NCBI GenBank assembly: GCA_947311475.1
Contig: CAMZLK010000056.1
Span: forward strand, 33,765-97,764
Source of the DNA: an uncultured Desulfocapsa sp.
Lineage (GTDB): Bacteria > Desulfobacterota > Desulfobulbia > Desulfobulbales > Desulfocapsaceae
DNA: 64,000 nt
Reading direction: 5' to 3'
Positions within the stretch are counted from its first letter, which is position 1; the number at the start of each line of letters is the position of its first letter. The notes beneath the pieces are model-generated. The model was not told the origin of the DNA, searched no databases, and saw only the letters and a program-made list of their open reading frames with translations. The position numbers and the translations under genes are program-made. This document shows, piece after piece, positions 1 to 64,000 of the stretch.

Positions 1-378
1 AACAAACAATCCATTGAACCCACAGAAAAAGCGTTACGTACAATTATAAAAAAGACCAAGGCAAAAACCATCCTTATTACTCATCTTGTAAATAATACGG
101 AAAAAGCCTTTTTTATACCTTCCTCTGTTTTGATAGGAACTAACTCATACGACAGATTATACAGCTATTTCCCCTTTATCCATCATTCTGTTGCATCCTC
201 TGGAAGTTTTGTGAGTACAAGAAAAGTAATACTTGAGACGAGTTTGTATGATGTTGAAACTGAAAAATTAATCTGGGCTGCCCGTACCAAATCGATAGAT
301 CCCGTGATGACACGAAAATATTATCAACAGCTTATTGATCTGTTTTTAAAGGATTTAAGTAACAAGAACATACTCTAA
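1..378 (+). CDS. Hypothetical protein, C-terminal part (5' end lies before the window)
   Basis: Frame 1 is open from base 1 (NKQSIEPTEKALRTII...) through the listed 130..378 ORF to TAA. No family recognised. Confidence 0.6.
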   Translation, partial: NKQSIEPTEKALRTIIKKTKAKTILITHLVNNTEKAFFIPSSVLIGTNSYDRLYSYFPFIHHSVASSGSFVSTRKVILETSLYDVETEKLIWAARTKSIDPVMTRKYYQQLIDLFLKDLSNKNIL

Positions 379-409
379 CAAATAAAATAGATACATTTGA
401 GGAAACGTA

Positions 410-598
410 ATGACCTTTCACTGCAAAAATTACGATATAGTCAAAGATAAGTGCAAACGTCTTCATGGGGAATGTGTTCCTGGACGTCGTGGCTGTGTTG
501 TGGAGGGAAGAGTTGCCTTGAGCGAGGAACTTGAAAAAAAAATTAAAGCGCTCGATGGAACCCTCTCTGATGAATTCCTGAAATCGTTAAAAAGATAG
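410..598 (+). CDS. Small Cys-rich hypothetical protein (62 aa)
   Basis: GAGG RBS upstream of ATG. Four Cys (C5, CKR, CVPGRRGC) followed by a charged helical tail. Confidence 0.6.
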   Translation: MTFHCKNYDIVKDKCKRLHGECVPGRRGCVVEGRVALSEELEKKIKALDGTLSDEFLKSLKR

Positions 599-665
599 AA
601 ACAGCTGTCAACCTCTGCAATCATAGATCAACAACTGTTCCAATTTTGCTACATATCCTTTCCTG

Positions 666-1583
666 TCACGACTGTGCACTGCGCTTTTGTTTTTTCGCAA
701 AATTGGCCGCTTCCATTCCAGCAACACAGCCCTCTCCCACCGCTTTCGCCATCTGATATGGATGACCGGTAATATCTCCCGCTGCATATACTCCAGGAAC
801 ACTTGTTTCTGTTTTCTTATTCGCATCGATATGACTCATTGTGTCCATATCCAACTGCACTCCAATTTCAAGGGCCAGTTCCATGGCACCTTTGGCGCCA
901 AGTTCTATAAAAACGCCATCAAGGTCAATCTCATTACCGTTTTCCAGTATAAGCGTTTTCACATCACCATCGCCTGCGATTTCACTCACCCAGGTGCCGT
1001 TGACATTTTCAACAGAAGATTCATCGAGTTTAGTAATTAATTCTTTGGAAGCGAGTAGTTCCTGGTTCACAAGATATACTTTAGAGGCATATCCTGTAAG
1101 TGTGAGCGCTCCATCTATTGCAGCACTGGCATTTCCGACCACTGCGACAATTGCATTTCTATAAAAATTAGCATCGCAATCGACACAATAAGAGACACCC
1201 CGTCCAAAAAATTCCTTCTCTCCAGGTACCTTTAATTTCTTCCTGGCTGTTCCATTTGCAAAAATTATGGTTCTGGTTGAAACAGTCGCTCCGCTTTCAA
1301 GCTCCAGTGTAAAACCTTTATCAGCCTGATGAACTTTTAAGACATCATCTTCCATCACCTGCGCACCAAAACGTTTCACCTGTTCGATTCCTGCAACGAG
1401 CATTTCTTCCCCGGTTTTCACCCCTTCCACACAGGCATAATTTTCAACATGTGCAGAAAAGAGGGCACTTCGTTCAATTCTACCAAGGAGCAGAACCTCA
1501 CATTTCTTGCGAACAGCATGGATGGCTGCCTGAATACCGGCAGGTCCTGCACCAATAACAACCACGTCTAGTTTTTCATTCAT
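666..1583 (-). CDS. trxB: Thioredoxin reductase-like NAD(P)/FAD disulfide oxidoreductase
   Basis: GAGPAG FAD motif, GVSYCVDCD redox CxxC, second Rossmann motif, GVYAAGD at the C-terminus. Confidence 0.88.
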   Translation of the reverse strand: MNEKLDVVVIGAGPAGIQAAIHAVRKKCEVLLLGRIERSALFSAHVENYACVEGVKTGEEMLVAGIEQVKRFGAQVMEDDVLKVHQADKGFTLELESGATVSTRTIIFANGTARKKLKVPGEKEFFGRGVSYCVDCDANFYRNAIVAVVGNASAAIDGALTLTGYASKVYLVNQELLASKELITKLDESSVENVNGTWVSEIAGDGDVKTLILENGNEIDLDGVFIELGAKGAMELALEIGVQLDMDTMSHIDANKKTETSVPGVYAAGDITGHPYQMAKAVGEGCVAGMEAANFAKKQKRSAQS

Positions 1584-1716
1584 CGTTGACTCCCAAAAAT
1601 ATAAAAAGCAAATAAAAGAACGACTTCTTGATAAAAAAGCGCATTCCTCTTGAATTTTGTGTTAAATTGTCATAAAGCTAAGAACCTTTGTTGCAAGCTA
1701 CTGGTATTTTATTACA

Positions 1717-1855
1717 CTAACACGGGTAAACTGCAAGTAAGTGCCTCGAAGGTCTCTCTTCGTTCGCTATCTGTTGCTATTCGTAACATTTTGATATTGT
1801 TTTACTCTCATATATTCTTGTTTTTTATTGCTGGAATTATGGAGTGAGACACTAA
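1717..1855 (+). repeat. Dispersed intergenic repeat family A, copy 1
   Basis: CTAAC(A)C(GG)GTAAACTGCAAGTAAGTGCC...ATATTCTTGTTTTTTATTGCTGGAATTATGGAGTGAGACACTAA, matching copies at 14779, 33401, 44391 and 46746. Confidence 0.85.
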
Positions 1856-1922
1856 AAACGGTAATAAAAAAACAAGATATTCTATAGCTCTATTAAGCTC
1901 AAAAGGCAAATGTCCACACCAG

Positions 1923-2025
1923 GAGCCTGTCCGGGAATGGCTATTCTGTTTATAGTCGAAGAATTTTCAAAGGATAAGCACAGGCATTCATTTGAAATTA
2001 CGAACATTATTTCCTGAAATTTCAA
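1923..2025 (+). repeat. Repeat family B (IS5-like MITE), partial degenerate copy
   Basis: GAGCCTGTCCGGGAAT end and TCGAAGAATTTTCA core shared with 39922-40083 and 46629. The right end is approximate. Confidence 0.65.
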
Positions 2026-2106
2026 GCCATTTTACTTATTATTCACCAGTATTAACGCATAAAACCTTATAATAAAATAGTCCCTTTAATCCGTCAATCT
2101 ATCATC

Positions 2107-3345
2107 ATGGACACACAATTCCCAAGAATAGTTATAACAGGTGTTGGACTCGCAGCACCAAACGCCGACAATCTCAAGACCTACCGTGAAAAGCTCTTAA
2201 ACGGTATCAGTGAGACCAGAGAACTGGATCTTCGCTATTTCGGAAAAGCACCAGCCGGAATTTGTGATTTTGATGAAACCAGGTATAGAAAGAAAAAAGA
2301 AAATAAGCGCGGCACTCGTGCAGGATGTTTCGGAGTGTACTGTGCAAATGAAGCACTTGTTGATGCCGGTCTTTCAATCGACCACTATAGGCGTTCCCGT
2401 ATTGGCGTCTATGTTGGCCTCACCGAACATGGTACTGTGGAGACTGAGAATGAGGTCTATAACATCAGCCAGTATGAATATAATGTTGATTACTGGACTC
2501 ACCACCACAATCCAAGAACTGTACTGAACAATCCTGCTGGTGAGATCACCATGAATTTAGGTATCACCGGCCCCCACTACGTCATTGGTGCTGCCTGTGC
2601 TGCTGGAAATGCCTCCCTTATCCAAGGCGTACAGATGATTACTCTTGGTGAAGTTGATATGGCACTGGCCGGTGGTATTTCAGAATCAACAGGTTCCTTT
2701 GGTATATTTGCAAGCTTTCAGGCACAGGGAGCCTTGGGCTCTGCAACAGATCCACGTGAGGCCTGCAGGCCATTTGATATGTCCCGTGACGGTATTGTCG
2801 TTTCTGAAGGCGCCTGTATTTATGTTCTTGAAAAACTGGAAAGCGCACTTGAACGAGGGGCTACAATTTATGCTGAAATAGCAGGTTATGCAATTAACTC
2901 CGATGCCAAAGACTATGTTCTCCCCTTTTATGAAAGACAGGCCGAGTGTATGGAGCTTGCCATGGAAAGAGCTAAACTCACCCCAGATGACATAGATATC
3001 CTTAATACACATGCAACTGGTACAAAACAGGGTGATATTGAGGAATGTAAAGCCATCCGCCAAGTATTTGGGGATGGGAAAAATACGTATATTAATAATA
3101 CCAAATCCATTATCGGCCATGCAATGGGAGCAGCCGGTGTCCTCGAACTTGCCGGAAACCTGCCCGCATTCACTGATAATCTTGTTCATCCATCCATCAA
3201 TTGCAAAGATCTCGATCCTGAATGCAAACTCAACAACATGGTTCTCGACAAGCCAGTTCAGCTTAAATCAGTTGATACAATATTAAATAATTCATTTGGG
3301 ATGGTTGGTATCAACTCCGTAATCATTGTTAAAAAGCACCAATAA
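2107..3345 (+). CDS. fabF: Beta-ketoacyl-ACP synthase II (KAS II)
   Basis: GAACAAGN catalytic Cys, HATGT and GHAMGAAG His motifs, PFD..RDG.V.SEGA, NNSFG. Confidence 0.9.
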   Translation: MDTQFPRIVITGVGLAAPNADNLKTYREKLLNGISETRELDLRYFGKAPAGICDFDETRYRKKKENKRGTRAGCFGVYCANEALVDAGLSIDHYRRSRIGVYVGLTEHGTVETENEVYNISQYEYNVDYWTHHHNPRTVLNNPAGEITMNLGITGPHYVIGAACAAGNASLIQGVQMITLGEVDMALAGGISESTGSFGIFASFQAQGALGSATDPREACRPFDMSRDGIVVSEGACIYVLEKLESALERGATIYAEIAGYAINSDAKDYVLPFYERQAECMELAMERAKLTPDDIDILNTHATGTKQGDIEECKAIRQVFGDGKNTYINNTKSIIGHAMGAAGVLELAGNLPAFTDNLVHPSINCKDLDPECKLNNMVLDKPVQLKSVDTILNNSFGMVGINSVIIVKKHQ

Positions 3346-3500
3346 TCAACAGGTTCCCGACAATATCTATTTTTCTTAAAAAAAAAGAAAAATATATATA
3401 AAAAAATACTCCCGGTGTGGTATATTGCGCAATTTGTCTACGCAGATTTATTTTATTTGTTTTAATCCATACTATACAGGCCACGGCCGGAGACACATAT

Positions 3501-3752
3501 ATGACACGTGATGCAATTAAGGATCTCATCCTTGAAATTATAGAAGATATTGACGAAGATGCCGATTTCGAGACTCTGCAGGCCGATAAACCTCTGCGTG
3601 ATCAGTTGGACCTGGATTCGATGGATTTTCTTGATATTGTCATGGAGTTGCGTAAACGTCACAAACTACAGATACCTGAAGAAGATTATCCACAGCTTGC
3701 AACCCTCGACTCATGTGTTAATTACCTGGAACCGTTGCTTGTTGACGCATAA
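3501..3752 (+). CDS. Acyl carrier protein
   Basis: LDLDSMDFLDIV phosphopantetheine Ser motif. Acidic 83 aa from ATG 3501 (GGAG upstream); the ORF-track start at 3417 is an over-extension. Confidence 0.9.
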   Translation: MTRDAIKDLILEIIEDIDEDADFETLQADKPLRDQLDLDSMDFLDIVMELRKRHKLQIPEEDYPQLATLDSCVNYLEPLLVDA

Positions 3753-3755
3753 AAA

Positions 3756-5141
3756 GTGCACGTCCCACTATTGATCATCGGTGGCGGTCTCTCGGGACTT
3801 GCCGCCGCTCTTCGTTTTGCCCGTTTCATTCCCGATGTCCTTCTCCTCGAACAACACGCACGAATAGGTGGACTAAACTCCTATTATTACAGAAATAACC
3901 GCCTTTTCGAAACGGGACTCCATGCCATCACAAATTATGCCCCGCCAAAACTAAAAAATGCGCCTCTAAATCGTTTACTCAGGCAGTTAAAGATCAAACG
4001 AAAAGAACTTGACCTTCATCAACAAAATCAGAGTGAAATCCGTTTTATTAATAAAGAGTCCCTGCTTTTCTCCAATGATTTTTCTCTGTTTAACGCTGAA
4101 ATTTCCTCTAAATTTCCTGCAAGCCATAACGGTTTCCAAAAACTGCTCCAGATAATTGAGCAGTACGATCCTTTTAAACCCCTGCCCTTTATATCAGCAA
4201 GAAAAATTATTCAGGAACATCTACAGAACGAACTATTGACAGACATGCTCCTCTGTCCGCTCATGTTTTATGGATCATCAATCGAAAATGATATGGATTT
4301 TGGTCAATTTGTCATCATGTTTCAGGCTATTTTTATTGAAGGCATGTTCAGACCAGGTGGAACCATAAAAGACCTTCTTGATCTATTACTTAAACATTAT
4401 ACCTCTCATGGAGGGAAAATAAAAACCAGGGCATCTGTTAAACATATCCTTCACACCGGTAAAACTGTTCATGGGGTTCGCCTCGGTAACGATGAAGAGA
4501 TCACCTGTGACTATATCTTATCTACAATTGGCTCTGAAGAAACATTCAGCCTGCTCGATGAGCCATCAGGACTCGATGTTCTTCCAAGGCTTGGTTTTGT
4601 TGAGACAATCTTTGAGTTACAACCGGATACAACCTTACAACAGGGATACGATCGTACTATTATTTTTTATAATGCAGCTGACAGATTTGAATACCGGCAA
4701 CCTCAAACAGTGGTTGATTTTAATTCAGGCGTCATATGCATGCCTCAAAACTTTCAAGGTCTGCCCCTAGCATCTTTTAAAGAGGTTCGTACAACCCATC
4801 TTGCAAACTATAATGAATGGAAACAGCTACCAAGAAAATCCGATTCATATAAGGCCGCAAAAGATGATACGGCCCTAATGTCCCTTTCAATGGCTGAGAA
4901 AATCCTTGGTAATTTCACTCAAAACATAGTATATCGTGATACCTTCACACCACTTACAATTAAGCACTTTACAGCCAAAAAAAGCGGTGCGATTTACGGG
5001 AACCCCGTAAAGATAAAAGATGGTGATATTGGATATGACAATCTCTACATAGCAGGCACTGACCAGGGTTTTCTTGGAATTATCGGTTCCATGCTGAGCG
5101 GGGTGTCCATCGTGAATCAACATATCCTGCCTCGCCTGTAA
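3756..5141 (+). CDS. Phytoene desaturase (CrtI)-family FAD-dependent oxidoreductase 1
   Basis: GGGLSGL, EQH.RIGG, FTP.T...FT...GAIYG, LYIAG..QG..GI.GSM.SG motifs. Confidence 0.82.
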
Positions 5142-5170
5142 CTCTCACCTACAAAACCAATAATTTTATT

Positions 5171-6580
5171 ATGCCTGTTTCTTTTTCCAAAGCTGCGGAT
5201 AAATATGATGTTGTCGTTATAGGTTCAGGCCTTGGCGGTCTCACCTCTGCCAACCGACTTGTCTATTGCGGTTACAGTGTCCTTCTTCTCGAATATCATA
5301 GTCAACTCGGTGGTCTTGCTACCTGGTTTAAACGAAAAGGACATATTTTCGATGTGTCTCTCCATGGATTTCCATACGGGATGGTTAAAACCTGCAGGAA
5401 ATATTGGAACAAGGAGATTATGAACTCCATCGTTCAACTGAAAGATATCATTTTTGACAATCCTCAGTTTCATTTGAAAACCACTTTTGACCGGGTAGAT
5501 TTCACAAGCAAACTCAACAAACAGTTCAAGGTTCCCCAATCAACCATCGATGCCTTTTTTACACGTGTTGCCGGCATGAATTTTTATGATGATCAATCCA
5601 TGACCACGAGAGAACTGTTTGAAGAATTCTTCCCCGGTCGTAGTGATGTACATCGCCTGCTCATGGAACCAATCAGTTACGCAAACGGTTCAACCCTCGA
5701 CGATCCCGCCATTACCTATGGTATCGTATTCTCCAACTTTATGAACAAAGGAGTTTTTACCTTTGAAGGAGGGACGGACAAACTCATTGGTATGATGACC
5801 ACGGAACTTGAAAACAATGGTGTCACCATCTGCACCAAAGCCAAGGTTGACAGAATTGTTGTGGACAAAGGAGTGGTAAGAGGAATTGAATGCCAGGGAA
5901 GAATGATTGAAGCTGGGGCCGTTGTCTCTAACTCAGGGATTACCAATACCATCTACAATCTTACAGATAAAGATGCCTTTTCTCTTGAGTTTATGGAAAA
6001 AGCTGACAAGATCCGGGTTAATAATTCTTCCTGTCAGGTGTATATGGGTGTAAAAAAAGGAGATAAAATAGACGACATTGGTGATCTTCTTTTTACTTCT
6101 ACTGCTGAAGAGTTTGACTCAAGTGAACTCCGTGATTTTAAAACAGAATCAAAAACATTTTCTGTTTATTACCCCAAAACCAGACCCGACCATGATCGTT
6201 ACACCATCGTAGCCTCAATGAATGCAAACTATGCAGACTGGGACAATTTCACAGATGAAGAATATGAGAACGAAAAAGAGGCTCTTATTCAACGTACACT
6301 TATTGACCTGAATCGCTATTTTCCAAATGCCAAAGATCGCCTTGATTGGATAGAAGCTGCAACGCCAAGGACGTTCAATCGCTACACCCTCCATACCCAG
6401 GGCACATCCTTTGGAACTAAATTTGAAGGTCTTGATGTATCCAGGTCCATATTTAAAGAAGTGAATGGTCTGTTTCATGTTGGCTCTGTTGGTATTATTA
6501 TGTCAGGCTGGCTTGGAGCTATCAACTATGGCGTTATAGTATCAAACGATGTCGATGCTTATATGAGAAGTAAGGATTAA
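5171..6580 (+). CDS. Phytoene desaturase (CrtI)-family FAD-dependent oxidoreductase 2
   Basis: GSGLGGL, EYH.QLGG, ATPRTF.RYT....TSFG, LFHVGS..I..SG..GA motifs. Confidence 0.82.
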
Positions 6581-6585
6581 ACAAA

Positions 6586-7326
6586 ATGCATGATTTCACA
6601 GGACAAAAAGTTGTAATCAGTGGTGCAAGCCGTGGTATTGGCAAAGCAATCAGCCTCGCCTTCCTTGAATGTGGTGCAACAGTCATTGGTCTTTATGCCG
6701 GAAACACTGAAGCAGCTGACGCGTTCCACAAAGAATGCCTTCATTTTAATGACAAGCTGCAACTCCATAAATGCGATGTTTCAGATAACATCCAGGTTGA
6801 AAAATTTTTCAAAAACATAGAAGAACAATATGATACCATCGACGTTCTTGTGAATAATGCTGGAGTGAGGCGTGATAAGCTGCTGGCACTGATGGATCAA
6901 ACAAGCTGGCAGCAGGTTATTAATATAAACCTCACCGGAACATTCAACATGTGCCGTAATGCTGTGATGCTCATGCTGAAACAAAAATATGGCCGTATAA
7001 TAAATATCACATCACCAGTAGCTACCTTAGGCTTTGCCGGACAAACGAATTATGGTGCCTCAAAGGCCGGACAAATTGGTCTTAGCAGAAGCCTCTGCAA
7101 GGAGGTTGCACGAAAAAAAATTACTGTCAATTGTGTTTCACCTGGATTTATAGACACGGAACTCATTGAAGATCTTTCCCCTGAGTTGTTAAAAGAGTAC
7201 AAGAGAAAAGTACCCATGCGTCGTTTTGGAAAACCTGCTGAAATTGCAGATGCGGTTCTTTTCCTGGCTTCCAGAAATGCTGCCTACATTAGTGGAACAG
7301 TGCTTGATGTAAACGGAGGATTGTAG
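6586..7326 (+). CDS. fabG: 3-oxoacyl-ACP reductase (SDR)
   Basis: SGASRGIG, NNAG, YGASK catalytic motif, PGFIDT. Confidence 0.9.
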   Translation: MHDFTGQKVVISGASRGIGKAISLAFLECGATVIGLYAGNTEAADAFHKECLHFNDKLQLHKCDVSDNIQVEKFFKNIEEQYDTIDVLVNNAGVRRDKLLALMDQTSWQQVININLTGTFNMCRNAVMLMLKQKYGRIINITSPVATLGFAGQTNYGASKAGQIGLSRSLCKEVARKKITVNCVSPGFIDTELIEDLSPELLKEYKRKVPMRRFGKPAEIADAVLFLASRNAAYISGTVLDVNGGL

Positions 7327-7329
7327 TGT

Positions 7330-7767
7330 ATGATTGAGGATCTGAAAGTTACAGATTTAATTCCCCATAGAACACCTTTCCTCTGGGTAGACTCCATGAT
7401 CGAATATGGCAGGTCAACACTTACTACTGAAAAACATGTCCCTGAAGACCTTGATGTTTTTAAGGGCCATTATCCAAACCATCCCATACTTCCCGGTGTA
7501 CTGTTGTGCGAAGCGATATTTCAAACGGGTGCCCTTCTCATTGCATTACTCCAGAAAGAGTCAAAGGATATCAATGAGGGCGTTCCTGTGTTAACACGCG
7601 TCCAGGGTATTAAATTTAAGCGTCCTGTTGGCCCGGGAGATACAATCCGAATGAAAGTTTCCCTGAAAGAGACTCTTGGTGGTGCCTGGTTTTTAAAAGG
7701 TACGCTACGTGTAAAAGAGAAAGTGGCTGTTCAGGTAAACTTTGCCTGTACTCTTGCCACGCTCTAA
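7330..7767 (+). CDS. fabZ: 3-hydroxyacyl-ACP dehydratase (FabZ/FabA hot-dog fold)
   Basis: IPHR.PFL.VD, FKGHYP..PILPGVLLCEA, KFKRPV.PGD. Confidence 0.88.
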   Translation: MIEDLKVTDLIPHRTPFLWVDSMIEYGRSTLTTEKHVPEDLDVFKGHYPNHPILPGVLLCEAIFQTGALLIALLQKESKDINEGVPVLTRVQGIKFKRPVGPGDTIRMKVSLKETLGGAWFLKGTLRVKEKVAVQVNFACTLATL

Positions 7768-7904
7768 TGGAAAGCAGAAGAAACCTTGAATCATTATTCA
7801 CCTGTATCTTCTGTGACAAACACAAGGCCGAATTACATGGAAAATGACATAACGCTACTGTTCTCTGCACGGCGTGTGGCATGGAAGTGTCGGCCTCTTA
7901 TTAG
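7767..7904 (+). CDS. Candidate small dual-CxxC protein with in-frame UGA (possible selenoprotein), absent from the ORF track
   Basis: ATG overlaps the fabZ stop (TAATG). Reads MESRRNLESLFTCIFCDKHKAELHGK-TGA(7845)-HNATVLCTACGMEVSASY-TAG. Weak hairpin at 7865-7879. Confidence 0.4.
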
Positions 7905-7953
7905 CAAGAGCACTAGAAGAACATATAAATAAACTTTGCCGAATGGCTGATGA

Positions 7954-7982
7954 TTGACCTTTTAATTAATCCGATATATAAA
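7954..7982 (+). promoter_or_regulatory. Sigma70-type promoter for tolQRA
   Basis: TTGACC-17 nt-TATAAA, about 50 nt upstream of the tolQ GTG. Confidence 0.5.
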
Positions 7983-8032
7983 AACTACAAGCTTCTCATT
8001 CACTTTTACCTATTTCAAAGGACTTTTCCAAA

Positions 8033-8734
8033 GTGCAACTTTCAATTTCCAATATGATCCTGCATGCCGGCCCCATGGGGCAAATGGTAATGCTGACACT
8101 ACTGATTTTTTCACTTGCCTCCTGGTCCATTATTTTCATGAAAATCAGATTATTTAAAAAAGCAGCAAACGAGACCGATGCGTTTTTGGAATCATTCTGG
8201 TCTTCCAAAACCCTAAATGATGCTGATTCTGCGGCTAAAAGCTTTTCTCTCAGCCCTGAAGCTGCTGTTTTTTCGGCGGGGTTTTCCGAGCTGCGAAAAA
8301 TTAATAAAATCAGAAACCGTAGTGACGAAGATACAAGCAACGAACCACTTGAAATGCAGCTCGCCACAATGGATAACCTGAAACGTGCCATTCGAAAAGC
8401 AGAGTCCCAGGAGATGTCAGATCTTGGAAAATCGCTTTCCTTTCTTGCCACAACCGGGTCTGCTGCCCCATTTATCGGATTGTTTGGAACGGTGTGGGGA
8501 ATCATGGCATCCTTCCATGATATTGGTATGAGAGGTTCTGCTTCGCTTGCCGTTGTTGCACCCGGTATTTCAGAGGCACTTGTCGCAACTGCCGCCGGTC
8601 TGGCGGTTGCCATCCCTGCTGTTATAGCTTATAACTATTTTGCAAACCAACTCATTGAAATAGATAATGAAATGCAGAATTTTTCCACAGACTTTCTCAA
8701 TCTTGTTGAGCGAGATCTTTTAAGCAGGGTATAA
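8033..8734 (+). CDS. tolQ: TolQ (MotA/TolQ/ExbB family)
   Basis: LATTGSAAPFIGLFGTVWGIM..F, APGISEALVATAAGLAVAIPA motifs. Confidence 0.92.
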   Translation: MQLSISNMILHAGPMGQMVMLTLLIFSLASWSIIFMKIRLFKKAANETDAFLESFWSSKTLNDADSAAKSFSLSPEAAVFSAGFSELRKINKIRNRSDEDTSNEPLEMQLATMDNLKRAIRKAESQEMSDLGKSLSFLATTGSAAPFIGLFGTVWGIMASFHDIGMRGSASLAVVAPGISEALVATAAGLAVAIPAVIAYNYFANQLIEIDNEMQNFSTDFLNLVERDLLSRV

Positions 8735-8740
8735 CAAGTC

Positions 8741-9160
8741 ATGGGAATGAATTCTTCCAGAAACAGGGGTGGCCTGGTGTCCGAAATCAACGTGACTCCT
8801 CTTGTTGATGTTATGCTTGTGCTTCTTATCATCTTCATGGTTACAGCCCCTATGATGACACAAGGACTCGAAGTCGATCTTCCTGAGACCACTGCGAAAT
8901 CCCTTAATCAAAAAGAAGAACCTGTTATTGTAACTTTGGATAAAGATGGAAACATCACACTCGGTAAAATAGAAGTAAACCAGGCAACATTTCGTCAGCA
9001 ACTGCAAAAATCACATGGCAAAGACACGGAACAACCCATTTTTCTAAAAGCTGACAAGGCAGTTCCTTACGGAATGGTTGTCGCTATTATGGCTGATATC
9101 AAGGCTGCCGGATTTGAGAAACTCGGCATGATCACTCTCCCAAAAGATGAGACCCGCTAA
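8741..9160 (+). CDS. tolR: TolR (ExbD/TolR family)
   Basis: EINVTPLVDVMLVLLIIFMVTAP, ADKAVPYG. Confidence 0.92.
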   Translation: MGMNSSRNRGGLVSEINVTPLVDVMLVLLIIFMVTAPMMTQGLEVDLPETTAKSLNQKEEPVIVTLDKDGNITLGKIEVNQATFRQQLQKSHGKDTEQPIFLKADKAVPYGMVVAIMADIKAAGFEKLGMITLPKDETR

Positions 9161-9162
9161 TT

Positions 9163-10089
9163 GTGTTCGAAAACAGAAGAATAACTTCTGAGTCAATCGG
9201 ATGGAAAATCCCACTCAACCTGGCGATTCTGTTCCATATTCTTGTGATTTCTTCGGCTATCATAGTACCTAAATTTCTTGAAAAAAAGATCATTATCCCA
9301 GAATTTTTAACAGTCGATCTGGTTACTGTAGCAGCCCCACTTCCTCCTCCGGTTGCCGAGCCAGCGAAACAAAGGCCGGCATCCCTCGTTAAAACCGCAA
9401 AACCTGCTGCCAGCAAACCAAAACCAAAGATCGTTAAAGCGAAGATTACTGCTCCAATTGCACCAGTAATCGCCGAGACACCTGTGCCAGTTCCTGTTAA
9501 GGCAATTTCAATTAAACCTATAAAACGAAAGATCAAAAAAAAGATTCTCCCTGATACAACTGCTGCCGATGCTAGAAGAGAAAGAAAGGCCGAACAACAA
9601 CGTCAACTCTTGGAGAAACAGCGTCAGCGCTTATTGCACGAAGCTCAACGTGCCAAAGCTCTTGCTGAAGCTGAAGAAGCCGCTGCAAAAGATGCGGTGA
9701 ATGCTTTAAAACAGTTGTACCGTGCTGATTCGGCAGCCATATCAACTTCTAGAGTCATAAAACCATCAAACAACCGGACAGGCGGTAACCCAAGCAACAT
9801 TATTGAACGGCAATATCAGGCAGCCATTAATAACCAGCTAAACGAACATTGGTCCTCACCCATCACGAATGCATTAAATTCTGATCTTTCAGCACGGGTA
9901 GTCATAACAATTGCCAAAAATGGTAACATCATAGACGTGCAGTTTGAAAACCGTTCAGGAGACAGGGTCTTTGACCAATTTGTAAATCGAGCTATTCAAG
10001 AGTCCAATCCTTTACCGCCTATTCCACCAGCCATGCATGTTCAACAGTACCACATTGGAAGTCGGTTTAGGCCAGGAAAAATTCAGTAA
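9163..10089 (+). CDS. tolA: TolA/TonB-family energy transducer
   Basis: N-terminal TM helix with His (ILFHILV), Pro/Lys-rich linker, coiled coil, C-terminal SG...FD..V.RAI..S.PLP domain; lies between tolR and tolB. Confidence 0.8.
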   Translation: MFENRRITSESIGWKIPLNLAILFHILVISSAIIVPKFLEKKIIIPEFLTVDLVTVAAPLPPPVAEPAKQRPASLVKTAKPAASKPKPKIVKAKITAPIAPVIAETPVPVPVKAISIKPIKRKIKKKILPDTTAADARRERKAEQQRQLLEKQRQRLLHEAQRAKALAEAEEAAAKDAVNALKQLYRADSAAISTSRVIKPSNNRTGGNPSNIIERQYQAAINNQLNEHWSSPITNALNSDLSARVVITIAKNGNIIDVQFENRSGDRVFDQFVNRAIQESNPLPPIPPAMHVQQYHIGSRFRPGKIQ

Positions 10090-10116
10090 GGAATATTATT
10101 CTTTCCTTAAAAGGGG

Positions 10117-10144
10117 TTGACTGCTGGTATGAACCTTTTATAAT
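10117..10144 (+). promoter_or_regulatory. Sigma70-type promoter for tolB-cpoB-tlyA
   Basis: TTGACT-16 nt-TATAAT, 44 nt upstream of the tolB ATG. Confidence 0.55.
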
Positions 10145-10188
10145 CGTAGCAAAAGAATTCTTCGTTTCCTCAACATCATCTAACTACA

Positions 10189-11475
10189 ATGAAATCACTC
10201 CTCTTTATAGTACTGTTTCTCGTCTCGTCTCTATTCTCAAGCACAGCAAACGCAAATAATATTACATACCTGGACATAACCTCCTCAAATACTCGCAGTA
10301 TTAATATAGCAATCCCCTGGTTTGTAAATGATGCACAACCTGCCAGTTTACAGGTGTACGGTCAAAAACTGGCGGATACCCTTGGCAGAGCCCTTAAATT
10401 CCATGGAATCTTTTCTATTATCCCACCTGAAGAATATGGAAGAATTAGGAATGCTAACTGGAAATCCAAAGGAGCCGACTTTGTAGTTCTTGGAAACTAT
10501 AATTTATCTCCTCAAGGTATACAGATGGAGATAAGGCTCCTTGACGTTGCAGGTGGTGATATGCTTATGGGAAAAAGATATAAGGGAAGCAGAAATCACG
10601 AGCAGAAAATGCTCTATAAATTCACAGATGCTGTAATTAAAGAGATGACAGGAGAGAGTGGAATAGCAGCCTCTAAGATTGCCTTTGTTTCTGATAAGAA
10701 TGGGTTTAAAGAAGTGTATACAACAGATATTCTCGGCAACACCATTAAGCAGATAACCCGCCATAAAAATCTGGTTGTGTCCCCCCGTTTTTTGCCTGGA
10801 GGGAGATACCTTACTTACACATCATATCACTCTGGAAACCAAAACCTCTATATCACGGATCTGAATCAGAGCAAAACCACCAGGCCAATTTCTCGCCGCA
10901 AGGGTATGAATTTGGCTCCAGCCTGGTCACCTGATGGCCAAAGAATGATTCTTACCCTTAGTAAAGACGGAAATCCTGATCTTTTCATGTGCAACAGAAA
11001 AGGAAAAATTATCAAACAGCTCACACGTCGTTCAGGAATCAATGTTTCACCTTCATGGTCACCTGACGGTAAACAGATCGCATTTGTTTCTGATCGTAGT
11101 GGCCGACCTCAGATTTATACCATGCAATTGGACAGTGGAAAAGTCCAGAGAATCACCTTTAAAGGCCAGGAAAATGCGGAGCCCAGTTGGTCACCAAAAG
11201 GTAATTTAATCGCCTATTCAAGCCTTATAAACAACTTCTACCAAATTTTCACCACAGCACCCCGCCCCACAAACTCCCCTAGACAAATAACCACAGGCGC
11301 GGGCCACCATGAATCACCAGCATGGTCACCCGACGGAAAACAGATTCTTTTTTCCTACAGATCAGGAAGATCCCAAAAAATTTATGCCATTCTTAAAGAT
11401 GGAAATTATATGAGACAGCTTTTTGATATCAAGGGAAATCAAACCTATCCCCAGTGGACAAGCATCAAAAAGTAG
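10189..11475 (+). CDS. tolB: TolB
   Basis: Signal peptide, N-terminal domain and repeated PD40 motifs (PAWSPDG, PSWSPDG, PSWSPKG). Confidence 0.92.
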   Translation: MKSLLFIVLFLVSSLFSSTANANNITYLDITSSNTRSINIAIPWFVNDAQPASLQVYGQKLADTLGRALKFHGIFSIIPPEEYGRIRNANWKSKGADFVVLGNYNLSPQGIQMEIRLLDVAGGDMLMGKRYKGSRNHEQKMLYKFTDAVIKEMTGESGIAASKIAFVSDKNGFKEVYTTDILGNTIKQITRHKNLVVSPRFLPGGRYLTYTSYHSGNQNLYITDLNQSKTTRPISRRKGMNLAPAWSPDGQRMILTLSKDGNPDLFMCNRKGKIIKQLTRRSGINVSPSWSPDGKQIAFVSDRSGRPQIYTMQLDSGKVQRITFKGQENAEPSWSPKGNLIAYSSLINNFYQIFTTAPRPTNSPRQITTGAGHHESPAWSPDGKQILFSYRSGRSQKIYAILKDGNYMRQLFDIKGNQTYPQWTSIKK

Positions 11476-11517
11476 TTTATTTTTTCCATATTCATTCATT
11501 TAGACCTAGAGACTCCC

Positions 11518-12579
11518 ATGAAAAAAAGATACCTCACCACACTTATTCTTATTGGCCTTATGCCTCTTTTGAGCAACTGTGCATCCCAGGAGGACATCAC
11601 TAACCTGAATTATCATGTCAGATCAATAAATAAAAAACTCGAAGACATGAAGCTTAATACCGTCAACCAGATGCAGCAGCGCCAGGCAACATCTTCCGGA
11701 CAACTTGAACAGTTACAGGCAGATATTCTGCAACTAAAAAGCAGGCTTGAAGAAAATGCCCACATGAACCGTATGATCCAGGAACAGTACAAAGAGTTAC
11801 AGATTTCTGTACAAAATCTCGGGATTCAGCAGGACGAAAAGCTTAACACGAAACTTGCAGAGCTTGATTCAAAGATCCTTACTCAAAAAGAATCACTCAC
11901 TGCAATACAACAGGCACGTGTGCAGGATGCAGAGAGACGAGCAAGGGCCGCAAAGAGAGCAGCCGATGAAGCAATGCGCAAGGCCCAACAGGCAAGTATC
12001 GCTAAAGCCAGTCGCCAGGCACCTGTGGTCTCGTCTTCATCTCCATCAGGTCGTATCAGGCATATTCCCCGGACTTCCAAAAAAATTCTTTTTGAGAGAA
12101 AGGAAGTCGGCGGGTCAGTTGCGAATAAAACAATAAAAGTTAATCCCATCTCAACATCTCCCAGGCAAAGACCAGTCACATCTGCGAACAAGCCAGTTCC
12201 GGCAGCTAAAGATTCAGGAGACACTCTTGCCAGGGCTCAACAGAAATACAGAGACGGTAAATACAAGGAAGCGTACAAACTGTTTGAAAAGATTGCCTCT
12301 AAAAAGGGCCCCACCAAAACAAAGATTACAGCCAGATATATGATGGGTGAAAGTCTCTACAAGCGTGGGGAATATGACCAGGCTATTATTCAATATCAGA
12401 AGATTATCTCAAATTATCCTGGAAATCCACAGGCAGCCAAGGCGCTTCTTCGACAGGGAGAGGCTTTTGAGCAACTCTCAGATATAGAGACTGCAAGAAT
12501 TATCTATAAAAAGATAACAGCTTCCTATGGATCTTCCCCCGAAGCTGAGACAGCAAGAAAGAAAATATCTTCACTCTAA
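11518..12579 (+). CDS. cpoB: CpoB/YbgF cell division coordinator
   Basis: Lipobox-like LLSNC, N-terminal coiled coil, C-terminal TPRs (AIIQYQKIISNYPGNPQAAKALLRQG). Confidence 0.82.
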   Translation: MKKRYLTTLILIGLMPLLSNCASQEDITNLNYHVRSINKKLEDMKLNTVNQMQQRQATSSGQLEQLQADILQLKSRLEENAHMNRMIQEQYKELQISVQNLGIQQDEKLNTKLAELDSKILTQKESLTAIQQARVQDAERRARAAKRAADEAMRKAQQASIAKASRQAPVVSSSSPSGRIRHIPRTSKKILFERKEVGGSVANKTIKVNPISTSPRQRPVTSANKPVPAAKDSGDTLARAQQKYRDGKYKEAYKLFEKIASKKGPTKTKITARYMMGESLYKRGEYDQAIIQYQKIISNYPGNPQAAKALLRQGEAFEQLSDIETARIIYKKITASYGSSPEAETARKKISSL

Positions 12580-12597
12580 GAGTGCTGTACACTTATC

Positions 12598-13326
12598 ATG
12601 ACTAAAATCCGTCTGGATGAACTTCTTGTTCGGAAGGGCCTAAGTACAGACACGGAACAGGCACAACGAATTATTGGTGCTGGTGAAGTTTCTATTGATG
12701 GGCATCGCGCTGACAAAGCCGGTGTCCTTTTCCCGGAGACCGTTACTCCTCGTCTAAAAAAGAAGTGCCCCTATGTTTCACGGGGTGGCTACAAATTGAA
12801 AGGTGGAATCGATACTTTTTCCATCGATCCTTCAGAGATGACATGTGTTGATGTGGGCGCCTCAAGCGGCGGGTTTACCGATTGCCTTCTTCAACACTGT
12901 GCCGCTAAGATATATGCTGTGGATGTGGCATATGGCATGCTTGACTGGAAACTGCGACAGGATCCGAAAGTTGTTGTCATTGAACGGTTCAATGCAAGAA
13001 ATATCAGTAAAAAACAGATCCCTGAGGCCATTGATCTTGCTGTTATTGATGCTGCTTTTATTTCTCTTACAAAACTCATTCCTCCGCTGCTTCCACTGTT
13101 TAGAAAGGACATTGCAATCATTTGTCTGATTAAACCGCAATTTGAGCTCCCCCGGCAACTGATTCCAAAAGGCGGGGTGGTCAAAAACGAAAAGCATCAC
13201 CAACAAGCAGTAAATAAAATACAAGATTTTGCCAAGAGTCTTGGTTTACAGGCAGGAAGGGCTGAATCAAGCCCAATCCTTGGCCCAAAAGGGAACAAGG
13301 AATTTCTCCTTCACATCCACAGCTAA
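12598..13326 (+). CDS. tlyA: TlyA-family rRNA 2'-O-methyltransferase
   Basis: S4 domain, YVSRGGYKL, DVGASSGGFTDCLLQ, LIKPQFE, SPILGPKGNKEFL. Confidence 0.9.
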   Translation: MTKIRLDELLVRKGLSTDTEQAQRIIGAGEVSIDGHRADKAGVLFPETVTPRLKKKCPYVSRGGYKLKGGIDTFSIDPSEMTCVDVGASSGGFTDCLLQHCAAKIYAVDVAYGMLDWKLRQDPKVVVIERFNARNISKKQIPEAIDLAVIDAAFISLTKLIPPLLPLFRKDIAIICLIKPQFELPRQLIPKGGVVKNEKHHQQAVNKIQDFAKSLGLQAGRAESSPILGPKGNKEFLLHIHS

Positions 13327-13333
13327 ATTTGTA

Positions 13334-14755
13334 TTAATTCTCCTCCAGCTTTTCTATTACTTCCTTCATTTTCTTTATTTCACTCTTATGCTCCACGGCC
13401 AGGCCAGATTCTTGTAAAGCACGTTTTATGTTATGTTTAGAAAGTTTTAACCTGCCTTCATAAAGATTATATTTAGCAAGATAAAAGGCAGAATTAGCTT
13501 TTTCACCAATTGCTGCCTTTAATTTACCAATTTCAAAATAGACTTTGGAATAGTCGGGCATATCATCGAGAACTTCTTTAAAATACTTTTCAGCAGCAGC
13601 ATACTTTTTCAGTTCAAATAATGTGCGACCAAGCTGAAACGTAGCCCACATATCATTCCTGTCCTTGTTGTATGCGGTACGAAACAGTGCTAACGCCACC
13701 TGCTGTTTTCCTGCTTCCATCTCAATAATTCCTAAATCAACCAATAGTATGGATTCATTTGGATGGAAATCTATCACTTTCTGTAAATTTTCCTTGCTTG
13801 ATTCATAGTTTTTTTCCATCCGATCGAGCTGAGACAGACCATAATAGAGCATAATCCTGGTATTTTTATCAATTGTAACATTCGCCAGGCCACTTAAAAG
13901 AAAATTCCTTAGCACTTTTCCATCTTTCACAAGGGAAAGGAGTCTATATTTTATACGCAAAAAAGCAAAGTTATCTGTCTGTTTTAGTCCTTCCAGTTCT
14001 TTTTCTTCATAAGCGATCAAAGATTGCACATAATCAAGACGTTCTTCCGGATAGGGGTGGGTGAGAAGATATTGCGGTATATTATTTCCCATGGTGTAGC
14101 GATTTATTCGACGCATAACACGAAGCATGGACTCCTGCCCTGCCGGATTTCGCCCCATATCTTTCATCCAGCCATAAGCAAGACGATCTGCCTCTTCTTC
14201 GTTTTTACGGCTGAAATGAAGATTTGCTGCCTGACCGGCAGCAAGAGAGCCTGTGAGGAGTGCCTGGCTGATGGTTCCAACACCCAGAGCCAGGCTTGCG
14301 AGGGCAAGAAGGGTAGTAGCTACACTAATTTTTGCGCCCTGATCCATACCTTTGGCTATATGGCGCGATACCACATGACCTATTTCATGGGCCAGAACTG
14401 AAACCAGTTCATCCTCCGTATCCATTTTCTCAATGAGTCCGGAAAAGAAGAATACCAGCCCGGAAGGAGCTGCAAAAGCATTGAACTGTGTGGAAGCAAT
14501 GATATTAAAATGGTAATCAAAATACTGAATTCCGGCGACTTCGAGTACCTCTTGTCCCAGTTCATTTATATACTGAGAGATATCAGGATCATCGAGCAGT
14601 GGGAATGCAAGTCTAATTTGATAGAGTAACTTCTGCCCAATTTCCCTTTCTTCACCAACAGTTAAGGCCATGGCTTTTCCAAGGATAGTCGCCTGAAGAA
14701 AAGAAAAAATAAGAAAACAGATAAAATACTTTTGTAAAATTTTCCAGGAAGGCAA
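13334..14755 (-). CDS. M48 family metallopeptidase with TPRs (BepA-like)
   Basis: FNAFAAPSG, AHEIGH zinc motif, SRKNEEEADR, THPYPEER. Probable TTG start at 14755 after GAGGAG; the 14899 start runs through a repeat. Confidence 0.88.
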   Translation of the reverse strand: MPSWKILQKYFICFLIFSFLQATILGKAMALTVGEEREIGQKLLYQIRLAFPLLDDPDISQYINELGQEVLEVAGIQYFDYHFNIIASTQFNAFAAPSGLVFFFSGLIEKMDTEDELVSVLAHEIGHVVSRHIAKGMDQGAKISVATTLLALASLALGVGTISQALLTGSLAAGQAANLHFSRKNEEEADRLAYGWMKDMGRNPAGQESMLRVMRRINRYTMGNNIPQYLLTHPYPEERLDYVQSLIAYEEKELEGLKQTDNFAFLRIKYRLLSLVKDGKVLRNFLLSGLANVTIDKNTRIMLYYGLSQLDRMEKNYESSKENLQKVIDFHPNESILLVDLGIIEMEAGKQQVALALFRTAYNKDRNDMWATFQLGRTLFELKKYAAAEKYFKEVLDDMPDYSKVYFEIGKLKAAIGEKANSAFYLAKYNLYEGRLKLSKHNIKRALQESGLAVEHKSEIKKMKEVIEKLEEN

Positions 14756-14778
14756 TCGTCTTTCTCCTCTTGGTTTTA

Positions 14779-14923
14779 TTAGTGCCTTACTCCATAATTC
14801 ATGCAATAAAAAACAAAAATATGTGAGAGTAAGTAATACCAAACGCGTAAAATGGTCAAAAACAAGATGGACTTGGAAAAACCTTAATATTCGAGGCACT
14901 TACTTGCAGTTTATCTGCGTTAG
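14779..14923 (-). repeat. Repeat family A, copy 2 (reverse), carrying an internal family C module
   Basis: TTAGTGCCTTACTCCATAATTC...GAGGCACTTACTTGCAGTTTATCTGCGTTAG. The internal GATGGACTTGGAAAAACCTTAATATTCGAGGCAC is the reverse complement of 31201-31234 with one mismatch. Confidence 0.85.
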
Positions 14924-14973
14924 AAACCATATTTTTAAGCCCTAAGACAAGCAGATACTCCAAGGGATACTTA

Positions 14974-15981
14974 TCAGGGATCCAGCTTGCTATTTATTTG
15001 GGATGTGATGATATCCATGCCGACACTTGTACTTATTCTAGGTTTGTAGCCCAAATCTTTATTGGCCTTTGCGATGGAAAAATAATGTGATTTAGCGAGT
15101 TGTTCAGCGATAAATCTTGTCATTTTCGGTTCTTTTTGAGGAACAAAAACCTTGTGCAAAATTTCCAGAACAGCACCTGCTCCGTAGGCCAGAGAAAAAG
15201 GTACACTGGATTGTATTGGCGCAACTCCCATTCTTTCAAACAACTCATCAATCCATTGCCAGAGATTTACAGGCTCCCCCTGACTGACAAAATACGCCTG
15301 ACCGGCCGCAGTTTTTGTACTTTCCAGATTTACAGCAGCAAGTAAATGAGCGTCAGCTACATTCTCTACATAGCTGATATCAACAAGATTGTTACAATTA
15401 CCAACTTTTTTCAACTGTCCCTTGCGACCTCTTTCAAGAAGGCGGGGTATCAGATGCGGATCTCCCGGGCCCCAGACTAAATGAGGACGAATTGCACAGG
15501 TCAGAAAGTTTTCATCACTGCTTGAGCTATGAAGAACAATTTTTTCAGCCATGACCTTACTTTCAACATAGTGGCAGAGAAACTTTTGGGCATAAGGAAG
15601 CAATTCATCGCCATTAACAATATCTGCACCATTAAAGACCACAGATGGTGTAGACGTATACACAAGCGAATTAACCTTATTTGTTTTACAAGCAGTTATA
15701 ACATTTTCAGTTCCCAGTACATTTATACGATAATAGTCTTCCCATTTTCCCCAGATACCAGCGAGTGCTGCCACGTGAAACACCGTATCAACACCTTGCG
15801 TTGCATCCAATAAAAATGAAGCATCACAAATGTCGCCACGAAGACAAGTTACCCCCATGGCCTTCAGCTTGGGATAAGCATTACGACCAACCACAACACA
15901 TTGAACCCCGGACTCTTGAAGTTGCTTAACAATATAACTTCCAACGAAGCCGCCACCGCCGGTAACAAGGGCCTTTTTCAT
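14974..15981 (-). CDS. oleD: OleD-like 2-alkyl-3-oxoalkanoate reductase (extended SDR/3-beta-HSD family)
   Basis: TGGGGFVG, HVAALAGIWG, YTSTPSVV, YVESK, RPHLVWGPGD; overlaps oleC. Confidence 0.8.
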   Translation of the reverse strand: MKKALVTGGGGFVGSYIVKQLQESGVQCVVVGRNAYPKLKAMGVTCLRGDICDASFLLDATQGVDTVFHVAALAGIWGKWEDYYRINVLGTENVITACKTNKVNSLVYTSTPSVVFNGADIVNGDELLPYAQKFLCHYVESKVMAEKIVLHSSSSDENFLTCAIRPHLVWGPGDPHLIPRLLERGRKGQLKKVGNCNNLVDISYVENVADAHLLAAVNLESTKTAAGQAYFVSQGEPVNLWQWIDELFERMGVAPIQSSVPFSLAYGAGAVLEILHKVFVPQKEPKMTRFIAEQLAKSHYFSIAKANKDLGYKPRISTSVGMDIITSQINSKLDP

Positions 15982-17615
15982 ATTTTACCTTTCAACTCTT
16001 CTGTTGCCCAGACGCTAAGTTTTTCTCTGAATATTTTGGCATTGTGTCGTATATCCACAGGAAAATCATGATGAACAAGATAGTGTGTAATCTCTTTAGT
16101 TAATAGATTTTCTTCTCCAATCTCCTGTAGTTCCATGATAAGTTGTTCATTGTTGATTTTTGAATCTTTTTCAATCTCAACAATTATTACCGGGATATTG
16201 TCAACTCCAGAAGAAAGGGGGACACCCACCAGAGCTGTTCGAAACACTGCAGGATGAACATTGAAAAGAGCTTCACAGGGAATGGAGAAAAATGTCTTAT
16301 TATATGCCTTGCTGATTACTCTGTGCGCACGCCTGCCACAAAACCAGAGACGTCCTGTTGGATCGAGGTATCCGACATCTCCCATTCGATGCCAGAATTT
16401 TTCACCGTCAACAATTTTTGCTAGTTTATTTTCTTTCGTATTATTTTCATAAGCACGGGTTACAACATCCCCTTGAACTATTATTTCACCTATTTCATCT
16501 GGCCCCAGAAAATCCTGATGATCAAGGACTGGAATAATTTGGTCGCAAATAGGAAGAATCGCAATTTTAATTCCAGGTAAAGGTCTTCCCACACATGTAC
16601 CTTTTCCATGTTTAGTTTGTTCCCAGGTTTCATCAAGCACTTCCCGCCCTTCAATGGATACAATTGGCAAACTCTCAGTTGCACCGTAAGGGGTATGGAT
16701 GGCGGCGTCTTCCGGCAAAACGTTCTGCATTGCAGAAATGAGAGAACCAGAGACAGGAGCACCAGCCATCAACACCTTTTTTACAGTTCTTAATCGCTTG
16801 TCCAGAGGATCACAATATCCTGCTATGACATTCCATAGAGCAGGAGATCCAAATGAATACGTTACCCCATATTTTTGAATTGATGCTGTATAAGTATCAG
16901 GGTTCACCTTGGCTGGACAGGTGGGGTCCATATCGGGGATAACAGCTTGAGCTCCCAGTGCGGTTGAAAAAAGAGCAAACAGCGGAAAGGCAGGTTGGTC
17001 AATATCACCTGGCCCAATGCCGTAATAGTCACGAATCAAATGTAATTGGGCCTGAAAAATGGAATGTTCATATCTGACCCCTTTTGGAGGCCCAGTCGAA
17101 CCAGTGGTAAAGATTATGGCTGCAAGGTCGTCCTGCGATGGCTCGAAGGTTGGATAAGGTGGAGAAATATTTGTTGCAAGTTTAGAGATATCAGGTCCGA
17201 AAATCCCATACGAGGCCCCACAGCAGAATGCGTTTTTTACAGTTCTAAAAGGTTTTCTAAATAAGGTTTTAAACAGATGCGCTTTGGGGATACCGATGAA
17301 CCCCCTGGGTTTAACACCTTCAATACACCTGAGTAGATTTTTGTATCCCATCCCGGGATCAATGAGTATAACGGGAGCGCCAATTTTAAATAATGCAAAG
17401 GTGAGACAGATAAAATCAGCAGAAGGTTTTACCATAAGCATTATACGTTCGCCTGGTTTCACACCTCTATTCGTTAAAATGTGCGCAAAGGAATCAGCTC
17501 TTGCGTTAAGTTCATTAAACCTTAAACTTTTCCCACTGGCTGCTTCAATAAGCCCTACCCTGTCACCATTTTCCTTTGCACTTTCCGCAAGGGTATGGGC
17601 AATATTAAGATTCAC
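15978..17615 (-). CDS. oleC: OleC-like beta-lactone synthetase (ANL/AMP-binding family)
   Basis: IDPGMG, FIGIPKAH, FTTGSTGPPKG, WHRMGDVGY, FPVDIRHNAKIFREKL motifs characteristic of OleC. Confidence 0.85.
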   Translation of the reverse strand: MNLNIAHTLAESAKENGDRVGLIEAASGKSLRFNELNARADSFAHILTNRGVKPGERIMLMVKPSADFICLTFALFKIGAPVILIDPGMGYKNLLRCIEGVKPRGFIGIPKAHLFKTLFRKPFRTVKNAFCCGASYGIFGPDISKLATNISPPYPTFEPSQDDLAAIIFTTGSTGPPKGVRYEHSIFQAQLHLIRDYYGIGPGDIDQPAFPLFALFSTALGAQAVIPDMDPTCPAKVNPDTYTASIQKYGVTYSFGSPALWNVIAGYCDPLDKRLRTVKKVLMAGAPVSGSLISAMQNVLPEDAAIHTPYGATESLPIVSIEGREVLDETWEQTKHGKGTCVGRPLPGIKIAILPICDQIIPVLDHQDFLGPDEIGEIIVQGDVVTRAYENNTKENKLAKIVDGEKFWHRMGDVGYLDPTGRLWFCGRRAHRVISKAYNKTFFSIPCEALFNVHPAVFRTALVGVPLSSGVDNIPVIIVEIEKDSKINNEQLIMELQEIGEENLLTKEITHYLVHHDFPVDIRHNAKIFREKLSVWATEELKGKI

Positions 17616-18607
17616 TCCTGCCCCTCAAAAAAACGCAAAGCAAGGGGTGCAATTTCATCAAAGGCATCTTCCAATATATAGTGGCCATAATTTTCAAAAT
17701 AATGTGCTTCCGCATGGGGGAAACGTTTACACCACTCTTTATAAAAGGAATCATTAAAACAAAAATCTTTCCCGCCCCAACAGATCATCATGGGCAGTTG
17801 TTTTTGCTGAAGTTTTTCAAGTCCTTTTTCAACGGCACACAACGTATCATAAGACGGGTGACCGGAATCAAGGGGGATGTCTTCAACAAATGACGAGACT
17901 GCCACTCTGTTATTCCAGGAGTCGTAGGGTGCAAGATATGCCATGGCAACATCTTTATTCATTTTTTTTCTAACTGCCATCGCAATGGCTGGTCGTGCAA
18001 AACCATTCATACCTCGTACCAGTAATTTTCCAACAACAGGCCACCTGCAAATACTAATTCTTAAAGGAATTTGTTGCGAACAGAAGGCAGCGGTATTTAA
18101 TACCAATGCTCGTTTGATTGAGTCTGGATGTTTACCGGCAACACCCATTCCAATAGCCCCCCCCCAATCATGGACAACGAGAGAAAATTTTTCAACATGG
18201 AGATGCTGCAAAAGGGCATCAAGGTTATCAATGTGGTTTTGCAAACAATAATCATACTTCTGTGGTTTATCAGACAGGCCGCAACCCATATGGTCAATTG
18301 CAATTATCCGATGTTTTGGAGCGAGAAGATTGATCAATCTCCTGTAATAATATGACCAGGTTGGATTGCCGTGAACCATGACAATATTATCACCCTCTCC
18401 TTCATCAACATAATGAAGTTGGTGTTTGCCTATGGTATGATAATTGGATTGAAACTGGTAGTCTGGATACACGATATTTTTTAGATAAAAGTTAAATTTA
18501 GACCAAAACTTAGGCTGACCAAGGAAAAGTGTCAACTGTTTTCCATGAATTAAAGCCGCTAATATTCTTGCTCGCCAAAAGATATACTGTATAGTGCGAA
18601 CACTCAA
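17612..18607 (-). CDS. oleB: OleB-like beta-lactone decarboxylase (haloalkane dehalogenase-like alpha/beta hydrolase)
   Basis: HGNPTWS, DHMGCGLSDKP, VHDWGG nucleophile Asp, GHYILED; coupled to oleC. The true start may be GTG 18472. Confidence 0.8.
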   Translation of the reverse strand: MSVRTIQYIFWRARILAALIHGKQLTLFLGQPKFWSKFNFYLKNIVYPDYQFQSNYHTIGKHQLHYVDEGEGDNIVMVHGNPTWSYYYRRLINLLAPKHRIIAIDHMGCGLSDKPQKYDYCLQNHIDNLDALLQHLHVEKFSLVVHDWGGAIGMGVAGKHPDSIKRALVLNTAAFCSQQIPLRISICRWPVVGKLLVRGMNGFARPAIAMAVRKKMNKDVAMAYLAPYDSWNNRVAVSSFVEDIPLDSGHPSYDTLCAVEKGLEKLQQKQLPMMICWGGKDFCFNDSFYKEWCKRFPHAEAHYFENYGHYILEDAFDEIAPLALRFFEGQE

Positions 18608-18640
18608 TCATGTTCTCCAATTATTACCATGGATTACTAA

Positions 18641-20254
18641 ATGCTTCTTAACATAGACACTTTTAACCTAAGCTTCTTTCTTGATACGGGAAAAAAACAG
18701 ACCGAAAAAAAACAGGTTCTTTTTGATGTATCTCTTACAGTGATGCGTGGTCAAACAGTTGCTCTTGTTGGAGAATCCGGTTCCGGAAAATCCGTAACAG
18801 CCCTTTCCATCCTGCGCCTGCTTGAAGATTCCAGCAAAGTTGAGTGCGACGGTACAATTTGTTTTGAGGACAAAGACGTTTATCAACTGAGTAAAAAAGG
18901 TATCCGCGAGATCCGTGGAAATCGGGTGGCAATGATTTTCCAGGAACCCATGACATCTCTTAATCCTGTTTACTCCATTGGTAATCAACTCATGGAACCG
19001 TTGCTTCTTCACCAGGGGATGAATAAAGTTGATGCCCAAAGGGAAGCAATCAGACTCCTGAAACGGACAGGAATAAAAGAAGCATCAGCACGTATGAATC
19101 TTTTTCCACATCAATTATCCGGTGGACAGCGGCAAAGAATAATGATTGCCATGGCACTTGCCTGCAGACCATCTTTACTGATCGCAGATGAGCCTACAAC
19201 TGCCCTTGATGTGACTATCCAAGCACAGATTCTTGATTTAATAAAAGATTTACAAGTTGAATTTGGTATGGCACTTCTGCTTATTACCCACGATCTTACC
19301 ATGGTACGAAAAATTGCAGAGCATGTTCATATCATGAAAGATGGAAAAATCGTTGAACATGGAAAAACTGAGAATATTTTCAAAAGCCCCGAACATCCAT
19401 ACACAATCCATTTGATGGACTCAGTCCCCCATGAACGCCGCATTATACGATCCCAAAACAACCCTCTTATTGAACTCGATAATGTAAATTGCAGATTCAG
19501 GTTAAAAGATGGCTGGAAGGGGTTTATGCGGCGTAATTACAAAATCATTCGTGCAGTTGATCAGGTGAGCTTAACAATTCATCGTGGAACGACATTCGGG
19601 CTCGTGGGGGAATCAGGATCGGGGAAATCAACCCTTGCCAATGCAATACTCAAACTTATCCAAAGCACAGGCGCCATCACATTTAAGGGAAAAGACCTTC
19701 AACCCCTGTCAACTGCTGCAATGCGCCCATTGCGAAAATATCTTCAAATTGTTTTTCAAGACCCATTTTCTTCTCTTTCCCCACGACTTTCCATTGAACA
19801 GATAATTGGTGAAGGTATGAAGGTTCATAATATTGGTGGAAATACTGCAGAGCGTAGGGAAATTGTCGCCAATACACTTGAGGAAGTTGGTCTAACAACT
19901 GATATGATGCATCGCTTTCCCCACGAATTTTCAGGAGGCCAACGTCAACGAATTGCCATTGCAAGATCGATTGTATTAAAACCTGATTTTTTAGTACTTG
20001 ATGAGCCAACCTCAGCACTCGACATGACAATCCAGAAGCAAATCCTTGAACTTCTAAAAGAGCTTCAGGAAAAATATGCAATCACTTATCTTTTCATTTC
20101 CCATGATTTACGAGTAGTCCGCGCTCTTGCTGATCATGTTGCTGTCATGCGAAATGGATTTATTGTAGAATCAGGGCAGGCAGACACACTGTTTCAATCA
20201 CCCAGACATCACTACACTAAACGCCTGTTTGAAGCTGCTCTGGGCTCCAGGTAA
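18641..20254 (+). CDS. Dual-domain ABC ATPase of the peptide/nickel transporter type (YejF-like)
   Basis: Two Walker A motifs (GESGSGKS), LSGGQRQR/FSGGQRQR signatures, DEPT Walker B. Confidence 0.9.
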   Translation: MLLNIDTFNLSFFLDTGKKQTEKKQVLFDVSLTVMRGQTVALVGESGSGKSVTALSILRLLEDSSKVECDGTICFEDKDVYQLSKKGIREIRGNRVAMIFQEPMTSLNPVYSIGNQLMEPLLLHQGMNKVDAQREAIRLLKRTGIKEASARMNLFPHQLSGGQRQRIMIAMALACRPSLLIADEPTTALDVTIQAQILDLIKDLQVEFGMALLLITHDLTMVRKIAEHVHIMKDGKIVEHGKTENIFKSPEHPYTIHLMDSVPHERRIIRSQNNPLIELDNVNCRFRLKDGWKGFMRRNYKIIRAVDQVSLTIHRGTTFGLVGESGSGKSTLANAILKLIQSTGAITFKGKDLQPLSTAAMRPLRKYLQIVFQDPFSSLSPRLSIEQIIGEGMKVHNIGGNTAERREIVANTLEEVGLTTDMMHRFPHEFSGGQRQRIAIARSIVLKPDFLVLDEPTSALDMTIQKQILELLKELQEKYAITYLFISHDLRVVRALADHVAVMRNGFIVESGQADTLFQSPRHHYTKRLFEAALGSR

Positions 20255-20319
20255 AACCATTTATTTTCTTTTTGAAGGGGGAATCGCAACAACAGAATTG
20301 ATACTGATTAAAAAAAAGA

Positions 20320-20643
20320 CTACATCTTCTGCAAAAGACTAATGAGTTCTTCTAATTCTGCAAGTTTTGCAGTCATAACAGCAGTTGATCCTCCACGACA
20401 ATCTGCTTCCATGGCTTCAGTTACTTCCCTGATACCTGAAAAACCTAAACTGGCGGCTGCACCTTTCATGGAGTGGGCACTTGACCGCCCCTTATCAGGG
20501 TCTCCATTTTCTATGCTTTGCTTTACAATTGCAAGATCAGAGAGTGATGATTCTTTAAAAATATCTATTAGTTCCTGTAACAGTTCTTCATCATCTGCGG
20601 CCTGTTCCAGAGCAAATGCTTTATCCCATTTCAAATCACTCAT
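20320..20643 (-). CDS. Stand-alone Hpt phosphotransfer protein
   Basis: AHSMKGAAASLG His box. ATG 20643 follows an AGGAG RBS. Confidence 0.85.
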   Translation of the reverse strand: MSDLKWDKAFALEQAADDEELLQELIDIFKESSLSDLAIVKQSIENGDPDKGRSSAHSMKGAAASLGFSGIREVTEAMEADCRGGSTAVMTAKLAELEELISLLQKM

Positions 20644-20731
20644 TTTAAACTCCTGTTTATACCTTTCCCAAGCAAAAGCATTCAATTAAGTAGAATCGAG
20701 CCTATCTAAGAAAAAGGGTATCATAATCCCC

Positions 20732-21376
20732 TCAAACATTGCAAATAGTATAATAAAAAGAAAGGACCTTTTCTATGGCCTCCCTGGTGATTATACCATC
20801 GCGAACAATTTCACATTCTTTTTGAGCCATGCATCTTAAAATCGTCGAGCCTTTACCACCAGGGCATACTCCGCCATCTAGAATACAGGCGATTTTATCT
20901 CCCCACTGTTGTCCAATCTCTTGAGCAGAAGTGATTGCTCCTGCGCCACTCATATTGGCACTGGTGGCAGTAATTGCCCTTCCCATGCAACTACAAAGCC
21001 TTTGAGCTATGGGATTTGAGGATATTCGAAGAGCAATTGAATTATCTTCACCTGTGAGTTTGCTCGAAACCGTCTCAAGTGCTGGAAAAATCAGTGTCAA
21101 AGGCCCCGGCCAAAATGATTCAATCAACGCTTCGTAAGGAGCAGGTGTTGATGAAACAAGTTGTGAAAGGGAGTTAATATCAGGTATCAAAAGAGATATT
21201 GCTTTCTCTTTGTCTCTTTTTTTGAGTGCGTAAAGGGACTCTATGGCCTGGTCATTTTCAGAATCAACTGCCAGGCCATAAAAAGTTTCAGTCGGATACG
21301 CTACGATTTTACCTTTCTTCAGGGAATCAATTGCTTTTGAAAAACACAATTCACTTGGCTGCAGGGAATAATTCAA
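20732..21376 (-). CDS. tsaC: L-threonylcarbamoyladenylate synthase (Sua5/TsaC/YrdC)
   Basis: YPTETFYGLA, K.R...K, FWPGPLTLI, ATSANMSG. Confidence 0.88.
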   Translation of the reverse strand: MNYSLQPSELCFSKAIDSLKKGKIVAYPTETFYGLAVDSENDQAIESLYALKKRDKEKAISLLIPDINSLSQLVSSTPAPYEALIESFWPGPLTLIFPALETVSSKLTGEDNSIALRISSNPIAQRLCSCMGRAITATSANMSGAGAITSAQEIGQQWGDKIACILDGGVCPGGKGSTILRCMAQKECEIVRDGIITREAIEKVLSFYYTICNV

Positions 21377-21382
21377 AACGGA

Positions 21383-23158
21383 CTATTTCTCTATACGTTT
21401 AGCTTTTTCCTCAACTTCCTTAGCCATGGCTATTTTGTATTCGGCAACTTTTGCGGCAAGTTCTTTATCATTAAGTGCCAATATCCGGGCAGCGAGAACA
21501 GCAGCATTATGGGCACCTGATTTTCCAATGCCCATGGTTGCAACTGGCACGCCTGGAGGCATTTGAACCGTTGCCAGAAGTGCATCCATTCCATTTAGCG
21601 GAGAAGCATCCAGTGGGACACCAATCACAGGTAAATCAGTATGTGCGGCAAGAACACCAGCCAAATGAGCCGCCATACCGGCACCTGCAATAATTAATTT
21701 AACCCCTTTTTCCCGAGCAGTGGCGGCAAAGAGAGCAGCACGCTCAGGAGTACGATGAGCGGATGCCACTGTCATCTCAAAAGGAATACCCATTGAAGTC
21801 AGGAAATCAGCCGCAGCTTTCATAACAGGGAGGTCAGAATCACTTCCCATTACAATACCCACCACAGGTTTAGCATCCAGTTCCTGTCTTGTAGATAAGG
21901 CTTTTGCACCAATATCAGTTCTGAAAAATGAACCAGTCCATGATATCTGATCCACAGCCTTATAGGCTGCATTAATAGCTTTCTCCAGGTCTTTAGCAAC
22001 TGCTGTAACGCCAAGTACCCGGCCACCAGCCGAAGATACCCGACCATTTTTAATGCTTGTTCCTGCATGGAACACAACCACCCCCCTCACAGCTGAGGCT
22101 TTTTTCAGTCCTCTAATAACCTTTCCTGTAGTATACCTTCCAGGGTAGCCACCTGATGCCATCACAACACAAACAGTTGGACGAGGATCAATTTTCATAT
22201 CCACCTGATCAAGACGTTCGTCGATCACCGCATCAAAAATATCCACAACATCACTTTTTAAACGCATCAGAAGCGGTTGCGCTTCAGGATCGCCAAAACG
22301 GCAGTTAAACTCCAGCACGTTTACTTTATCTCCATCAATCATCAAACCGGCGTAGAGCATCCCTTTATACGGCCGTCCTTCTTTGGCCATACCTTTTATT
22401 GTTGGCAGCATAACCTTTTTCATAACATAATCTGCTATTTTTTCAGTTACCACTGGAGCTGGTGAATATGCTCCCATTCCTCCGGTATTTGGCCCCTTAT
22501 CACCATTATAAACGGCTTTATGATCCTGAGATGTTGGTAAGGGTAAAATTGTTTTTCCATCAGTAAACGCAATAAAGGATGCCTCTTCTCCTTTTAAACA
22601 TTCTTCTACGATGAGTTTATTCCCGGCTTCACCAAAAGCTTTATCTTTCATTATTAAATCGACTGCGTCTTTGGCTTCCTGAGTGGTTAATGCAACAATA
22701 ACACCCTTCCCCGCTGCCAATCCATCTGCCTTCACAACCAGTGGAGCGCCATGCTTATCAATATATTTTTTAGCTTTTTTGCTATCCTTAAAAACCTTAA
22801 ATTTTGCTGAAGGGATTTTATACTTTTTGAGAAATTCTTTTGTATATACTTTACTGCCTTCCAGTATGGCTCCTTCCTGAGATGGACCAAATATTCTAAG
22901 GCCTTCTGCCTCAAACACATCCACAATTCCTGCTGTCAGGGAAAGTTCAGGACCAACCACTGTTAAATCAATTTTTTCCTCTTTGGCAAAACTTACCAAT
23001 CCGTCCACATCCGTAGCACTTAAATCAACACATTCTGCCATGCGTTTAATACCAGCATTACCTGGGGCACAATATATTTTACTTACTCGTGAACTTTGGA
23101 GGATCTTCCAAACCAGCGCGTGCTCACGACCGCCTGACCCAATAACGAGAACTTTCAT
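21383..23158 (-). CDS. purD: Fused phosphoribosylamine-glycine ligase (PurD) / AIR carboxylase-mutase (PurE)
   Basis: GSGGREHAL, KADGLAAGKGV, GPNTGGMGAY, EFNCRFGDPE, FRTDIG (PurD), then GIVMGSDSD, SAHRTP, AAHLAG, VQMPPGVPVAT (PurE) in one frame. Confidence 0.93.
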   Translation of the reverse strand: MKVLVIGSGGREHALVWKILQSSRVSKIYCAPGNAGIKRMAECVDLSATDVDGLVSFAKEEKIDLTVVGPELSLTAGIVDVFEAEGLRIFGPSQEGAILEGSKVYTKEFLKKYKIPSAKFKVFKDSKKAKKYIDKHGAPLVVKADGLAAGKGVIVALTTQEAKDAVDLIMKDKAFGEAGNKLIVEECLKGEEASFIAFTDGKTILPLPTSQDHKAVYNGDKGPNTGGMGAYSPAPVVTEKIADYVMKKVMLPTIKGMAKEGRPYKGMLYAGLMIDGDKVNVLEFNCRFGDPEAQPLLMRLKSDVVDIFDAVIDERLDQVDMKIDPRPTVCVVMASGGYPGRYTTGKVIRGLKKASAVRGVVVFHAGTSIKNGRVSSAGGRVLGVTAVAKDLEKAINAAYKAVDQISWTGSFFRTDIGAKALSTRQELDAKPVVGIVMGSDSDLPVMKAAADFLTSMGIPFEMTVASAHRTPERAALFAATAREKGVKLIIAGAGMAAHLAGVLAAHTDLPVIGVPLDASPLNGMDALLATVQMPPGVPVATMGIGKSGAHNAAVLAARILALNDKELAAKVAEYKIAMAKEVEEKAKRIEK

Positions 23159-23318
23159 ATTTTCACTCCTGATAATAATTAACAGTAAGCCCTGTATAAC
23201 AGGGAGTACCTGAAGATTAACGATTTCATATGTCTACCTGGAACAATATCTACAAATAGTTTCAGGATGTTGACTGATAATTTCAAAAGAAAAAAGTTGT
23301 AAATGTAAAGGCAAATGA

Positions 23319-23346
23319 TTGACAATTCTGCTGAAAAATATATAAT
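23319..23346 (+). promoter_or_regulatory. Consensus sigma70 promoter of the TetR gene
   Basis: TTGACA-16 nt-TATAAT. Confidence 0.75.
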
Positions 23347-23368
23347 GAATGAGTAACCATTCATTATA
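23341..23368. promoter_or_regulatory. Palindromic operator (FadR/YsiA-like box) overlapping the -10 element
   Basis: TATAATGAATG-AGTAAC-CATTCATTATA, a perfect 11-bp inverted repeat. Confidence 0.7.
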
Positions 23369-23430
23369 TAGTCCTTTATTATTTTTTCAAGTTCCAAAGT
23401 TCTGATGAATCTGAAAGATCTCAAACACTC

Positions 23431-24030
23431 ATGAAAGCCTCAAATAAACATTCAAAGATAATTCACTCTGCAACAAAAGTCTTTGCAAAAAAAGGATTTT
23501 TCAACGCCAGAATATCCGATATCGCTAAAGAGGCCAAGGTGGCTGATGGCACTATTTACCTTTACTTCAACAATAAATTCGATATTCTTATTTCAGTATT
23601 TGAGGAAGAGATAGGGAGTTTGATTGAGCAGGTAAAAAAACTCCTTGCAGCAGAAGAAGATCCCAGAAAAATGTTAGAAATTTTTGCAAAAAAACATCTT
23701 ACAGTGATGAAAAAGAATAAGAACCTTGCAGAAGTTATTCAGATCGAACTTAGACAAAGTGCCAAGCTGATAAAAGATTATCGGAATAATAAATTCAGTG
23801 AATATCTAAGTATTATCTCGACAATCATAAAACTTGGGCAGGAACAGAATATTTACAGGTCTTCCATTCGTCCAGGTATCGCAAAACGGGCTTTTTTTGG
23901 TGCCCTAGACGAAATATCACGTATTTGGACTGTCGGTAAAACAACCGAGTACACAGTTGAAGAGACAACTCAACAGGTTCTTGAAATATTTCTCTGCGGG
24001 ATTCTGGAACCCGATGCCCCCATGCATTGA
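23431..24030 (+). CDS. TetR/AcrR-family regulator, FadR(YsiA)-like
   Basis: IAKEAKVADGTIYLYF HTH and LAEVIQIELRQS segment resembling Bacillus FadR. Confidence 0.85.
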   Translation: MKASNKHSKIIHSATKVFAKKGFFNARISDIAKEAKVADGTIYLYFNNKFDILISVFEEEIGSLIEQVKKLLAAEEDPRKMLEIFAKKHLTVMKKNKNLAEVIQIELRQSAKLIKDYRNNKFSEYLSIISTIIKLGQEQNIYRSSIRPGIAKRAFFGALDEISRIWTVGKTTEYTVEETTQQVLEIFLCGILEPDAPMH

Positions 24031-24069
24031 TCCCATTTGATAAATCTCTACTTGGATCATCCTGTTTCA

Positions 24070-24555
24070 TTAATTAAATGACGAGGGAGAAATAGAAACC
24101 ACTTCAAATTCTCTTTTGCCTCCAGGCGTTTTGGTCATGACATCGTCTCCTACTTCTTTTCCAAGAATACTTCTTCCCAGTGGTGAGAAGACCGAAATTG
24201 AGCCTTTCTTCACGTCAGCTTCTTCAGATCCCAACAACTGATACGAAACCTCTTCGTCGGTATCCATATCAAGTAATTCCACAACTGTACCAAAAACTGC
24301 CCTCGAGCAATCCACTTTTACACAGTCAATAACCTCAGCCCTACCGAGCTTGTCTTTCAAGTCCATTATCCGACCTTCAATCATTCCCTGACGTTCTTTG
24401 GCGGCGTGGTACTCTGCGTTTTCTTTGAGGTCACCATGTTCTCTTGCTATCTCAATCGCCTTAACAACAACATGTCTCTCAACACGCTCAAGATTATTCA
24501 ACTCTTCTTTTAGTTTAAGATATCCTGTTTTTGACATCGGTATACGCTCAACCAT
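24070..24555 (-). CDS. greA: Transcription elongation factor GreA
   Basis: AREHGDLKENAEYHAAKE, ISVFSPLGRSILGK. ATG 24555 follows GGAGG. Confidence 0.93.
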   Translation of the reverse strand: MVERIPMSKTGYLKLKEELNNLERVERHVVVKAIEIAREHGDLKENAEYHAAKERQGMIEGRIMDLKDKLGRAEVIDCVKVDCSRAVFGTVVELLDMDTDEEVSYQLLGSEEADVKKGSISVFSPLGRSILGKEVGDDVMTKTPGGKREFEVVSISPSSFN

Positions 24556-24636
24556 TACTGCCTCCAAATAAAAAAACAAAATCCTGCAAAACATGACGTT
24601 TTACAGGAAAATTATAGAAAAATAAATACATTCCAG

Positions 24637-27600
24637 TTACCAGCGATAGATCAGAGACCCCATAAACCGAGTTTCCTGAACTTCAGATCCATCTATCACT
24701 TCAACACTGCTATTTAATAAAAAATGTCTGCTCATTTCAAGGAAAATCTGTGCCTTTGCTTCATGAGTATCATAGCCTCCAGAATCATAGCCAAAAGAAT
24801 ATTCAAGGGTATAATAACTTGGCGCTCCCCTTCCAAGAACATTCTCAGCCAGTTGATGTTCAAAAGAAACCGTAAAAAGATGCTGCCAATATTCTTTTGG
24901 CGTCCAATAGGGGTGATCTCCTGATGCAAAACCGGATTCAATTGAAAAATTGGGTTTCGTATTCCCTTCATCATTATGGATAATTTCGTATCCATAACGA
25001 AATTGAAGTAATGTTGGTTCGCTAATCAAGGTATAAGAAGACCAGAGTTCATATTTATTCTGATGGTTGCCATCTGAATATTCACTAAAGATATATTCCC
25101 CACCACCAAATAGACGCGGGAGAAGATCAATCCTGATTCCAGCCTCATACTCTTTTTGGTGAATACCGGTTCTTAAGGCCTCAAGGGTATCATCAACCAC
25201 ATCTTGAGATAGGCTCAATGAGCCAACTACCATATCTCCCAAACGGCCATTGATCTGCAAATCATAAAGGAATGTATTTTTATAATCTTCATCATCTTTA
25301 TAATCAAAGCCAACAGATACAATAAAGTCCAGATCGTAGACAGGACTCCATTGCATCCGACCGTTTATCCGATTCCGCCACAGATTTTCATCGAGAAGAA
25401 ATGATTCATCATATACACGTTGTACGTCCAGCTGAAATTCATACTGGGGTGTGGGGAATAACATAGTCCGAAGCCCTGCAACACGTTCTTTATTATCATA
25501 ATAATCATCCCTCCCCTCTTTCGTTTTAAATTCAAAAAGAGGCATAACCCGAGCCTTTCGCTTAAGACTGTTACGTTGGATAGCATCATCAAGATCAGGA
25601 TATCCAGGGCTTTCTTTTTTGATAATCTCATACAGAGCAGCTTCTTTTCCAGAAAAGCCAAGACGACTGTAAACACCGGCAAGATCATATAGACTTTCAG
25701 GCGATGAATCTTCAGATAAAATATTCTGATATTCTTTCATGGCCTGATAAAAGTTTCCATCGACCATTGCTTGCCTCACTGACAGTTCATTACTGACCAT
25801 CTGTTGCCAACGATAACTGGAATAAAAGCTTGCGGCAATTTGAGCAACGGGTTTGTCAAAGTTTTCACAAGTGAATTCCGGACTCATAACAACGTCTAAT
25901 CGGTCAGGTTCTGCCGGGTTGGTAAAAGTGATAATGTTAAGGAATGTTTTTTCGGGTGGAGGCAAAAGTAATTCAATGTTTCTTGAAATCAGTTGCTCTG
26001 AAAAAGCTCGATCCACCGGAGGATTAAGTAAAGAATGGTACAGTGTCAAGGCGTCATTATGCCTTTTATCTGCCCAGAAAGCACGGGCAAGAAGTAATTT
26101 TTGGCCAACAGGCAAAGACTCGATTTCCGGAACATCTTTGCGCACGCTCAAGGTACCATCTGTCCCTTTTATTGATTTCCATTCAGGGGCAAGCTCCTCG
26201 ATCAATTCCTTGAACCTGGAATTTTTGAACTGTAATTGTAAAACATTTTGCCTGAAATCCTCTTCACGAGGATACTCAGTGGATAAGATTTTGAATTGTG
26301 CAAGTGATGTGAAATCATCCCCTGTGATCTGGAGTAATTCTGCCTTTAACAGTCGTGCCTGTAAGGAATCTGGAAATTGAAGAAGGTACTTTTCACATAG
26401 AACAAGTGCCGTTTGATATTCCCCATATTTTTTGTATATACGTGAACGATCAGAAAGTGCAATAACAGGCTGCTGGCCATCATTAATAAGAACAAAGGAT
26501 TCTTCTTTATCCAGTAAATATTTGTTATTTATCCTCAAGAGAATTTCTGATTCCATATCACTCGGGGAGACACGGATAAGCTGTTCAAGAATATCCTTGG
26601 ATTTCTCGAAATCTTTTCCTTTAAAGTAGAGTTCAGCAAGTTTTGAGTGAAGAACATGCGATTGATTTAGCTGGTCTGCACTTCCTTTTTCAAGGATCTG
26701 CTCCAGATAATCCTCAACCATTTCAGTTGCAGTTTCTACCTGGTCTGACTGTTCCAAAATGGATACTTTTTCGATAAATAGATCCAAAGACGCCTGTGGG
26801 TTCCCTTTGTTCGAGGCTTTTGATTCTGAAACTAAAAATTCATACCATTTCCATGCACTGTCCCAATCTTTTTGCAATAGATTCGTCTGAATAAGTTCGT
26901 AGATACTCTCAACTCTACGCTTACTTCCCGTTAATAACAGTCTTAGTTTTTGCTCTGCCTCAAAATATTTCTCTTCAGAAAGAAGAATCCGAATCTTCTG
27001 AAGGTTAATGGAATCATACTCACTTTCATTGAGAGCCAGTTTTTCCTGGAAGACATCATAAAAATGTTTTGCCTGGGAAAAAAGCTTATTATGAACCAAA
27101 GCATCTCCGTATATAAAATTCCCTTGCTTACGGACATCCTTGTGATTGGATTTTTGAGGAAGAAGACTATAAAAAAAATTTAGCTTTTTTATGAGTCCTA
27201 CTTCTCCTGAACGTTTAATACATTGTAAAATCAAAGGAAAATCATCGGGAACCTGTAAAAGGTATTGTTTATAGTATTCCAGTGAACGGGCATAATCCCA
27301 TGTCTGTTCAGCAATGGCCGCCCTCAGAAAAAAGTATTCTTTAGCATGTTGTTGCGCAGGTTGTAATAAGTCAAGGGTCTTTGTCGATGCAGCACTCTGC
27401 CCCAGGTCAAAGTAGAGCATGGCTAACTTTAAGAGCATCCCCTGATCTTCCGGGTTGTGACTTTGTATAATTTGCAATACTTCCAGTAATTCTTTTTTCT
27501 TGCCTAATTTTTCCAGTTGTTCAGCCATGGAATAATACACTGCCAGGCGATCAGGAATAACTCTTGCCAAATCCCTCCATAAATTCCACGCCCCTTCATT

Positions 27601-28686
27601 CTCAACGATTACAAGAAGGTCATTGGCGAGAATTGCTTGAATACGCTTAATCTCAGAGGCCACATGTTTATCTGTTAAATTTCTTTTTCGATATTCATCA
27701 TAGTAATAGAGAGCCTTATCTGGACGACCTTCCTCATAAAGATATATTTTTCCAATCTGTAAAAATATCTGAGGGTTTTCTTCTCCATGGGCGATACGAA
27801 CAAGAAGATGGCTCAAGGCCTCATGTCCGAGGTTATTTTTAAGATAATACAAGGAGAGCTTTTTATGATAATCAATATAGAATGGATGATATTTCAGATA
27901 CCCCAGCCAACATTTCAGAGACATGTCTGCATCTTGTGCAGACACAAAAAGAGGCTCACTTTCCAAGAAATCCACCTCCGTCCCTCCGAATTCGTTGATA
28001 AGCGTTTTGTAATAGTTTCTTGCCTTTACATTATACCCAAGTTTTTTATTCAAACTTGCAAGTTGCCTGATAAAGCTTTCTTCGTGTGGTATGAGAAGAT
28101 ACAACTGCTCCATTAGCGAGTTAGCCATTTCATTGCGCCCCATCTTCTGCAATGCGTAAATTTGTCCTCTCAATGCCTCGATGGAAAAGGGGCTATCGGG
28201 TGACCTGCTGTAGACTTGGCCTAGGTATTTAGCTGCCTTCTGGTATCTTTTTTGAGCCTGTGCAACACGGCCAGCATAAAGCAAATATTCCAATGACGTT
28301 GGATCAATTTCCAGAAGTTTCCGACAAGTTTTACCAGCCTCCTGCCATTGTTTCAGATCCATCGAAACAACGACGTATTCTCTTAAGGCCTCTTCAATTT
28401 GTGGTTTTTCCTGGAAGAGTTTTTTATACAGCCGAACCGCATCTTGTTTATTATTGCTCTTAACAGCAGAACGTGCTTTTCCCCAAAGTTCCATCCACAA
28501 AGGTTGTCCCTTGTGGTTTTTAAGAACCACCTCGTGGCTTACAGATATTTCTGAGACATTCACGGACTCAGCACTGAGCAACATTTGGGGGAAGAAAAGA
28601 ACACTACACAAGGATATTGCAAGTGATGAATAAAGAATAAAAGGAAATTTATTTCCAATCATACAGTCACAAATTTTTAAAATCAC
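24637..28686 (-). CDS. Large TPR protein with predicted C-terminal outer-membrane beta-barrel
   Basis: About 1000 aa of TPR-like helices, then about 330 aa of alternating strands ending ...GSLIYRW (terminal aromatic). N-terminal hydrophobic segment; the start may be 28662. Confidence 0.7.
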   Translation of the reverse strand: MILKICDCMIGNKFPFILYSSLAISLCSVLFFPQMLLSAESVNVSEISVSHEVVLKNHKGQPLWMELWGKARSAVKSNNKQDAVRLYKKLFQEKPQIEEALREYVVVSMDLKQWQEAGKTCRKLLEIDPTSLEYLLYAGRVAQAQKRYQKAAKYLGQVYSRSPDSPFSIEALRGQIYALQKMGRNEMANSLMEQLYLLIPHEESFIRQLASLNKKLGYNVKARNYYKTLINEFGGTEVDFLESEPLFVSAQDADMSLKCWLGYLKYHPFYIDYHKKLSLYYLKNNLGHEALSHLLVRIAHGEENPQIFLQIGKIYLYEEGRPDKALYYYDEYRKRNLTDKHVASEIKRIQAILANDLLVIVENEGAWNLWRDLARVIPDRLAVYYSMAEQLEKLGKKKELLEVLQIIQSHNPEDQGMLLKLAMLYFDLGQSAASTKTLDLLQPAQQHAKEYFFLRAAIAEQTWDYARSLEYYKQYLLQVPDDFPLILQCIKRSGEVGLIKKLNFFYSLLPQKSNHKDVRKQGNFIYGDALVHNKLFSQAKHFYDVFQEKLALNESEYDSINLQKIRILLSEEKYFEAEQKLRLLLTGSKRRVESIYELIQTNLLQKDWDSAWKWYEFLVSESKASNKGNPQASLDLFIEKVSILEQSDQVETATEMVEDYLEQILEKGSADQLNQSHVLHSKLAELYFKGKDFEKSKDILEQLIRVSPSDMESEILLRINNKYLLDKEESFVLINDGQQPVIALSDRSRIYKKYGEYQTALVLCEKYLLQFPDSLQARLLKAELLQITGDDFTSLAQFKILSTEYPREEDFRQNVLQLQFKNSRFKELIEELAPEWKSIKGTDGTLSVRKDVPEIESLPVGQKLLLARAFWADKRHNDALTLYHSLLNPPVDRAFSEQLISRNIELLLPPPEKTFLNIITFTNPAEPDRLDVVMSPEFTCENFDKPVAQIAASFYSSYRWQQMVSNELSVRQAMVDGNFYQAMKEYQNILSEDSSPESLYDLAGVYSRLGFSGKEAALYEIIKKESPGYPDLDDAIQRNSLKRKARVMPLFEFKTKEGRDDYYDNKERVAGLRTMLFPTPQYEFQLDVQRVYDESFLLDENLWRNRINGRMQWSPVYDLDFIVSVGFDYKDDEDYKNTFLYDLQINGRLGDMVVGSLSLSQDVVDDTLEALRTGIHQKEYEAGIRIDLLPRLFGGGEYIFSEYSDGNHQNKYELWSSYTLISEPTLLQFRYGYEIIHNDEGNTKPNFSIESGFASGDHPYWTPKEYWQHLFTVSFEHQLAENVLGRGAPSYYTLEYSFGYDSGGYDTHEAKAQIFLEMSRHFLLNSSVEVIDGSEVQETRFMGSLIYRW

Positions 28687-28689
28687 ATT

Positions 28690-29865
28690 TTAAGATCGGT
28701 AAAATTCCACTATTTTCCCAACCACATATGCCTGCATTTCTGAGGTTAATTCAGGATAGATTGGTAGCGCGATGGTGCTGCGAGCAGCTTTTTCAGAGTG
28801 AGGTAAAGATGGTTTCTCAATGAGCCCTTCAAGGCATTCCTGTTCGTGAAGACAGAGCGGGTAGTATATTTCGCAACCAATATCCTGAGAACGAAGCCAA
28901 TCGATCAACCCATCTCTGTTGTTTGCCGTGATAATATATTGATTATAAATATGATAATTGTTACTGCCTGTGGATTTTTCAGCCAGATCTTTATAAACAG
29001 CAATTGGCAGCTTAAGCTTTCCTTCCATGATCAGGGAAGATTCAGCAAATAAAGAATTATAGGTCTCAGCATTTTCTCGTCTCGAGGCATGCCATTTTTC
29101 GAGGTGTTTTAATTTAATTCGTAACACTGCCGCCTGGATAGGATCAAGACGAAAATTACCTCCAATTTTTGAGTGATAGTATTTTGGTTCTGCACCATGA
29201 TTGCGCAATTTCCGAACCAACCTACCGAAATTACTGTCATTACTGACAAGCATCCCGCCATCCCCCATACCTCCCAGGTTTTTACTTGGGAAAAAGGAAA
29301 AACAACCAGCAAGTCCCATGGAACCACTTCTATGCCAGTTCCCTTTTACATCTGGATATTCTGCACCTATTGCCTGGGCAGCATCTTCTATCACAGGAAC
29401 AGAATATTTTTCAGACAGTGCCATGATGGCTGTCATGTCGGCACATTGCCCGTATAAATGTACAGGTATGATTGCCTTTATGTTCTTTTCGGTATCGTTC
29501 TCAAGAACACGTGCCATATCAACTGGATCAATATTAAAGGATACAGGATCGATGTCGGCAAATATCGGCCTCGCACCACATCTTAATATGACCCCCATGG
29601 TGGCAAAGAAAGAATAGGATGTTGTAAGAACATAATCCCCCGGACCAATATCCAATGCCATAAGAGCGACAAGAAGTGCATCCGTTCCGCTAGACACACC
29701 AATGGCACTTTTTGTGTCACAATATTCAGCAACTTCATCTTCCAGACCTGTAACCTCAGGCCCTTGAATATACCTCGTTGAATCAATAACTTTTGTCACT
29801 GTAGCAATGATTTCTTCCCGCAGTGGTTTTAACTGGCTTCCGAGATCCAGTAATGGGACTTTCAT
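28690..29865 (-). CDS. DegT/DnrJ/EryC1/StrS PLP aminotransferase
   Basis: VSSGTDAL, PVHLYGQ, EDAAQAIG, FSFFPSKNLG, NFRLDPIQAA. Confidence 0.92.
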   Translation of the reverse strand: MKVPLLDLGSQLKPLREEIIATVTKVIDSTRYIQGPEVTGLEDEVAEYCDTKSAIGVSSGTDALLVALMALDIGPGDYVLTTSYSFFATMGVILRCGARPIFADIDPVSFNIDPVDMARVLENDTEKNIKAIIPVHLYGQCADMTAIMALSEKYSVPVIEDAAQAIGAEYPDVKGNWHRSGSMGLAGCFSFFPSKNLGGMGDGGMLVSNDSNFGRLVRKLRNHGAEPKYYHSKIGGNFRLDPIQAAVLRIKLKHLEKWHASRRENAETYNSLFAESSLIMEGKLKLPIAVYKDLAEKSTGSNNYHIYNQYIITANNRDGLIDWLRSQDIGCEIYYPLCLHEQECLEGLIEKPSLPHSEKAARSTIALPIYPELTSEMQAYVVGKIVEFYRS

Positions 29866-30872
29866 ATTTTCTGCACCATCCTTTTTCCATCAAAAAAGTC
29901 TACAATGTCAGGCATTTCAGCTTCCAGATATTTTTTCATTTTTTTAAGTAAATTCACTTCTATCTGACGTACGCGCTCCCTTGAAATACCAAAACAATCA
30001 GCTATTGTCTGAAGTGTGAGGGGTTCATCTGTAAGCAACCTCTTTTCAAGGATCATTTTTTCTTTATCGTTGAGTTTTTCTTTTAGAATGGTCAACAGTT
30101 CAGCAAGAGTTGTTTTCATCTCCTCACCGGCCACAATATCTTCAATTTCAGGACCGTTGGAAGGAAGAAAGCTTTTCTGTTCATCATCAGAATCTGATCG
30201 AACAGGGCTTTCTAGTGAGACATCCCAGCTATCCATACGCTGACTCATTTCTATAACTTCACTCTCCTTAACACTTAATCGTTCCGCAAGGAGCTTCACT
30301 TCGGGTTTAAATCCCTGAGCTTCAAGCAGTTTTTTTTCTTTATTAAGGGAAAAAAATAATTTGCGCTGAGCCTGAGTTGTCCCGATTTTTACAAGGCGCC
30401 AATTATCCATGATAAACTTTAGAATGTAGGCCCGAATCCAATATGCGGCATAATAAGAGAATTTTACCCCTCGATAGGGATCGAACTTTTTCGTCGCCTG
30501 CACCAGTCCGACATTTCCCTCCTGGATCAAATCCATAAAATTTTGCATCCAGTATTTTTGAAAATCCATGGCAACTTTTACAACAAGTCGAAGATTAGCA
30601 GAAACAAGCCTGTAAGCAGCATCCTGATCATCTCCTTCTCGAAAGCGAATGGCTAATTCATCCGTTTCTTCACGACTGAGCAGTTCATACTGGCTAATTT
30701 CCTGCAAATATCTGTGCAGCGCAGGATTACTGACTGTTGGAAGGTTTACGTCATCTGGTAAGGCAACCAGAGGATTTTCCATAGGTCCTGTTTCACTCAG
30801 TTTTTTTGTACTTTTCTTTTTCTTAGTCGCTTTTTGGGTAGCTTTCTTTGTAGTTTTTTTCTTTGAGGTCAT
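29862..30872 (-). CDS. rpoH: Sigma-32 (RpoH)-type RNA polymerase sigma factor
   Basis: DLIQEGNVGL, FDP.RG.KFSYYA.YWIRA, RpoH-box-like QAQRKLFFSL, ISRERVRQIE. Confidence 0.85.
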   Translation of the reverse strand: MTSKKKTTKKATQKATKKKKSTKKLSETGPMENPLVALPDDVNLPTVSNPALHRYLQEISQYELLSREETDELAIRFREGDDQDAAYRLVSANLRLVVKVAMDFQKYWMQNFMDLIQEGNVGLVQATKKFDPYRGVKFSYYAAYWIRAYILKFIMDNWRLVKIGTTQAQRKLFFSLNKEKKLLEAQGFKPEVKLLAERLSVKESEVIEMSQRMDSWDVSLESPVRSDSDDEQKSFLPSNGPEIEDIVAGEEMKTTLAELLTILKEKLNDKEKMILEKRLLTDEPLTLQTIADCFGISRERVRQIEVNLLKKMKKYLEAEMPDIVDFFDGKRMVQKI

Positions 30873-31168
30873 ATCCCCTATCTCATATTCGCTCGGATAT
30901 AAATCCGGTGAATTTATTAATCATATTTATATTTACACAATTTTTCATTATTACAACTGATCCAGGAAAAGGCAATCATTATATCCATGCACCAGAAATC
31001 GATTCTTCCTCTTTCTCTTGTGAGCAGGGCTTTATACTCTTATTTATATTCTGCCTTAGATCTTCACTTATGGTACTATATTGTAAATGATGATCAAAAT
31101 TCTATTTTATTGTTCATCTATTTATGCTAAAAGGCATGGTCTTAATAATTTTGCCACAATTTCACAGA

Positions 31169-31235
31169 TGATGGACTCGTAAAACTCTTCATCTTTTTTG
31201 GTGCCTCGAATATGAAGGTTTTTCCAAGTCCATCT
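31169..31235. repeat. Repeat family C, short copy
   Basis: TGATGGACTCGTAAAA...GTGCCTCGAATATGAAGGTTTTTCCAAGTCCATC with a GATGGACT/AGTCCATC inverted repeat; matches 38501. Confidence 0.75.
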
Positions 31236-31266
31236 TGTTTTTCTTCTTTTACTTTTTGTACCTATC

Positions 31267-33060
31267 ATGCAAAACATACGAAACTTTTCAATCATCGCTC
31301 ATATCGATCATGGTAAATCCACCCTTGCAGACCGCATGATCCAGTTATGTCGACAGGTAAGCGATCGAGACTTCAAGGATCAACTTCTTGATAATATGGA
31401 TATTGAGCGGGAACGTGGCATCACCATTAAAAGTCAGACCATCTGTCTGCCTTATACAGCAAAAGATGGAAAAGAATATATTCTCAACCTTGTAGACACC
31501 CCTGGTCATGTGGATTTCAGTTATGAGGTTTCAAGGGCTTTAAGTTCCTGTGAAGGGGCACTGCTTCTCGTCGATGCAGCCCAGGGAGTTGAGGCACAAA
31601 CCCTTGCAAACCTCTACCTTGCCATGGAAAATGATCTTGAAATCATCCCTGTAATTAACAAAATCGACCTGCCATCCGCTGACCCTGATGGGGTCTCGCT
31701 TCAGATAGAAGAAGACCTGGGGCTTGATGGGGAACTTATACAGCAGTGCTCCGCAAAAACAGGTGCCGGAGTAGCTGAAATATTTGAAGCAATCGTCAAA
31801 CATATTCCTCCTCCAAAGGGTGATACGAATGCTCCCCTCCAGGCATTAATATTTGATGCTAATTATGACCCTTTTCGGGGTACTATCATTTCCATAAAAA
31901 TTGTTAATGGTACAATTAAAGCTGGAAATACCATTAAATTCATGTCTAACAATGCAGAATATCGGGTTGAAGAAGTTGGACTGTTCAGGGTAAAACGTGA
32001 AAAAACTAAATTTTTGAGCGCTGGTGATGTCGGTTATATCCTTGCCGGAGTAAAAACCGTCAGCGACACAAGACCTGGAGATACCATCACCCTTGCCGAT
32101 AATCCCTGCCCGAAAGCCCTGGAAGGCTTTAAAGAAGTTCAGCAAGTGGTTTTTTCTTCGATCTATCCAATATCCACAGATGAATATGAGGATCTGGCCA
32201 CCGCCCTTGAGAAACTGCAATTAAACGATGCTGCACTTATTTTTCAAAAAGATACTTCAGCTGCCCTGGGTTTTGGTTTTCGTTGTGGTTTCCTTGGCCT
32301 GCTCCATCTTGAAGTTATTCAGGAACGCCTGGAACGTGAATTTGATATTTCTCTTATCCTTACCGTCCCATCAGTAAAATATAATTTTTACTTAAAAGAT
32401 GAAAGTATACTTGAAGTTGATAATCCTGCCTACTTCCCTGACCCAATGCAAATTGATAGAGTTGAAGAACCCTACATAAAGGCAACCATTCTTATCCCTG
32501 AAAGGTACATGGGAGCACTGATGACCCTTTGCATGGAACGTCGGGGAGAAAACACCAACTATCACTATCCAATGCCAGGACGAATAGAGTTCACCTGTGA
32601 ACTGCCACTTGCCGAAGTAATTTATGATTTTTATGATAAACTGAAATCGATCACTCAAGGGTACGGTTCTTTTGACTATGAACTCTATGATTACAGGAAA
32701 AGTGATCTGGTGAAACTCGATATTCTTGTTAATGGGGAAATCGTCGATGCCCTGTCCCAACTAGCGCATCGTGATAACGCAAGGGCTCGTGGATTACGAG
32801 CCTGCGAACGTCTAAAAGAAGAAATACCAAGGCAAATGTTTAAAATTGCCATCCAGGCAGCCATAGGTGGCACCATCGTTGCGAGAACTAATATCTCAGC
32901 ACTTCGGAAAGATGTCACAGCAAAATGTTATGGCGGTGATATTACCAGGAAACGAAAGCTCCTTGAGAAACAAAAAGCCGGAAAAAAACGTATGAAGACT
33001 GTTGGTAATGTTGACATTCCCCAGAAAGCCTTCCTTGCCGTCCTGAAATCGGATCAATAA
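31267..33060 (+). CDS. lepA: Elongation factor 4
   Basis: IRNFSIIAHIDHGKSTLADR, DTPGHVDF, GFRCGFLGLLH, KCYGGDITRKRKLL. Confidence 0.97.
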   Translation: MQNIRNFSIIAHIDHGKSTLADRMIQLCRQVSDRDFKDQLLDNMDIERERGITIKSQTICLPYTAKDGKEYILNLVDTPGHVDFSYEVSRALSSCEGALLLVDAAQGVEAQTLANLYLAMENDLEIIPVINKIDLPSADPDGVSLQIEEDLGLDGELIQQCSAKTGAGVAEIFEAIVKHIPPPKGDTNAPLQALIFDANYDPFRGTIISIKIVNGTIKAGNTIKFMSNNAEYRVEEVGLFRVKREKTKFLSAGDVGYILAGVKTVSDTRPGDTITLADNPCPKALEGFKEVQQVVFSSIYPISTDEYEDLATALEKLQLNDAALIFQKDTSAALGFGFRCGFLGLLHLEVIQERLEREFDISLILTVPSVKYNFYLKDESILEVDNPAYFPDPMQIDRVEEPYIKATILIPERYMGALMTLCMERRGENTNYHYPMPGRIEFTCELPLAEVIYDFYDKLKSITQGYGSFDYELYDYRKSDLVKLDILVNGEIVDALSQLAHRDNARARGLRACERLKEEIPRQMFKIAIQAAIGGTIVARTNISALRKDVTAKCYGGDITRKRKLLEKQKAGKKRMKTVGNVDIPQKAFLAVLKSDQ

Positions 33061-33082
33061 GAGAAAGAGAAAAGGAGTTCCC

Positions 33083-33361
33083 TTACTTCTTACAACCCAC
33101 ATCTTTCATGGGACATTTCTGCTCACCAAGAACATTCACCCCTTTTTGAGCCATAATGCTTAAAAGCTCCTCTTTACTAAACTGAGAATCTTTCTGTTTA
33201 GAAACATAAACAAGACAATCTTTGCAGATATTAAACGAGTATGGATCAACTTCTTCAATAATCTCCCAACACAATTTTGATGTATTGTCTTTTGCAGGAC
33301 ATTTTTGAGACTCGTGGCATTTCATGATCTCCCAACAAGGCCATTCAGAACGAAGTGACAT
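33083..33361 (-). CDS. Small Cys-rich protein with two CW motifs
   Basis: WPCWEIMKC..QKCPA....LCWE...CKDC.VY pattern; AGGAG RBS. Confidence 0.65.
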   Translation of the reverse strand: MSLRSEWPCWEIMKCHESQKCPAKDNTSKLCWEIIEEVDPYSFNICKDCLVYVSKQKDSQFSKEELLSIMAQKGVNVLGEQKCPMKDVGCKK

Positions 33362-33400
33362 ACGAACATCTCCTTACACTATTCATGCATAGAAACTACT

Positions 33401-33513
33401 CTAACGCAGATAAACTGCAAGTAAGTGCCTTGTTACTATTGATAACGGTTTGATACTATTTACTCTCACATATTCTTGTTTTTTATTGCAGGAATTATGG
33501 AGTAAGGCACTAA
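33401..33513 (+). repeat. Repeat family A, copy 3
   Basis: CTAACGCAGATAAACTGCAAGTAAGTGCC...TATTCTTGTTTTTTATTGCAGGAATTATGGAGTAAGGCACTAA. Confidence 0.85.
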
Positions 33514-33568
33514 AACTATAGAGTAACAATGTGGGCTTGCGTATTCTACCTACTACAAAAATAGAAAA

Positions 33569-34156
33569 TTACCCGATTTCAGCAAAACTTGCAAGAGCAG
33601 TCTCAAGCTCTTCTTTTCCAAAACTGTTTTTAGCTGAAAAGATAATGCGTTGATTACTGTTCAGGCTATGACCGGCATCGAGGGCTGATGCATGTTTTTG
33701 TTTTTTGTTCCCCGAAAGTTTATCTGCTTTTGTATAAACAGGCAAGCAGGGAATGTTCCGTTGCTTTAGCCATGAGATAAGCTGCGTATCCTGAACTTTT
33801 GCACCATGGCGGATGTCCATGATGACCACAACACAGCACAGCGTAGAACGTGTTTCAAGATAGGCAGTTATCAATGCCTGCCAATTATCTTGCATTCCAC
33901 GCGCCACTTTAGCAAAACCATATCCAGGCAGATCAACAAGATACACCTTTTCAGGAATCTCAAAAAAATTAAGCCCCTGTGTTTTTCCTGGTCTTCCACT
34001 CACCTTTACCATGCTTTTCCTGCCAACCAGGGTATTGATGAGGGATGATTTACCCACGTTGGATCGTCCGGCAAAAGCTATTTCCGGCAATGTCGCAGGT
34101 GGCAATTGAGCCAACTTATGAACACTCAACAGAAATCTTATATCCACAAACTTCAT
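33569..34156 (-). CDS. engB: Ribosome biogenesis GTPase YihA/YsxC
   Basis: [25 protein letters not shown]. Confidence 0.93.
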
Positions 34157-35025
34157 ATAACTTTACTTAGATGATACTCAATGATTCCTTCAGCACCACC
34201 TTTTGTAAGTGCAGGAATCAGATCACGTACCAGATCTGACGAAACAACCGTTTCAACGGAAAACCAATCTGCATTATATAAATTGGCAACTGTGGGCGCA
34301 TTCAGACTAGGCAATAATTCAATAACTGTTTTTAGTTTGGTCTCAGGAACATTCATCTTCAGCCCCACTATTCTTTCTGCTTTTAATGATCCCTGAAGCA
34401 TTAGTGCAATATTTTCAATTTTTTCACGTTTCCAGGGAACATTCCATGCGTCTTTATTGGCAATAAACTGAGTATTGGATTCCATCAATTCATAAATGAT
34501 CCGTAAACCATGGGCCCTGATTGTGCTCTCAGTTTCGGTGACCTCAACAATGGCATCAACAAGACCGGAGACGACTTTAGCCTCTGTTGCCCCCCAGGAA
34601 AATTCTATATCAACGTTGATATTTTTATCAGCAAAAAAACGTTTACTCACGTTCACAAGTTCAGTGGAAATTTTTTTACCCTCAAGATCTTCTATACACT
34701 GAATCTCGGAATCACCTTTTACAGCAATAACCCAGCGAGTTGGCTTACGGCTCACCTTGGAATATACAAGTTCCGTAACCAATATTGCATCAGACTGATT
34801 TTCCATGGTCCAGTCTTTTCCTGTGATGCCGGCATCAAGCATTCCAGACTCAACGTAACGTGACATTTCCTGAGGACGACATATTGAACAGGCAAGTTCA
34901 GGATCATCAATTTCTGGAAAATAATTTCTCGATTTAGGCTTAATCAGCCAACCGGCTTTTTCAAAAAGTTCTATGGTTGCTTTTTCAAGACTTCCTTTGG
35001 GCAACCCAAGTTTAAGTTCATTCAT
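34153..35025 (-). CDS. hisG: ATP phosphoribosyltransferase (long form)
   Basis: [42 protein letters not shown]-terminal regulatory domain; ATG after GGAG. Confidence 0.93.
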
Positions 35026-35069
35026 ACTCTTCTCCAAACGATTTATTCAACCAGTACTGACTGTCGGTG

Positions 35070-35453
35070 TTATTTATTCCCGTAGACGTCAGCTGGATCA
35101 AAAACTTTCTTTTCAATTATTTGCAGTTCATTATTCACAATACGCCTGAAAAAACAGGAACCATAACCCTTATGACAGGCAGCACCACCAAGCTGTTCTA
35201 CTTTAAATACCACTGTGTCCTGATCACAGTCCACAAGAATTTCACGGATTAGTTGCACATGGCCCGACGATTCACCTTTGAGCCATAGTTGCTGACGGGA
35301 TCTACTCCAGTAGTGGGCCTTGCCTGTGGACAAGGTTTTGTCCCACGACTCCTTATTAATGTAGGCAAGCATTAATACATTGCCACTTTCTGAATCCTGC
35401 ACAATGGCGGGCAGAAGCCCATCACTATTTTTTGAAAAATCAAGATTTATCAT
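35070..35453 (-). CDS. hisI: Phosphoribosyl-AMP cyclohydrolase
   Basis: [34 protein letters not shown]. Confidence 0.93.
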
Positions 35454-35455
35454 AT

Positions 35456-35626
35456 TTACTCTTCCTGGACAGCTTTCTTCTTTTTCTGTGCCTGCTCTCT
35501 TTTACGTTCTTTTCCAATATAATTAATCATACAGGATTGTCTGGTCTGGCAGTAGTCATCAGGATGACGGCATTCTGCCTCTTCAGATTCCATGGATTCT
35601 TTAAATTTTTCGCATTCCAGTATCAT
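35456..35626 (-). CDS. Unannotated 56-aa four-Cys protein leading the hisI-hisG-engB operon
   Basis: GGAGTAGGGG RBS; [59 protein letters not shown]; stops 2 nt before the hisI ATG. Confidence 0.7.
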
Positions 35627-35700
35627 CCCCTACTCCGTTTCCAGGTACAGTTGGCTCAAATGTTATACGGATCTTTCTTAAACCGGTGTAAAGCCAGCGC

Positions 35701-35729
35701 AATGTATGACTCTCTCTATCATTTGTCAA
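35701..35729 (-). promoter_or_regulatory. Sigma70-type promoter for the small ORF-hisI-hisG-engB unit
   Basis: On the minus strand, TTGACA-17 nt-TACATT. Confidence 0.5.
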
Positions 35730-35886
35730 GAAACAGCTCCATTAATCACAAAAGAAGATCAACAAAGCAGGTTCCTTGCCAGTAAACATTGCCAAAGTAT
35801 ACATGATGGTTTAGATTATGGCGTTGAAAAAATATATCACAATTAACACCTTTTCCATACAGATTGAAGGAGCATTAGTTCTTCAC

Positions 35887-36333
35887 ATGAAGCAGATACA
35901 AAAAAATGACACCGTAACTGTCACACTCATTGGCACACTGGATAATGAGACAGTCTTTGAAAGCATCGACAAATCAAATCCTCTTGTTATCCAACTCGGA
36001 GAAGAAGACACACCAAAACCTATTCAACGAATACTTTTGGGAATGCAGGTTGGAGAAATGCGAAAAGTCCGCCTTGAGCCGGAAGAAGGTGCCTATGGCA
36101 TACGACGCAGCGACCTCATTCAAGAAATCCCCAAAACACAATTCACAAGTAAAATTGAGCCCAAAGTGGGACTTATCATTTCCATGAATGTTGAGACTGC
36201 CGGCGTCAACCATCAGATTCCTGCTACCATTGTTGAACTCAAAGAGGACAGTATTCTCATAGATTATAACCATCCCCTCGCTGGTCATCCGCTTAACTAC
36301 GAAATAACCATTCTTGAAATCAGTCCATCTTAA
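35887..36333 (+). CDS. FKBP-type peptidyl-prolyl isomerase (SlyD/FkpB-like)
   Basis: LGMQVGE...V.LEPEEGAYG, IDYNHPLAGHPL.YEI motif. Confidence 0.85.
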   Translation: MKQIQKNDTVTVTLIGTLDNETVFESIDKSNPLVIQLGEEDTPKPIQRILLGMQVGEMRKVRLEPEEGAYGIRRSDLIQEIPKTQFTSKIEPKVGLIISMNVETAGVNHQIPATIVELKEDSILIDYNHPLAGHPLNYEITILEISPS

Positions 36334-36611
36334 GAACAATCAACCTTATAATAAAGGTATCAACCCTCTTTTTCCCAATTTATCCCTTTTATCATAACCT
36401 GTATTCAGTAAGTCAGGGAAATGAGCCATTCAACAACATGCGTTATTCTCCTCTTTTTCGTTAATTCATTTTTTTTTAAAATTCCCTGTACATTCAATTA
36501 AGCCAAAGTATAGAATATATTATTCATGTTTTTTCTGGATATTTTATTTTTATAAAACAGTTGGGTAATTAGTTATCCCGCAACTATCCAGTTTATGGCA
36601 GGAATCGGTTT

Positions 36612-38497
36612 ATGCAAATTGAAGATAATGAGATACTACAGGGATTTACAGAAGAATCACTTGAACATCTTGCCGACATAGAAAACGATCTTCTTGCCAT
36701 TGAAGAAGATGGTGCCGATATCGATGAAGATCTGGTTAACAAGGTATTCAGAGCAGCACATTCCATTAAAGGCGGTGCTGGATTTATGGGGCTCACCGTC
36801 ATCCAGGATCTTTCCCATGTGATGAAAAATGTACTTGGGCTCATTCGAAGCAGCAAATTAATTCCAATGAATATGATATTGAAGAACATCTTATTCCTTT
36901 AAATGCCATATATAACGGAGATATCGGGCAGGCTTCCCCTGCAGAAGATGCGGCAGTTGAAACAGAGCCGGCAGTTGAGGAAAGCATAGAGGCTCCGGTT
37001 GTTGAAACAACACCTGAACCAGCAAAAGAAGAACCTGTTCCTGAAGCTGCACCACAAGCCGCTCCCGAACCACCACCAGAGCCAGTTGTCCAGGCACCAC
37101 CTGTAAAGCCACCACCTCCAGCTCCTAAAAAAGCAGAGTCAAAAACACCTGCACCTAAAAAAACTGCCGGCAAAGTAAAAGTTGACTCCAGCATCAGAGT
37201 TCATGTCAGTCTTCTCGATTCACTGATGACACTTGCAGAAGAACTCGTACTCAGCCGGAACCAACTCCTCCAGCAAATATCCTCTGGAGATGTTATGAAC
37301 GCCGAGAACGTTGGCCAACGAATAGATTTGATAACCTCTGAATTGCAGGGAACAATAATGCTTACGCGCATGCAGCCAATAGGAAACGTTTTTGGAAAAT
37401 TTCCACGAGTTGTGCGCGATCTTTCTTCCAAACTAAACAAAGAGATTGATCTTACAATTGTAGGTAAAGATGTTGAACTCGACAAGACTATCATCGAATC
37501 CATCAATGCCCTCCTCACACATCTTGTCCGAAATTCAGTGGATCATGGTATTGAATTACCCGAAGATAGAAAACGACTGGGTAAACCTTCAAGAGGCATT
37601 GTTACCCTAAAAGCCTATCATGCAGCAGGACAGGTTGTTATTGAAACCATTGATGACGGTAAAGGTCTTGACGGTGAAGTCCTGGCCGAAGCTGCTATCA
37701 ATAAGGGACTCATCACACCAGAACAGGCACAATTAATGTCTGAGAAGGAAAAAGTTAAACGTTCGGATATCGAAGAACTTGGTGGTAAGCGTGTTGTGCA
37801 ATATCGAGGTGGAAGCCTTTCCCTTATAGCAGTTGACGACGTGGCAATGGTTCAACCCATTGCGGATAATGATGACTTACTTGTCATTGTCTTTAACATT
37901 GCTTCTCAAATTATTGGGCTCCTTGCCATTGGACCAATTGATGCCATGGAAATTTCAGTGTCAGTGGATGAGAGCACCTTAAAACAACATGGAATAATGG
38001 GATCAACGATCATTGATGGTGAAACAACAATGCCTGTTGATATTTATGAAGTGGTTGGAACCCTTTTCCCGGAATGGTTTGAAGATCAGGAAATTTATGA
38101 GGTCGAAGAAGAAGGTGGCTCAACGCCCACTATTTTAATTGCTGAAGATTCCAACTTTTTTAGAACCCAGGTAAAGAATTACATGAAAGAATCCGGATAT
38201 GATGTGTTAGCAGGAGAAGACGGTGCACTGACATGGGAGCTGCTTCAGGAACATGCTGACGAGGTGACGATGGTTGTGACCGATATTGAAGTGCCGAATA
38301 TGAATGGTCTTGAGCTCACAGAAACCATAAGAAGAGACCCAAGATTTAAAGATCTACCGATTATTGCCCTCACCACTCTTGCCGGTGATGAAGATGTTGC
38401 AAAGGGTAAGGCCGTCGGTATCGACGAGTATCATATTAAACTGGACAAAGAAAAACTTATGGCATCTGTTCATCATTACGCAAAACAGGTTCATTAA
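36612..38497 (+). pseudogene. cheA: Degraded cheA (Hpt / linker / dimerisation / truncated ATPase / CheW / receiver)
   Basis: Hpt (FRAAHSIKG) shifts frame near 36865. The Pro-rich linker and IRV..LD.LM continue in the 37226 frame. The ATPase has N and G1 boxes but lacks F/G2 boxes, jumping EKEKV to KRSDIE near 37756. Confidence 0.85.
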
Positions 38498-38500
38498 GAA

Positions 38501-38657
38501 TTGATGGACTCGTAAAAACTCTTCCTCTTCTTCGTTACTGCAAATTTACAATCTTTTCAACGTGCCTTAGCACTTCGAAAAGATTATAAATTTCCATGCC
38601 TCGAATATGAAGATTATTCCAAGTCCATCCCATTTTCAACTTTTACGACGTTATCAA
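38501..38657. repeat. Repeat family C, full copy (MITE-like)
   Basis: Imperfect TIR TTGATGGACTCGTAAAAA / TTTTTACGACGTTATCAA (14/18); internal GCCTCGAATATGAAG...CCAAGTCCATC shared with 31201. Confidence 0.75.
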
Positions 38658-38697
38658 TATTTGACAAACCATTTTCTTTCTGCAGGAGTAGTGTTGA

Positions 38698-39162
38698 ATG
38701 GCCAATAAAAAGGAAGTAACAAATCAAAATCTTGTCGAATTATCAACTTTTCTTGTTGGTGATGCACTCTGTGGAATGGATATTCTCAAGATACAGGAGA
38801 TCAATAAACTGATAGATATGACATCAGTTCCGCAAGCTCCCAGTTATGTCCTGGGTATTCTCAACTTACGTGGGCAGATCATTACCAGTATTGATTTGAG
38901 CAAAAAACTTGGTCTTGGAGAAACAAATCTTTCTCATGATCCCAGAAATATCATTGTGAACTCAAGAGGTGAACATATTGGTCTTCTGGTAAAAAAAATC
39001 AGTGATGTTGTTCAGGCTGATACCACAAAATTCGAGCCACCTCCTTCAAATATGGGTGGAATCCAGGGTGAGTTTTTCACAGGGGTCTATAAAACCACAG
39101 ACAAACTTATTGGAATCCTTGATGTTGAAAAAGTTTTACACCTGGAAACGAAATCAAAATGA
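38698..39162 (+). CDS. cheW: Chemotaxis coupling protein CheW
   Basis: VPQAPSYVLGILNLRGQI, GLLVKKISDV, LDVEKVL. Confidence 0.9.
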   Translation: MANKKEVTNQNLVELSTFLVGDALCGMDILKIQEINKLIDMTSVPQAPSYVLGILNLRGQIITSIDLSKKLGLGETNLSHDPRNIIVNSRGEHIGLLVKKISDVVQADTTKFEPPPSNMGGIQGEFFTGVYKTTDKLIGILDVEKVLHLETKSK

Positions 39163-39341
39163 TAATAGGAAAAAAACTTCGTGTACTTGTGGTTGATGAC
39201 ACCATTGTTTACCGCAAGTCTGTATCTGACGTCCTTTCTCTGATCCCTGGTATTGAGGTTGTAGGTGTTGCTCACAACGGTAAAATTGCTATGTCAAAAA
39301 TCGTAAGCCTTAAGCCCAGAAAAAAAATTGAGGTTCTGTGA
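39159..39341 (+). pseudogene. cheB: Truncated cheB (first ~50 aa of the receiver domain only)
   Basis: LRVLVVDDTIVYRKSVSDVL...VVGVAHNGKIA...LKP, then breaks before the phospho-Asp; no methylesterase domain. Confidence 0.8.
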
Positions 39342-39913
39342 TGAATAATCTTACCATACTTGTTGTCGATGATGATCCTGTTATCAGAAGACTCCTGGAA
39401 CAGCGCCTTATAAACGAGAATTATGGAGTGCTGGTCGCCGAGGATGGTTCCAAAGGAAACGATATACTTTTACACAATCACGTCGATGTCGTTCTCACAG
39501 ACCTCATGATGCCAGGTGATATTGATGGCATTGGTGTTTTAGAGTTTGCCAAAGAGCTTGAACGAGACATTGAAGTTATTCTTATTACTGCACATTCTTC
39601 AGTTGACACTGCTATTGAAGCCATGAAAAAAGGTGCCTCTGACTATCTTGAGAAGCCTATCAATTTCACAGAGCTCTTTTTAAGGCTGGAAAAAATCGAC
39701 ACCATGCGGGGTTTGCTTCGCAGTGCTGAGGATCTGCGCCAGGCCATGGATGTCACAGAAAACACTGCAGCATCCACAATTCAAAATCTTGAAATTGTAG
39801 TAGGAACCCTGCAGGGCCAGATAGACAATATCGAAGCCATTCTGACCTCCGACGCAAAAACAGCAGGGGAAAAAATTTCGAAATCCTTAGATATTATTTC
39901 AAAATGGAAATAA
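39338..39913 (+). CDS. Response regulator (receiver plus short helical C-terminus)
   Basis: ILVVDDD, TDLMMPG, ITAHSS, YLEKP. Confidence 0.85.
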   Translation: MMNNLTILVVDDDPVIRRLLEQRLINENYGVLVAEDGSKGNDILLHNHVDVVLTDLMMPGDIDGIGVLEFAKELERDIEVILITAHSSVDTAIEAMKKGASDYLEKPINFTELFLRLEKIDTMRGLLRSAEDLRQAMDVTENTAASTIQNLEIVVGTLQGQIDNIEAILTSDAKTAGEKISKSLDIISKWK

Positions 39914-39921
39914 TAACCTAA

Positions 39922-40083
39922 GAGCTTGTCCGAGAATAGACATTTCGGAGTCTCGTTCCTCACTTACCTGGTCAAAATCGAAGAATTTTCAGAAAATAAG
40001 CGCAGCCATATGATTGATATTGCAAGCATTATTTTTTGACAATTCTGAAGAGTTTGGGAAAAAGGGCATTCTCGGACACGCTC
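39922..40083. mobile_element. MITE, family B (IS5-like ends), complete 162-bp copy
   Basis: 16-bp TIR GAGCTTGTCCGAGAAT / ATTCTCGGACACGCTC (15/16), flanked by CTAA and CTAG; no ORF. Confidence 0.75.
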
Positions 40084-41616
40084 CTAGTTGTTTGCATCTG
40101 GCAACAACAAAGTTGAACCGTTATACCCTTTCACCCCTGCAAGCTCAGCATCGTCAAGCAAAGCATCCTCAAGGTCTGCATCGGTAAGATCAGCACCTGA
40201 TAAATCTGCCCTGTATAAATCGGCCTCGGAAAGATCTGCACCGGTGAGATCGGCACCTCTCAAATTTACACCTTTCAAATTGGCCTTTCCAAAATCTACA
40301 TCCTTCAACGTGGCATTCCTGAGGTCTGCACCTTCGAGATCTGCGCTACCCAGATTTTCTCCGCTAAGATTTACTCCCTGGAGATTACATCCATAACATC
40401 GATTTATATCAATAAGTATTGCGGCATTTTTCATAACTTCCGTAGATGGCTCAGCTGTGGAAAATATATTTAAGACTTTTTCCAACACTCCTCGAGACTC
40501 GTTATTGGATTCTGCTAAAACTTCATTTTTAAGCTCAACTGTTTTTGATTCTTCTGTTAAATTTTGAGTGATCTCCGGTTGCGTTTTTTCTGGTTCAGCC
40601 GTTATACCCTGTGTAGAGGTAACGGAAGTCTCTTCTGATACCATATCGGATGTATGTGCTTCTTCGGTCCGAGTATTGTTTTCAACAGTATCAGGATGTT
40701 TCAAAGATTCAATTATGGTTTCACTTTTTGTTATGGAAGGTTCCCCTGCTGTGCTTCTGCTAACAACACTTTCTTTTGGAACTACCTTATCAATCTTATT
40801 TTCCTTTACAAGGACTTCACCTTCATCTGTTGTCTCTGGGATTACTTCAGGGCTTTGCACGTTTTTAATTTCTTCAACGTCAGGTATTGTTGAAGGAACA
40901 ACATCTTCACGAAGACGAACCTCATTCATGGCAGGAGCAGCCTTTGCTGCTGTTGCAGTAACACTCTCGGAAGGAAGCAATTCTATGGCCACCGTGGCAT
41001 CATCAGTGGAATTATCCTCAACGAGAACCGCAACCGGAGGACCTTGGGCAATCTTTTTTGAAATATTTTCAGTTGGTAGTACAGGTGGAGTTTCTTCAAA
41101 ATCTCGTCTGCTTCCAATTGTCAGGTCATCAGTCTTTTGTGGCGTTTTAGGTTTAACAGTATCTTCTACATACACTGATTCTTCCACATCACTAATTTTT
41201 TCTTCTGCATAAGGCTTTGTATTGAGCATTTCACCGTCCAACAAAGCACCAACCATATATGCACCCGCAAATAATGTTCCTGTTAAATCTGCACCACGCA
41301 TATCCGTATCGGCAAGGTCCGCACCTGTAAAAACTGCTTCACGAAGATCTGTATTTTGAAGATTGGCTCCTGAAAGATTTGTAAGTGCCATTGAGGCGCG
41401 CGATAAATTAGCACCGGCAAGATTGGCTCCTGAAAGCTCCAAACGGTTTAAATTGGCACCGCTAAGGTCACAATTCAGGCAACTTTTTGTTTTCGTAAGA
41501 GTCGTGATATTTTCCTGTACTTCATTTGAAGGTGAGAACTCTACGGCTTGTACTTGTACTGACAGTGGCATAAGCAGAACAAGAGTTAAAATAAAAAATC
41601 GTCCTAAACGATACAT
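40084..41616 (-). CDS. Exported pentapeptide-repeat protein with two repeat domains and an acidic linker
   Basis: Signal peptide (...SVQVQA); A(D/N)LxG repeats after CLNC at the N-terminus and after CYGC at the C-terminus; long E/T/P-rich spacer. Confidence 0.85.
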   Translation of the reverse strand: MYRLGRFFILTLVLLMPLSVQVQAVEFSPSNEVQENITTLTKTKSCLNCDLSGANLNRLELSGANLAGANLSRASMALTNLSGANLQNTDLREAVFTGADLADTDMRGADLTGTLFAGAYMVGALLDGEMLNTKPYAEEKISDVEESVYVEDTVKPKTPQKTDDLTIGSRRDFEETPPVLPTENISKKIAQGPPVAVLVEDNSTDDATVAIELLPSESVTATAAKAAPAMNEVRLREDVVPSTIPDVEEIKNVQSPEVIPETTDEGEVLVKENKIDKVVPKESVVSRSTAGEPSITKSETIIESLKHPDTVENNTRTEEAHTSDMVSEETSVTSTQGITAEPEKTQPEITQNLTEESKTVELKNEVLAESNNESRGVLEKVLNIFSTAEPSTEVMKNAAILIDINRCYGCNLQGVNLSGENLGSADLEGADLRNATLKDVDFGKANLKGVNLRGADLTGADLSEADLYRADLSGADLTDADLEDALLDDAELAGVKGYNGSTLLLPDANN

Positions 41617-41765
41617 AAAGGCTCCTTAACTAACACTATTAGGAATGAAGAACTCAATTTTCTCTCAGATACATACTCTATTTCCCAAAAAAGAGTCAAG
41701 ATTCTCGTTTAAACAAGACCAAAAGATAGAGTCGAAAAAAATCTCTGTTCTCGGGAATTGAATTT

Positions 41766-41923
41766 TTGATAAACTCGTAAAAAGGTCAATTAAGAGATGG
41801 CTTAGTAAAAAACTTCAGATGCGAGGCGCGTATTTTTGTTTGATTTCTGCGTACTAAGGTACGGCGTAATTAAACAAAAAATGCAGCAACGAAGCAAATG
41901 AAAAGTTTTTAGGACGCCATTAA
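41766..41923. repeat. Repeat family C-related element (nested ends)
   Basis: TTGATAAACTCGTAAAAAGG...GATGGCTTAGTAAAAAACTTCAGATGCGAGGCGCG...TTTTTAGGACGCCATTAA; the ends resemble 38501-38657. Confidence 0.6.
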
Positions 41924-42342
41924 TTATCAGATACTTGAACTATCAAACCCGGACACATTTAAAATGATAGTAATTTGTGTTCACATGACCCATGAAAAGA
42001 AAAGCTGACTTTCATTACAGTCTATGATTTCAGCAATTGTGACTGCCCTAATTTTGTATTTATCTTCTTTTGCCAGGTCTTAACTATTCTTAATTAGGAA
42101 TTGTCTCTCAAGAACCTATAAATTTGATCCCTCTTTTTTTGTAGGGTCTCAATGTTTGGAACATTTTTTGAGATTCTAAGAATATTTTTCCTTTGCATAT
42201 ATTTACTATTTGATTTATAAACAAATTCTAACCAATGAATGTTCATTCATTTTGTGTTTTTTGTCGTTTCGTTAGTCATTCCTCCCATTATGTATGGGAA
42301 TACTTTGCTACGAGAAAGCATTACAATCATCGGGGAAACAGG

Positions 42343-44349
42343 ATGGGAGACATGAAAACCACTACCAGAAAAAAAATAGGCATTTTCACCGGTGTTTTCT
42401 TTGCTGTGCTGCTCACCATTACCGTGAGCAGTCGCAGTGCTCTGTCCATGAGCAATGAGGAATGCCTGGAATGCCATGGTGATGAAGATCTCACCAGAGA
42501 AAGCAACGACAGTTCTGTGTATGTCAATGCTGAGATCCTGGCTTCATCTATTCATGGTGATGAAGATTGTATTTCATGTCATCAGGATGCAGATACTGAG
42601 GATGAGCATCCCTCCAAACTGACCAAGGTGAACTGTGATGAATGTCACGAAGATGTCGGTAAGATATACGAGGAAAGTATACACGGGAAGGCGCGCAGCA
42701 GAGGCGATGCGCTTGCCCCCTATTGTTACACCTGCCATGGGACGCATGGTATATTGCCTCCAAGCGATCCCAATTCGAAAGTCTATGTAACTAACATTCC
42801 GAAGACATGCGGTCACTGTCATAAGGAAGGGTCACCTATGACCAAGACCCATGAAAATATCGACCAGCATAATGTTCTTCAGAATTTTTCCATGTCCATG
42901 CATGGCAAAGGCTTACTAAAATCCGGTCTTATTGTTGCTGCTGTATGCACAAGTTGCCACACCTCGCATAATGTCTTGCCTCACACAGATCCCGCCTCTT
43001 CAATCAATCGACATAATGTGGCAAAAACCTGTATGAAATGCCATGCCAATATTGAAAGAACTCACCAAAAGGTTATACGGAAAACGCTTTGGGAAAAAGA
43101 GACTCATAAAATACCCTCCTGCGTAGAATGCCATCAGCCGCACATCGAACGGCAAATAATGTATTCAGACAGCTTGACAGACGATTTCTGCATGAAATGT
43201 CATGATGATCCCAACCTTGTCATGGCCAATGACGAAGGCGGTATAAAAAGTCTTTATGTTGATCTGGAGGAATATGATGAATTTAGAGGAACCCTGCACA
43301 AAAAAGAAAAAATTGCCTGTGTGAAATGTCATTCAAATGTGGATATTGCACGGGAACCCATATGTATAAATTCCGGTCCGGTAGACTGCTCCGCCTGTCA
43401 TCCTGAAGAAAACGATATCTTTCAGAAGAGTATCCACGGAAAATTACTTGCAAAATTAGACCCAAATGCACCAGGATGCACCGACTGTCATGGCAAACAC
43501 GCCAATATGTCGAAAGCCAATCCCGATTCTCCCATTAACCCCATAAATATCCCATTGCTTTGTGGCTCGTGCCACCAGGAAGGCAAAAAGGCTGCGGTCA
43601 GGATAAAAAAGGGGCATGAACATAATATTGTCAGCACTTATTCAATGAGTATCCATGGTAAAGGGCTTGTAAAGAGTGGCCTTCTGGTTTCTGCTACCTG
43701 CGCGAGCTGTCATACAGGGCACTCCATACTGCCTCAGTCAGATCCTGATTCGACTGTCAACCGGAATCATGTAACTGCGACCTGTGAAACCTGTCATTAT
43801 GGTGTTGCCAGAAAAATCAAACAATCCGTTCACAACACACCAGTAGGAGCAGATAGTTCACGTTTCCCAACATGCAGCGACTGCCATTCAGCACACGGCG
43901 CCGCCAGGATTACGGAAGCAGCCTTTAGAAAACAACAGGCAGCAGAGTGTGAGAAATGCCATCAGGAACAGGTGGAAACCTATCGAGAGAGCTATCATGG
44001 CAAGGCATCCATGCTGGCAGGCGGTGAAAGGGCAGCGCAATGCTCCGACTGCCATGGAAGTCATAGTATGTTGCCTGCGACCGATCCTGATGCGACCCTG
44101 TCTGGAGATAATGCAGTGAGAACTTGTCGCAAATGTCACCCTGGTGCGAATTTAAGTTTTACCACTTATAGAACTCACGCCACCCATAGTGATAAAGAAC
44201 ATAACCCTGATATGTATTATGTATTCTGGAGCATGACCATCTTGCTCCTTGGCACTTTTTCGCTTTTCGGTTTACATACCCTACTCTGGATTCCGCGTTC
44301 CCTAAAAGAACGACTAGAGTTAAGGAAAGCCCGGAAACAAAAGAAATAA
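42343..44349 (+). CDS. Membrane-anchored 19-heme cytochrome c (CbcL-like c domain, internally duplicated)
   Basis: 19 CxxCH motifs counted by hand; signal peptide; C-terminal TM helix (GTFSLFGLHTLLWIPR). Start at 42343 or 42352. Confidence 0.9.
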   Translation: MGDMKTTTRKKIGIFTGVFFAVLLTITVSSRSALSMSNEECLECHGDEDLTRESNDSSVYVNAEILASSIHGDEDCISCHQDADTEDEHPSKLTKVNCDECHEDVGKIYEESIHGKARSRGDALAPYCYTCHGTHGILPPSDPNSKVYVTNIPKTCGHCHKEGSPMTKTHENIDQHNVLQNFSMSMHGKGLLKSGLIVAAVCTSCHTSHNVLPHTDPASSINRHNVAKTCMKCHANIERTHQKVIRKTLWEKETHKIPSCVECHQPHIERQIMYSDSLTDDFCMKCHDDPNLVMANDEGGIKSLYVDLEEYDEFRGTLHKKEKIACVKCHSNVDIAREPICINSGPVDCSACHPEENDIFQKSIHGKLLAKLDPNAPGCTDCHGKHANMSKANPDSPINPINIPLLCGSCHQEGKKAAVRIKKGHEHNIVSTYSMSIHGKGLVKSGLLVSATCASCHTGHSILPQSDPDSTVNRNHVTATCETCHYGVARKIKQSVHNTPVGADSSRFPTCSDCHSAHGAARITEAAFRKQQAAECEKCHQEQVETYRESYHGKASMLAGGERAAQCSDCHGSHSMLPATDPDATLSGDNAVRTCRKCHPGANLSFTTYRTHATHSDKEHNPDMYYVFWSMTILLLGTFSLFGLHTLLWIPRSLKERLELRKARKQKK

Positions 44350-44390
44350 AGTCTGTAAATGGTAGTGCTTGAAGAGAATAAGATATCCAA

Positions 44391-44528
44391 TAACGCAGAT
44401 AAACTGCAAGTAAGTGCTTCCAAGGCTTCTCTTCGTTCGCTATCTATTGCTATTCGTAAGATTTTGATATTGTTTCACTCTCATATATTCTTGTTTTTTA
44501 TTGCAGGAATCATAGGGTAAGGCACAAA
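44391..44528 (+). repeat. Repeat family A, copy 4 (between the c and b cytochrome genes)
   Basis: TAACGCAGATAAACTGCAAGTAAGTGC...CTTCGTTCGCTATCTATTGCTATTCGTAAGATTTTGATATTG...GTAAGGCACAAA, closely similar to 1717-1855. Confidence 0.85.
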
Positions 44529-44576
44529 TAATCCTGGTATCTGTACTGAATGTGTTTAAAAATAGGGTAAGCTGAA

Positions 44577-45422
44577 ATGAGTAAAACAAAAACAATATAC
44601 GTCCAGAGATTTACTGTATTTGCCAGAGTTCTACACCTCACAGTAATCATCAGTTTTTTAACCCTCGCACTGACCGGTATGGCCTTGAAATTTGCCGATG
44701 AGCCTTGGGCCGGTGCCATAGCCAGCTTCTTTGGAAGTTTCAAGGTATTGGGAGTTTTGCACAGGATTGGGGCAGTTCTGACATTTGCCTACTTTTTTCT
44801 GCATTTCATTTTGATTTATCAGAATTGGCGTAAAACCAACAAATCGCTCCTGAGTTTTCTCTTTGATAAAACCATCGGTATGGTTCCCAATCTTCAAGAT
44901 TTAAAAGAAATAGGGCAAACACTTAAATGGTTTGTCGGTAAGGGGCCCAAGCCACGTTACGGCCGCTGGACCTACTGGGAGAAATTTGATTACTTTGCTG
45001 TATTCTGGGGTGTAGCTGTCATTGGTCTTACCGGAATCTGTCTCTGGTTTCCAGTCTGGGTAACTCAATACATCCCCGGTTCCTGGCTGAACATTGCGAC
45101 AATTATCCATAGTGACGAAGCGCTTCTGGCCACCGGTTTTATTTTCACCATTCATTTTTTCAATACCCACATTAGACCTGAAAAATACCCACTGGATCGG
45201 GTAATCTTTACCGGCTCAATTACTTTGGATGAGTTAAAGCATGAGCGGCCACGCGAATATGAAATGCTGGTGAAAGAAGGTCGTTTAGACGACGTTATAG
45301 TTGACAAACCTCCCAGGTGGCTTGTCATATTTGCGTACGTTTTTGGTTTCACTGCATTAACTATTGGTATGTTCCTTGTTTTTACTATTATTTATACGAT
45401 AGCGACGTTGACCTTTGGCTAA
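44577..45422 (+). CDS. Di-heme cytochrome b, quinol-interacting (FdnI/CbcL-b type)
   Basis: QRF...RVLH, LHRIGA, GRWTYWEKFDYFAVFWG, IIHSDEALLA, IHFFNTH; about 5 TM helices with candidate His ligands. Confidence 0.88.
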   Translation: MSKTKTIYVQRFTVFARVLHLTVIISFLTLALTGMALKFADEPWAGAIASFFGSFKVLGVLHRIGAVLTFAYFFLHFILIYQNWRKTNKSLLSFLFDKTIGMVPNLQDLKEIGQTLKWFVGKGPKPRYGRWTYWEKFDYFAVFWGVAVIGLTGICLWFPVWVTQYIPGSWLNIATIIHSDEALLATGFIFTIHFFNTHIRPEKYPLDRVIFTGSITLDELKHERPREYEMLVKEGRLDDVIVDKPPRWLVIFAYVFGFTALTIGMFLVFTIIYTIATLTFG

Positions 45423-45459
45423 AAGGTCTGTGTCCCGGATAATGTGCATTCAGGTTTGA

Positions 45460-45765
45460 GTGGTAATGCATAATAGACTACCGACACATACGCGTCTCGG
45501 CACATATATTACCATGGCACTCTTGTTACTTTTTTTTCTTTTTATGCTGAGAAATTGTGCCAGCGCACTGTATTATGGTACAATAACCAATGACTTGGAT
45601 ATTTCCAGGTCATACCAGTCAGGTTTTGCAGATGGCCAGGAGCAAAGTGAAAATCTGAAAGGACAGCCCAAAAAACACATTGCGAATCCACTTCTTTTAA
45701 AAATGTACAGAAAGGGATTTCGTGACAGTAGAGATAAAAACAGGTGTAAAGATGAAATACGTTAA
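45460..45765 (+). CDS. Small membrane-anchored hypothetical protein
   Basis: One hydrophobic helix, Y..GF.DG and YRKGF.D repeats; 12 nt from the next gene. Confidence 0.55.
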   Translation: MVMHNRLPTHTRLGTYITMALLLLFFLFMLRNCASALYYGTITNDLDISRSYQSGFADGQEQSENLKGQPKKHIANPLLLKMYRKGFRDSRDKNRCKDEIR

Positions 45766-45777
45766 GAAGAGGAAAAA

Positions 45778-46563
45778 ATGAAAAGAAAGAGCCATATAAC
45801 CATATTCTCCGTTTTTCTTTTTTGTTGCCTTAGCTCATCGCCCGCTTTTGTGTTTTCTGACGTTATAGATATTCCGACCATCGAAGCGGAAGCATTAAAA
45901 AACGAATTGTACCATGGAGCGCCGATGGTTCTTGCCAATGCTTTGAGTTCCATAGAATTTAAAGATTTAACCATCAAAGAATCGGTTAATATACCATCGA
46001 GTAAAGTACAGGGAAATCTAAATCTTCCAAAGGATAAAGATGAATTATTTGTTTTCTTCTGCAAAGGACCTGGCTGACTTAAGAGCATTATAGCTGCCAG
46101 GAAGGCAGTAAAACTTGGATATACAAATGTTAAATTATATAATGGTGGACTTCCTGATTGGATCAGAAGGAGATATCCGGTTATTCGCACTATCAACTAT
46201 CCAAAGGCAGATATCCCTCTGATGTACCCTGAGCAGGTTCTTTCAATGCTTGATAAAATAGTTATACTTGATATTGGTGGAGAAGCGCTACGACAGATAG
46301 GTGAATTTAATCAGGGGGAAGTCGTACATATACCCATTGATGATCTTGAAGAAAAATATAGTGATCTCCCTAAAGATAAAAAAATTATGATTGTTGACGT
46401 AATGGGTAAACAGGAAGAAATTGCTGGTAGGTTTTTGACGTCCAAAGGCTACAAAAATCTGGCGGCAATTAATGGTGGTGGCCGTGCCTGGTTCATGGCA
46501 GTCAGAATAAATGAAAAGCAAAAAAAAGAAACTTCTGAAAAAGCTTTAAATAACCAGAAGTAA
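45778..46563 (+). CDS. Exported tandem rhodanese-domain protein with selenocysteine (UGA at 46075-46077), 261 aa
   Basis: Signal peptide. FVFFCKGPG-TGA-LKSIIAARKAVKLGYTNVKLYNGGLPDW continues without stops (48 codons) into the 46222..46563 ORF in the same frame. SECIS-like hairpin follows. Confidence 0.8.
46093..46109 (+). promoter_or_regulatory. Putative bacterial SECIS hairpin
   Basis: GCTGCC-AGGAA-GGCAGT; the loop starts 21 nt after the UGA with G at loop position 2, fitting the general bacterial SECIS model. Confidence 0.65.
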
Positions 46564-46628
46564 TGGATCCCTTTCCAGTCAAAGATAGCAATGGCTCAGG
46601 TCAGGAAGTTCTCATCAGAATTTCCCGG

Positions 46629-46798
46629 GAGCTTGTCTGAGAATAGGCATTTTGGTCAAAATCGAAGAATTTTTGAAAATAAGTACAGCCATGTATCTAA
46701 TATTAAGAACATTATTTTCCAACAATTCTGAAGAGTTTGGCCAGGTAGCGAACAAAGAGAGACCTTCGAGGCACTTACTTGCAGTTTATCTGCGTTAG
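46629..46798. repeat. Composite repeat: family B left part fused to a reverse family A end
   Basis: GAGCTTGTCTGAGAAT...ACAATTCTGAAGAGTTTGG (B) abuts GGTAGCGAACAAAGAGAGACCTTCGAGGCACTTACTTGCAGTTTATCTGCGTTAG (A, reverse). Confidence 0.8.
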
Positions 46799-47184
46799 TA
46801 TCGTTAGGCTGGTATCGATACTGAAAAGCACATAGATTTCATTCATTTCCACCCCAAAACTACTCAACTGATTACCATCCCATAAAATTTTTACCCCCTC
46901 CTGTTTTTTGTGTAGAAAGGTTCTACCCTACTTCTTTTTCGATCCAATATACTCTCGCGCTCTTTCAGTATTTTATTATTTTATAATATCTTTAAACTGA
47001 GACTTGACAAACAGGAAAGATGGCAGTATGCATCTTCCTCAGTAGTTGAATTTCACCACTTCGTAGTAGCACACTATGTGGTGATAACGATAATTACTCT
47101 CAGTTTTTATTACTCCTGAATCTTTAATTGCAAGTTTCATTGTCACTTCATTTCACACTGTTCAATATCTACCGGAGCATTAAA

Positions 47185-48129
47185 ATGATCAAAAGCCCTT
47201 TGTTACAAAACAGCATTATTGGTATTTCCGTATCTTTTATATTTGCAGGATACAGTTTGGCCAATGACAATTATGATGTCAAAGAATCTGGCCCTAAGAG
47301 TGACATTATCTGGAACCAACCTATTAAAGCGACATTCAGTCATAAAGTCCATACAATGGATGCTGGTTTAAGTTGTTCAGAGTGCCATGACGACATCTTC
47401 TTCATGCAAAGAGGCACTGCTGTTAACAGCCAGAGATTCACCATGAAAGCCATGGATGAAGGTCAATTTTGTGGTAGCTGCCATGATGGCGATACTGCCT
47501 TTTCAACAAAAACAAACTGTATGGCCTGCCATGCGGCATCAGAAGAGCCCATTATGTGGGATCAACCAACTAAAGCAGCATTCAGCCATAAAGCCCATGT
47601 AGAAGAATTCGAGCTTGAGTGCGGAAGTTGCCATAATAGCATCTTCACCATGAAAAAAGGAGCAGCAGAAAACAATAAAAACTTTACAATGGCTACATTT
47701 AGAGAAGGCAAATATTGCGGATCTTGTCACAACGGTGATGATGCTTTCGATTCCACTACCCAATGTGAAGCATGTCATTTCCCCCCCACTGAAAAGATTG
47801 TCTTCACCCAGCCAGTGAAAGCGGTTGTTTTCGACCATAATATTCACTTAAAAAATGGTGGCCTTTCATGTGAATCGTGTCACAAAGAAGTATTCGCCAT
47901 GAAACAGGGAACAGTTGAAGGGCATGAACTGATCCTGTCAGACGATCCTGTGGAAAAGCGAAAATACCTTGAATCCCTTCATAGTCAATATTGTGGTTCA
48001 TGTCATGATTCATCACAGGCATTCGGGTATCTTACAAGATGCACTGTCTGTCATGTTGGAGTGAAGGGTTTAAAAAAGCTTCAAAAAGGAGAGAAAAAGA
48101 AAGATGCTCATGAAACAAGTGCTCATTAA
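47185..48129 (+). CDS. Nonaheme cytochrome c made of three c7-type triheme domains
   Basis: 9 CxxCH; three repeats of FSH/FDH..H....C..CH..IF.M....M....G..CGSCH...AF....C..CH; signal peptide; ATG 47185 after GGAG. Confidence 0.9.
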   Translation: MIKSPLLQNSIIGISVSFIFAGYSLANDNYDVKESGPKSDIIWNQPIKATFSHKVHTMDAGLSCSECHDDIFFMQRGTAVNSQRFTMKAMDEGQFCGSCHDGDTAFSTKTNCMACHAASEEPIMWDQPTKAAFSHKAHVEEFELECGSCHNSIFTMKKGAAENNKNFTMATFREGKYCGSCHNGDDAFDSTTQCEACHFPPTEKIVFTQPVKAVVFDHNIHLKNGGLSCESCHKEVFAMKQGTVEGHELILSDDPVEKRKYLESLHSQYCGSCHDSSQAFGYLTRCTVCHVGVKGLKKLQKGEKKKDAHETSAH

Positions 48130-48196
48130 CACAACCTACCTGCCTACAAACTGAGTGAGCAACTATAGCTTTTACTATTAATTGAGAGGAGAAAAA

Positions 48197-49504
48197 ATGA
48201 CTGGAAGAATGGTTAACATTTCCAAGAAATGGGGCTTTCATGGCATCGAAGCCTTGAAAAATGCAAGCCCGTTATACAAAATAACCATGGGCTTTTTTGC
48301 CCTTCTCGCACTCGCAGGTGCCGCAGTAGGTGTTCACGGCATGATAGTCGGATATCATCATGTTTATGGGGTCAGCAGGCAGATATCCTGGGGCTTACTC
48401 ATATCCACCTACATTTTCTGCGTTGTTACATCAACAGGGCTCTGTATCATTTCATCCATTGGCCATGTTTTTGGTGGTGAGGCCTTTATGCCCATCGCAA
48501 AACGTGCCGTTTTCATGTCCATCGTTTTTATGTTTGGCGGCTTCTGCATTATTTTCTTCGATATTGAGAACCCATTCAGAATGGCCATATGGAATGTTTT
48601 TTCACCAAACTTTGTCTCAAATATGTGGTGGATGGGAACACTCTATGGCATGTATCTGGTATTCATGATGATTGAATACTACTTTCTGCTGGAGCAAAAC
48701 CATACCTTATCCAGATTGATGGGCTTTTTTGGTCTTGTTGTGGGAATTGCAGCCCATAGTAACCTCGGTGCGGTATTCGGTATGCTGCATGGACGTCCTT
48801 TCTGGTATGGCCCTTACCTTCCCATTTATTTCATTTTTTCTGCCGCCATGTCAGGTGGATGTGCAATTCTCTTCTTCACGACTCTTGGCTGGAAAATCAA
48901 TCCTGATATTATGAATCAGAGAATGGAACGGGCAATCAAAGCCGTTACCCAGGTCACTATCTTTCTTATTTCTGTTATTATCTTTTTTACCATCTGGAAA
49001 ATCATTACAGGCATGGTGTCAGAAGGAAAACATCTTGTTATCATGTCATTCCTCACAGGTGAATATGCAACTAATTTCTGGCTTTTTGAGATATTTCTTG
49101 GAATGGTGCTTCCCCTTTTACTCCTCATCCGCTCACGGGGTAACAACTTCAATCTAATCATGTTCGCAACCGGTCTTATGATGGTTGGTATCTTTTTTAT
49201 GCGTTATGACATTGTTATCCCTGGTCAAATAGAATCTGTATACCATTCACTTGGTGTGGTGGAAGAAGCAGAACTGCTCACATATACCCCATCTTTTCAT
49301 GAAATCATGGCTTCTCTATTTGGTATTGCATTTGTCTGTTTAGCCTACTTTTCTGGCGAAAAAATTCTTAACGGACACCAACTTGAAAAACATGAAATCG
49401 TACCTGAAGGCGGCTATATCTGCCTAGGCTGTGGTGGTATTCACTTTATGGAGGAAGGAGAGACTGAAGAAGACGCCATGAAACGTCATCACAAAATCTG
49501 GTAG
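48197..49504 (+). CDS. NrfD/PsrC-family quinone-interacting membrane subunit
   Basis: WGL.ISTYIF, F..IAKRAVF, DIENPFR, SNMWWMG.LY, HSNLGAVFG....RPFW; about 10 TM helices. Confidence 0.9.
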   Translation: MTGRMVNISKKWGFHGIEALKNASPLYKITMGFFALLALAGAAVGVHGMIVGYHHVYGVSRQISWGLLISTYIFCVVTSTGLCIISSIGHVFGGEAFMPIAKRAVFMSIVFMFGGFCIIFFDIENPFRMAIWNVFSPNFVSNMWWMGTLYGMYLVFMMIEYYFLLEQNHTLSRLMGFFGLVVGIAAHSNLGAVFGMLHGRPFWYGPYLPIYFIFSAAMSGGCAILFFTTLGWKINPDIMNQRMERAIKAVTQVTIFLISVIIFFTIWKIITGMVSEGKHLVIMSFLTGEYATNFWLFEIFLGMVLPLLLLIRSRGNNFNLIMFATGLMMVGIFFMRYDIVIPGQIESVYHSLGVVEEAELLTYTPSFHEIMASLFGIAFVCLAYFSGEKILNGHQLEKHEIVPEGGYICLGCGGIHFMEEGETEEDAMKRHHKIW

Positions 49505-49571
49505 TAAGAATTCCTTTACCATAAACAGTCCAACACCTAACTGAACAACTATTTATAAGGATAATCAGCAC

Positions 49572-50396
49572 ATGAAATTTCCTAAAATACATTTTGATGA
49601 TATGAAGAATGAGGGTACCGGCTCAGTTACTGCTCACGAAAGAAGAAAATTCCTCAAGCTTGGCCTGGCCGTAGCTGGGGTATATGCAGGTGGCAAGATA
49701 CTTTCTCTAACTTCCATTGTAGGAACTGCCCATGCCTCAAGCGGCATCAGTATCGTAAAGAAATATCCGTACAACCCGCATTACAGCATGGTTATTCGTC
49801 AATCCCTCTGCATAGACTGTGAGAAATGCGTGGATGCCTGCAACGAGATCAACAATGTCCCTGAATATGGATACAGAACCCGTATTCTGACAAAAAAATA
49901 CACCGGATCCCTGGACAAACAGGTCGAGTTCATTCCGGTACTTTGCAACCATTGTAACAATGCGCCATGCGTACGAGCGTGCCCTACAAAAGCAACCTAT
50001 AAAGATCCGGTTACGGGAATTGTTCGCATGGAGAGTAAAAAATGCATCGGATGTAAAACCTGTATGCTGGCTTGCCCTTACGATGCACGATATTTCAGTG
50101 CAGAGAGGCGTGCCATAGACAAATGTGATTTCTGCTGGGACGAACGATTATCCAAGGGAGACACGCAAACAGGCTGTTCTGCCGCCTGCCCAACAGGTGC
50201 AAGAACTTTTGGTAACCTTACGGATCCTGACAATATAGTCTACAAGCTGATTCATCAACTCGAAGAACAGATCTGGGTAATACGTCCGGCAGATGATACC
50301 AAACCGAATGTTTTCTATATGAAAGGAAATATGCGTTCTGTGGACAACATCCTCAATGAACAGAAGTTTAAATACTTTGACCCCAACAAATCATAA
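49572..50396 (+). CDS. Tat-exported 4x[4Fe-4S] ferredoxin (NrfC/PsrB/DsrO family)
   Basis: ERRKFLK Tat motif; CIDCEKCVDAC, CNHCNNAPCVRAC, CIGCKTCMLAC, CDFC...CSAAC. Confidence 0.92.
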   Translation: MKFPKIHFDDMKNEGTGSVTAHERRKFLKLGLAVAGVYAGGKILSLTSIVGTAHASSGISIVKKYPYNPHYSMVIRQSLCIDCEKCVDACNEINNVPEYGYRTRILTKKYTGSLDKQVEFIPVLCNHCNNAPCVRACPTKATYKDPVTGIVRMESKKCIGCKTCMLACPYDARYFSAERRAIDKCDFCWDERLSKGDTQTGCSAACPTGARTFGNLTDPDNIVYKLIHQLEEQIWVIRPADDTKPNVFYMKGNMRSVDNILNEQKFKYFDPNKS

Positions 50397-50457
50397 TACA
50401 ACCCGATTACTCCAGTCTTCAGCTTACTTTGGGATTCGCATTGATATCAGTAAAGTA

Positions 50458-50477
50458 TTTGCTCCAGACTGAGCAAA
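50458..50477. terminator. Hairpin between convergent genes, possible terminator
   Basis: TTTGCTC-CAGACT-GAGCAAA, 60 nt after the ferredoxin stop. Confidence 0.3.
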
Positions 50478-50656
50478 CTTCTTAATCATTTTGACTCAAA
50501 TATTTTAATGTATCAGAAAATCCTTCCTGATGGGCGGATAAGTTCTCTGCCCGAAGGGCATCATGTTCTTATTGAGGCTCCGTTGGATTTTATGATTGGA
50601 TAGTGTTCGCAACCTGCAACGTCAACCGAGTTGGAACAACCCGGAGGTCCTGGTAC

Positions 50657-51235
50657 TCACAGCTTCTTATTGATCCGCTCTCCTGTTAATAACTGCAGGT
50701 TGCCAGAGAGCCGGTAACTACGGACCTTATAAAACCCGGATTGTTCCAGAAGATCTCGCAAAGCAACTGGTCGAGAATTTGGATTTTCCCTGTTTTTCAT
50801 TGCTGCAGTAACCAACAATCCTCCGGGTTTTAAGAGCATTTTACAGTATTGTAGTAATTCCATGTGCCTGTTCTTTGGGTAATCAGATAAAAACTCAAAA
50901 AAATACAGCAGATCAAATACCGGTAGTTCCATAAAGCTGTTTATATCTGACACCACGACTTTCAGATTTTTCTCTCTCATTTGCTCTTTCAATTCAAGCG
51001 GAATATCAGAAGATCTTCGTATTAGAGCAGTACCCTGTACAGACGAATTCCTTCCTGTGGCACGTAACAGGCGCTTGCCATCTATACAGCCCACGTCCAA
51101 CACGTTGCAGCTACCTTTTGGGGGAATGGTTTTTTGAATGACTCTTCTTCTTATGTCTTCATCTCCTATGCTTTTTCCCCTGCCAGGGAAGAATGGAAAC
51201 GAATACCAGGGCAGGACGTTCGTTGCAGATAGCAT
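50657..51235 (-). CDS. Class I SAM-dependent methyltransferase-like protein (divergent)
   Basis: VLDVGC motif I (followed by atypical IDG), FDLLYF, LLKPGGLLV. Confidence 0.6.
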   Translation of the reverse strand: MLSATNVLPWYSFPFFPGRGKSIGDEDIRRRVIQKTIPPKGSCNVLDVGCIDGKRLLRATGRNSSVQGTALIRRSSDIPLELKEQMREKNLKVVVSDINSFMELPVFDLLYFFEFLSDYPKNRHMELLQYCKMLLKPGGLLVTAAMKNRENPNSRPVALRDLLEQSGFYKVRSYRLSGNLQLLTGERINKKL

Positions 51236-51340
51236 ATATGGTTCTCTTTAGTCATGGTTAATAAGTATTACGATCTCAATGAAACTTTGAGATTCCCATT
51301 GACAAGAGCACTGAGAGGAAGTACCAGATAATTATCTTAG

Positions 51341-51366
51341 GAGCCGTCCGGCAATAAGGACGGCTC
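51341..51366. repeat. Short palindrome with family B-like ends
   Basis: GAGCCGTCC-GGCAATAA-GGACGGCTC, flanked by TTAG/CTTA. Confidence 0.45.
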
Positions 51367-51633
51367 CTTAAGTGTTCCTTTATAACGGCACAACCATTGG
51401 AGTGGGTGTGCTGCTTTCCTGTTTAGTTGCTGTTCTATTCTCCCTTCCGGTGTAAACAGATAAAATACAAATTGAACCAGCGTGACATCCAGGTGTTTTT
51501 CTATTATTTTGGTTTCCTCTACAGTGCTATTCATGTCCACTACACTGTATTAACAACCAAAAAAGAAAACCAATCGTAAGAAACGATCAGAGCTATCGTA
51601 AAAAGTGATGACGCAAAAAAGAGAGTTATTCCC

Positions 51634-52527
51634 ATGGAACTATATCAACTTCGTACCTTTGCAGCTGTCGCCAAAACCGGACATTTAACACGGGCCGCAG
51701 AACAATTAGCCACAAGCCAACCTGCCATAAGCGCACAGATAAAGGCACTTGAAGGAGAATTTAAAACATCGCTTTTTACCAGAACTGCAAAAGGAATGGT
51801 GCTGACTGCCGCAGGAAATGAGATTCTAAAACATGCGGAAACAGTTCTTGCTGAAAGCGAACGCCTCCTTCAAAGAGCAAGAACGCTACAAACTGAATTA
51901 GTTGGTACTGTAAGTCTTGGCTTAAGTGAGGATGGAAACTTTTGGCAGATTGAGCAGCTGTGCAATCTTATCGCTGCCAGACATAAAAGAATAAAACTTG
52001 GTATATACAACAGCAGTTCACGCTTTATTCTCCAGGATATCATTAAAGGTGCGCTTGATTGTGGTTTTATATTTGGCGATTTTCCCAAAAATAAAGTCTC
52101 CGGTTTTTTTCTGCGCCCTCAAAAAATAATGGTAACGGCGCCAGTAGCATGGGAACACCGTATTGTTGGGGCAACATGGGAAGAAATACTCCTTCTGCCA
52201 TGGGCCTGGCTGGCCCCAGATTGCGCTTATCGCATAAAAGCAATGGAATTATTTGAAGCCAAAAATTTAAAACCTCCGGAATCGACAGTTTCAGCAGATA
52301 TGGATGCCACTGTTCTGACCATTGTAGCATCAGGATCCTGCGTTGGTTTAATCAAAGAACCAGATGCACTGGAGGCAGTAAAACAAGGTAAAATAGTTAT
52401 CTGGGAAGGAGACTACCTGGAGGTTGACCTCCATTTTGTATTTAAGCGAGAACGGCTGCAGGATCCTTTAATTCAATCTATTTTGGATATGGTGAAGGAG
52501 ATATGGAGGCCAGAATCCGTTTTGTAA
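51634..52527 (+). CDS. LysR-family transcriptional regulator
   Basis: QLRTFAAVA..G.LTRAAEQL..SQPAISAQIKALE HTH, LFTRT.KG..LT.AG. Confidence 0.92.
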   Translation: MELYQLRTFAAVAKTGHLTRAAEQLATSQPAISAQIKALEGEFKTSLFTRTAKGMVLTAAGNEILKHAETVLAESERLLQRARTLQTELVGTVSLGLSEDGNFWQIEQLCNLIAARHKRIKLGIYNSSSRFILQDIIKGALDCGFIFGDFPKNKVSGFFLRPQKIMVTAPVAWEHRIVGATWEEILLLPWAWLAPDCAYRIKAMELFEAKNLKPPESTVSADMDATVLTIVASGSCVGLIKEPDALEAVKQGKIVIWEGDYLEVDLHFVFKRERLQDPLIQSILDMVKEIWRPESVL

Positions 52528-52613
52528 ACTCACGCCCTGGAACTAGCGAAGATAGGCCTGTGCCCCAAGTTGCCACACAACTTGTTCTGTTACGGGTATT
52601 GTATTTGTGGCGA

Positions 52614-53723
52614 TCAGGGGGAGCCGATAAACTGCTCAAGCCTATGCACACAATCGACCATATTTTTCCGACCAAAACCAATTCGGAAACAGTTGTACTC
52701 TCCGTTAAACAATGTTCCGGGGAGCAATAAAACGCCAGTGTCCTGAACTAATTGTTTGCAAAAAGCTGCTACAGATCCACAGCGATACCGAGGAAACGCA
52801 ATGGGACCAGCCTGCGGTTCCTGCCAGTCAAACAACTCTTCATGCTTCTTGAAAAAATGGTTGAGAATGTGCAGGTTTCCTTTGATTATACGCAAATTTC
52901 GTTCAACGATTGCATTACGATTCCTAAGAGCCAGTGTTGCCAGAAACTCGCTTGGAGCACTATTACAAATGGTTGTGTAATCCTTAAAAGCTGCGAGTTT
53001 ATAAAACAAATCTTTATTACGGGTTGCAATCCAACCTATTCGCAAACCTGGAAGAGCATAGGTTTTGGCCATCCCTCCAAGGGAAACTCCTTTCTCATTT
53101 AGATCTGTAAATGGCGGCAGACGATTATTCGCGTCATATTCAAGCCCCCTATACATTTCATCGGAAAAAACTATAAATCCTCTTTCATCAGAAAGTTTTG
53201 AAAGATCATGTATAAACTTTGATCCCGGCAGAGTCCCTGTCGGATTGTGTGGAAAATTGATAACCACAACTCGGGTTTTATCTGTCACAATATTCTTTAA
53301 AAAGTCCAACTCCAACTGCCAGGAATTTTTTGAGCTACTTTCCCATTCAATAACTTTGGCACCAATACTACGAGCCACCTCACCAAGGGACTGATATGAT
53401 GGAGCTGGAACGATTATCTCATCCCCCTGATTGAGGGCCACATTCATAAAGTTAAATATTGGTTCTTCAGATCCCGCATGAACAATAATACTTTCAAATG
53501 ATGCTTTTGCGTAAAGGGATGCAACTTGTGTTCGAAGTTCAGGGCTGCCAAGGGATTCGGTATATCCCAGCCCAAGGGATAGCAATTCGTCTTGAGCACC
53601 TTCGTCAAATTGCAATAAATCACGTATTGAGAGACTTTCACAATCTGAGCAGCAGAGAAGATGGGGTGCATTGAACTCATATTTTGCAAAATATCTTTCT
53701 AACTGGAAGTCTTTTAATTTCAT
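52614..53723 (-). CDS. Class I/II PLP-dependent aminotransferase
   Basis: NFPHNPTG, FSDEMY, GGMAKTYALPGLRIGW; ATG 53723 (MKLKDFQLERYF). Confidence 0.9.
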   Translation of the reverse strand: MKLKDFQLERYFAKYEFNAPHLLCCSDCESLSIRDLLQFDEGAQDELLSLGLGYTESLGSPELRTQVASLYAKASFESIIVHAGSEEPIFNFMNVALNQGDEIIVPAPSYQSLGEVARSIGAKVIEWESSSKNSWQLELDFLKNIVTDKTRVVVINFPHNPTGTLPGSKFIHDLSKLSDERGFIVFSDEMYRGLEYDANNRLPPFTDLNEKGVSLGGMAKTYALPGLRIGWIATRNKDLFYKLAAFKDYTTICNSAPSEFLATLALRNRNAIVERNLRIIKGNLHILNHFFKKHEELFDWQEPQAGPIAFPRYRCGSVAAFCKQLVQDTGVLLLPGTLFNGEYNCFRIGFGRKNMVDCVHRLEQFIGSP

Positions 53724-53745
53724 ATCACACAATATATCAGGCAAT

Positions 53746-53764
53746 GATAATGATAAACAGTTTT
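53746..53764. promoter_or_regulatory. Possible Fur box upstream of the aminotransferase
   Basis: GATAATGATAAACAGTTTT matches 15/19 of GATAATGATAATCATTATC; overlaps the near-palindrome AATGATAAACAGTTTTCATT. Confidence 0.4.
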
Positions 53765-53766
53765 CA

Positions 53767-54681
53767 TTACTGCATAAGAAGATAGATACCAAAAACCGCA
53801 GTGAAAGCACCTCCAACAGCTCTTATGGAAACGTGCTCTTTATGGAAAAATATTGAAAAAGGAATAATAGAGACAGGTACAAGCGACAGAAAGGTTGCCG
53901 CAACACCTGTTTCCAGATAATGCAGGGCAAGAAGAGACAGTGATACCCCTAAAAACGGTCCTATGAATGCACCAATGGTTGTAAAGAGGACTGCCTTACT
54001 GTTTCTGAGCGCCCTCTTAACATCCCCCCATTTATTGCTAAGGGTAAAAAAAATGATAAAACAGACAAATGCGGCAATGGCTCTAACTTGAGTTGCTGCA
54101 AATGCATCAAGATATCCGGATTCTGTCTGCATACCCGCCTTACTGAGCACATACCCTCCAGCCTGCCCCAGCATTGCAGCAAGACCGTACAATACGCCCT
54201 TTAAAGAGATCTTTTGTACTTTTAGCTTGCGCGGTGAGGAGGACTTTTGATTGCGCTCAAAGATAACAAGTGCAACTCCGGACAATGTGACAACAATGCC
54301 AATCCATTGATACAAAAGATATGATTCATTGAGAAACAACCAACCAATGATTGCTGATGTGGGTGCCGCCAGACTGTGGAGCAGCATTGCAACCCTTGGT
54401 CCGAGCTCAACCAGTGCCTTAAAGAGAAAAATATCACCGATGAAAAAACCAACAATACCCGAAAGACTGAGATATATCCAGGCATGAACCGGGAACTTGA
54501 CAGGCACCAGAACCCCATCTCTTACAAACAGAAAGAGACTGAAAAGGAGCAGAGCAACGAAAATGCGAATAATGTTTACGGGAATCGCCCCCACTTCCCT
54601 TGCTGCTGCTCCAAAGAATTGAACGCTCACTGTCCAGCAAAGCACAGTACTTAGCGCTATGATTTCTCCAGGAAATGGCAT
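53767..54681 (-). CDS. DMT/EamA-family transporter
   Basis: Ten hydrophobic segments in two EamA-like halves; GGAG-free but TGAGAAG upstream of ATG; ends G..LAV.GI.LL-like. Confidence 0.85.
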   Translation of the reverse strand: MPFPGEIIALSTVLCWTVSVQFFGAAAREVGAIPVNIIRIFVALLLFSLFLFVRDGVLVPVKFPVHAWIYLSLSGIVGFFIGDIFLFKALVELGPRVAMLLHSLAAPTSAIIGWLFLNESYLLYQWIGIVVTLSGVALVIFERNQKSSSPRKLKVQKISLKGVLYGLAAMLGQAGGYVLSKAGMQTESGYLDAFAATQVRAIAAFVCFIIFFTLSNKWGDVKRALRNSKAVLFTTIGAFIGPFLGVSLSLLALHYLETGVAATFLSLVPVSIIPFSIFFHKEHVSIRAVGGAFTAVFGIYLLMQ

Positions 54682-54753
54682 TCTTATAAAAACTTCTCAA
54701 TGGGGGGTTGCATTTCTTTAATTTCCTTGCATCCATAATGGTACAACAAACAG

Positions 54754-55152
54754 TCAGCTGGCAAATTCTTTTAAAAGATTCAGGGCAATGTGCGCATGTT
54801 CTGCCTGAACAAAGATATGGTCATGATGGTACGCTGCAATCACATTGGCACTGATATTATGTTCTGCAAGTTTTGTGGATACGGCAGCTGTGAGACCAAC
54901 TGCATCAAGGCTTGAATGGACAGCAAGCGTTATACATTTGTACACCGTCTCATAATATACACCGTACTTATCTGCAAGGTGTTTTAAAACAAGTACTGTT
55001 AAGCCTTCAGTCTCAGTGAAGGTCGCAAGAGGCTTTAATTCTTTATGATCTCCATATCGAGCATCTTCGAAACTGCAAAAGACATATTCATCAGCTAACA
55101 CTACGGGTGAGAGGGAAGATAATAATTGAGCAAGATCTGTTTCACCCGTCAT
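54754..55152 (-). CDS. ACT-domain protein
   Basis: MTGETDL..LL.SL.P, ETEGLTV, ITL.VHSSLDAVGLTAAV...L....ISANV.AAY.HDHIFV. Confidence 0.85.
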   Translation of the reverse strand: MTGETDLAQLLSSLSPVVLADEYVFCSFEDARYGDHKELKPLATFTETEGLTVLVLKHLADKYGVYYETVYKCITLAVHSSLDAVGLTAAVSTKLAEHNISANVIAAYHHDHIFVQAEHAHIALNLLKEFAS

Positions 55153-55536
55153 CTTTAGTTCATTTGCTGGAGTCACGTTCAACCTTTGTGGTACGACTCT
55201 TAAACGATGGATAGTAATTTCTGATACCCTGGTTTTGAGATTCCTGATGTTCTATATATTTTTTCATTTCTGCAGTCAATGGTCAGATTCTACAAGTAAC
55301 AAATGTTGAAAAGTAAAACAGACCCAAGCGAACCACTTCTTGTATCTTTAGCCTGTTTTCTTTCATTTTTTCTGATACTATATAAAATGATTTTGGGGCT
55401 ATGTCAAAACAAACCAGCAACAATCCACGGGTATCAGATTTATATAGACCATCATGTCGCAATTTACTCTCTAATATATTTGGTGTTTGCTCCAGCTGTT
55501 GAGATCATCAAGATTCAAAACAAGGATATTGACGAA

Positions 55537-56151
55537 ATGAAGCCGACAAAATTTAGAATTCAAATGATCAAGGACAATGGAGGCAGATATATTCCGCAGT
55601 TATGGTTGATACCATTTGTAACCATAATGCTGATAACACCTCCATCAGGAAGTTTTGCAGAATGGCTCCCCCTTCCAGATACCGGACAAACAGCGTGTTA
55701 CGACGCAAACAACCTGGTGATCCCCTGTCCGTCGGCCGGGACGCCCCTTTTCGGCCAGGATGCGCAGTACAATGGAGCAACACCTGACTATGTCGACAAT
55801 ACCAATCAGACTATTACCGATCTGCAGAGTGGCCTCATATGGACTCGATCCGGCAAAGGCTTACAATTCACATGGCAGGATGCTATCTCCTACTGCGACG
55901 AACTTGTTTTCGCCAACCAGAGCGATTGGCGCCTTCCCGGAAAGTTTGAACTTGAGTCCATTGTGGACTACGGAAAATTCTTCCCTGCCAGTAACAAAAT
56001 TTTTGGTTGTGAGGGATCATTCTACTGGTCATCTACCGCCCATATGGGTAACTCGGAATACGCTTGGAGCGTCTTCTGTAATGATGGTGCTGACCATTGG
56101 GTCCATAAGAGCAATAAATATTATGTTCGGTGTGTTCGCACAGGACCATAA
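55537..56151 (+). CDS. Exported DUF1566 (Lcl C-terminal-like) domain protein 1
   Basis: PDTGQT.CYD, DN..T.TD..SGL.W, W..A..YC..L......DWRLP...EL, YWSST, AW.V, YVRCVR. The start is uncertain. Confidence 0.8.
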   Translation: MKPTKFRIQMIKDNGGRYIPQLWLIPFVTIMLITPPSGSFAEWLPLPDTGQTACYDANNLVIPCPSAGTPLFGQDAQYNGATPDYVDNTNQTITDLQSGLIWTRSGKGLQFTWQDAISYCDELVFANQSDWRLPGKFELESIVDYGKFFPASNKIFGCEGSFYWSSTAHMGNSEYAWSVFCNDGADHWVHKSNKYYVRCVRTGP

Positions 56152-56209
56152 TTGGTGGTTTCACCCCATAATCAGATCCTTGCGTATTACTTTCCCAACA
56201 GGATTTAAA

Positions 56210-56731
56210 ATGAACATTCAATTCAATATATTAAAAAAAATCATACACAGCAGGTTTAGAAAGCAGATAAACAAATCTAAGCTGTTAAGCTCTATCCTTA
56301 TTCTGACATCCAGTATTTTCCTCTCTCTTTCTGCCCATGCCATAGGTCCTTATGCTTCCAGGAATGACACTGTTACTGATCTGGGTACAGGTCTTCAGTG
56401 GCAGAAAAACCCCAGTCTAAAACCTCATAACTGGCAAAATGGTCTTGCCTATTGCGAAAATCTTTCACTTGATTCTCACAGCGACTGGAGACTGCCCAAT
56501 ATCCGCGAATTGAAATCCCTTGTTGATTACAGCAGATATTATCCTGCAATTGCCGCGGACATCCCCTGTCAATCATCCATTTACTGGTCGGCAACAAGTG
56601 TTGCAAGTGATACCCAGACAAGTGCCTGGAGCGTCTTTTTTGGTAATGGTGACGATATCTGGAAAGTTAAGAGTATGAGCTTTAATGTCCGTTGCGTTCG
56701 GGCTGGACTCTTAGGAGCAGTCCGGAAATAA
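56210..56731 (+). CDS. Exported DUF1566 domain protein 2
   Basis: TVTD.GTGL.WQ, W..GL.YC..L......DWRLPNIREL.SLVD, YWSAT, AW.V.F..G, VRCVR; ATG 56210. Confidence 0.8.
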   Translation: MNIQFNILKKIIHSRFRKQINKSKLLSSILILTSSIFLSLSAHAIGPYASRNDTVTDLGTGLQWQKNPSLKPHNWQNGLAYCENLSLDSHSDWRLPNIRELKSLVDYSRYYPAIAADIPCQSSIYWSATSVASDTQTSAWSVFFGNGDDIWKVKSMSFNVRCVRAGLLGAVRK

Positions 56732-56778
56732 CTATTGTCCATGACAAAAATTCAAACTATTCTAAAAACCACTGGTCC

Positions 56779-58122
56779 ATGCCCCGATTACAACGACACC
56801 ATGTTACCTCCGGCACTTATTTCCTCGGCACATCAGGCCCGTTAATACTCAAAGCTTGCATGGGGACTTGTGTTGGCCTGGCACTGTACGACAAGCATAA
56901 TGGTGTTGGTGGGCTGATACATCTGTTACTGGACAAACCACCATTACTTCCAGGCAGTTTCAAGCCGGAAAAATATGCCCAAACGGGATTACCTCTTTTT
57001 TTTGATGCACTTTTGGACGCAGGAGCCAAGCCTGATAAGCTTTGCGCCTGGGTAGCCGGTGGCGCACTTGTCAGTCCCGTACAAGAAGATGATCTGGCCT
57101 TTAACATTGGCGGTAGAACCACCGAGGGTGTTATGGCATTTCTTGCCAGTAAGCATATAAACAACATAAAATCTGAAACCGGTGGATTTTTCTCATGCAC
57201 CTTGAACCTCAACATGAGAACGTGGGAATGTGACATCGAGCCAACAGGTTTTGAACTCAATACCGTTCGTGCTCATCCCCGACTATCAACAAAGGAAGAA
57301 ATAATCAACTCAATGGATACGCTACAACCTATCCCTCAAGTTGCGTTGAAAATCCTGCGACTCATAAATGAAGATAACTATGATGTAACAGTACTTACTG
57401 AGGAAATGCGAAAGGATCAGATTCTCAGTGCCCTTACAATCAAACTATGTAATTCAGTTTATGTTTCCAGTCTGAAAAAAATTGAATCAATGGATCATGC
57501 TCTGGTCTATTTAGGGCAGAAAAAATTGGTGAAATTTGTACTATCTGCTGCAATCAAATCCTTTTTTGACCAGGCTGGGATGGGATATTCGCTTTGTAAA
57601 GGTGGTATCTACCATCATGCTGTTGGAACGGCCCTTATCGCTGAAGAAATTGCCAGAACAACTAAAAAAGCAGAACCTGCCCTGGCTTATACGGGAGGGC
57701 TTCTACATGATATCGGCAAGGTCGTTTTGGATCAGCATATTCAGGCAGGTTCACCTCTTTTTTATAGACAGTTATCTGAGGAGGGAAAAGATTCCTCTGA
57801 AGTTGAAAAAACTGTTTTCGGTCTTGATCATCAGGAGGTTGGTACTATCCTGGCTGGACAATGGTCTTTTCCCACATCACTTATTGAAGTCGTAAAACAC
57901 CATCATCATCCTGAGAATGCACTTCAATATACCAATCTCGTCCACATCATCTATCTGGCAGATCTTCTCATGTCCAGATTTAACGTGGCATTAGAGGTTG
58001 AACGCATGGAAACCACGGCCCTTGCTGAGCGATTAAAAACATTGGGGTTTTCAATTGATGCATTTTCGGATATCGTTAACATGATACCTGCCAAAGCATT
58101 GGAATATTCATTAAAAAGATGA
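56779..58122 (+). CDS. CheD-like deamidase fused to an HDOD domain
   Basis: MGTCVGLALYD...GG.IH.LL (CheD Cys/His), then LQPIPQVALKIL, KDQ.LSA..IKL.NS, H....A, GLLHDIGK (HDOD). Confidence 0.82.
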   Translation: MPRLQRHHVTSGTYFLGTSGPLILKACMGTCVGLALYDKHNGVGGLIHLLLDKPPLLPGSFKPEKYAQTGLPLFFDALLDAGAKPDKLCAWVAGGALVSPVQEDDLAFNIGGRTTEGVMAFLASKHINNIKSETGGFFSCTLNLNMRTWECDIEPTGFELNTVRAHPRLSTKEEIINSMDTLQPIPQVALKILRLINEDNYDVTVLTEEMRKDQILSALTIKLCNSVYVSSLKKIESMDHALVYLGQKKLVKFVLSAAIKSFFDQAGMGYSLCKGGIYHHAVGTALIAEEIARTTKKAEPALAYTGGLLHDIGKVVLDQHIQAGSPLFYRQLSEEGKDSSEVEKTVFGLDHQEVGTILAGQWSFPTSLIEVVKHHHHPENALQYTNLVHIIYLADLLMSRFNVALEVERMETTALAERLKTLGFSIDAFSDIVNMIPAKALEYSLKR

Positions 58123-58172
58123 CCTCGATGGTGAGTGACTCAGGCCATACAATTCCTTAGGACATAAAACTT

Positions 58173-60236
58173 ATGAGGCATACTGGTTTTCAAAGTAACA
58201 CCCTTTCTTTATCACTGTCCATTATTGCCATGCTGATCGTTTTATTTGCATCAAGCACCGGCCATACCGCACCAAAACACCAAACTCAGGACAAACCACT
58301 ATTAATCGGAGCCAACAAGTATTTCGCACCTTTTGAGTTCCTTAATAAAAAAGGTGAACCTGATGGTTTTACTATAGATTTAATGAAGGCCGTTGCAAAA
58401 ACTGAAGGGCTTACCATTACATTTATGCTCGATACATGGAGTAACACTCGCCGTGACCTGAAGGACAACAAACTTGATGCTGTCACCGGGATGATGTACT
58501 CAGCAGAAAGAGATAAATCTTTTGACTTTTCTGTACCCAATATCATTATCCCGTATGCCATATTTGTACGGCAAAACAGCCCAATAAAAACTCTTAGTGA
58601 TATTGAGGGAAAAGAAATAATTGTTGTTCAGCATGTTTATGCCCATGATTGGCTGACCAGAAACAAAACCACAGATTCAATGATCATTGCCGATACACCA
58701 AATGAAGCCCTGCGGCTGCTGGCATCTGGTAAACATGATTGTGCCATTCTTCCTCGATTACACGGACTTGATCTTTTAGGCGATTTAAACATCAACAATG
58801 TGTATTCAGTGGGACCTCCTGTGCTATGGCAAAAATTGAGTTTTGCTGTGTCCAAAGGTAATTCTGAGCTTTTAGCGAAATTCAACCAGGGTATTTTTTC
58901 ATTACACCAATCGGGAGAATATGACGATATTTATCTTAAATGGTTTTCCGTCAATACACAGAACAAGCAAATTCGTAAAGCAACAAAATATTTTTTACTC
59001 ATTTTCTCCTTAATTATTGCCGCTCTATTGACGGTTTTATTTTGGAATTGGCTGTTAAAACGAGCAGTACGTAACAACACAAGGGAAATTCGTCAAAATG
59101 AGACTAGGCTAAAGCAAATAATTGAAGGAATTCCTATTCCTACATATGTGATTGATCAAAATCGCAAAGTCACTCACTGGAATATGGCTTGTGAGTTTTT
59201 AACAGGGAAAACTGCCACCAAAATGGTTGGAACCAGAAATTACCACAAGGCTTTTCACCATGGGCAGACATACTCCATTGTCGACCTTTTATTAGATAAT
59301 GTTTTAACAAAACCCTTGCAACAACACGATGGCATAACATATAGAGAATCTTCTGTGTTGGCGGGATCCTATGAAACAGAAATGTATTTCAGCAATCTGG
59401 GACATGATGGTAAATGGCTTTACGGGGCAGCCATACTGCTAAAAGATGAAACCGGAAATAATCTCGGTGCCATTGAGACCTGGCAGGATTTAACCGAATC
59501 AAAACAACTGGAAAGACAACTGATCCAATCCCAAAAAATGGAAGCTCTCGGTACGCTGGCGGGAGGCATTGCCCATGGTTTCAACAATGTTTTGATGGTT
59601 ATCAACATTCAGGCGCAAATGGCGATGCGCGAGATAACAACCGAATCGACACTAAATGACAGACTGGAACAGATTCTTGCTGCAGGCAAGCGTGCGGAAA
59701 AGTTAGTAAAACAAATTCTTACATTTAGTCGCCAGGCTGAAATCGAAACTGAACCAGTTCAGATAAGTGCAATAGTGAGAGAAACACTTACTTTATTGAG
59801 GACCTCACTTCCATCAAACATTGAGATGCATCAGGATATACGCTGTGACGAGCTGGTCATGGCCGATGCAACCCATATTCACCAGATTGTAATGAATTTG
59901 TGTACCAATGCCTGTCATGCGATGTCGAATACGGGTGGCGTTCTGGAAATTGTGCTATCTGCATTGCAGATAGATAAAGATGACCTCAAAACCAACCTGA
60001 AACCAGGTAAATTTATTAAACTGACAATAGGTGATACCGGTCATGGAATTCCACCTGAAATACAAAATAGAATTTTTGATCCATTTTTCACAACTAAACA
60101 AAGAGGTGAAGGCACTGGCATGGGACTCTCCGTTACCCATGGAATTATAAAACAATATGGTGGGTCAATTGATTTTGTCAGTGAGCCTGACAAAGGCACT
60201 TCATTTCATATTTGTTTTCCAATCTACACCAACTAG
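58173..60236 (+). CDS. Sensor histidine kinase (periplasmic substrate-binding domain, TM, PAS, HisKA, HATPase)
   Basis: FAPFEF...G...GF..DL PBP domain; QSQKMEALGTLAGGIAH(G)FNN; QIVMNLCTNA; DTGHGI, FDPFFTTK, GTGMGL. Confidence 0.9.
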   Translation: MRHTGFQSNTLSLSLSIIAMLIVLFASSTGHTAPKHQTQDKPLLIGANKYFAPFEFLNKKGEPDGFTIDLMKAVAKTEGLTITFMLDTWSNTRRDLKDNKLDAVTGMMYSAERDKSFDFSVPNIIIPYAIFVRQNSPIKTLSDIEGKEIIVVQHVYAHDWLTRNKTTDSMIIADTPNEALRLLASGKHDCAILPRLHGLDLLGDLNINNVYSVGPPVLWQKLSFAVSKGNSELLAKFNQGIFSLHQSGEYDDIYLKWFSVNTQNKQIRKATKYFLLIFSLIIAALLTVLFWNWLLKRAVRNNTREIRQNETRLKQIIEGIPIPTYVIDQNRKVTHWNMACEFLTGKTATKMVGTRNYHKAFHHGQTYSIVDLLLDNVLTKPLQQHDGITYRESSVLAGSYETEMYFSNLGHDGKWLYGAAILLKDETGNNLGAIETWQDLTESKQLERQLIQSQKMEALGTLAGGIAHGFNNVLMVINIQAQMAMREITTESTLNDRLEQILAAGKRAEKLVKQILTFSRQAEIETEPVQISAIVRETLTLLRTSLPSNIEMHQDIRCDELVMADATHIHQIVMNLCTNACHAMSNTGGVLEIVLSALQIDKDDLKTNLKPGKFIKLTIGDTGHGIPPEIQNRIFDPFFTTKQRGEGTGMGLSVTHGIIKQYGGSIDFVSEPDKGTSFHICFPIYTN

Positions 60237-60240
60237 CTAG

Positions 60241-60283
60241 GAGCCTGTCCGAGAATGCCCTTTCGGAGTCTCAGGGCAAGCTC
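60241..60283. mobile_element. Minimal 43-bp family B MITE
   Basis: GAGCCTGTCCGAGA...TCTCAGGGCAAGCTC, flanked by CTAG and TTAA. Confidence 0.6.
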
Positions 60284-60366
60284 TTAATTCTTCTTGTTTT
60301 TCCAGTCTGAATTGATGGCTTTTCTGGTCATCATAATGCTTTTAGTATGGTAGAACATTTGATACC

Positions 60367-60882
60367 TTATGTGCACTCATTCTTTTGAGGACTGCCAAAG
60401 CCATCTAAGGGCAAGCGCGTTGAATGTTTTACCTCCCTCAAAGAGAGACTTGACCGAATAGATGTAACTCCCGGCATCTTTCGTAATACCTTCCTCAGAA
60501 ATTGTTCATATGCTACCAGATCCCTGGCTATAATCTGGAGAAAATAGTCTGCCTCTCCTGTCACATTATGGCAAGAGAGTATCTCCGGAATATTCCGCAC
60601 GGCCTCTTCAAATTGTGAAGGTGCATCATCAGTGTGGTTGGCAAAACATATCTGCACCAAAGCCAAAACCCCAAAGCCCAGTTGATGGCGATTGAGATTA
60701 GCCTGATAATCATTAATATACCCTTTATCCTCCAGTCGTTTCAAGCGTCGCCAGCATGGTGTTTCACTTAGCGTAAGCGCCTCAGCCACTTTGACATTGG
60801 ATATGCGCCCATTTTCCTGCACCAAAGCCAAAAGAGCATAGTCTGTGACATCCAGCTCTTTTTCGGGTGGATTCTTTCTCAT
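60367..60882 (-). CDS. Lrp/AsnC-family regulator
   Basis: LD.TD..LL..VQENGRISN..VAE...LSETPCWRRLKRLE..G.I..Y; CH.VTGEADY.L. Confidence 0.92.
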   Translation of the reverse strand: MRKNPPEKELDVTDYALLALVQENGRISNVKVAEALTLSETPCWRRLKRLEDKGYINDYQANLNRHQLGFGVLALVQICFANHTDDAPSQFEEAVRNIPEILSCHNVTGEADYFLQIIARDLVAYEQFLRKVLRKMPGVTSIRSSLSLREVKHSTRLPLDGFGSPQKNECT

Positions 60883-61008
60883 TTTTGCCTCCTGTTAGGT
60901 ATATCTTCCCCCTTGATCCCATATTCCCTGCAATAAAGCAAGATAATTCCAAGTTTATAGAGCTATACTGTCTGCAATTAAGAAAAAGGTTATCGGAGGA
61001 TCTTAACT

Positions 61009-61650
61009 GTGACTGAACCGGCTTTACTGTATCTATACGTTACTGCATTAAGCGCAGTATATTTATCACCCGGTCCCGATATGGCACTGGTATTAGCAGT
61101 CTCAACCAGTCAAGGCAGGCGCGCAGGACTGAGCATAGTAACTGGCATCGCTTTTGCTCGAGCATTGCATGTTTTAGGCTCAGGAGTTGGGCTGGCAGTG
61201 CTCTTTTCAACGCACCCGGAAGTGCAGTATATGGTGCGTGTTGCAGGTGCAGGATATCTGTTGTTTTGGGCATGGAAGATACTTCGAACTCCATTAAATG
61301 AAACAGGAGTCACCATGGCTGCCTCCTCTGCAGGGTCTTATATATTACGTGGCTTTATCACCAATTTATTAAACCCCAAAGCATTATTATTCTGTAGCCT
61401 GTTGCTCCCTCAATTCACATCTCCTGAACAGGGATCATTGCTTTTTCAATTTATTCTGCTTGGTGTGATACTGGTTACCATCGGTCTACTCTTTGATATC
61501 AGTTACGTTCTTGTTTCCAATAAGATTATGCATGGTCTGAGGGGCAAAACAACAGGTGACAAATACTTTAGATCCTCTTTGGAAAAGGTTCGAAATTGTA
61601 TAATGATAGTTGTTTTAGGAGGAATAGCGACAAAACTGCTGGCAGGATAA
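61009..61650 (+). CDS. LysE/RhtB-family amino-acid exporter
   Basis: SPGPDM.LV.......GRRAGL...GI, GF.TNLLNPKA; divergent from Lrp. Confidence 0.9.
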   Translation: MTEPALLYLYVTALSAVYLSPGPDMALVLAVSTSQGRRAGLSIVTGIAFARALHVLGSGVGLAVLFSTHPEVQYMVRVAGAGYLLFWAWKILRTPLNETGVTMAASSAGSYILRGFITNLLNPKALLFCSLLLPQFTSPEQGSLLFQFILLGVILVTIGLLFDISYVLVSNKIMHGLRGKTTGDKYFRSSLEKVRNCIMIVVLGGIATKLLAG

Positions 61651-61702
61651 CAGATGGAACAGCCTGCTCTCACTGGGAGTAGTACCGGTGAATCAAACCG
61701 GC

Positions 61703-62368
61703 TCAGGGGTTCTTTTGAGATCGAACAGCAGCCCATTTATTCTTCTTTTTACGTATGGCCATTACAAGAAGGAGAAGAACCATCACAAAAACTCCTGCGA
61801 AATAAATACGAGGGGAAACCATACCTGCGACAAGTTCACTTCCCATAAAAGAACAGAACAGAATGCTGGGACAGATACCTATGCTGGTGGCTTTAACAAA
61901 TTTTTTCCACGGCACACCCGTAGCGACAGCTGCCGCGCTTATCAGGGTAAAGGGGATGACGCTTATCAGCTGTAGACATATCATTATGATATAGGAATGT
62001 TTCTTTATGATCCGTTTTATCCTTCCCCCTTCCCCGTCATTCCCCCATGTATTTTCAATGGCAAGTGATTTAATCAACATATATATGAGATTTGCACTGA
62101 TGATGCATCCGACATAGGAAAGAAGAAAGCCCTTAACGGGCCCAAAAGCGGCAGAACCAGTGACAAGAACAAGTGTAAGGGGTGAAAAAAGAGGAAAGAC
62201 AATAACCATCAGAAGGTAGAGCAACATACCTGAAGTCCCCATGGTATGAAGAGTAAGCTTTAAATGGCTCCAGTCCTGCAGCAGATAGGGATCAAGGATC
62301 TGAAATAATCCAAGAACGCTCAGAAATGCCACACACCCCAGAACAACCAGACTCACCCCCCTTTTCAT
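61703..62368 (-). CDS. TVP38/TMEM64 (DedA/VTT domain) membrane protein
   Basis: G.AAFGP..G.LLSY.G...SA..IY, LQLISVIPF.LIS..A...GV.W.KF..AT.IG. The start is uncertain (62368 or 62482). Confidence 0.8.
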   Translation of the reverse strand: MKRGVSLVVLGCVAFLSVLGLFQILDPYLLQDWSHLKLTLHTMGTSGMLLYLLMVIVFPLFSPLTLVLVTGSAAFGPVKGFLLSYVGCIISANLIYMLIKSLAIENTWGNDGEGGRIKRIIKKHSYIIMICLQLISVIPFTLISAAAVATGVPWKKFVKATSIGICPSILFCSFMGSELVAGMVSPRIYFAGVFVMVLLLLVMAIRKKKNKWAAVRSQKNP

Positions 62369-62478
62369 TCTGGAGTTACTTTTTGCAAGTCCGTGATACC
62401 ACTTTGCAGTCAGGTGAAAGGGCTTAACGGCTTGTTTTAAACGTACAATACTTAAGTAATGCATAGTTGGTCTGTTGC

Positions 62479-64000
62479 TCACAGTAAATCTACCATATCC
62501 ATTTCCTTTTTATACACGTCTGATGTGACCTCAAAAATACCCAGTAAGGTGTGAAACAGATTATCATGACTGTATTGCTTATCTTTATTGTGTCGGACTT
62601 TGACCAGATCGACATCTTTACTGGTTTCATTACCAAACCACATAAGAGCTCCAATATGAGTCTGCGAATCGGGGGCAATCATATAGGGAATTCCATGGAG
62701 ATACAAGCCATTCTCTCCCAGACTCTCGCCATGATCCGAGAAATACAGCATCGCGGTCTCGTGGGTCTTGTCAAATTTTTTGAGTAAATGAATAACCTGG
62801 GTCAAAAAATAATCAGTATATAAGAGGGCGTTATCATAGGCATTGGTTATTTCTTCCCCACTGCACTCTTCCAGTTGATTGGTGTCACAGACCGGTTTGA
62901 ATTTCTCGAATGCTTTCGGATATCTCTTATAATACGCCGGACCGTGATTACCCATTTGGTGGAGTACGATTAAAATGTCCCTCCCCGCGTGCTGGTTAAT
63001 ATACTCTTCAAGACCAACCAGCATTCCCTCATCCCGGCATTCTCCATCAGCACAGAGAGTATTTCGATCCGGCCTCGAATAATCCTCATAGGGAACACGC
63101 AGGGCAACTCCCTTGGAGTCGGAGTTATTGTCTCTCCATAAAATATCAATGGCCTTTGTATGGGTGAGAACATCCAGAACATTTTCAGTTGTACGCCCTT
63201 TTCTGTTGCTGAATTCTTTTCTTGGAAACATGGAAAACATACAGGGGACGGAGAAAGCGGTTGAAGTTCCGCAAGAATACATATTACTGAAATTTATAAT
63301 ATCTTCCTGCCCAAGCAGTGGATTTGTTTCTCTCCTGTAACCGTTTAAAGAAAAGTGATCAGCCCTTGCAGCCTCACCTATTACCAGAACAACCAATTCC
63401 TTATGGTCATCATTCCCGTTATTATCGAGTTCAACAACCTGCGCATCAAGACCAATTGGTGACACGACATTTTCCTCCATATGAAACGTTCTGTTGATGA
63501 ATTTCCCAAGAGAATAGAAAGAATAGGTCGGATTCACATAATAACGAAGTGGTTTATGCTCTCTGAAAAACGAGGTGTAAAATTTACTGAATATCAGTAC
63601 GGTCCCAACGATCAGCAGAATGGTAACAAAGCAGTCTCGTACTTTGAAGAGTGCCGATTTTTTGAGTGGGTTCGTTGTGATATTTACTCTAAAAACGAGA
63701 AGAGCCGGCAGCACCCCAAGGAGAATAAAATAGGAGAGCATTTTCGTACCCAGCAGGTCATTCATCTCCCTCCAATCACTTTCCACAATATTCTGCACCA
63801 TAATATCATCTATAACCACCTGATAGTTATCCATAAAGTAGGCAATAAAGGATGCGCCTAAAAGGATCAAAATAAGTACAAGCTTTGTCGTGTACCTTGT
63901 GGTCACCAGGCTAAGAATCAAAACAGTAACAGCCGTAATTCCAACTGCCAGGGAGATCAGAAATCCTATATTATGAACGCTTAACGGATAGACAGTTAAA
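62479..64000 (-). CDS. eptA: Lipid A phosphoethanolamine transferase (5' end beyond the window)
   Basis: LVIGEAARADH, SCGTSTA.SVPCMFS, LHQMGNHGP.Y..RYP, YDNA..YTD.FL, SDHGESLGE.G.YLHG; the frame stays open to the window end. Confidence 0.93.
   Translation of the reverse strand, partial: LTVYPLSVHNIGFLISLAVGITAVTVLILSLVTTRYTTKLVLILILLGASFIAYFMDNYQVVIDDIMVQNIVESDWREMNDLLGTKMLSYFILLGVLPALLVFRVNITTNPLKKSALFKVRDCFVTILLIVGTVLIFSKFYTSFFREHKPLRYYVNPTYSFYSLGKFINRTFHMEENVVSPIGLDAQVVELDNNGNDDHKELVVLVIGEAARADHFSLNGYRRETNPLLGQEDIINFSNMYSCGTSTAFSVPCMFSMFPRKEFSNRKGRTTENVLDVLTHTKAIDILWRDNNSDSKGVALRVPYEDYSRPDRNTLCADGECRDEGMLVGLEEYINQHAGRDILIVLHQMGNHGPAYYKRYPKAFEKFKPVCDTNQLEECSGEEITNAYDNALLYTDYFLTQVIHLLKKFDKTHETAMLYFSDHGESLGENGLYLHGIPYMIAPDSQTHIGALMWFGNETSKDVDLVKVRHNKDKQYSHDNLFHTLLGIFEVTSDVYKKEMDMVDLL

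Follow-up and report, generated by a model that had tools for sequence, protein, structure and literature searches.

A periplasmic electron-transfer locus with two separable modules and a predicted selenocysteine-containing rhodanese in an uncultured Desulfocapsa sp.

Results

Gene content of the locus

The locus lies in a window of 64,000 nucleotides, the whole stretch analysed, from the genome of an uncultured Desulfocapsa sp. (G000), a sediment bacterium active in the sulfur cycle. It comprises seven genes, all on the + strand and at the coordinates originally predicted for them, and is bordered on both sides by genes of the opposite strand:

40084..41616, - strand: exported pentapeptide-repeat protein, 510 aa (NCBIfam pentapeptide families)
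42343..44349, + strand: CytA19, 19-haem c-type cytochrome (19 CXXCH motifs; TM helices at both ends)
44577..45422, + strand: CytB, FdnI/HydC-type membrane cytochrome b with two haems (PF01292; four His conserved)
45460..45765, + strand: small single-TM protein, 101 aa (one TM helix)
45778..46563, + strand: tandem-rhodanese selenoprotein, exported, 261 aa (predicted from the read-through translation; PF00581)
46075..46077, + strand: in-frame UGA, almost certainly selenocysteine, codon 100 (TGA versus TGT/TGC in orthologues; Sec machinery)
46093..46109, + strand: SECIS-like hairpin GCUGCC-AGGAA-GGCAGU (six pairs, one compensatory change)
46564..47184, no strand: intergenic spacer, 621 nt (putative cassette/NrfCD module junction)
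47185..48129, + strand: c7x3, exported nonahaem cytochrome (nine CXXCH motifs; PF14522, TIGR04257)
48182..49504, + strand: NrfD-family integral membrane quinone-interacting subunit (PF03916)
49572..50396, + strand: NrfC-type Tat-exported 4x[4Fe-4S] protein (PF13247 and other Fer4 families)
50657..51235, - strand: methyltransferase-like gene (locus boundary)

No molybdopterin, NrfA or hydrogenase gene was found between the pentapeptide and methyltransferase-like genes, and the CXXCH motifs of the locus are those of CytA19 (19) and c7x3 (9).

The cytA19 reading frame is open from 42235, the gene start being taken as 42343. The protein carries an N-terminal signal or anchor and a C-terminal TM helix with a conserved histidine (His681), and beyond the haem motifs 22 histidines and one extra cysteine (C377) are conserved. 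Fifteen orthologues have 19 haems, while 11 are of a short 11-haem form that aligns to the C-terminal half of CytA19. CytB matches PF01292 at 36 bits in the Pfam search and the FdnI-gamma family TIGR01583 at 44 bits, below cut-off, in the NCBIfam search; alignment with FdnI (1KQF_C) indicates that all four haem-ligand histidines (H20, H62, H179 and H193) are retained, and CytB is presumed to hold a menaquinone/menaquinol site. Together, the FdnI-type histidines of CytB and the histidine-bearing C-terminal helix of CytA19 match the architecture of CbcBA (bioRxiv 10.1101/2021.04.15.440034). The small protein, which has no Pfam or NCBIfam match and only three database relatives, always lies between cytB and the rhodanese gene (rhd) in the cassette formed by these genes; weaker homologues are found near cytA-cytB loci devoid of rhodanese, and it probably belongs to the bc unit as a subunit.

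Downstream, c7x3 consists of three triheme domains of the c7 type (TIGR04257, 179 bits; PF14522, 145 bits; each in three stretches). NrfD matches PF03916 at 90 bits and displays at least nine TM helices and a C-terminal tail containing C-L-G-C. The Tat motif of NrfC reads RRKFLK, and the protein contains four clusters of Cys; its closest NCBIfam families are NrfC, DsrO and TtrB, all below cut-off.

The rhodanese and its selenocysteine

Reading through a single TGA (46075-46077) yields a rhodanese of 261 aa, and the Pfam match (PF00581) spans this codon. Its AF2 model (pLDDT 87.9) has the tandem rhodanese 6mxv as top fold match. Domain 2 is inactive, with an aspartate at the catalytic position. 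The loop of domain 1 reads F-F-C95-K-G-P-G-U100-L-K-S; C95 aligns with the canonical rhodanese cysteine, and the loop is longer by two residues.

TGA occupies the same codon in the six closest orthologues, whereas more distant ones have TGT or TGC. A hairpin of 6 bp, located 18 nt after the UGA, shows a compensatory U-A to C-G change in three of seven sequences and is not present in the Cys-type orthologues; its single-sequence fold is not significant alone (z = -0.9). The genome furthermore encodes tRNA-Sec, SelB and SelA. Since homologues carry Cys at this codon, a covarying hairpin lies downstream and the genome holds the insertion machinery, the UGA almost certainly encodes selenocysteine, and the alternation of Sec and Cys at one loop position marks a residue critical for redox chemistry or catalysis. 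Among NCBIfam selenoproteins the nearest match is TsoB, in which rhodanese and DsbD are fused and which carries a U-x4-U motif (PMC13188914); the x4 spacing is that of the C-x4-U motif found here, and TsoB is itself fused to an electron-transfer module. The original prediction of seven co-oriented genes, including a Sec-rhodanese and no conventional catalytic subunit gene, is confirmed, the rhodanese behaving among its orthologues as a genuine Sec/Cys protein.

Two modules with different histories

Of 401 sampled Desulfobulbia genomes, 10 carry the cytA19-cytB-small-rhd cassette. Its order is the same at loci from nine GTDB species, in nine further genome handles (which partly overlap those nine) and on two metagenome contigs; indeed, it is kept in every rhd orthologue of at least 54% identity and in the metagenome contigs. 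The gaps from cytB to the small gene and from there to rhd are 37 and 12 nt, and in one metagenome copy genes of this series overlap by 14 nt. Orthologues of cytB (at least 58% identity) occur more widely, in about 47 of the 401 genomes, and a cytA-like gene adjoins them in every locus read. About 37 of these about 47 genomes have no rhodanese within 10 kb. The rhodanese, which on this distribution is clade-specific, therefore cannot be a catalytic subunit needed by the core complex.

The closest relative of the cassette belongs to another family (cytB 92% identical), and the cassette was not found in same-genus genomes. The NrfCD module is 91/89% identical to that of same-genus genomes, tracking LepA: NrfD shares 91% and 89% identity with G037 and G133, versus 75% with genus g46, and c7x3 is 70% and 66% identical to its same-genus orthologues. 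On this evidence the cassette of G000 is laterally acquired, whereas c7x3-NrfD-NrfC is vertically inherited. The presence of the NrfCD module in G037 and G133, which are devoid of the cassette, suggests that it functions without the latter. Relative to the cassette it lies upstream, downstream or divergently in different genomes. The spacer between rhd and c7x3 measures 621 nt, versus 12-227 nt for the other gaps of the locus; promoter and terminator scans of it stayed at background, with no convincing + strand terminator, and on the comparative evidence it is the junction of the acquired cassette with the native module. Thus the expected linkage of the rhodanese to the 19-haem c/dihaem b pair proves tight and recurrent across GTDB species loci and metagenome contigs, whereas the proposal that the seven genes form one system is not supported, the two parts differing in origin and varying in arrangement.

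Anchorless PsrAB-type molybdoenzymes

In genomes of genus g46 the genes follow the order chaperone-PsrA-PsrB-c7x3-nrfD-nrfC-cytA19-cytB-small-rhd. G000 encodes two PsrAB-type molybdoenzymes, on contigs C76 and C191; the C76 pair is 85%/70% identical to that of g46, and G000 PsrA matches 2VPW_A with E = 5e-158. Neither unit has an NrfD/PsrC gene beside PsrAB, and none was found in the ten relatives' loci with readable DNA beyond PsrB. These anchorless enzymes are of the PsrAB polysulfide/thiosulfate reductase type, and the "missing" catalytic subunit may exist elsewhere in the genome; a partnership with the cytochrome modules is what we infer from the g46 arrangement. A partnership of the NrfCD pair with a molybdoenzyme encoded elsewhere had been foreseen as an outcome that would tell against the original prediction, and it is partly borne out by the adjacency in g46 and the orthologue on C76. 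Adjacency of PsrAB to the modules is limited to one genus (G318, G250 and probably G350), and C76-type PsrA is present in only four of ten cassette genomes; both observations count against the interpretation that we prefer below.

Discussion

A role in sulfur-compound metabolism is the most coherent reading of the locus. Our preferred explanation, held tentatively, is quinone-linked periplasmic sulfur reduction by two separable modules, in which the Sec-rhodanese would handle sulfur in the manner of Sud or ExtH, with PsrAB encoded elsewhere; gene content, the Sec reading, synteny, the histories of the modules and the anchorless PsrAB units are shown, while the substrate and all steps of electron flow we infer. 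The host is a Dsr-containing Desulfobulbales bacterium, and both modules, coupled to quinones, would work in its periplasmic electron-transfer network. The first, cytA19-cytB-small-rhd, would form a CbcBA-type bc complex in which CytB exchanges electrons with menaquinol/menaquinone and hands them on to a 19-haem wire anchored in the membrane and exposed to the periplasm. The exported rhodanese, a clade-specific accessory of this complex, could bind sulfane sulfur (from polysulfide, or S0 derived from thiosulfate) or selenium at the extended loop with Cys95 and Sec100, as a Cys-S-(S)n-Se-Sec adduct to which the haem wire would donate electrons or which would be passed to a reductase. The second, c7x3-NrfD-NrfC, would act as a Cbc4/Nhc/Qrc-like quinone:cytochrome c oxidoreductase, and the anchorless PsrAB, probably the conventional catalyst, would need such cytochrome modules for electrons.

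The proposed handover resembles that by Sud of Wolinella, which hands sulfur to Psr, and the proposed roles of Cys95 and Sec100 those of Cys and Sec in MccSep (extKL), a Sec, Cys and haem polysulfide reductase whose gene cluster includes that for ExtH, a rhodanese lipoprotein (PMC13510729; PMC5877670). Moreover, a rhodanese-molybdopterin-Psr operon of D. alkaliphilus is expressed at a high level (PMC5516251). In our reading the rhodanese is more likely an added helper than the only enzyme.

The next explanation to be weighed is generic electron transfer, periplasmic or extracellular: CbcBA/CbcL- and Cbc4-like menaquinol oxidases would pass electrons to metal oxides, electrodes or syntrophic partners, and the rhodanese would be a protective or maintenance accessory, removing for example sulfane sulfur or selenite. 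The module architecture equals that of CbcBA and Cbc4, expression of a CbcL homologue rises when D. alkaliphilus respires iron oxide (PMC12545173), the cytA-cytB core is common in the absence of a rhodanese, and the anchored 19-haem wire could span the periplasm. We nevertheless consider it unlikely: no porin-cytochrome or outer-membrane conduit is present among the ORFs read from 24.6 to 54.7 kb, a Sec/Cys rhodanese is kept under selection by the cassette in ten genomes, and PsrAB adjoins the modules in g46. The ties of CbcBA/CbcL relatives to metal reduction in Geobacter and D. alkaliphilus, and the rhodanese-less majority of cytA-cytB genomes, also count against sulfur reduction.

It is rather improbable that the rhodanese is instead a periplasmic sulfur or redox sensor or gate, its Cys-Sec loop reporting sulfane sulfur or redox state and modulating the bc complex, with relatives that may signal to chemoreceptors. 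Selenocysteine is costly and typical of catalytic redox sites, and the cassette holds neither a signalling domain nor a methyl-accepting chemotaxis protein. A gene for such a chemotaxis protein does adjoin rhd relatives in 13 of the 15 loci read, these being the 13 more distant homologues (below 50% identity). Just upstream of the locus, both G000 and G037 carry a CheW gene and two genes for response regulators, although these belong to a conserved genus backbone outside the cassette. One cassette rhodanese (P0030), in which Asp and Met replace Cys and Sec, retains its cassette position despite losing both residues, in keeping with a sensor. The chemoreceptor pairing and P0030 are counted against sulfur handling as well.

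Read strictly, the original prediction would make the Sec-rhodanese a terminal, molybdenum-free reductase (or oxidase) of sulfane sulfur or selenium, wired to quinone by both modules in one seven-gene system. Its Sec/Cys rhodanese, the linkage to the c/b pair and a coherent sulfur role stand, whereas the single system and the rhodanese as catalyst are not supported as stated, and in this strict form it is improbable. The window has no other catalytic gene, C-x4-U could plausibly serve as a redox site with two chalcogens, and MccSep demonstrates that Sec, Cys and haem electrons suffice for polysulfide reduction. MccSep was not found in G000 and was detected in none of the eight genomes with a Sec-type cassette versus 176 of 401 sampled overall, a comparison confounded by genus, as most of the eight belong to genera in which no sampled genome had it. 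Against this stand the separate histories and variable arrangement of the modules, a core that works without rhodanese in most lineages, the loss of both residues in P0030, and the anchorless PsrAB genes of G000.

Finally, c7x3-NrfD-NrfC could run the opposite way, unrelated to sulfur, in place of Qrc: in sulfate respiration it would take electrons from a periplasmic formate dehydrogenase or hydrogenase to reduce menaquinone, and it would adjoin the cassette by chance of insertion. Such a direction would count against our preferred explanation. In its favour, Desulfobulbales lack Qrc (PMC10553843), QrcA and QrcC give weak family matches, the vertically inherited module also occurs in same-genus genomes that have no cassette, and DsrAB and an Fdh-like molybdoenzyme of the Sec type are encoded in G000. 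It is nevertheless very improbable: cassette and module adjoin in three or more independent arrangements in different genera, and cytA-cytB-nrfD-nrfC are linked in rhodanese-less families too (L062, L067 and L074).

The pentapeptide gene, in whose product a long linker of low complexity joins two repeat blocks, is conserved as a neighbour of the modules: homologues lie directly 3' of rhd in five loci (L009-L013), and another, in same-genus G037, adjoins a paralogous nrfC-c7-nrfD module.

Gene content of the locus

The locus is a single row of co-oriented genes:

42.3-50.4 kb, + strand: seven genes, in the order cytA19, cytB, small, rhd, c7x3, nrfD, nrfC

The gene content set out in the original prediction (seven genes on the + strand, the haem counts, and a UGA-containing rhodanese) proved correct in every particular, and its claim that the locus contains no molybdopterin, NrfA or hydrogenase gene was upheld. 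No molybdoenzyme was found anywhere inside the window. Scans for promoters (24 promoter-like sites, 25.1 expected) and terminators (13 terminator-like sites, 8.8 expected) were uninformative. Downstream, a LysR gene (51634-52527) scores highest in NCBIfam against the "selenium metabolism-associated LysR" family (119 bits, with a cut-off of 250) and also weakly matches the "multiheme cytochrome-associated LysR" family; by score it is a member of neither.

A putative 19-haem bc complex

CytA19, with 19 CXXCH motifs, starts with a signal/anchor segment and ends in a TM helix that bears a conserved histidine, H681; a PDB sequence search with this protein gave no useful match. CytB is a PF01292 protein (36 bits, cut-off 30.1) in which all four haem-ligand His are present when it is aligned to E. 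coli FdnI (1KQF_C). Between cytB and rhd is encoded a small protein of 101 amino acids with a single TM segment, which matches no family and has only three relatives in a large protein collection. From its architecture, we read this module as a CbcBA-type bc complex. Like CbcBA (Cbc5) and CbcL from Geobacter sulfurreducens, it combines a dihaem b membrane subunit of the FdnI/HydC kind with an adjoining periplasmic multihaem c cytochrome held by a His-bearing C-terminal TM helix, and has no catalytic subunit. The haems number 19 (or 11) here and 7 or 9 in the Geobacter complexes, however; CytB itself bears all four His, the operon additionally encodes the small TM protein and the Sec-rhodanese, and no sigma54/BccR regulator was seen. 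The likeness is one of architecture; CbcB and CbcL have no sequence homology to each other (bioRxiv 10.1101/2021.04.15.440034).

CytA exists in two forms, with 19 haems (window 42343-44349) and 11 haems (L068-L080, loci of relatives). Since the short form matches the C-terminal half of the long one (residues 313-704), and since the latter displays internal self-similarity (29-35% identity), we take the long form to be the product of an internal duplication of a haem module. One cysteine of CytA19 lies outside the CXXCH motifs, Cys377 in full-ORF numbering (window 43363-43365, context REPICINSG), and is invariant in 15/15 19-haem orthologues. Despite this conservation we found no evidence for a His/Cys-ligated catalytic haem, because the 21 conserved periplasmic His outside the motifs suffice for bis-His ligation of 19 haems.

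The c7x3-nrfD-nrfC module

After a 621-nt spacer from rhd, c7x3 encodes a nonahaem cytochrome made of three c7 domains. It is followed by NrfD (PF03916, 90 bits, cut-off 25.8), with at least nine TM helices, and by an NrfC-like protein with a Tat motif (RRKFLK), 4x[4Fe-4S], a PF13247 match of 81 bits and further Fer4 matches. We read these three genes as a Cbc4/Nhc/Qrc-like unit. Cbc4 (CbcSTU) of Geobacter, NhcABCD and HmcABC of Desulfovibrio, and QrcABCD likewise lack a catalytic subunit and combine a multihaem c cytochrome with an NrfD-like membrane subunit and an NrfC-like, Tat-exported 4x[4Fe-4S] protein. The cytochrome differs, being built here of c7 triheme domains and not of the NapC/NirT tetrahaem or c3 type, and the locus has no gene for the molybdopterin-like QrcB. 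Scores in the module fell below the equivalog cut-offs for HmcC (57 against 550), DsrP (39 against 350), QrcC (93 against 400) and QrcA (47 against 180). The NrfD polypeptide continues for about 50 residues past its last TM helix, and this tail (window 49420-49450) includes G-Y-I-C-L-G-C-G-G-I-H; such a C-x-x-C motif is unusual for the cofactor-less NrfD proteins.

A rhodanese with a C-x4-U loop

The product of rhd is an exported tandem rhodanese of 261 amino acids, obtained only by read-through of one TGA. Its active-site loop is F-F-C95-K-G-P-G-U100-L-K-S, in which C95 aligns with the canonical rhodanese Cys. The loop exceeds the usual length by two residues, and Sec follows five positions after C95. 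The PF00581 match (residues 40-129) spans U100, the AF2 model (pLDDT 87.9) has a fold matching tandem rhodaneses, and the second rhodanese domain has Asp in the catalytic position. In the databases, full-length homologues carry Cys where this protein has U100. Among loci of GTDB species, this codon is TGA in the six closest orthologues, TGT or TGC in more distant ones, and TGA again in a clade more distant still. In a 6-bp hairpin 18 nt past the UGA, a U-A pair is replaced by C-G, a compensatory change, in three of the seven aligned sequences; the hairpin is unable to form in the Cys-type genes, and its support comes from the alignment, the single-sequence fold of the SECIS region being non-significant (z = -0.9). 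The genome encodes the Sec machinery (tRNA-Sec, SelB and SelA).

For rhodanese selenoproteins, a 2026 review gives the motifs UxxS, UxxG, CxU and UxxxxU, without C-x4-U (PMC13188914). The rhodanese fold and the Sec in the active-site loop are shared with these forms 1-5, and the x4 spacing with TsoB, which is fused to a DsbD-like electron-transfer module. Here, by contrast, the canonical Cys is kept, and the protein is free-standing, exported and encoded inside a cytochrome operon. Rhd scores below the curated cut-offs for form 3 (NF041203, 65 against 115) and form 5 (TsoB, NF045694, 46 against 805). With it, the catalogued rhodanese selenoproteins, proteins that gene callers split in two, gain a C-x4-U form. 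Three more candidates are present on other contigs of the genome:

C52:11058-12434, - strand: rhodanese selenoprotein candidate
C101:325-1311, - strand: rhodanese selenoprotein candidate
C5:1784-2620, + strand: rhodanese selenoprotein candidate

Two of these are multi-domain and apparently lipoproteins (L-x-G-C lipobox), with the loop C-G-G-P-T-U, giving the genome at least two further C-x4-U rhodaneses; the third is of the U-x-x-G type, with U at the canonical catalytic position (Y-U-H-S-G-V-R-S).

Distribution of the cassette

The rhodanese is genuinely linked to the bc pair, and the linkage is conserved. In a synteny scan using one genome per species, which gave 23 loci encoding rhd relatives, the order cytA19-cytB-small-rhd was found in all nine loci with rhodanese identity of at least 54%; it recurs in nine genomes reached via cytB, which partly overlap with these loci, and in two metagenome contigs. 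Near the 13 relatives that are more distant (below 50% identity, L018-L030) there are no cytochromes, and a methyl-accepting chemotaxis protein (MCP) gene adjoins every one of them (13 of the 15 loci read). This adjacency suggests a partnership in periplasmic sulfur or redox sensing for the wider family of tandem C-x4-[C/U] rhodaneses.

About 47 of the 401 sampled Desulfobulbia genomes encode a CytB orthologue of at least 58% identity, and a cytA-like gene (19- or 11-haem) adjoins cytB in all 30 loci read. Only where CytB identity is at least 77%, a clade of 10 genomes, is cytB followed by the small protein and the rhodanese; within 10 kb of the remaining cytB loci, a rhodanese-family profile found nothing beyond one weak match. 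We take this to mean that the rhodanese is a clade-specific addition to a complex that works without it elsewhere. Near cytA-cytB loci that lack a rhodanese there are weak homologues of the small protein, so that it is more likely part of the core complex. One cassette copy, on a metagenome contig (L119, rhd at 1622-2416), encodes a rhodanese, P0030, with Asp and Met instead of the loop Cys and Sec, and its gene keeps its place after those for CytB and the small protein. Another rhodanese gene, separate and single-domain, is found 1.1 kb downstream of P0030.

Two units with two histories

The original prediction treated the seven genes as one system, a premise weakened by differences in both the arrangement and the history of the two modules. 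Relative to the cassette (cytA19-cytB-small-rhd), c7x3-nrfD-nrfC lies downstream in the window, while L010-L014 have it upstream, on the same strand, and G207 in divergent orientation. LepA, whose gene is in the window, shares 91% and 88% identity with its counterparts in two same-genus genomes and 83% with that of g46, a genus of another family, and NrfD shows the same pattern (91% and 89%, against 75%). CytB shows the opposite, with 89-92% identity to g46 and no orthologue in those same-genus genomes. In one of the latter, G037, the backbone HisG-FKBP-RR-CheW-RR-pentapeptide is intact, and the pentapeptide gene is followed by a paralogous nrfC-c7-nrfD module (L110:11826-14645; 55%, 52% and 34% identity) where the Desulfocapsa genome has acquired the cassette; the orthologous c7x3-nrfD-nrfC lies about 8 kb further on. 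Together, these identities and the G037 backbone indicate that the cassette came in by lateral transfer from a g46-like donor and inserted beside a native NrfCD module, and the 621-nt spacer is the junction of the two. The upstream CheW and response-regulator genes were considered as part of the locus and rejected, as they are conserved genus backbone.

PsrAB without a membrane anchor

In g46 genomes (L012/L013 and G318), genes for a TorD/NarJ-like chaperone, a PsrA/PhsA-type molybdopterin subunit and an FeS subunit stand directly upstream of c7x3-nrfD-nrfC-cytA19-cytB-small-rhd. In the Desulfocapsa genome, orthologues of this PsrA (85% identity) and PsrB (70%) are encoded on contig C76, and contig C191 carries another trio of the kind:

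C76:12095-15747, - strand: chaperone-PsrA-PsrB trio, no membrane anchor gene (L096)
C191:1226-4876, + strand: chaperone-PsrA-PsrB trio, no membrane anchor gene (L097)

The C76 PsrA matches Thermus polysulfide reductase (2VPW_A) over its full length (E = 5e-158). The trio is conserved in 12/12 loci of relatives, with two trios back to back in the same-genus genome G133, and no NrfD/PsrC or other polytopic gene was found beyond PsrB in the C76 and C191 units or in the 10 relatives' loci with readable downstream DNA. PsrC is not consistently present in Desulfobulbaceae other than cable bacteria (PMC13047784), and Qrc is absent from Desulfobulbales (PMC10553843). Having no anchor gene, PsrAB must draw electrons from soluble or membrane cytochromes, for which both modules are obvious candidates. 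The premise that the system lacks a catalytic subunit holds for the window, but is weakened by the anchorless PsrAB encoded elsewhere in the genome and adjoining the modules in g46.

This adjacency is confined to one genus, and PsrA of the C76 type occurs in only four of the ten cassette genomes. The C76 query is matched at E <= 1e-150 in 239 of 401 genomes, a figure that counts both types; the C191 type, being present across most of the class, is uninformative.

Discussion

Each part of the locus is of a known kind. Full-text literature searches found no description of the combination, in which a mobile bc cassette carrying a C-x4-U selenorhodanese adjoins a c7-NrfCD module and also, in a single genus, an anchorless PsrAB. 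In sediments, Desulfobulbales drive sulfide oxidation, the disproportionation of sulfur and its cryptic cycling. They are without Qrc, and many of their Psr/Phs-type reductases are anchorless; as links from their periplasmic sulfur chemistry to the quinone pool, the locus gives concrete candidates in the CbcBA-like 19-haem complex, to which the mobile cassette adds a selenocysteine rhodanese, and the c7-NrfCD module.

The Cys-x4-Sec loop is best explained as a two-chalcogen site binding sulfane sulfur or selenium, on the strength of three precedents, Sud, MccSep and TsoB. In Wolinella, Sud serves Psr. MccSep, encoded in the same cluster as the rhodanese lipoprotein ExtH, uses a Sec-(S/Se)-Cys intermediate, with electrons from haem as its reductant (PMC13510729, PMC5877670). 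TsoB is a U-x4-U rhodanese fused to a DsbD-like electron module (PMC13188914). The rhodanese could serve as a carrier to PsrAB, as a substrate of the haem wire, or as a sensor.

Polysulfide respiration in Wolinella succinogenes is of the Sud-PsrABC type. Desulfurivibrio alkaliphilus has a rhodanese-molybdopterin-Psr operon (PMC5516251). In these systems an exported rhodanese is genetically tied to components of a quinone-linked periplasmic polysulfide/thiosulfate reductase; here the components are candidate ones, and in g46 the PsrAB genes stand in the same gene row. Unlike in these two systems, the rhodanese here is tandem-domain with a C-x4-U loop, and PsrAB, which in the Desulfocapsa genome lies on another contig, is without its PsrC anchor, the cytochrome modules standing in PsrC's place.

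The original prediction named the Sec-rhodanese as the only candidate substrate-handling enzyme. In a bolder reading, the cassette would be a molybdenum-free quinol:sulfane-sulfur (or selenium) oxidoreductase, with the free-standing Cys-x4-Sec rhodanese as terminal catalytic site, reduced directly by the membrane-anchored 19-haem wire. We consider this unlikely. Both the MCP linkage of the rhodanese relatives and the cassette copy that lacks both Cys and Sec argue against an indispensable catalytic role. If true, it would be functionally convergent with MccSep, with selenium on a sulfur-carrier protein instead of a cytochrome, and the complete unit could be transferred as one block of four genes. 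More generally, if the rhodanese passes sulfane sulfur to the haem wire or is reduced by it, this would be a second, independent case of selenium-assisted polysulfide reduction after MccSep, and a useful genomic marker.

The Geobacter ext cluster, with ExtH and ExtKL (MccSep), similarly joins a rhodanese, selenocysteine and a multihaem cytochrome for periplasmic chalcogen reduction, a function that is predicted here, as is the Sec/Cys pair as reactive centre. In MccSep, a pentahaem polysulfide reductase, the Sec is in the cytochrome, whereas here it is in the rhodanese, and no porin is encoded in the cassette. We rejected MccSep/ExtKL as a hidden partner, since it is absent from the Desulfocapsa genome (best match 27.8 bits, NF040886 cut-off 250). 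It was found in none of the eight Sec-cassette genomes against 176 of 401 Desulfobulbia overall, a comparison confounded by phylogeny because MccSep was found in none of the sampled g46 genomes. Across the 401-genome sample, Sec-pentahaem genes of the MccSep/ExtKL family mostly have one in-frame TGA; in a subset of genus g22 they have no stop, which points to Cys forms.

Follow-up and report, generated by a model that had tools for sequence, protein, structure and literature searches.

Sud of Wolinella succinogenes is a periplasmic protein of the rhodanese fold that hands Cys-bound polysulfide sulfur to a membrane respiratory enzyme, being composed of a single domain, equipped with Cys only and partnered by the molybdoenzyme Psr. 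Among the representatives of this fold that contain selenocysteine (Sec), the one now listed as form 1 was reportedly predicted in 2004. To date, five rhodanese-like selenoprotein forms are catalogued in the reviews of 2022 and 2026, of which form 1 is described by the motif UxxS (G. sulfurreducens WP_010941598.1), forms 2 and 4 by UxxG, form 3 by CxU (NF041203, “LYCAU”) and form 5, named TsoB, by UxxxxU (NF045694) (PMC9312934, PMC13188914). A selenoprotein of another kind, MccSep, is encoded in the extHIJKLMNOPQS cluster of Geobacter and is described as a periplasmic pentahaem protein that reduces polysulfide in a Sec-dependent manner and without which S0 cannot be respired (PMC5877670, PMC13510729). 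The ext cluster also comprises the rhodanese-like lipoprotein ExtH, ExtJ, multihaem cytochromes and a cytochrome b (PMC5877670, PMC13510729). For Desulfobulbales, periplasmic rhodaneses are reported as highly expressed in sulfur metabolism, Sec being unmentioned (PMC13047784), and in Desulfurivibrio a homologue of CbcL has come under discussion (PMC12545173). Here, we describe a locus situated in a stretch of 64,000 nucleotides (hereafter the window) from an uncultured Desulfocapsa sp., whose genome (G000) is 95.6% complete and assembled in 220 contigs. The overall explanation that serves it best, and that we hold with good confidence, is an exported Sec-containing tandem rhodanese, decoded by means of a SECIS element and perhaps handling sulfane sulfur together with a cytochrome module.

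Two ORFs listed separately, 45778..46077 and 46222..46563, were considered in the initial annotation as parts of one frame parted only by the TGA at 46075, and translation of the frame bears this out: between the ATG at 45778 and the TAA at 46561-46563 the sole stop is TGA 46075-46077, and read-through results in a protein of 261 aa (P0001) containing FFCKGPG-U-LKS (Table 1). The 48 codons on the 3′ side of the TGA, proposed to encode the second half of a rhodanese fold, translate as stated, beginning with LKSIIAARKAVKLGYTNVKLYNGGLPDWIRRRYPV, and evolve as coding sequence (see below). The pair of ORFs constitutes a single gene, its product being a double rhodanese predicted to be exported, and the in-frame UGA almost certainly specifies Sec. 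It had also been anticipated that standard gene callers would split such a gene, and in public gene calls, NCBI assemblies included, the Sec forms indeed occur only as fragments of 92-99 aa and of 145-155 aa. The N-terminus resembles signal peptides of type I, with the matching n-h-c layout and AxA-like ends (LLA/.., LSA/AA) found in homologs, and residues 1-28 have low pLDDT in the AlphaFold2 (AF2) model; export to the periplasm is likely for this putative selenoprotein.

Table 1. Features of the rhodanese locus and of the genes preceding it (positions are counted from the first letter of the window).
Feature	Position	Strand	Basis
Multihaem cytochrome c, 704 aa	42235..44349	+	Pfam Cytochrome_C7, c3, MtrC-like
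Cytochrome b, Ni_hydr_CYTB / FdnI-like, 281 aa	44577..45422	+	Pfam PF01292
101-aa protein with one hydrophobic helix	45460..45765	+	Translation; ends 12 nt before the rhodanese start
Shine-Dalgarno-like GAGG	45769-45772	+	5 nt upstream of ATG 45778
Tandem-rhodanese gene, predicted selenoprotein precursor, 261 aa, complete	45778..46563	+	Single frame, Pfam Rhodanese x2, AF2, structural matches
Predicted Sec-type signal peptide, residues 1-27	45778..45858	+	MKRK, hydrophobic core, VFS/DV; read by eye
Rhodanese domain 1, active domain, residues ~32-135	45871..46182	+	Pfam best stretch 40-129; superpositions
Six-residue active-site loop C95-K-G-P-G-U100	46060..46077	+	AF2 secondary structure
In-frame UGA, predicted Sec, residue 100	46075..46077	+	TGA column kept in relatives; downstream coding evolution
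Predicted SECIS hairpin GCUGCC-AGGAA-GGCAGU within the codons for A-A-R-K-A-V	46093..46109	+	Pairing and covariation
Rhodanese domain 2, without catalytic Cys	46213..46497	+	Alignment invariants, AF2

Relatives with an in-frame TGA at the same column were revealed at 25 loci representing 18 distinct sequences (distinctness was judged over 66 nt from the TGA, the alignment used the first 50 nt), the protein being conserved on both sides of this codon. The 18 sequences come from Desulfobulbaceae MAGs and vent metagenomes, available as named MAGs and JGI metagenomes; hydrothermal-vent metagenomes and MAGs assigned to Desulfobulbaceae, Desulfobulbus and Desulfocapsa are the sources of relatives. 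Immediately before the TGA the loop of the Sec forms reads CKGPG, CKSPG, CKGPPG, CKGLPT or CKGRL, and LKS comes next in all of them. Retention of TGA at one column in 18 sequences is far beyond chance. Search at the protein level returned homologs of two length classes: in those of 241-271 aa the UGA column is occupied by Cys (FFCKGPxC / FYCKGPKC), encoded by TGT or TGC within the loop C-K-G-P-x-C, and those of 145-176 aa, which are the closest relatives (64-80% identity), begin just past this column. Thus, homologs have Cys or TGA at the exact column, in agreement with the proposed placement of UGA in the active-site loop, and the refuting case of a simple nonsense mutation failed, for close relatives keep TGA, not TGC or TGT, along with a covarying hairpin. 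Over the 48 codons from the TGA to the next ATG, third codon positions account for 66% of pairwise differences, and the ratio of synonymous to non-synonymous codon changes is 2839/1473 in the proposed frame as against 335/4022 and 266/4076 in the shifted frames.

The hairpin GCTGCC-AGGAA-GGCAGT itself is present as annotated, although the distance of “21 nt downstream” fits its loop only, the stem beginning 15 nt past the UGA codon. RNAalifold predicts exactly one helix, in which columns 19-24 pair with columns 30-35 (the U of UGA being column 1), and in the Sec forms this 6-bp stem with the loop AGGAA is paired in 99.1% of cells. A single pair of the stem is variable and covaries, being U-A in 12 sequences, C-G in 6 and mismatched in none, with both changes synonymous in Ala codons; since the C-G state is found in two separated subclades of the tree, the double change occurred at least twice. 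Four pairs are invariant, two of them touching four-fold or two-fold degenerate codon positions, while unpaired synonymous sites nearby vary freely. For the Cys forms (n = 9), the same helix is paired in 64.8% of cells and its loop-closing pair is broken in seven of the nine. The peptide encoded by the hairpin is A-A-R-x-A-V both in the Sec forms and in TsoB and A-A-K-E-A-I in the Cys forms, a pattern that fits a SECIS element constraining the protein sequence. Against Rfam, positions 45700-47200 gave, with E values allowed up to 10, chance matches alone and no SECIS family, which is weak evidence because bacterial hairpins as short as this one (17 nt, lineage-specific) are rarely detected by Rfam.

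Machinery for Sec incorporation, the lack of which would have refuted the initial annotation, is encoded in the source genome, including SelA (519 bits), SelB (wing domain, 70 bits, within a 645-aa frame), SelD (375 bits), which is a Sec protein too, its gene having an in-frame TGA, as well as tRNA-SeC with the anticodon tca. The apical loop of the hairpin in this selD carries GGA at +24-26 from the UGA, and the rhodanese hairpin has GG at +26-27. Judged from codon, hairpin and machinery, the gene very probably, indeed with little room for doubt, encodes a genuine Sec protein.

Other ways of dealing with the UGA have to be weighed against the same set of data. If it served as a true stop, the locus would be either a pseudogene or a source of a 99-aa product and of a second protein restarted at ATG 46222, in line with the annotation that standard gene callers produce. 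The rhodanese fold, however, would then be cut within its active-site loop, and neither of the two products would include the 48 codons that are under purifying selection in spite of the TGA kept in 18 diverged sequences. Besides, the restart ATG of the window is absent in most relatives, for which the callers chose upstream starts (e.g., MKLGY, VKLGY, MKLYNGG), and the hairpin under selection exists together with the full Sec machinery, so that termination at this codon appears very improbable. Even lower is the probability we assign to UGA being read as Trp, Cys or Gly by near-cognate decoding or under an altered genetic code. Conservation alone indicates read-through as such and lends this version no specific support, whereas homologs have at this column Cys, the standard counterpart of Sec, and the SECIS-type hairpin is placed at the distance observed for selD of the same genome. 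As for an altered code, it is at odds with the full-length family matches that the other checked genes of the window and of the genome give under the standard code, in-frame TGAs being seen in selenoprotein candidates only.

With UGA100 taken as Sec, the protein can be compared with rhodaneses of known structure. The Pfam model Rhodanese (PF00581) matches it in two stretches with 60.1 bits versus a cut-off of 22.2 (E 3.1e-16), and the AF2 model, obtained with a 19-sequence alignment as input, has mean pLDDT of 87.9 and pTM of 0.79. Top matches of this model in the Foldseek search against PDB are tandem (6mxv, 1yt8) and single rhodaneses; single domains 3nhv, 3gk5 and 3nt6 superpose at rmsd of 1.6-2.3 Å, in contrast to poor full-length superpositions (TM ~0.37). 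In the model, loop 95-100 is flanked by strand 90-94 and helix 101-112, so that Cys95 takes the place of the catalytic Cys of rhodaneses, that is, position 1 of a six-residue loop between strand and helix. In the homolog alignment, C95 as well as the residue at position 100 hardly varies; Asp and Met replace the two residues in one syntenic ortholog (P0030, locus L043), so that the protein may in addition serve in a non-catalytic capacity, or else activity may have been lost in that lineage. The strand-loop-helix unit is repeated in domain 2, where Asp207 follows strand 202-206 directly and is equivalent to Cys95, and both D207 and Q212 of the loop D207-V-M-G-K-Q212 are invariant. Domain 2, where Asp stands instead of Cys, is taken to be non-catalytic, which the initial annotation considered probable.

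Among the curated families, the best score belongs to LYCAU (NF041203), with 65 bits against a cut-off of 115, and the match to TsoB (NF045694) is limited to profile positions 104-162 and gives 46 bits, the cut-off there being 805; both values being below the cut-offs, P0001 is a member of neither. Like P0001, LYCAU proteins are exported and have Sec near the catalytic Cys, but this Sec is two residues past the Cys instead of five, and there is one domain only. A true LYCAU selenoprotein is encoded elsewhere in the source genome (contig C126, LVLYCA-U-PNE, 173 bits). Resemblance to TsoB concerns the active site and its decoding signal. The loop FVFY-U-AGLT-U-VRSDSAARVAVKLGY of true TsoB genes from the phylum has surroundings similar to those of FVFF-C-KGPG-U-LKSIIAARKAVKLGY in P0001, the second Sec of TsoB occupies the same loop position as U100, and its SECIS, GCAGCC-CGGGU-GGCUGU, is alike in geometry and offset to GCUGCC-AGGAA-GGCAGU. 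However, loop position 1 is also occupied by Sec in TsoB, whose gene hence contains two UGAs, whereas P0001 has Cys there and one UGA; furthermore, TsoB (~570 aa) combines one rhodanese domain with a DsbD-like membrane domain, while P0001 has a second rhodanese domain devoid of the catalytic Cys, no membrane domain and another operon around it.

More distant paralogs are found in the source genome on contigs C52 and C101, both with the loop YCGGPT-U-GMS. The one on C101 (P0034), a lipoprotein, has its tandem rhodanese preceded by an N-terminal domain, and it shares 26% identity with P0001, U being aligned to U. In TsoB, in these paralogs and in the LYCAU gene, a hairpin of 5-6 bp with a G-containing loop is present at about the same offset past UGA. 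Neither the protein search with P0034, among the matches listed, nor the contig scan with this one paralog, which returned only close Desulfocapsa and Desulfobulbaceae relatives, contained Geobacter. Geobacteraceae were reached by using the published Sec peptide of MccSep as a DNA pattern and then looking for TGA-interrupted rhodanese domains. The full back-translated peptide gave 0 matches as a pattern, and its shorter core gave at least 120 loci, named Geobacteraceae genomes among them. Citrifermentans bremense and Geomonas diazotrophica turned out to possess a multi-domain rhodanese with YFCAGVT-U-ALS (C-x4-U, and UxxS counted from Sec), and C. bremense and Geomonas oryzae possess a CxU-type protein, small and cytoplasmic, with the motif FYC(Q/N)-U-P. 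The former protein is like P0001 in the C-x4-U and UxxS motifs and in the offset of its SECIS, and unlike it in size (~450 aa), in the N-terminal domain with a CxxCH motif and in the number of rhodanese domains, which is three; like P0034, it represents a paralogous lineage.

U100-L-K-S103 within PF00581 combines the domain and the motif by which the reviews distinguish form 1, and P0001 would be placed there by this criterion (PMC9312934, PMC13188914). Sec at loop position 6 very probably corresponds to this form, the Geobacteraceae protein standing here as a proxy for WP_010941598.1. The designation “hidden selenoprotein” given initially thus holds in the sense that the gene is unannotated as such, while its novelty is smaller than this wording implies, for five forms are catalogued (PMC13188914): the kind of protein is already listed, and both TsoB and a Geobacteraceae protein have Sec at the position in question. 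P0001 belongs to a separate orthologous group that, with its architecture and cytochrome linkage, no curated model covers and that public data misannotate throughout.

The distribution of Cys and Sec within this group was followed across the order, in 301 genomes. Almost without exception the orthologs there (40-69% identity) have Cys, TGA being found only in the source genome and in one other, while the distant paralog type (27-37% identity) has one TGA almost always and is often encoded by two adjacent genes. In the maximum-likelihood tree of 35 sequences (midpoint or outgroup root, two Sec paralogs placed outside the orthologs), all 15 Sec orthologs constitute one clade with support of 100/100 located inside at least five successive Cys branches. 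The most economical reading would be a single Cys-to-Sec conversion within the orthologous group, the alternative being at least six independent Sec-to-Cys losses. Because such losses are known to happen more often than gains and the tree has only a midpoint or outgroup root, we only lean towards the conversion.

The rhodanese gene is the last one in a tight series, where it is preceded by genes for the cytochrome c, the cytochrome b and the 101-aa protein, the final two gaps being 37 and 12 nt. This order is kept in every ortholog with at least 52% identity for which flanks are present, Sec and Cys forms alike; for the distant Cys forms (40-50% identity), no such module is found within the fetched DNA. 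Similarity of the cytochrome c to the DmsE family is below the cut-off. The cytochrome b shows 68-92% identity across all syntenic loci, and the 101-aa protein, which has no match in Pfam or NCBIfam, is encoded directly upstream in most fetched orthologous loci with 40-55% identity. NrfD and 4Fe-4S genes usually adjoin the module, being on the other side in most relatives. The whole arrangement resembles the ext cluster of Geobacter, where multihaem cytochromes c and a cytochrome b likewise accompany a rhodanese-like protein, a small protein (104 aa) and a selenoprotein dealing with sulfane sulfur (PMC5877670, PMC13510729), with the difference that Sec belongs to the pentahaem cytochrome there and to the rhodanese here, the likeness being one of components. 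The regular expression for an MccSep-like Sec motif had no match in the source genome, but the pattern is narrow and its outcome is not evidence of absence.

Given the cytochrome context and the parallels with the ext cluster and with the literature on Desulfobulbales, we infer a sulfurtransferase role concerned with periplasmic sulfane sulfur, and linkage to the cytochrome module suggests participation in sulfur respiration. In the mechanism we propose, UGA100 would be decoded as Sec by SelB and Sec-tRNA(Sec) recruited by the short SECIS hairpin, and the signal peptide would deliver the protein to the periplasm. Cys95 at loop position 1 of domain 1 would bear the persulfide, with Sec100 placed at position 6, where the next helix starts. 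In bovine rhodanese, the side chain at loop position 6 touches the outer persulfide sulfur; if this holds here, selenium would be next to the Cys95 persulfide. The Cys/Sec pair might then accept sulfane sulfur from polysulfide or S0 and keep it bound in a bridge of the type Cys-S-(S)n-Se-Sec, or else cycle through a selenenylsulfide, and sulfur or electrons would be exchanged with the co-encoded cytochrome c, cytochrome b and small membrane protein, the cytochrome membrane module providing a link to the quinone pool. For sulfane-sulfur handling by Cys95/Sec100 coupled to the cytochrome module, we consider the chances to be even. Sud may be regarded as a working analogue of the Sec-rhodanese in the functional sense only; in PDB, a search by sequence with E of up to 1 as the limit yielded no match to a Sud structure. 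A bolder combination of these ideas, which in our estimation is rather unlikely to be correct in full, presents the Sec-rhodanese as the catalytic, substrate-handling subunit of a molybdopterin-free quinone-linked polysulfide/S0 oxidoreductase. It would also imply, with the same low probability, that haem electrons from a split CbcL-like pair of cytochrome c and cytochrome b act directly in the reduction (or formation) of Cys95-S-(S)n-Se-Sec100, and, as doubtfully, that Sec and SECIS arose anew from a Cys codon and a coding stretch for Ala-Ala-x-x-Ala.

A real selenoprotein could nevertheless act without sulfur transfer, as a redox-active C-x4-U oxidoreductase engaged in the reduction of selenite, tellurite or arsenate or in periplasmic thiol-disulfide exchange. 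The rhodanese fold is also used in enzymes of the Cdc25/Acr2 type, which counts in favor of such a function, as does TsoB with the same loop fused to a DsbD-like thiol-disulfide membrane domain. In addition, the ext cluster of Geobacter, with its rhodanese-like protein, is implicated in selenite and tellurite reduction (PMC5877670). On the other hand, the loop of P0001 comprises six residues, as in sulfurtransferases, and not the seven of C-x5-R, the conserved module lacks any thioredoxin-like or DsbD-like partner, and both the organisms and their habitats suggest sulfur cycling, which makes the oxidoreductase function improbable in our opinion, although less so than termination at the UGA.

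The locus has implications of several kinds. The Sec-rhodanese family as well as the larger paralogous periplasmic/lipoprotein family of Desulfobulbales is represented in public databases by truncated fragments, as in Desulfocapsa sulfexigens, and rhodanese genomics of cable bacteria and sulfur disproportionators makes no mention of selenocysteine (PMC13047784). Since the records are truncated, phylogenies, expression counts and structure predictions derived from these fragments would be wrong. The conversion of Cys to Sec suggested by the tree would be a rare event, and with the SECIS lying inside a conserved helix-coding stretch it offers a clean case for studying the origin of a Sec site. 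Finally, owing to the strict linkage with cytochrome c and cytochrome b, the protein becomes a candidate, open to testing, for the handling of sulfur in the periplasm of vent Desulfobulbaceae, in parallel with the polysulfide reductase that depends on Sec and has recently been described in Geobacter.

The cytochrome b, small-protein and Sec-rhodanese genes of the window are bracketed by two inverted copies of a dispersed intergenic repeat of approximately 138 bp, which yields hundreds of BLAST matches across the parental genome (G000), including 448 HSPs when two gaps were used as queries. The repeat accounts for the length of the gap between the cytochrome c and cytochrome b genes, 227 nt in the window versus approximately 95 nt in relatives.

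Genomic positions and distinctive traits of the repeat copies and selenoprotein genes (C-numbers, contigs of G000)
Feature	Location	Strand	Trait
Inverted repeat copies	window 44391-44445 and 46743-46797		55 nt, 89% complementary
selD (L008)	G000:C135:2418		Sec motif AAG-U-AAK
rhodanese_LYCAU selenoprotein (L049)	G000:C126:5104-5469	+	NF041203 match, 173 bits, true member
Paralog P0034 (L051)	G000:C101:325-1296	-	loop YCGGPT-U-GMS
Paralog	G000:C52:11454-12038	-	loop YCGGPT-U-GMS
Multi-domain rhodanese selenoprotein	L197 (Citrifermentans bremense R1), L199 (Geomonas diazotrophica)		loop YFCAGVT-U-ALS

The order cytochrome c, cytochrome b, small protein and rhodanese is kept at locus L043 (JGI Ga0209013_10026768) despite changes in the active-site loop of its rhodanese ortholog P0030, where the catalytic Cys is replaced by Asp and the Sec/Cys position by Met; the loop region reads FYDKGPGMNKS. 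Another difference between orthologs concerns the domain 2 helix, in which all Sec forms carry Ala (E-I-A of EIAGRFL, window 46420-46428) while the nearest Cys-form orthologs possess an extra Cys (DICGRFL). This Cys/Ala difference is a change correlated with the Cys or Sec form of the protein.

Beyond this family, genome contigs carrying the core pattern IPDG-TGA-PTP of MccSep, the Sec-dependent pentahaem polysulfide reductase of Geobacter, number more than 120, among them contigs of Desulfobulbaceae, Nitrospirota and Geobacteraceae; a narrow motif search detected no MccSep-like Sec motif in G000. TsoB (UxxxxU) scored above the cut-off in 25 of the 401 genomes of the phylum sample, every gene passing it containing two TGAs. 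The Geobacteraceae protein of L197 combines a CxxCH haem-binding motif near the N-terminus with three rhodanese domains, the last having a normal catalytic Cys.

In G000, SelD is itself a selenoprotein, with a strong SECIS carrying GGA in the loop at +24-26. Paralog P0034 is a lipoprotein that has a tandem rhodanese in addition to an N-terminal domain. Relatives of the P0034/C52 type are frequent in Desulfobulbales, where two such genes often lie side by side, and nearly all of them contain one TGA. Among the matches listed, public databases store these proteins mostly as 246-aa fragments, one such entry originating from Desulfocapsa sulfexigens DSM 10523. The L049 rhodanese combines a signal peptide, an in-frame TGA (LVLYCA-U-PNE) and a hairpin 3′ of it, and is a second exported rhodanese selenoprotein of G000.
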